From: an uncultured bacterium | GTDB taxonomy: Bacteria; CAIJMQ01 | Reading direction: 5' to 3' | Length of the DNA: 18,226 bases | Assembly: GCA_964573245.1 (NCBI GenBank) | Contig: CAZNJA010000025.1 | Coordinates: 1 to 18,226, forward strand | Shown here: piece after piece, positions 1 to 18,226 of the stretch | Numbering within the stretch: position 1 is the first letter of the stretch | Layout: every line of letters starts with the position of its first letter | Position numbers and translations under genes: made by a program | The notes under the pieces: generated by a model | The model's input: the letters and a program-made list of their open reading frames with translations, nothing else | Databases searched by the model: none | What the model was told of the DNA's origin: nothing

Positions 1-803
1 TTTAAATTAGCATGGGCTAACCCAAATTTCCACATTTGAAAAGCAATATCTTTAAGAATTTGTTCTTTTTGTTCTTCGCTATCAATACTATCTTCGCCGG
101 ATTGTCCTTCATTTAATAGAACATACTCAACTTTTCTCCATGGACCATCCTTGAAACTTTCTTTGTTTTTGTCATAGTATTCCCGAAGTTCTTCTTCGCT
201 TATTCTTATATCTTTTTGCAAATCCCCGGAATCTACCGAAATATATTCAATTTTCGCTTCAGTATTAGAGGTAAGAAAATACTGATAGATTTCTTCCTCG
301 GAGACCTCAACGGAAGAGGTAATTTCGTTTTTTAGTTTTTCAAGCATAATTTGGGTTCTGACGTTCTCTTCCAACAAATTTATTCTATCAGGATATCTAT
401 TACCGAATAAAATAAATGTTTTGCTGTCAAATTGACCTGATTCATCTTTGAAAAATTCTTTTATTCTCAAGACTACTTCATCATCTTCCGTCCTTATTTT
501 CCTTTTTTTGGCCTCTTCTGCAAGAAGACATTGCTGTATCAAACCGTCCAACACTTGTTTTTTTATGCGTTTCTCGTTATCGGCAGAATAAAAATTGCCG
601 AAAAGAGAAAGATATTGCTGTAACTCAATTTGGTATTCTCTGTAAGTTATGAGAGTTTTACCAACTTTGGCGATTATGTGAGGAATACCGCCTCTATCGG
701 AAATCCTTGACCAACCATACAAGAATATAAAAGCAGGTATAATAAGTATTAACGTCCCTACTAAAATCGCTTTAGTCTTTTTTCTTAAATATCTTAGAAG
801 CAT
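1..803 (-). CDS. PpiD/SurA N-terminal domain membrane-anchored periplasmic chaperone/peptidyl-prolyl isomerase (partial, runs off the left edge)
   Basis: Not in the ORF track. Manual translation from ATG at 803: MLLRYLRKKTKAILVGTLILIIPAFIFLYGW...IAKVGKTLITYREY...KKQVLDGLIQQCLLAEEAKKRKIRTEDDEV...SVEVSEEEIYQYF...ISEEELREYYDKNKESF. Single N-terminal TM helix plus SurA_N-type motifs; frame open to the window edge. Confidence 0.85.
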   Translation of the reverse strand, partial: MLLRYLRKKTKAILVGTLILIIPAFIFLYGWSRISDRGGIPHIIAKVGKTLITYREYQIELQQYLSLFGNFYSADNEKRIKKQVLDGLIQQCLLAEEAKKRKIRTEDDEVVLRIKEFFKDESGQFDSKTFILFGNRYPDRINLLEENVRTQIMLEKLKNEITSSVEVSEEEIYQYFLTSNTEAKIEYISVDSGDLQKDIRISEEELREYYDKNKESFKDGPWRKVEYVLLNEGQSGEDSIDSEEQKEQILKDIAFQMWKFGLAHANL

Positions 804-811
804 AGGGCAGG

Positions 812-840
812 ATTATATACCAGTTAAACTTTCTTTTCAA
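812..840 (-). promoter_or_regulatory. sigma70-type promoter for the ppiD-like gene (probably leaderless)
   Basis: Minus strand reads TTGAAA-N17-TATAAT-N8-ATG, with no Shine-Dalgarno sequence. Confidence 0.7.
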
Positions 841-881
841 AAAAAGTTCTTGTATAATTTCGAATTATAAGGATTCTATAT

Positions 882-1499
882 ATGTGGACATTAGTACAAA
901 AAGGCGGTTTTCTAATATGGCCATTGATGTTGTGTTCTTTATTGGCTCTGACCGTAATTATAGAACGAGCAATCAGTTTATCTCGGGCGCAGATAAATAA
1001 GAAAAGATTCATGAAACGAATAGCAGAAATGATTTCCCGCAACAGAATTATGGATGCGGTAAATTACTGCGAAAAATACCGCACGCCCCTTTCCCGTGTA
1101 ATAAAAGCAGGCCTTTTGAAACATAATCAAACAAGAGTTCACATCCAATCAAATATCGAAAAATCTATAAGAGAAGAAACTCCTTTTTTGGAAAGGTACC
1201 TTGGTATTCTTGCCACTATTACCTCTGTTACTCCGTTAATCGGTTTCTTGGGAACGGTTTCCGGCATGATAAAAGTCTTTATACGCGTGGAAGCATCATC
1301 CGGACTTATAAACCCTAAAATGTTATCAGGCGGTGTATGGGAAGCATTACTGACAACGGCTTTCGGATTGGCAATCGCTATTACTACTTTAGTTGCTTAT
1401 AATTTCTTTTTAAGCCGCTGTAAAACTTTAATAAGCGAAATTGAAGACGCAGGAGCAGAATTACTATCTTTATTAAAGGGAGAAGAATATGAGGTTTAA
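882..1499 (+). CDS. exbB: MotA/TolQ/ExbB proton channel family protein
   Basis: GG..WPL.LCS N-terminal TM; PLIGFLGTVSGMI and GVWEALLTTAFGL.IAI signature helices; directly followed by an ExbD-like gene. Confidence 0.9.
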   Translation: MWTLVQKGGFLIWPLMLCSLLALTVIIERAISLSRAQINKKRFMKRIAEMISRNRIMDAVNYCEKYRTPLSRVIKAGLLKHNQTRVHIQSNIEKSIREETPFLERYLGILATITSVTPLIGFLGTVSGMIKVFIRVEASSGLINPKMLSGGVWEALLTTAFGLAIAITTLVAYNFFLSRCKTLISEIEDAGAELLSLLKGEEYEV

Positions 1500-1932
1500 C
1501 GACGAAAACGGCAACCTTGTTTATTTTAGACGAAGAAGGACGGATAATTTGCAGTTGATATCAAGTTTGCAATTAACTCCCCTTGTGAATGTCGTTTTCC
1601 TTTTGCTACTGTTTTTCATTGTTTCTTCCGCTTTTGTTCAAAGGCACGGCGTAAAGGTAGACTTACCTGTTTCATCTTCTACCTGGGCAGAAGAAAGAGC
1701 AAAAATACATATAAGTTTGACTTATGATAACATCCTTTTTTTAAACGGACAAAGAATAGAGCGGGAACAATTTCCCCCCGCTTTAAACGAGGCAGCTCTA
1801 AAACTTCAAAATCCGATTTTGATGCTGAACGCGGACGAAAAAAGCGCACATGGGGAAATTATCAAAATAATGGATATAGCAAAACAAACGGGAATAAAAA
1901 GCATAATCATTTCAACACAACCACCAAAATGA
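1489..1932 (+). CDS. exbD: Biopolymer transporter ExbD/TolR family protein (TM Asp replaced by Asn)
   Basis: LTPLVNVVFLLLLFFIV TM, VDLP, and the LNADEKSAHGEIIKIMDIAKQTG periplasmic motif; overlaps the exbB stop. Confidence 0.88.
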   Translation: MRFNDENGNLVYFRRRRTDNLQLISSLQLTPLVNVVFLLLLFFIVSSAFVQRHGVKVDLPVSSSTWAEERAKIHISLTYDNILFLNGQRIEREQFPPALNEAALKLQNPILMLNADEKSAHGEIIKIMDIAKQTGIKSIIISTQPPK

Positions 1933-2825
1933 AAAAGCTAAAAGTAAAAACAAGAAATACAAAAAGCAAATTATTTAACACGATAGCTATTATAGGTGTC
2001 GGGTTAATCGGAGGCTCAATAGGATTAGCAGTCAAAAATAAAAAATTGGCTGATAAAGTCATAGGATTAGGCAGAAGCGAGCTTTCTTTAAAAAAAGCGT
2101 TAAAGAAGGGTGCTGTAGACGAAATCTCGATAGACAAAGCAAAAGTAAAAGACGCAGACCTTGTCATTCTTGCCACGCCCGTGGGACAAATAATCCCGCT
2201 TATTAAAGAAATACTCCCGCATCTAAAAAAGGGAACGCTCGTTACCGATGTCGGCAGCACAAAAAGAAAAATCATGTATGAGGTTGGGAAATTTCTCCCC
2301 AAAAATATAAACTTTATAGGCGGACATCCATTGGCAGGAAGCGAAAAAAGCGGAGTGGAATTTGCGGACAAAAATCTTTTTCAAAACTCTATATGTTTTT
2401 TAATTCCCGATAAAAAAAGGATAACGGAAAAATCTTTCGAAAAAACAAAAAAATTCTGGGAAAAATTGGGAGCCAAACTTATCAGCACATCAGCCGAAGA
2501 ACATGATTTTCTAGTGGCGGGAATATCTCACCTTCCACACATCGTATCTATTGCCTTAATAAATTCTGTATCCGATGTAAAATGTATGAAGAAGGACATT
2601 ACAGAATTCGCAGGACAGGGCTGGAAAGATACGACGCGCATATCGGCTGGCTCGCCGGAAGTCTGGCTGGATATACTTTCTTCCAACGCCGATAAACTTC
2701 TTGTGTTTATAAAACAATTTGATAAACAGTGGCAACAAATCAAAACGTCTCTGCAGAAAAAAAATTGGGAGGAGTTAATAAGTATTTTAAAGCAAGCGTG
2801 CAAAGAGAGTTCTATTTCTGACTAA
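1929..2825 (+). CDS. tyrA: Prephenate/arogenate dehydrogenase (TyrA family)
   Basis: GVGLIGGS Rossmann motif, ATPV, TDVGSTK, GGHPLAGSE, HD...ISHLPH, DTTRI; ATGA overlap with exbD. Confidence 0.93.
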   Translation: MKKLKVKTRNTKSKLFNTIAIIGVGLIGGSIGLAVKNKKLADKVIGLGRSELSLKKALKKGAVDEISIDKAKVKDADLVILATPVGQIIPLIKEILPHLKKGTLVTDVGSTKRKIMYEVGKFLPKNINFIGGHPLAGSEKSGVEFADKNLFQNSICFLIPDKKRITEKSFEKTKKFWEKLGAKLISTSAEEHDFLVAGISHLPHIVSIALINSVSDVKCMKKDITEFAGQGWKDTTRISAGSPEVWLDILSSNADKLLVFIKQFDKQWQQIKTSLQKKNWEELISILKQACKESSISD

Positions 2826-2856
2826 AAAAAATTTATTATCTTTCTTGCATAAGGTA

Positions 2857-2885
2857 TTGACAAATAAAAAACAGTGTGGTAAAAC
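2857..2885 (+). promoter_or_regulatory. Putative sigma70 promoter for the prepilin-like pair
   Basis: TTGACA-N17-TAAAAC with a TG extension; SD-like AAGGGGGTG before ATG 2944. Confidence 0.5.
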
Positions 2886-2943
2886 TAATAGCCAGTTAAA
2901 ATAAGGATGAAACAAGAGTTTATAAAAACAAGGGGGTGAAGAA

Positions 2944-3600
2944 ATGGTAGGGAACTTATTCAAGGGAAAAACCAAAGGTTTCACCTTAATAGAACTTTTG
3001 GTTGTTATTGCTATTATCGGGATTTTGGCTGCTATACTGATGCCTGCATTGCAAAGGGCAAGAGAGTCCGCAAGAAAAGCCGCTTGTGCTTCTAATCTTA
3101 AACAAATAGGTTTGGCAATAAATGTCTATTCACAAGATTGGAACGAAAACTTTCCCCAATCCCATGCAACAACTCCCAATACTGACAATGATTTTAGGTT
3201 ATTGATAAACAATGGGTTATATGCAGTCGCACCCGTTTTTTTCTGCCCAAGTGATAGAAACGGTTCCAAAAGTATGAAAGACAATACGTTCTTTTCATTA
3301 GAGGGATGGGCTAATTGTAGTCCTACCGATCCTTGTATTTCATACGCTTATGCTTTTGACCTTGACGCAATGGACTATTCTGATACAGCTATTGCGCTTG
3401 ACCAATATGGTAATTATGGTGCACAAACTTTCACTAACGAAAACAATAAAAACCATAAGAATCTTGGCATAAATGCACTCTATGTGGACTCACGTGTTGA
3501 ATGGATAACACTTGACCCTGCTTTCGTTGAGGTGGCAGATAAGATCCCGAATTGGAATAATAATCCGGGTGACCGAGGTTCTTTGTATAATCCACATTAA
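2944..3600 (+). CDS. Prepilin-type N-terminal cleavage/methylation protein, DUF1559-like
   Basis: [34 protein letters not shown]...C.SNLKQIG, FCPSD, SY, and C-terminal NH...[11 protein letters not shown] (H-X9-DG-like). Confidence 0.92.
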
Positions 3601-3668
3601 CCACATCGTGTTCATAACATGTTACGATGCTTAAAAATGAAAAGTGTAAAAATAGGGGAGGTGAAAAA

Positions 3669-4541
3669 ATGAGAAAGCCGATGAGACATTTTTTAAAAGG
3701 ATTTACTCTTATAGAACTTCTAGTCGTTATAGCCATTATAGGGATATTGGCTGCTTTACTTATGCCTGCTTTAAATAGAGCAAGAGAATCTGCAAGACGC
3801 GCTACCTGTAAGTCAAATCTTGAACAGATAGGCAGAAGTATGTTTATGTATGCAGAGGACTGGAAAAACTTTTTCCCACGGTCACGAGATAATGCTTATA
3901 CTGTTAGAGATTATCAGTTATTTGTGAATCTAAGTGCGGGTAGATGGCATTGGGGTGGGACACAATTTGCTATGGTAGAGGCAAAATATGGAACCGGCGC
4001 AATGTTGTTTTGCCCAAGTGATAGAACCGCGCGAAAAGATGATAATAATGTACTTAATGGCAACGGACTAAGTTCTCCTTTAGGTTCAAGTCTTCCATAC
4101 ACCGCTACAAATAAACGCGAAGTTTCATATGCTTATGCTTATAACATGACACCGATGTACATATTCCCCAAAACAAATGGGGGCCTGGGTGCATTCGGCA
4201 CTAAGACTACTACACATCAACAAACAAATCCTGCCCTTCCTCTTTTTACAAATAACGATTTGAATGGAACTACGTCGGTTTTAGCAGTTGATATATCCGG
4301 GAATGTAAGCACCGCTGCAGCTACTCCCAGCCACTGGGAATGGAATCTAGACAATGCCACTTTAAAGAATCACGGAACCGCAGGAGTCAATATACTCAAA
4401 GCTGACGGTCATGTGATATGGTCCGATTTAACTTGGGGAGATGCTTGGGATTTTGTCCGCGATACAGAAAGTGCAGCAGTACAGATTCCCAATCACCTTA
4501 TTACCAATGATATATATCGTGGTTTTTTGGCAAACCCATAA
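3669..4541 (+). CDS. Prepilin-type N-terminal cleavage/methylation protein, DUF1559-like (paralogue)
   Basis: [59 protein letters not shown]. Start moved from 3627 to ATG 3669, which follows GGGGAGGTG. Confidence 0.92.
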
Positions 4542-4558
4542 ATTAACAAGAATTCATG

Positions 4559-4591
4559 TCCCTCCTGTTTTTTAAACAGGAGGGATTTTTT
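4559..4591 (+). terminator. Rho-independent terminator after the prepilin-like pair
   Basis: TCCCTCCTGTTT / AAACAGGAGGGA perfect 12-bp stem followed by T6. Confidence 0.88.
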
Positions 4592-4639
4592 ATAAAAGCC
4601 TAATTTGATTTTGGTGGACAAGAACCTGTATAAATAAAT

Positions 4640-4720
4640 TTTACTAAAAATCAAAATCTGTGTTATAATGGAAGCAGTGCGAAAGGTAACTTGAAAGAAT
4701 CAATTCTAACAAAAGGAGGT
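4640..4720 (+). promoter_or_regulatory. Promoter (extended -10) and strong RBS for the MC1 gene
   Basis: TTTACT-N18-TATAAT with TGn extension (TGTTATAAT, 4661-4669); AAGGAGGT at 4713-4720. Confidence 0.65.
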
Positions 4721-4724
4721 TAAG

Positions 4725-5021
4725 ATGGCTGAAGCCAAAGTTTATTCTTTAAGGATAGGCAAGAAGGAAGAAAATGTTTTCAAGAGTAAAGGCGCGCGCG
4801 GAGCAGCTTTAAAAGCGGCTACACGTGGCTTGAAGGATAAAGACGGTCTTATAAAATTAAGAGAACATGGCAAGAAAAAAGACGGTCTTTATCGCGTCCA
4901 TGTTTTTAAAGGTTCTGTGCGGAAAGTTGCTAAACCCGCAAACGCTCCCGACTGGATGCCTGCTATGATTAACAAACCAAAAGTCAGCAAAGTGAGAGTA
5001 GAAAAATTAAAAGGAATATAA
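4725..5021 (+). CDS. Non-histone chromosomal protein MC1 family
   Basis: 98-aa basic protein carrying the MC1 motifs in order: Y/F-x-LR, VF...R.AALKAA.RG, I.LREHG, VHVFKG, P.N.P.WMP..I.KP.V.K...EKL (compare Methanosarcina MC1 AALKAANRG, IRLRERGTKKVHVF, PAWMPEKISKPFVKK). Confidence 0.9.
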   Translation: MAEAKVYSLRIGKKEENVFKSKGARGAALKAATRGLKDKDGLIKLREHGKKKDGLYRVHVFKGSVRKVAKPANAPDWMPAMINKPKVSKVRVEKLKGI

Positions 5022-5042
5022 GATCTTTCTTAAATCTTCAAT

Positions 5043-5081
5043 AAAAAAAGAGATGGTTTTGACAACTGTCTCTTTTTTTTT
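5043..5081 (+). terminator. Rho-independent (possibly bidirectional) terminator after MC1
   Basis: A7-GAGATGGTT-loop-AACTGTCTC-T9; stem includes G:U pairs. Confidence 0.8.
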
Positions 5082-5098
5082 GCGATTTTTTTGTTAAA

Positions 5099-5127
5099 TT
5101 GCAATGGTTTATAAAATGTAGTAATAT
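5099..5127 (+). promoter_or_regulatory. Putative sigma70 promoter for aroA'-aroB'
   Basis: TTGCAA-N17-TAATAT; AGGAGG RBS at 5211-5216. The AT-rich context lowers specificity. Confidence 0.4.
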
Positions 5128-5224
5128 TTCAACAATAAATACATAAAAAATAGCATGGCAATAAACAAATGTAAACATAGAAACAATTTGCTTATATGTA
5201 TTACTATTTTAGGAGGAAATTACG

Positions 5225-6019
5225 ATGATAGGTAAACTTATTAGGCTTGAAAGAATTATGGACAGAAACTCTGGCAAAACCGTTATTTTACCTATGGACC
5301 ACGGTCTTACCATGGGTCCTATAGAAGGTCTTGTCAATATGAAAAAAATCATTGACGAAGCAGTAAAAGGCGGCGCTAATGCTGTTATTCTGCATAAAGG
5401 AATAGTCAGAGCCGGACATAGAAGTTCTGGACAGGACATAGGGCTTATTATCCATCTCACGGGAAGCACTTCTTTAAGCCCTTCGCCGAACGCCAAAGTT
5501 GATATATGCTCTGTCGAAGAAGCCATAAAACTGGGTGCAGACGCCGTCTCCGTTCATGTTAATTTGGGCGACCCTGCCGATGGCGCAATGCTTAGACATT
5601 TCGGAGAAGTATCGAGAAAGTGTCAGCAGTGGGGGATGCCTTTGCTTGCCATGATGTACACCCGCGGCGATAAAATAAAAAATCAATTCGACGTCCAATA
5701 TATAAAACACGCCGCAAGAGTAGGAGCGGAACTCGGTGCGGATATTGTGAAAGTAAATTACACAGGAAATCCTAAAACTTTTGAAGAAGTGGTAAAGGGT
5801 TGTCCTGTTCCCGTAGTTATTGCAGGCGGAGAAAAGTTGGAAACAGAGGCAGACTTATGGAAAATGATACAAGGAGCGCTTTCTGCCGGAGCCGCAGGCG
5901 TTTCAATAGGAAGAAATATTTTTCAGCATAAGAAACCGAGTCTACTCATAAAAACAATAGGTAAAATCGTGCATGAAAACCTTCCTATAAAAGAAGCGGT
6001 AAAAATAATGAAAAAATGA
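5225..6019 (+). CDS. aroA': 2-amino-3,7-dideoxy-D-threo-hept-6-ulosonate synthase (DhnA-type class I aldolase family)
   Basis: GKLIRLERI, PMDHG..GPI.GL, HKG, DAVSVHVN.G, WGMPLLAMMY.RG, HAARVGAELGADIVKVNY, PVVIAGG, GRNIFQ; coupled to DHQ synthase II. Confidence 0.92.
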   Translation: MIGKLIRLERIMDRNSGKTVILPMDHGLTMGPIEGLVNMKKIIDEAVKGGANAVILHKGIVRAGHRSSGQDIGLIIHLTGSTSLSPSPNAKVDICSVEEAIKLGADAVSVHVNLGDPADGAMLRHFGEVSRKCQQWGMPLLAMMYTRGDKIKNQFDVQYIKHAARVGAELGADIVKVNYTGNPKTFEEVVKGCPVPVVIAGGEKLETEADLWKMIQGALSAGAAGVSIGRNIFQHKKPSLLIKTIGKIVHENLPIKEAVKIMKK

Positions 6020-7023
6020 AAAAACTGTGGATTAAGGCCATACCCTGGAAAAAAGAAGTCGTCACGACAGCTCTGGAAAGCGGAGCGGATGCTGTATGGG
6101 TAGAAGAAGGTTTTAGCGAAAAAGTGAAACAGCTCGGCAAAATTACCACTATTGCCAAAGACGGAGATATTAAGATAGATGAAGATGTAATCTATGTGCA
6201 AATCCGAAGTAAAGAAGACGAAAAGAAAGCGCTGAAATTAAGCAAATCAAAGACAGTTATATTGTCAACACCCGATTGGAGTATTATTCCGCTTGAAAAT
6301 CTTATTGCACAAACAAAAGGGATAATAGCTGAAGTGAATAGTTTCGATAAAGCAAAAACAGCGCTTCAAATATTAGAAAAAGGTGTGGACGGTGTTTTGC
6401 TTAATACCGACAATTTAAACGAAGTTAAAAAAACCGCCAATCTTATTAAAAATATCTCTGAAAAACTAAGTTTAGTTACAACCAGAGTTATTAACATTAA
6501 AGGTTTAGGAATGGGCGATAGAGTATGTGTTGATACTTGTTCCAAAATGAAGCTCGGCGAAGGAATGCTTATAGGTAGTGGTAGCACGGCTATGTTCCTC
6601 GTCCATTCAGAAACCATTGAGAATCCTTACGTAGAAACCCGCCCTTTTAGAGTTAATGCCGGCGGATTGCATGCTTATACGCTTTTGCCTGAAGGCAAAA
6701 CAAAATATCTTTCTGAGCTAAAAAGCGGCGATGAAGTGCTTATAGTTAATTCCAAAGGTGATACCCAAGTTGCCATAGTAGGTAGGGTAAAGATAGAGAG
6801 ACGTCCTATGATGTTGGTTGAGGCAGAAGTAGGGAAAGGAAGAGTTTCTCTCATATTGCAAAATGCCGAAACAGTTAATCTCACTCAACCTGATAATTCC
6901 CCAATTTCAGTGGTTTCTCTTAAAAAAGGTTCCGAAGTTCTTGCTTATGTATCTGATTTAACTTCAGAATATACAGGCAGACATTTTGGAACAAAAATAG
7001 AAGAAACTATTGAAGAGAAATAA
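6016..7023 (+). CDS. aroB': 3-dehydroquinate synthase II (oxidative deaminating)
   Basis: DW.IIPLENLIA, LEKGVDGV, GDRVCVDTC, GEGMLIGS, RPFRVNAG, YLSELKSGDEV, VGRVKIERRP, LQNAETV, GRHFG..IEE.I.EK. Confidence 0.95.
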   Translation: MKKLWIKAIPWKKEVVTTALESGADAVWVEEGFSEKVKQLGKITTIAKDGDIKIDEDVIYVQIRSKEDEKKALKLSKSKTVILSTPDWSIIPLENLIAQTKGIIAEVNSFDKAKTALQILEKGVDGVLLNTDNLNEVKKTANLIKNISEKLSLVTTRVINIKGLGMGDRVCVDTCSKMKLGEGMLIGSGSTAMFLVHSETIENPYVETRPFRVNAGGLHAYTLLPEGKTKYLSELKSGDEVLIVNSKGDTQVAIVGRVKIERRPMMLVEAEVGKGRVSLILQNAETVNLTQPDNSPISVVSLKKGSEVLAYVSDLTSEYTGRHFGTKIEETIEEK

Positions 7024-7064
7024 ATATTAAGTACAGTTTAATATATAATTTTATATTTGTATTT

Positions 7065-7101
7065 TAATCTGTGTAATCTACATTTAATAATCGGTGTAAT
7101 C
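7065..7101. repeat. Direct repeat TAATC(T/G)GTGTAATC, two copies
   Basis: 7065-7078 TAATCTGTGTAATC and 7088-7101 TAATCGGTGTAATC (13/14 identical). Confidence 0.75.
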
Positions 7102-7118
7102 ATGTATCTCTCCAAAAT

Positions 7119-8267
7119 ATGAAAAACAAAATTATAATGCTCATTGCAGGCGAGCCTTCGGGAGATATGCATGGAGCAAATCTTATGCACGATTTAAGAA
7201 AACTGGACGATTCGCTGAATTTCATAGGAGCAGGCGGGAAATTAATGAAACAGCAGGGGCTCAAGGGTATAACAGACATGGATAAGCTTGCAGTCGTCGG
7301 CTTTAAAGAAGTTCTGGGAAAATTATCTTCTTTAAAACAAACCTTTCGCAATCTATCTGAAATAATCGAAAAAGACAGACCTAACTGTTTAATATTAATA
7401 GATTATCCTGGCTTTAACTTAAGAATGGCAAAAGTTGCAAAGCAAAAAAACATTCCTGTTTTCTATTATATATCTCCCCAAGTCTGGGCTTGGGGCAAAA
7501 ACAGAATTAGACAAATTCAAAAATATGTAGATAAACTCTTTGTCATTTTACCTTTCGAACAAGAATTTTACTGCAAATATCAAGTAAAATCGGAATTTTT
7601 TGGACACCCCTTGCTTGACATAGTCAAACCAAATTTAAGCAAGGATGACTCTTTACGTCATTTTAACTTCAATTCCAAAGAAATATTAATAGGCATTTTA
7701 CCAGGCAGCAGGTGGAAAGAAATAAAACTATCTTTGCCAATTATGATAAACGCCTGCGAAATAATTTCCAAAGAAATACCCAACATCCAGTTTGGTATTT
7801 TAGTTTCCGAAAACACAGACATAAAAAAAATCCAATATTTACTACAAAAGAAAAAACAGAAATTCAAATTGATTAAAGACAAGAATTATGATTTTATGAA
7901 CATATGCGATTTACTATTGGTCAACTCAGGCACCTCAACTTTGGAAATTGCTATTCTCGAAAAACCCATGATAATTATTTACAAATTATCTTTAATATCA
8001 TGGCTAGTAATAAAAATGCTTATAAAAATACCCTATATCGGTTTAGCCAATATTGTGGCGGGGAAAAAAATTGTGCCTGAATTCTTACAATTCGGAGCAA
8101 CTGCTCCTCAAATAGCAAAAGAAAGCCTAAACATATTAGCAAATGAAAACAGAATAAGAACAACAAAAAAAGAACTCTCCGAAGTAAAAATCAAACTCGG
8201 CGAGCCGGGTGCTTCACAGAAAACCGCAAAGGCAATATTGGAAGAACTGAATAAAATTCCAAAATAG
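7119..8267 (+). CDS. lpxB: Lipid-A-disaccharide synthase
   Basis: IAGEPSGD.HGA, IDYPGFNLR, YYISPQVWAW, ILPFE, GHPLLD, LPGSR..EI, SGTSTLE, GLANIVAG...VPE.LQ. Confidence 0.96.
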   Translation: MKNKIIMLIAGEPSGDMHGANLMHDLRKLDDSLNFIGAGGKLMKQQGLKGITDMDKLAVVGFKEVLGKLSSLKQTFRNLSEIIEKDRPNCLILIDYPGFNLRMAKVAKQKNIPVFYYISPQVWAWGKNRIRQIQKYVDKLFVILPFEQEFYCKYQVKSEFFGHPLLDIVKPNLSKDDSLRHFNFNSKEILIGILPGSRWKEIKLSLPIMINACEIISKEIPNIQFGILVSENTDIKKIQYLLQKKKQKFKLIKDKNYDFMNICDLLLVNSGTSTLEIAILEKPMIIIYKLSLISWLVIKMLIKIPYIGLANIVAGKKIVPEFLQFGATAPQIAKESLNILANENRIRTTKKELSEVKIKLGEPGASQKTAKAILEELNKIPK

Positions 8268-8279
8268 GATACTAGATTC

Positions 8280-8960
8280 TTGATGCTCGATACTCGTAGA
8301 AAAAAGACAAAAAATTTTACAAAGTGGCTTAAGTTGCGCATATTGCCATCAATCATTTGGTTTTTAATGTATTTTATTGGCAGGACAACAAAATTTGCCG
8401 TTATCGGCGAAGAGAATTACAAAAAAACAAAAGGGCCCGTTATTTTCACTTTTTGGCACAATAGAATATTCTTGTCAGTTTATTATTACCGTTATATTCT
8501 GAAAAGAAAAAATATATGCGTTTTGACAAGCCCATCAAGAGACGGCGAAATACTCACGAAAATAATCAGTAAACTCGGTTTTTCTCAAGTAAGAGGCTCG
8601 TCAAAACATTACAGCAAAAATGCTCTGACAACAATGCTTGAATCTTTGAAAGCAGGTTCTGATGGAGCAATAGTTCCCGACGGTCCGCAAGGTCCCAAAT
8701 ATAAAGTAAAAGAGGGCATCGTCCGTATTGCAAGGAAGACAAGTATCCCACTAATACCCGTCGTTTATAACACTTCCAGAAAAAAGATTTTGCAGACATG
8801 GGATTCATTTTTACTACCTTTACCCTTCTCGCATGCGGTGTTAATTTACGGCGAACCTTTAGTAATATCCGAGAGCACGAAAGAGGAAGAGGCGAAGAAA
8901 AAGTTGGAACGAACCCTTGTAGATATCACTAAAAAAGCCGATGAATTCTTTGACAAGTAA
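8280..8960 (+). CDS. DUF374 / lysophospholipid acyltransferase family protein (LpxJ-like)
   Basis: FWHNRI, SPSRDGE, VRGSS, PDGPQGP, WDSFLLPLPFS motifs; start is TTG 8280 or ATG 8283. Confidence 0.85.
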   Translation: MMLDTRRKKTKNFTKWLKLRILPSIIWFLMYFIGRTTKFAVIGEENYKKTKGPVIFTFWHNRIFLSVYYYRYILKRKNICVLTSPSRDGEILTKIISKLGFSQVRGSSKHYSKNALTTMLESLKAGSDGAIVPDGPQGPKYKVKEGIVRIARKTSIPLIPVVYNTSRKKILQTWDSFLLPLPFSHAVLIYGEPLVISESTKEEEAKKKLERTLVDITKKADEFFDK

Positions 8961-8990
8961 AAATTATCAATGTAAAACTATCAAGTTAAA

Positions 8991-9365
8991 ATGTCTAAAA
9001 ACAAAGATAATATAGAAAGTGGAAATAAGATAGATAAACGTTTATTAAATTTTGCGGTGGATATTATTAAACTAACTAAGGCTCTACCAGAAACAGAAGT
9101 TGGCAGGCATATAGGAGGACAACTTATTCGTTCTGGGACATCTCCTGGTTCTAATTATGAAGAGGCATGTGGTGCAGAATCAAGGTCTGATTTTATACAT
9201 AAATTAGGAATTTCTTTAAAAGAGATGAAAGAATCAAGATTTTGGTTAAAACTTATTAAAAGTAGTAAACTTCTGAAATCTGATTCTATAGACCCTGTAT
9301 TGAAAGAATGCGAAGAATTGTGCGCTATTAAGTGCAAAGAACATTCTTACTGCAAGGAAAAATAG
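8991..9365 (+). CDS. Four-helix-bundle protein (TIGR02436 / 23S rRNA IVP-like); C-terminus possibly frameshifted
   Basis: RLLNFAVDII, QLIRSGTSPGSNYEEA..AES..DFIHKL.I..KE..ES.FWL motifs. Confidence 0.9.
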   Translation: MSKNKDNIESGNKIDKRLLNFAVDIIKLTKALPETEVGRHIGGQLIRSGTSPGSNYEEACGAESRSDFIHKLGISLKEMKESRFWLKLIKSSKLLKSDSIDPVLKECEELCAIKCKEHSYCKEK

Positions 9366-9394
9366 GTAGATTTTAACTGATAATTGTTAATTTT

Positions 9395-9459
9395 GCCCCG
9401 AGAAATCCAGAGGATTTCCGGGACTCAGTCCCTGAAATTGTTTCGCAATTTCTAGGGGC
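9395..9459. repeat. 65-bp palindromic MITE/REP-like element
   Basis: Terminal IR GCCCCGAGAAAT / ATTTCTAGGGGC (11/12), three internal hairpins, ATTTT flanking both sides. Confidence 0.7.
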
Positions 9460-9467
9460 ATTTTAAA

Positions 9468-10001
9468 ATGAAAATCCTGCTCCATATCTGTTGCGCTGTT
9501 TGCGCTGGAAGCACTATCGAACAATTAAAAAGCGAAGGATGGGATGTGACAGGATTTTTCTACAATCCCAACATTCATCCGGAAGAAGAATACATAAAAA
9601 GATTAAATGATACAAAGGTTTTGCTCGCTAAATTGAACATTCCACTAATAGAAGGGAAATATGACAAAGAAAGATGGTTTGATAAAATTAAGGGTTTTGA
9701 ACAAGAAAAAGAAGGTGGGAAAAGATGTCTTATATGCTTTAAAATAAGACTTAGCGAAACATTAAAACAAGCAAAAAAGATGAATATCGAACACTTTACA
9801 ACCACTTTGACCATAAGCCCTTACAAGAAAAGCGCGGCGATTAACAGTATAGGAGAATCCCTTGACAAGGATGCTTTCTTTGTGAGGGATTTTAAAAAGA
9901 AAGACGGTTTTAAAAGAGCAATACAATTAAGCAAAGAATATAATCTATACCACCAACATTATTGCGGTTGTATTTTTAGTCAAAATAAAAAACCAGATTA
10001 A
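9468..10001 (+). CDS. queH: Epoxyqueuosine reductase QueH
   Basis: LLHICCAVC, FYNPNIHP.EEY.KR, E.EGG.RC..CF..RL, FTTTL.ISP.K, DFKKKDGF, LY.Q.YCGC.FS. Confidence 0.93.
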   Translation: MKILLHICCAVCAGSTIEQLKSEGWDVTGFFYNPNIHPEEEYIKRLNDTKVLLAKLNIPLIEGKYDKERWFDKIKGFEQEKEGGKRCLICFKIRLSETLKQAKKMNIEHFTTTLTISPYKKSAAINSIGESLDKDAFFVRDFKKKDGFKRAIQLSKEYNLYHQHYCGCIFSQNKKPD

Positions 10002-10156
10002 ATTAAAAGATTCATTCACTTACGAAGCAGACGACAAGGGTAGATGCATTGGATTTGAAGTAGGGCAGGGAATAGATTTCAAGCTATTCTATGATTACAT
10101 AAAAAATTTGTCCAAGAGAACCATATAGAGATTATTGAATGAATATTAACTGGCAA

Positions 10157-10534
10157 CTACAAAAGCTTTTTGGCACCTGAATAAGCCTCCTCCACTTTTA
10201 GTGCCGCTGCAGCGTGTCCCGGATGTTTTTCTGGATTCCATGTTTTCATATTCTCAAAAATCTCGCCTTCCGTATGATATTCAATTGTTCCTTTAATCTG
10301 GAAAGACTTTCCTTTACTGTTAATAAAAAGAATAGTTCCTTTGCTTCCCGCAAGTATATTTTTCTTTGTTTTATCAAAAAAATTATCAGCAACGACTATT
10401 GTGTCTTCGCTGAATTTGCTCACACATCCGGCATATATAGCATTTGGGACCTTGTTTTCATCTACGGTGGTGAATATTATCGGACCTTTCCTGTTATCCC
10501 ATGCTTTGCTTACTTCTTCCGGCAACATTGGCAT
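10157..10534 (-). CDS. Pyridoxamine 5'-phosphate oxidase-like FMN-binding protein
   Basis: FTTVDE..VPN, VADNFFDKT.KNI, SFQIKG..EY.TEG; AGGAGG RBS upstream on the minus strand. Confidence 0.85.
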   Translation of the reverse strand: MPMLPEEVSKAWDNRKGPIIFTTVDENKVPNAIYAGCVSKFSEDTIVVADNFFDKTKKNILAGSKGTILFINSKGKSFQIKGTIEYHTEGEIFENMKTWNPEKHPGHAAAALKVEEAYSGAKKLL

Positions 10535-10553
10535 TTTTCCTCCTTTTTAAAAT

Positions 10554-11645
10554 TTATAGGCACTTCTTAAGCGAATCTATAAATTTTTTATTCTCGTTTG
10601 GTTTACATATCGTAACTCTTAAAAAATTCGGCAAATCATAATTGTCAACGGACCTTACAATAACACCTTCTTTTAAAAGTTTTTCGTATATTTCCCTTCC
10701 GCTTCTTTTGACATCGACAAGAATAAAATTAGCGGCAGTAGGCACATACTCAAGCCCCATCATATCGAACTCTTTATAAAAGAATTTTTTCCCTTCCTCG
10801 TTTATTGCTATCGTTTTCCTTACATGTTCCTCATCGTCCAGCGCGGCAATAGCAGCTGCTTGCGCAAGCCGGTTAACATTAAACGGTTGTCGGATTCTAT
10901 TCATTTCTAAAAATATTTCTTTTTTTGCGAACCCATATCCGACTCGTAGTCCTGCAAGCCCGTATATCTTTGAAAAGGTCCTCAAAATTATTATGTTCTT
11001 CCCCTGTTTCATGTATTGTAAAGTCTCGGGAAAATTTTTGTCGGCATATTCATAGTATGCTTCGTCAAAAACAACAATGACATCACCCGGGACTTTTTTC
11101 ATAAAAGTTCCCACCTGTGTTTTATCAACCATTGCCCCGGTTGGATTGTTTGGATTCGCGAAAAACAGCAATTTCGTTTTATCGGTAACCGCATTTAACA
11201 TAGCTTCCAAATCCTGCGTGTAGTTTCTTAAGGGAATTTTTTTCAGGGTGCCTGCCATTACATCAGTAGCGATAGAATAAATTACAAAGTCAGGCCAGGC
11301 GGTTACTACTTCCTCGCCGGAATTAAGGAAAGTTTCGGTAACGACTCTTATTATCTCGTCGGCACCGTTACCTAAAAATATTTCCTCTGTACTAACGCCG
11401 AACTTTTTGGCTAATTTTTGCTTTAGATAATATGCGTTACCGTCGGGATAAAGGTTGACAGTATTGGCTGCTTTTTTTATTGCTTCAATCGCTTTTGGCG
11501 ATGGTCCCAAAGCATTTTCGTTTGAAGCCATTTTAATGACTTCTTCAATGCCCAGTTCGCGTTTAACTTCTTCAATAGGTTTCCCCGGCGGGTAGGGGAG
11601 AATATTTGCTATGCTTGGTCTTATCAAATCACGTATATTTTTCAT
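10554..11645 (-). CDS. hisC: Histidinol-phosphate aminotransferase (may also act as an aromatic aminotransferase)
   Basis: YPPGKPI, KMASNEN.LG, YPD, GNGADE, NPNNPTG, DEAYYEY, RTFSKIYGLAGLRVGY. Start taken as ATG 11645 (MKNIRD), because the track's TTG 11681 coincides with the -35 box. Confidence 0.93.
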   Translation of the reverse strand: MKNIRDLIRPSIANILPYPPGKPIEEVKRELGIEEVIKMASNENALGPSPKAIEAIKKAANTVNLYPDGNAYYLKQKLAKKFGVSTEEIFLGNGADEIIRVVTETFLNSGEEVVTAWPDFVIYSIATDVMAGTLKKIPLRNYTQDLEAMLNAVTDKTKLLFFANPNNPTGAMVDKTQVGTFMKKVPGDVIVVFDEAYYEYADKNFPETLQYMKQGKNIIILRTFSKIYGLAGLRVGYGFAKKEIFLEMNRIRQPFNVNRLAQAAAIAALDDEEHVRKTIAINEEGKKFFYKEFDMMGLEYVPTAANFILVDVKRSGREIYEKLLKEGVIVRSVDNYDLPNFLRVTICKPNENKKFIDSLKKCL

Positions 11646-11652
11646 AATGTCG

Positions 11653-11681
11653 ATTTTAAGATAATCGCGACTTGCAGTCAA
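11653..11681 (-). promoter_or_regulatory. sigma70 promoter for hisC (probably leaderless)
   Basis: Minus strand: TTGACT-N17-TAAAAT-N7-ATG. Confidence 0.7.
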
Positions 11682-11691
11682 ATTATAACAG

Positions 11692-11756
11692 TAATAAGTG
11701 ATAAGGATTAAGAATTAAGTAGTATTTTTTGCTTAATACTTAGTTCTTACAACTTC
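11692..11756. repeat. 7-nt-periodic inverted repeat between divergent hisC and priA
   Basis: TAAG at 11695, 11702, 11709 and 11716; CTTA at 11732, 11739 and 11746; core TAAGAATTAAGTA / TACTTAGTTCTTA. Confidence 0.75.
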
Positions 11757-11775
11757 TTTTCAGAAATGCTAAACT
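11747..11775 (+). promoter_or_regulatory. sigma70 promoter for priA (probably leaderless)
   Basis: TTACAA-N17-TAAACT with TGn extension, 7 nt before GTG 11783; no SD. Confidence 0.55.
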
Positions 11776-11782
11776 AAACATT

Positions 11783-13795
11783 GTGAAATACGTAAAAGTA
11801 ATTCTTGATTTACCTTTCGAGAAGACCTTGACTTATCATGTGCCTGTTTCACTCAAAGCCAAAGCGCAAGTAGGCGCGAGATGCCGCGCGAGCGTGGGCA
11901 AAAGAATATGTCAGGGCTTTATATTGCAATTAGTCCGCAAAAAGCCTGCATTTGCGACAAAACCCATACTTGATATACCCGACGATGTTGCTATCTTTTC
12001 AAAGGAAATGTTCGAATTTACCAAAGAATTGGCAAAGTATTACTTTATGCCGTGGATAAAGGTATTAAAAGCGGCTCTGCCGCCGGGACTAAATAATAAA
12101 AAAGGGCTGAAAATGGAAACCGAAGACGAAAATAACCTCGATTTTTCTTATAATCGCCCCTCTTACTCTCTAAGTGAAGAACAAAAAGATGCCGTATCTC
12201 AAATACGGATGTCTATCGACAAACAAGAGCATAAAATATTTTTGATTCACGGCATAACCGGAAGCGGCAAAACAGAAATTTATTTCGAAAGCATTTGGAC
12301 ATATCTCAAACAAAAAAGAGGCGCCATTTTTTTAGTTCCCGAAATTTCCCTCACACCCCAAATGATAAAAAGCTTCAAAGAACGTTTCGGCAAAAGATTA
12401 GCGCTCTATCACAGCGGATTGACCATTAAACAAAGACGCGACGAATGGCTCAGGATAAAAACAGGCAAAGCAGACATAGTTTTGGGCGTGCGTTCAGCCA
12501 TATTCGCACCGGTTGAAAAATTAGGCATTATCGTAATAGACGAGAGCCATGAAACAACATACACCCAGCAGGAAAAATTCAAATTCAGTGCCATACAAGC
12601 CGCTTTCGTAAGGGGCAAAATCCAGAAAGCCGTTGTGCTTATGGGGTCGGCTACACCTTCAATAGAAACTTATTATCATGCAAAGAAAAACAAACATAAA
12701 TTGATACAACTTCATTCAAGAATAGACAATAAACACCTTCCTGAAATAATCGTTGTTGACATGAATAAAGAAAAAGCCGAGGGCCGTAGAAATATTATAT
12801 CCCAAAGATTAAAAGACGCGATTAAAAACACAATAGAACAAGGAGAACAAGTAATTTTGTTCATTAACAGACGCGGCTTTTCATCGGTGATGATGTGTCC
12901 TATATGCGGCTATATAGAAAAGTGCAAAAACTGCAAAACATCTTTGGTCTATCATTCTGCTTCAAATATGCTGGTATGCCACCACTGCAATTATACGATT
13001 GACATCCCTCCGATATGCCCCAAATGCAACAGGTCCTATCTATATCCTGTAGGCACCGGAACGCAAAAAGTAGAAAGAGAAATCAAAAAATTATCTCCCC
13101 ATTTCATCATCCAAAGAATGGATAGCGATATTATTAATACAAAAAGTAAAACTCACAAAGAAATATTTGATAATTTCCTCGAGCAAAAAACAGATATACT
13201 TATAGGCACCCAAATGCTCGCAAAAGGGCTACATTTTCCCAATGTTACATTGGTAGGAATTATTTCGGCAGACACCCAATTAAACCTGCCTAATTTCCGA
13301 GCAGGTGAATTTACGTTCCAATTATTAACTCAAGTAGCCGGCAGAGCAGGCAGGGGAGAAAAAGGCGGTAAAGTAATCGTCCAGACACATTATCCCGACC
13401 ATTACAGTATCAACAGCGCCGTAAATTACGACTTCGAGAAATTTTACGAAAACGAATTAAGTTTCAGAAAAGAACTGAACTATCCGCCTTTCAGCCAACT
13501 TGTTTCCCTAACCGTGAAAGGCACAAGCGAAAACAAAGTAAGAAAAGATACCATTATCCTTGCAAATATGATTACAACCTATTTATCCACACAAACAAAA
13601 ACCATAGAATTGATAGGTCCAGGTCCCTGTCCGCTTGATAAAATCAGGAACAAGTTCAGATGGCGCATAATAATAAAAAGCAAAAATAGAAAAAATCTTG
13701 AAAAACTCATGCAAAATATACGCGGCTACTGGGCAAAAATCCCGCACAAAAACGAAACCCTTTCAGTCGATTTAGACCCGGTAGATATGATGTAA
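11783..13795 (+). CDS. priA: Primosomal protein N' (replication restart helicase)
   Basis: GITGSGKTEIY, LVPEISLTPQ, G.RSAIFAP, SATPS.E, NRRGF, four CxxC Zn motifs, GTQMLAKGLHFP.VTLV, QVAGRAGR, YPPF, DLDP. Confidence 0.96.
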   Translation: MKYVKVILDLPFEKTLTYHVPVSLKAKAQVGARCRASVGKRICQGFILQLVRKKPAFATKPILDIPDDVAIFSKEMFEFTKELAKYYFMPWIKVLKAALPPGLNNKKGLKMETEDENNLDFSYNRPSYSLSEEQKDAVSQIRMSIDKQEHKIFLIHGITGSGKTEIYFESIWTYLKQKRGAIFLVPEISLTPQMIKSFKERFGKRLALYHSGLTIKQRRDEWLRIKTGKADIVLGVRSAIFAPVEKLGIIVIDESHETTYTQQEKFKFSAIQAAFVRGKIQKAVVLMGSATPSIETYYHAKKNKHKLIQLHSRIDNKHLPEIIVVDMNKEKAEGRRNIISQRLKDAIKNTIEQGEQVILFINRRGFSSVMMCPICGYIEKCKNCKTSLVYHSASNMLVCHHCNYTIDIPPICPKCNRSYLYPVGTGTQKVEREIKKLSPHFIIQRMDSDIINTKSKTHKEIFDNFLEQKTDILIGTQMLAKGLHFPNVTLVGIISADTQLNLPNFRAGEFTFQLLTQVAGRAGRGEKGGKVIVQTHYPDHYSINSAVNYDFEKFYENELSFRKELNYPPFSQLVSLTVKGTSENKVRKDTIILANMITTYLSTQTKTIELIGPGPCPLDKIRNKFRWRIIIKSKNRKNLEKLMQNIRGYWAKIPHKNETLSVDLDPVDMM

Positions 13796-13805
13796 TCTAC
13801 CAGAT

Positions 13806-13854
13806 TTGACAGGTGTTGACTCTTGGAGTAGTATAGCCTAAAACCGAAGGAGGG
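13806..13854 (+). promoter_or_regulatory. sigma70 promoter and RBS for the Rhs gene
   Basis: TTGACA(13806)-N17-TAGTAT(13829); AAGGAGGG just before ATG 13858. Confidence 0.7.
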
Positions 13855-13857
13855 AAT

Positions 13858-16800
13858 ATGAGAAAGACCTCTCTTGTATTATTCTTCTTATCACTTTTTA
13901 TTTTCACAATCTCAATTTTCTTTAACTCAAACGCCCGAGAAAACCGCTCTTCCCATCCATGTAGTTGCAACCTTGAAAAAGCGCTAAAGAAAGGTAACTG
14001 GCAGGAAGCGGTAGAAGAAGCAGAAGCTCTCATAAAACAAGACCCTATGTCATTGGAAGCCCAAGACGCTTATCTTTGGTTAGGGTTACATCACAAGTCC
14101 CAGCATGACTTTCCGAAATCCATAGAAACTTATAAAAAAGCGGCGAAATTATTTCCCGATACATGGACTTCCGCGGAAGCCAATGCTCGCATAGGTTGTG
14201 ATTATTATCGTATGAACAATTTCGGCAAAGCGTTGGAATATTTCCGCAAATCCGCGTCCGAAGCAAAAACCTGGCAACAAAGAAAATACGCGTCTGCATG
14301 GGCAAAATGGGTCCATTTCGCTTTAAAAAGACAGGGGGAAAAGCGGCTCGTTTCCAACTGCGCCACAAAATCTATCAATTACTATTTGAATCTAAAAGGT
14401 ATAAATATAGATAAAGAAAAACTTGCCGAGTCATTAACATTGGAAGACGGGCTTGTTCCTCTTTCCGGAATACTCGGATTTTTAAAAGAAGAAAACATAG
14501 AACTCAGGGCGGTAAGCTGCCCGTTTAATAGAATAAGAGAATTTGATTTGCCGATCGCCGCGGTAGTGAAACCTTCTCACATGATAGTTATTGAAAATAT
14601 CGGCGACAAGATAACGGTTTACGACCCCGTTTTGGGCGAAGTTCCCTATTTCGAGAAAGAATTGGCAAAGATTTGGGACGATAAGGTTTTAACGTTTTCT
14701 ACTCCTGAAGATAAAGAATTTGCTTCACTGAACGAAACCGAACTCAGCAACGTTCTTCTCGGGACATGCTTTTGCTGTCCCGAGACACCGCCGCCGCCGC
14801 CGTGCGAAGAGGATGATTCGGATGACTGTCCTAACTGCAACCAAGAGCAAGTAACGATTTCGGACGGGACAGAAACAGGTAACGGCGAAGGCGGAAAAGG
14901 CCCCGGCAACGGAAACGGCGGCAACTGCGCCGGCGGAATTTGCGTCCATAAGTTCGGCTCCCCCAAAATCAGCGTTCAAACATCCTCGTTATCATTGACG
15001 GTAAAAAACAGTCCCATAGGATACACTGCTTCTTTAGGCCCCGATGTTGACGTCCGGCTTATTTTCAATTCGGACCTTGCGCATTCGGGAGTTTTCGGCA
15101 ACGGTTGGCATTCCAATTTAGAAATAAAGATAAGGGAGAATCCCGACGATTCGGTAACAGTTACCAGAAGCACGGGATATGATGATACCTTTATCTACTC
15201 CGGAGGCGAATATCATCCGCCCGTAGGGATAAGCAATAAACTGAGCAAAAACCCCGATAACACATTTACATTGGAATTCGTAAAAAGCCATAAAAAATTT
15301 CACTATGATTCGCACGCAAACGGCGGGAAAATTCTTGCCGTAGAAGACCAAAACGGCAACACATTAACCTATCAGTATGACATAGACGATAATCTTGCTT
15401 ACATAATCGATGCAATAGGAAGGGTGACCGAGATAGACGCCGACGATTCGGGAAGAATAACGCTTATAACCGACCCGTTGGAAAGAGAAGCGTCTTTTAC
15501 CTACGATATTGAAAGCAACCTCGAAGAGGTTCAGAATATGGCAGGAGATACTTTCACCTACACATACGACGATTACGAGCCGGACGATTACAAAAATGTT
15601 ACTTCCGTTACCACTTCGAACGGAACCTATTCTATTCAATATGAGGGATGCGGATATGAAATTTGGGTGGCGCAGATAACCACCCCCGAAAGTGAACAAC
15701 ATCAATTTTGGGGAGGAGGAAGTTTTCTGGATGTAAAACATGTTGACCCGAAAGGCGAAATTACATCCTTTTCTGCGGACGACTGCATGGGCTGGCCTTA
15801 TTACGGAGATACTAACAAAATAGTAGATGCTGCGGGAAATTATATAGCATATACTTATGATGATTACCGAAACCGGACCGAAATAAAAGATAAAAGGGGA
15901 AATGTAACCCTTTACACTTTTGATTCCAAACATAATGTAACTTCAAAAACCGACCCTGATGAAAACACATGGTCTTATACTTATGACGGAAGAAACAACA
16001 TAATTTCAACTGAAGACCCCCGCGGAAAAATAACGGAATATGTTTACGGCGACTCGGATATTCTTCTTTCCATCACGGAAAAAGACCCGCAAAACAGTAT
16101 TCTCTCCCAAATAACCTACGACTACACGGACGCAACATTCCCGTGTCTGAAAACTTCCATGACGGACGCCAACGGCAATACGACATATTACAACTATGAC
16201 GATTACGGCCGAATGGAAAGCATAACCGACCCGGAATCAAATGAAACTACTTTTACTTATGATATTGTTGATAGAAAAATATCCATGACAAATGCAAATG
16301 GAACCACTTACTACGAATATGACGATTCGGACAGAATAACAAAAATAACCCATCCCGATACAACCTACCGCCAGTATTCATATGATTGCTGTAACCTTCA
16401 GTCCGTAACGGATGAAAATAGCAATACCACCTATTACGAATACGATGACATGGCCCGCCTTACTCAAGTCGAAGACGCGGAAGAAAATGTCACGACATAC
16501 GAATATGACGAAGCAGGCAATCTCATTTCTTTAACAGATGCGGAAAATAACACTACAACTTATACTTATGATACCGTAAACCGCCTAAGTTCTATAACCT
16601 ACCCGTTAGACGACAGCGAATCCTACTTATACGACTCTAACGGCAACTTGATAGCGAAAACAGACGGCAATGGAAACAATACTTCCTATACCTACGATGA
16701 AAATAACCGCTTAATTGAAACAAAAGTTTTACAGTGGGAATATCCCGCGATGCTTCAGGGCACTACTACGCTCTTTCATATGGATGAGGGTTCCGGCCCA

Positions 16801-18226
16801 ACCGTTTATGATTCCTCTGCAAACAATAATGACGGCACTATTTACAGCGCGTCCTGGACAGAAGGAAAATTCGCCGCGGGATTATTTTTCAATAATCCAT
16901 ATCCGTATGTCACTGATTATATTTACACTACTTTACCCGTATCATCGTTATTTTCTACGGCAGAGAAAACAATCACCGCTTGGATTAAACCGATAAGTTT
17001 TTACTATCAATATGGTGAGGCAAAACAACTAATAATCAGCGACCTCACCGAAAATATCGGCATCTTCAGGCAAGAAATCGAAAGCCTCGACAGAATATGG
17101 GTATACAACAATGACGGGGGCACGGATACAATCGGAATCCCATACGATATTGACGAATGGGTCCACATTGCCCTTGTCCACAGCAACGGGACATTATATG
17201 CGTATAAAAACGGTGATTTTGTCGATTCCGTCTCAAGCGGCAATACTATAGGCATGAACTATCAGGACGATGTACTGATAATTGGCTCCGACCCCGAGAT
17301 GTACGGCTTCTCTTTCAGCGGCAAAATAGACGAAGTCGCTACCTACAATCGGGCTTTGACCCCCCAAGAAATCGAACAACTTGCAGATGCAATTGTTACC
17401 GACACCACCCTTTCTTCCGTTGCCTATACCTACGACGAAGTAGGCAACAGGACACAGATGGAGGAAAATGTTAACGAAGACACAAGACTAACCAGCTATA
17501 CATACGACTACCTGAATAGGTTAACATCAGTTACAAACCCGGACGACAATACGATAACATACGACTACGATGCAAACGGCAACCGTATTGAAATGGTCGA
17601 CTGCGAAGATACCACAATCTATACCTACAACGACAATAACCAGCTTGAGACAGTAACAACTTCAGAAGGCGCAACAACCTACGAATATGATTCTTTAGGC
17701 AACCAGACAGTTGTCGAATATCCCAACAGCGCATATACAGAATATACCTACGATTCGTATAGGAACTGGCTGACTTCACTCGTGAACCGGGATTCTGCAG
17801 ATACAGTCCTATCTTCCTTCGATTATACCTATGACGATGTCGGCAATCGGTTATCAGTAACAGAATTCGACGATTCAGAAGTTAGTTACACATATGACGA
17901 CACCTATCAGTTGATAAGCGAAGTGCGAACAGGCAGTAATGCATATTCAATAAGCTACACCTATGACGACGTAGGAAACAGATTAACCAAAACAAAAAAC
18001 TCCGTCACCACAGAATACACCTACAACGACAACAACCAACTGACTTTCAAAGTGATAGACATCGATACAACAATTATGTACACCTATGATGACAACGGCA
18101 ATTTGATATTCAAGACAGATGGTTCTGATACAACACTCTACGAATGGGACTACAATAACAGACTGATAGGAACGACGGACGATGGAGGAGGGACGAGTTA
18201 CGAATACGACGGCGACGGAAATCGTC
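13858..18226 (+). CDS. Large secreted RHS/YD-repeat protein with N-terminal TPR and C39-like peptidase domains and an inserted LamG domain (partial, at least 1456 aa)
   Basis: Absent from the track because there is no stop in the window. Manual translation: MRKTSLVLFFLSLFIFTISIFFNSNA (signal); TPR (AQDAYLWLG...YKKAAKLFPD, AEANARIG..YY....FGKALEYF); C39-like (SNCATKS, LPIAAVVKPSHMIVI, VYDPVLG, IWDDKVL); FGNGWHSN; many YTYD..GNR/YD..NRL repeats; LamG (FHMDEGSG, TITAWIKP, WVHIALV, FSGKIDEVATYNRALT). Confidence 0.93.
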   Translation, partial: MRKTSLVLFFLSLFIFTISIFFNSNARENRSSHPCSCNLEKALKKGNWQEAVEEAEALIKQDPMSLEAQDAYLWLGLHHKSQHDFPKSIETYKKAAKLFPDTWTSAEANARIGCDYYRMNNFGKALEYFRKSASEAKTWQQRKYASAWAKWVHFALKRQGEKRLVSNCATKSINYYLNLKGINIDKEKLAESLTLEDGLVPLSGILGFLKEENIELRAVSCPFNRIREFDLPIAAVVKPSHMIVIENIGDKITVYDPVLGEVPYFEKELAKIWDDKVLTFSTPEDKEFASLNETELSNVLLGTCFCCPETPPPPPCEEDDSDDCPNCNQEQVTISDGTETGNGEGGKGPGNGNGGNCAGGICVHKFGSPKISVQTSSLSLTVKNSPIGYTASLGPDVDVRLIFNSDLAHSGVFGNGWHSNLEIKIRENPDDSVTVTRSTGYDDTFIYSGGEYHPPVGISNKLSKNPDNTFTLEFVKSHKKFHYDSHANGGKILAVEDQNGNTLTYQYDIDDNLAYIIDAIGRVTEIDADDSGRITLITDPLEREASFTYDIESNLEEVQNMAGDTFTYTYDDYEPDDYKNVTSVTTSNGTYSIQYEGCGYEIWVAQITTPESEQHQFWGGGSFLDVKHVDPKGEITSFSADDCMGWPYYGDTNKIVDAAGNYIAYTYDDYRNRTEIKDKRGNVTLYTFDSKHNVTSKTDPDENTWSYTYDGRNNIISTEDPRGKITEYVYGDSDILLSITEKDPQNSILSQITYDYTDATFPCLKTSMTDANGNTTYYNYDDYGRMESITDPESNETTFTYDIVDRKISMTNANGTTYYEYDDSDRITKITHPDTTYRQYSYDCCNLQSVTDENSNTTYYEYDDMARLTQVEDAEENVTTYEYDEAGNLISLTDAENNTTTYTYDTVNRLSSITYPLDDSESYLYDSNGNLIAKTDGNGNNTSYTYDENNRLIETKVLQWEYPAMLQGTTTLFHMDEGSGPTVYDSSANNNDGTIYSASWTEGKFAAGLFFNNPYPYVTDYIYTTLPVSSLFSTAEKTITAWIKPISFYYQYGEAKQLIISDLTENIGIFRQEIESLDRIWVYNNDGGTDTIGIPYDIDEWVHIALVHSNGTLYAYKNGDFVDSVSSGNTIGMNYQDDVLIIGSDPEMYGFSFSGKIDEVATYNRALTPQEIEQLADAIVTDTTLSSVAYTYDEVGNRTQMEENVNEDTRLTSYTYDYLNRLTSVTNPDDNTITYDYDANGNRIEMVDCEDTTIYTYNDNNQLETVTTSEGATTYEYDSLGNQTVVEYPNSAYTEYTYDSYRNWLTSLVNRDSADTVLSSFDYTYDDVGNRLSVTEFDDSEVSYTYDDTYQLISEVRTGSNAYSISYTYDDVGNRLTKTKNSVTTEYTYNDNNQLTFKVIDIDTTIMYTYDDNGNLIFKTDGSDTTLYEWDYNNRLIGTTDDGGGTSYEYDGDGNR

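Follow-up and report, generated by a model that had tools for sequence, protein, structure and literature searches.

The window (the whole stretch of 18,226 nucleotides that was analysed) carries on its forward strand an ORF (13858..18225) that is open at its 3' end, where it runs off the contig, and encodes at least 1456 aa. Translation and Pfam searches gave the domain order signal or anchor, TPR, C39, leader-like segment, Cys-rich linker, DUF6531 plug and YD/Rhs repeats, with an inserted LamG domain interrupting the repeats; all of these features lie on the forward strand. Residues 1–26 (13858..13935), read by eye, comprise MRK and a hydrophobic stretch of about 19 residues, and were judged to be a Sec signal peptide or signal anchor. 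The TPR repeats (residues 42–137, 13981..14268; Pfam TPR_2, E 9.5e-12, with TPR_16 and TPR_1) are followed by a C39 papain-like peptidase fold (residues 163–281, 14344..14700; Pfam and structural alignment). A tether, FSTP (residues 282–285, 14701..14712), spans the interval between the end of the aligned C39 fold (residue 281) and K286. It leads into the leader-like segment K286–G302 (14713..14763, or to 14766 with T303 as position +1; translation, alignment and model) and the Cys-rich segment T303–C327 (14764..14838; TCFCCPETPPPPPCEEDDSDDCPNC; translation and alignment). Downstream lie DUF6531, the N-terminal plug of Rhs shells (residues 400–445, 15055..15192; Pfam, 26.4 bits against a cut-off of 24.1), and the YD/RHS repeats (15442..18195; Pfam RHS_repeat, E 9.6e-69, 15 stretches), within which Pfam placed a Laminin_G_3 domain (residues 1022–1172, 16921..17373). 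Both the YD/RHS repeats and the DUF6531 plug are present, as in the Rhs (YD-shell) family.

The Pfam Peptidase_C39 profile (PF03412) matched residues 168–282 over profile positions 13–130 of 133, with 30.9 bits against a cut-off of 22 and 35.3 bits in a genome-wide search. PCAT1, LahT and ComA were the best Foldseek matches of the C39 model (E 3e-6 to 3e-5). Structural alignment with VIA-align gave a Z of 13.4 against 6mpz_B (rmsd 2.2 Å over 118 residues, model range 14–132, equivalent to residues 163–281) and of 12–13 against PCAT1 and ComA, while phmmer against PDB sequences returned only a marginal match (7n87_A, E 0.27). The canonical C39 fold ends at residue 281; as modelled, the leader-like segment is therefore an extra element and not part of that fold.

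Conservation was assessed in an alignment of 41 relatives of the window protein (A2), from which P0015, P0035 and P0043, three matches from a search of representative proteins, were excluded because they matched through many weak repeats and had no C39 domain. The catalytic columns are occupied in the window protein by C168 (codon tgc, 14359-14361), H241 (cac, 14578-14580) and D256 (gac, 14623-14625). Cys is found in 39 of the 39 rows having the column and His in 40 of 40, with Asp in 36 of 40 (E in two, N in two). The window protein lacks the oxyanion-hole Gln at −6 from the Cys; its Gln sits at −9. Read by eye, the −6 Gln is present in 6 of the 14 rows from the window's clade retaining the C39 domain and is not conserved across the Rhs-linked family; it is also present in all six rows that lack the leader motif, two of which are short at the N-terminus, with shifted printed offsets. 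The need for this Gln has been questioned for LahT, where it lies 4.3 Å from the oxygen.

Residues 286–303 read KEFASLNETELSNVLLGT (14713-14766, by translation). With G302 as −1, F288 falls at −15, L291 at −12, E295 at −8, L296 at −7, V299 at −4 and L301 at −2. The initial annotation had proposed such leader-type spacing directly after the C39 domain, and translation together with the Pfam domain boundaries confirmed these positions. Among 417,801 residues in ORFs of at least 150 aa from the window's genome, the strict pattern L...EL..[IV]..G occurred three times (about 0.0002 expected per 25-residue stretch) and a looser pattern 49 times (about 0.003 per 25 residues). The leader-like segment is not a chance match.

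The motif is in register in 35 of the 41 rows of A2, the six others being four standalone C39 proteins and two ABC-fused PCATs. Over these 35 rows, position −1 is G (31), S (2) or K (2) and position −2 is G (20), L (14) or V (1). Position −4 is I, V or L in 28 rows; L (21), M (11) and I (1) occur at −7, E (24), D (3) and Q (2) at −8, and L (27), V (4) and I (3) at −12. The conservation in homologues on which the annotation's reading depended was thus found, and the distant homologues carry a textbook LSxxE[LM]xx[ILV]xGG. In these distant relatives, with 19–32 % identity to the window protein in A2, G at −2 (20 rows) is followed by G, S or K at −1 and then by xCxCCP; examples are LLSKKEMKISWGG followed by VCDCCPE and LTKKEMEDIKGG followed by VCFCCPE. 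Their segments agree with the leader consensus given in the cited part of the literature, namely L(−12)xxxE(−8)L(−7), a hydrophobic residue at −4 and GG, GA or GS (PMC6363468).

The window's own segment departs from canonical leaders. V299, L296, L291 and E295 provide the hydrophobic residues at −4, −7 and −12 and the acid at −8, but L301-G302 replaces Gly at −2 with Gly, Ala or Ser at −1, and the segment is internal, behind a Sec-type N-terminus, instead of N-terminal on a PCAT-exported peptide. When 16 leader segments were compared with 18,950 NCBIfam models, four matched GG-leader families (TIGR04149, four segments; TIGR03949, two; TIGR01847, one), all below the cut-offs; 12 of the 16 matched none, and the window's own segment matched no NCBIfam leader model at E up to 10. 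The xCxCCP part of the Cys-rich segment is retained in most homologues, with C at +2 in 30 of the 35 rows. In 29 of 35 rows the tether, measured from W273 to −12, is 14–21 residues long. Insertions of 13 or 24 residues lengthen it in 6 of the 14 rows of the window's clade keeping C39, all six being homologues and not the window protein itself. About six residues separate the end of the C39 fold (281) from F288, a gap so short that docking in cis could be strained.

Position −2 co-varies with the active site. Leu or Val stands at −2 in 15 of 15 rows of the window's clade. All 14 rows that have L or V at −2 and keep C39 show Ala after the catalytic Cys and L, M or T after the catalytic His, whereas all 19 rows that have G at −2 and both columns show Gly after the Cys and Tyr or Phe after the His. 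The co-variation sets one clade against the rest and therefore represents a single evolutionary event. The ancestral site was probably Gly-Gly and would have become Leu-Gly in the window's clade. This shift would have been accompanied by Gly to Ala beside the catalytic Cys and by Tyr/Phe to Leu/Met/Thr beside the His, substitutions that may widen the S2 pocket.

AlphaFold2 was applied to residues 27–330 with alignment A1 (13 close sequences). The TPR part was modelled as all-helical with block pLDDT of 85–98, but the C39 domain and leader reached only 31–71, and this model was replaced by one based on the 41-row A2. The A2 model has a mean pLDDT of 82.7, with block means of 89 (residues 280–289), 97 (290–299) and 67 (300–309), and packs the segment on the C39 domain. 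Residues 293–298 (−10..−5) form a helix and residues 300–301 (−3, −2) a strand or bridge. This helix/extended pattern is that of bound leaders, which are helical at −10..−4 in the PCAT1-CtA structure and at −11..−4 in LahT, with P1-P3 extended in the latter. A trans complex prediction of C39 residues 150–283 with residues 284–319 scored 0.46 (best of three controls, 0.02), with runs agreeing in at least 79 % of contacts and partner pLDDT of at least 56. Of 157 solved complexes, 116 reached the mark applied to this score, as did 2 of 215 mismatched pairs, yet passing scores of 0.60 or lower comprised only 18 of the 157 solved complexes and both passing mismatches. Complexes like that of C39 and leader have already been solved (6MPZ, 6V9Z), so the pass may reflect this likeness. 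The trans prediction lends weak support to binding of the segment by the C39 domain.

On balance, we think it probable that the protein's own C39 domain cuts the G302–T303 bond after export, in cis or between copies. The protein would then be an Rhs (YD-shell) protein that is exported by Sec and brings its own maturation cassette, in which an N-terminal TPR-C39 module is followed by the C39 domain's own substrate. L291–G302 would bind the substrate groove in the fashion of a bacteriocin leader: a short helix would place L291, L296 and V299 in the hydrophobic groove, and the active-site cleft would hold L300-L301-G302 in extended form. C168, H241 and D256 would cut after G302, between bases 14763 and 14764, acting within one chain or between copies. 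TPR-C39, still bearing the leader at its C-terminus, would thereby be separated from the Rhs shell, which would begin with the Cys-rich segment; the likely purpose of the cut would be release from an anchoring or chaperone module at the N-terminus, or else to expose the Cys-rich end. The annotation's suggestion that the protein, with enzyme and leader fused in one chain, may cut itself near G302 gains support from the motif conservation and the modelled packing.

The annotation had also offered the alternative of an uncleavable Leu-Gly pseudo-substrate, which we regard as unlikely but worth weighing. The Leu-Gly segment would here fill the C39 groove uncut as a tether or latch, either keeping the protease closed until a signal displaces the segment or fastening TPR-C39 to the Rhs N-terminus. 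Cleavage may still have occurred in the ancestral GG forms. Such a role is consistent with the replacement of Gly at −2 throughout the window's clade, with the very narrow cleft of the solved PCAT1, which accounts for GG specificity, and with the absence of the oxyanion Gln from the window protein. The tight modelled packing of the segment (block pLDDT 97) likewise fits a stable complex better than a transient one, but a cleaved leader could stay bound equally well. Cys, His and Asp are, however, invariant in the window's clade, and Gly at −1 and the hydrophobic ladder are still under selection. The residues beside the catalytic Cys and His have changed along with −2, which looks like a re-tuned working site and not like decay. 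These correlated changes weaken the alternative but leave it some probability.

Less probable than the latch is a purely structural or adaptor role in which the active site has no part. The amphipathic helix and Gly hinge would simply pack on the C39-like domain, which would act as a binding module in the manner of its inactive counterpart in HlyB, and their likeness to a leader would be left over from an earlier function. Non-catalytic C39-like domains score nearly as well as peptidases in the VIA-align comparison (8dck_A and 7sgr_A, Z 13.1; 3zua, Z 12.5), and the missing oxyanion Gln points the same way. Against this, C39-like domains are defined in the cited part of PMC6363468 by loss of the Cys, which is retained without exception in A2, and the full leader consensus including GG is kept in relatives of low identity to the window protein.

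Three C39 matches were found in the window's genome (93 % complete), in open frames of 475, 1463 and 357 aa. No ABC part was seen by eye in the other two C39 ORFs (472 and 348 aa), and a C39 profile search with ORFs read by eye revealed no PCAT or C39-ABC fusion in this genome. A degenerate DNA pattern encoding E-[L/M/V..]-x2-[hydrophobic]-x-GG-x-C-x-CC-P was also used to scan genome contigs for split forms. Five of the 15 matches were real, and all five had C39 fused directly upstream. The other ten were open frames without C39 or Rhs features, mostly of 31–97 aa and at longest 257 aa, and approximately equalled the number estimated for chance. No leader-Rhs protein without a fused C39 was present among the matches to this pattern, which demands GG and CxCCP, so that other split forms could be missed. 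That the segment is instead a substrate or signal for another machine, a PCAT exporter or a C39 protein acting in trans, is very improbable: GG leaders normally act in trans with PCATs and the genome encodes two further C39-domain proteins, but none was seen to be an ABC fusion, the leader is internal behind a Sec-type signal and 285 residues, the true motif-scan matches carry their own C39, and tether length is constrained.

In the known systems, C39 peptidase and double-glycine leader are two separate molecules, a transporter-borne enzyme and its peptide substrate. The window protein shares with the C39 domains of PCAT/AMS systems and their leaders (ComA/ComC, LahT, PCAT1/CtA) the fold, the Cys/His/Asp triad, the hydrophobic residues at −4, −7 and −12, the acid at −8 and the Gly at −1, with GG or GS in distant family members, and its modelled helix at −10..−5 matches that of bound leaders. 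Unlike these systems, it joins the enzyme to a leader that follows it in the same polypeptide, and it has no ABC transporter; instead of a peptide it carries an Rhs shell exceeding 1100 residues, its clade has Leu at −2, and the oxyanion Gln is not conserved. It would also lie outside the cytoplasm, because it is behind a Sec-type signal. Viral polyprotein leader proteases, such as potyvirus P1, and the self-processing domains of large secreted toxins cut in cis. They make a single cut at their own C-terminal boundary, after which the product is kept or released; the analogy is one of logic, as these protein families are unrelated to the window protein and their triggers differ.

The survey of polymorphic toxins by Zhang et al. 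(2012) mentions C39-related papain-like domains in such toxins, and the window protein resembles the releasing peptidases described in its cited passages in that a peptidase inside an Rhs-type polymorphic toxin is proposed to process its own chain (PMC3482391). HINT, ZU5, PrsW, caspase-like, MCF1-SHE and other releasing peptidases are named there, whereas Tox-PLC39 is listed as a C-terminal toxin domain; an N-terminal C39 with a tethered GG leader is not among the domains in those passages. According to the relevant passages of PMC10684867, the T6SS Rhs effectors Tse5, RhsA, Rhs1 and TseI undergo intrinsic N-terminal autoproteolysis and DUF6531 acts as the N-terminal plug in Tse5. The proposed event is alike in that an N-terminal fragment is cut off an Rhs shell near the DUF6531 plug. 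T6SS effectors are, however, cut at the start of DUF6531 (between K47 and P48 in Tse5) without a dedicated protease domain and by an unclear mechanism (PMC10684867), while the cut proposed here falls some 60 residues before the plug and would be made by a recognizable cysteine protease. The export route also differs, being Sec for the window protein and T6SS for effectors of the Tse5 type.

The module TPR-C39-leader-Cys-rich-DUF6531-Rhs was also found in Planctomycetia and Omnitrophota MAGs. A search based on A1 found the gene only in the window's genome among the nine genomes of its phylum and not in the other eight with this query; in the corresponding search of genome contigs, none of 60 pattern matches was confirmed. 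We tentatively suggest, as a possibility with somewhat less than even prospects, that the module is a self-contained and previously undescribed maturation cassette serving Rhs/teneurin-like shells that diderm phyla (Planctomycetia, Omnitrophota and the small phylum of the window) export by Sec. In it, a C39 peptidase with its own bacteriocin-type leader in cis would make one cut after export, and in the window's clade two substitutions, next to the Cys and the His, would have changed its specificity from Gly-Gly to Leu-Gly. No paper uniting C39 with Rhs/DUF6531 as a leader-protease in cis was found within the literature searched. If correct, an exported chain that contains both the enzyme and its leader would offer a compact single-turnover model of leader recognition and a new mode of N-terminal processing of Rhs toxin shells, which is still poorly understood even for T6SS effectors, according to the cited part of PMC10684867. 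It would also mark an Rhs protein family in little-studied phyla. The GG and LG clades would together provide a natural experiment on the role of the narrow S1/S2 cleft in specificity, a matter of practical interest because LahT-type proteases serve as leader-removal tools. Should the Leu-Gly specificity hold, the enzyme would be the first of the C39 family to have a residue other than glycine at P2.

No further Rhs sequence is assembled in the window's genome beyond the contig end, and the insertion point of Laminin_G_3 in the window ORF is where homologous loci carry a stop codon and a second gene. In one such locus, L020, the second gene carries the RHS core (PF03527). The next ORF after the approximately 940-aa homologues is in the same frame and only three bases on, and a recoded stop was considered. 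This was rejected, as the downstream ORF has its own ATG, with a purine-rich stretch upstream and a signal-peptide-like start.

The segment lies in an ORF on the forward strand (13858–18225) that encodes at least 1456 aa and is open at the contig end. By eye, the protein begins with MRK and a hydrophobic stretch, either a Sec signal or an anchor. Pfam places TPR repeats at residues 42–137, a Peptidase_C39 domain at residues 168–282 (30.9 bits against a cut-off of 22), DUF6531, the N-terminal plug of the Rhs shell, at residues 400–445, 15 RHS-repeat stretches and a Laminin_G_3 domain at residues 1022–1172 (16921–17373). LpxB, ExbB/ExbD and a SurA-like protein are also encoded in the window, which makes the host a diderm and means that the protein is exported at least as far as the periplasm.

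The initial annotation had placed a double-glycine-like leader directly after the C39 domain. Translation of 14713–14766 gave the residues claimed, K286–T303, with Phe at −15, Leu at −12, Glu at −8, Leu at −7, Val at −4, Leu at −2 and Gly at −1 (G302). The strict leader pattern occurs three times in the 417,801 ORF residues of the genome, equivalent to approximately 0.0002 expected occurrences per 25-residue stretch. Conservation is a stronger argument against chance than this rarity. A word-indexed search with residues 140–460 yielded 12 metagenome homologues (46–60 % identity, 856–993 aa), all 12 of which keep F-A-S-L-x3-E-L-x2-[IV]-x-L-G-[TSA]-C-x-C-C-P. Searching 1.84 billion representatives exhaustively with phmmer, with residues 150–345 as the query, yielded 32 proteins at E≤1e-3, from which P0015, P0035 and P0043 were left out of the alignment because their matches rest only on many weak repeats. 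The alignment comprised 41 rows (28 new representatives, the 12 close homologues and the window), with the motif in register in 35, bearing out the expectation that homologues would conserve it. The six motif-less rows were four standalone C39 proteins and two PCATs, in which C39 is fused to an ABC transporter. Among the 35 motif rows, position −1 was Gly in 31, Ser in two and Lys in two, and position −2 was Gly in 20, Leu in 14 and Val in one; L/V/I occupied −12 in 34, L/M/I occupied −7 in 33, E/D/Q occupied −8 in 29 and I/V/L occupied −4 in 28. Distant rows, with 19–32 % identity to the window, carried textbook-like leaders such as LLSKKEMKISWGG followed by VCDCCPE and LTKKEMEDIKGG followed by VCFCCPE. 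Counting against a leader, the window's own segment matched no curated leader model; GG-leader families were matched by only four of 16 scanned segments, every match falling below the family cut-off.

In the C39 alignment, the columns of the catalytic triad (Cys, His and Asp) were conserved. Ala follows the Cys, and Leu, Met or Thr follows the His, in each of the 14 rows that keep the domain and have Leu or Val at −2; in the 19 rows that have Gly at −2 and both columns, Gly always follows the Cys and Tyr or Phe always follows the His. In this alignment, position −2 co-varies with the two residues beside the catalytic pair, a pattern that amounts to a single clade split. Subsite maps of papain place the residue that follows the catalytic His in the wall of S2; by analogy, a bulky aromatic side chain would suit a cleft open to Gly only, and an aliphatic one a cleft that admits Leu. 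Trp273, which is conserved, is tethered to position −12 by 14–21 residues in 29 of 35 rows, and this kept length argues for a geometric constraint. Two points stand against cleavage: the cleft described for PCAT1 is very narrow, which is at odds with Leu at −2, and the window protein lacks a Gln at the sixth position before the Cys, a residue that is not conserved in the family.

Extra residues (13 or 24) separate C39 from the leader in six of the 14 Leu/Val rows that keep C39, all of them homologues (P0004, P0006, P0007, P0009, P0011 and P0013); the window has no such insert. The insert, of the type NWITSVLELVFGR, is an amphipathic stretch with a terminal [FCS]-G-[RKQ] and may represent another leader-like element in degenerate form. 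Homologues with Gly at −2 carry a second conserved motif, approximately LGG-x2-3-NPN[TV], 8–15 residues past the GG site and after CxCCP (for example LGGRGDNPNTE and LGGPEDNSNVE), which was found even in members lacking the Cys motif.

AlphaFold2 with only 13 close sequences gave no usable model of the C39 and leader part. With the 41-row alignment, mean pLDDT was 82.7 and the highest-confidence block was the leader itself (residues 290–299, pLDDT 97). The best structural alignment of this model was to LahT (6mpz_B; Z 13.4, rmsd 2.2 Å, 118 residues), and the alignments to LahT, ComA and PCAT1 all stop at residue 132 of the model (residue 281 of the protein); the Pfam match stops at residue 282. 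The leader-like segment thus lies outside the C39 fold. As modelled, the segment is helical at residues 293–298 (−10 to −5) and forms a strand or bridge at 300–301 (−3 and −2). This predicted shape is that of the leaders in the solved complexes of PCAT1–CtA, where the bound leader is helical from −10 to −4, and LahT, where the helix spans −11 to −4 and P1–P3 are extended. Prediction of a complex between residues 150–283 and 284–319 scored 0.46, against 0.02 for the best of three controls, with at least 79 % of contacts agreeing between runs and a partner pLDDT of at least 56. Of 157 solved complexes, 116 reached the mark applied, as did two of 215 mismatches; only 18 of the 157 and both passing mismatches did so at scores of 0.60 or less. 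The prediction gave weak support, and the score may show likeness only, because similar complexes have already been solved.

After Sec export, the leader segment would dock in its own C39 domain, or in that of a neighbouring copy, and be cut after G302. Such a cut, approximately 60 residues before the DUF6531 plug, would detach TPR-C39 from the shell and its Cys-rich N-terminus. It could serve to release the shell from an anchor, to take off a chaperone-like TPR module or to expose the CxCC end. For T6SS Rhs effectors, PMC10684867 describes an N-terminal cut at the plug by an unclear mechanism, whereas the putative cut here lies upstream of the plug and would be made by a dedicated protease within the protein. 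For cleavage in trans, no PCAT able to use the leader was seen in the genome (93 % complete), its other two C39 ORFs being read by eye. These encode a 472-aa protein in which C39 stands between a signal sequence and a long tail (G000:C49; L011:547-1965, − strand) and a 348-aa protein that has a C39-like domain and whose C-terminus, by eye, carries TPR-like repeats (G000:C76; L013:1156-2202, + strand); neither has a leader-like segment past C39 or, by eye, an ABC part.

The C39 enzyme family, this leader type and Rhs shells are each already known. In the parts consulted, a 2012 survey of polymorphic toxins (PMC3482391) places a C39-like domain among the C-terminal toxins and names other releasing peptidases, and the only C39 fusion mentioned in a 2023 review of leader proteases is an engineered one. 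A full-text literature search found no publication joining C39 to Rhs or DUF6531 in such an arrangement. RHS repeats or DUF6531 were present in 15 of 22 motif-carrying representatives. By eye, plug-like sequence also follows in P0022 and P0034, a hydrophobic stretch follows the site in P0044, and four others end within 36 residues past it. Two family members have teneurin-type NHL propellers. Scanning one genome per species with a degenerate DNA pattern gave 15 matches, five of them real (two Planctomycetia, two Omnitrophota and one unclassified MAG); in all five, a GG site comes directly after a fused C39 domain. Of the nine genomes of the window's phylum in the collection, only the window's own yielded the gene.

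Six of seven related metagenome loci (L016:7881-12713, L020:2103-6782, L015, L017, L018 and L021) encode the shell in two adjacent genes. Gene 1 (approximately 940 aa) ends in NNRLIQI. Gene 2 starts from an ATG of its own and encodes a signal peptide as well as Cys-rich and YD-repeat regions; an RHS core was recognised only in the L020 copy. The window protein, which shares 56 % identity over 273 residues with gene 2 of L016, unites both parts through the inserted LamG domain. Tc toxins have a two-protein cocoon, which the split shell recalls. An in-frame stop inside the gene, after ETKIR at approximately 2249 of L019, beyond which homologous sequence continues in frame, reflects a disrupted copy or else an error in sequencing.

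Elsewhere in the window, a 98-aa ORF (4725–5021, +) matches non-histone chromosomal protein MC1 (Pfam, E 2e-19), an archaeal family that here shares a genome with LpxB and ExbB/ExbD. At 5225–7023 (+), a DeoC/LacD-family aldolase adjoins 3-dehydroquinate synthase II (PF01959, E 2.8e-128); together the two form the archaeal-type entry to the shikimate pathway. Prephenate dehydrogenase lies at 1929–2825. Two neighbouring proteins (2944–4541, +) have an N-terminal methylation (prepilin-type) motif and DUF1559, and are pseudopilin-like, of a kind known from PVC-group genomes.
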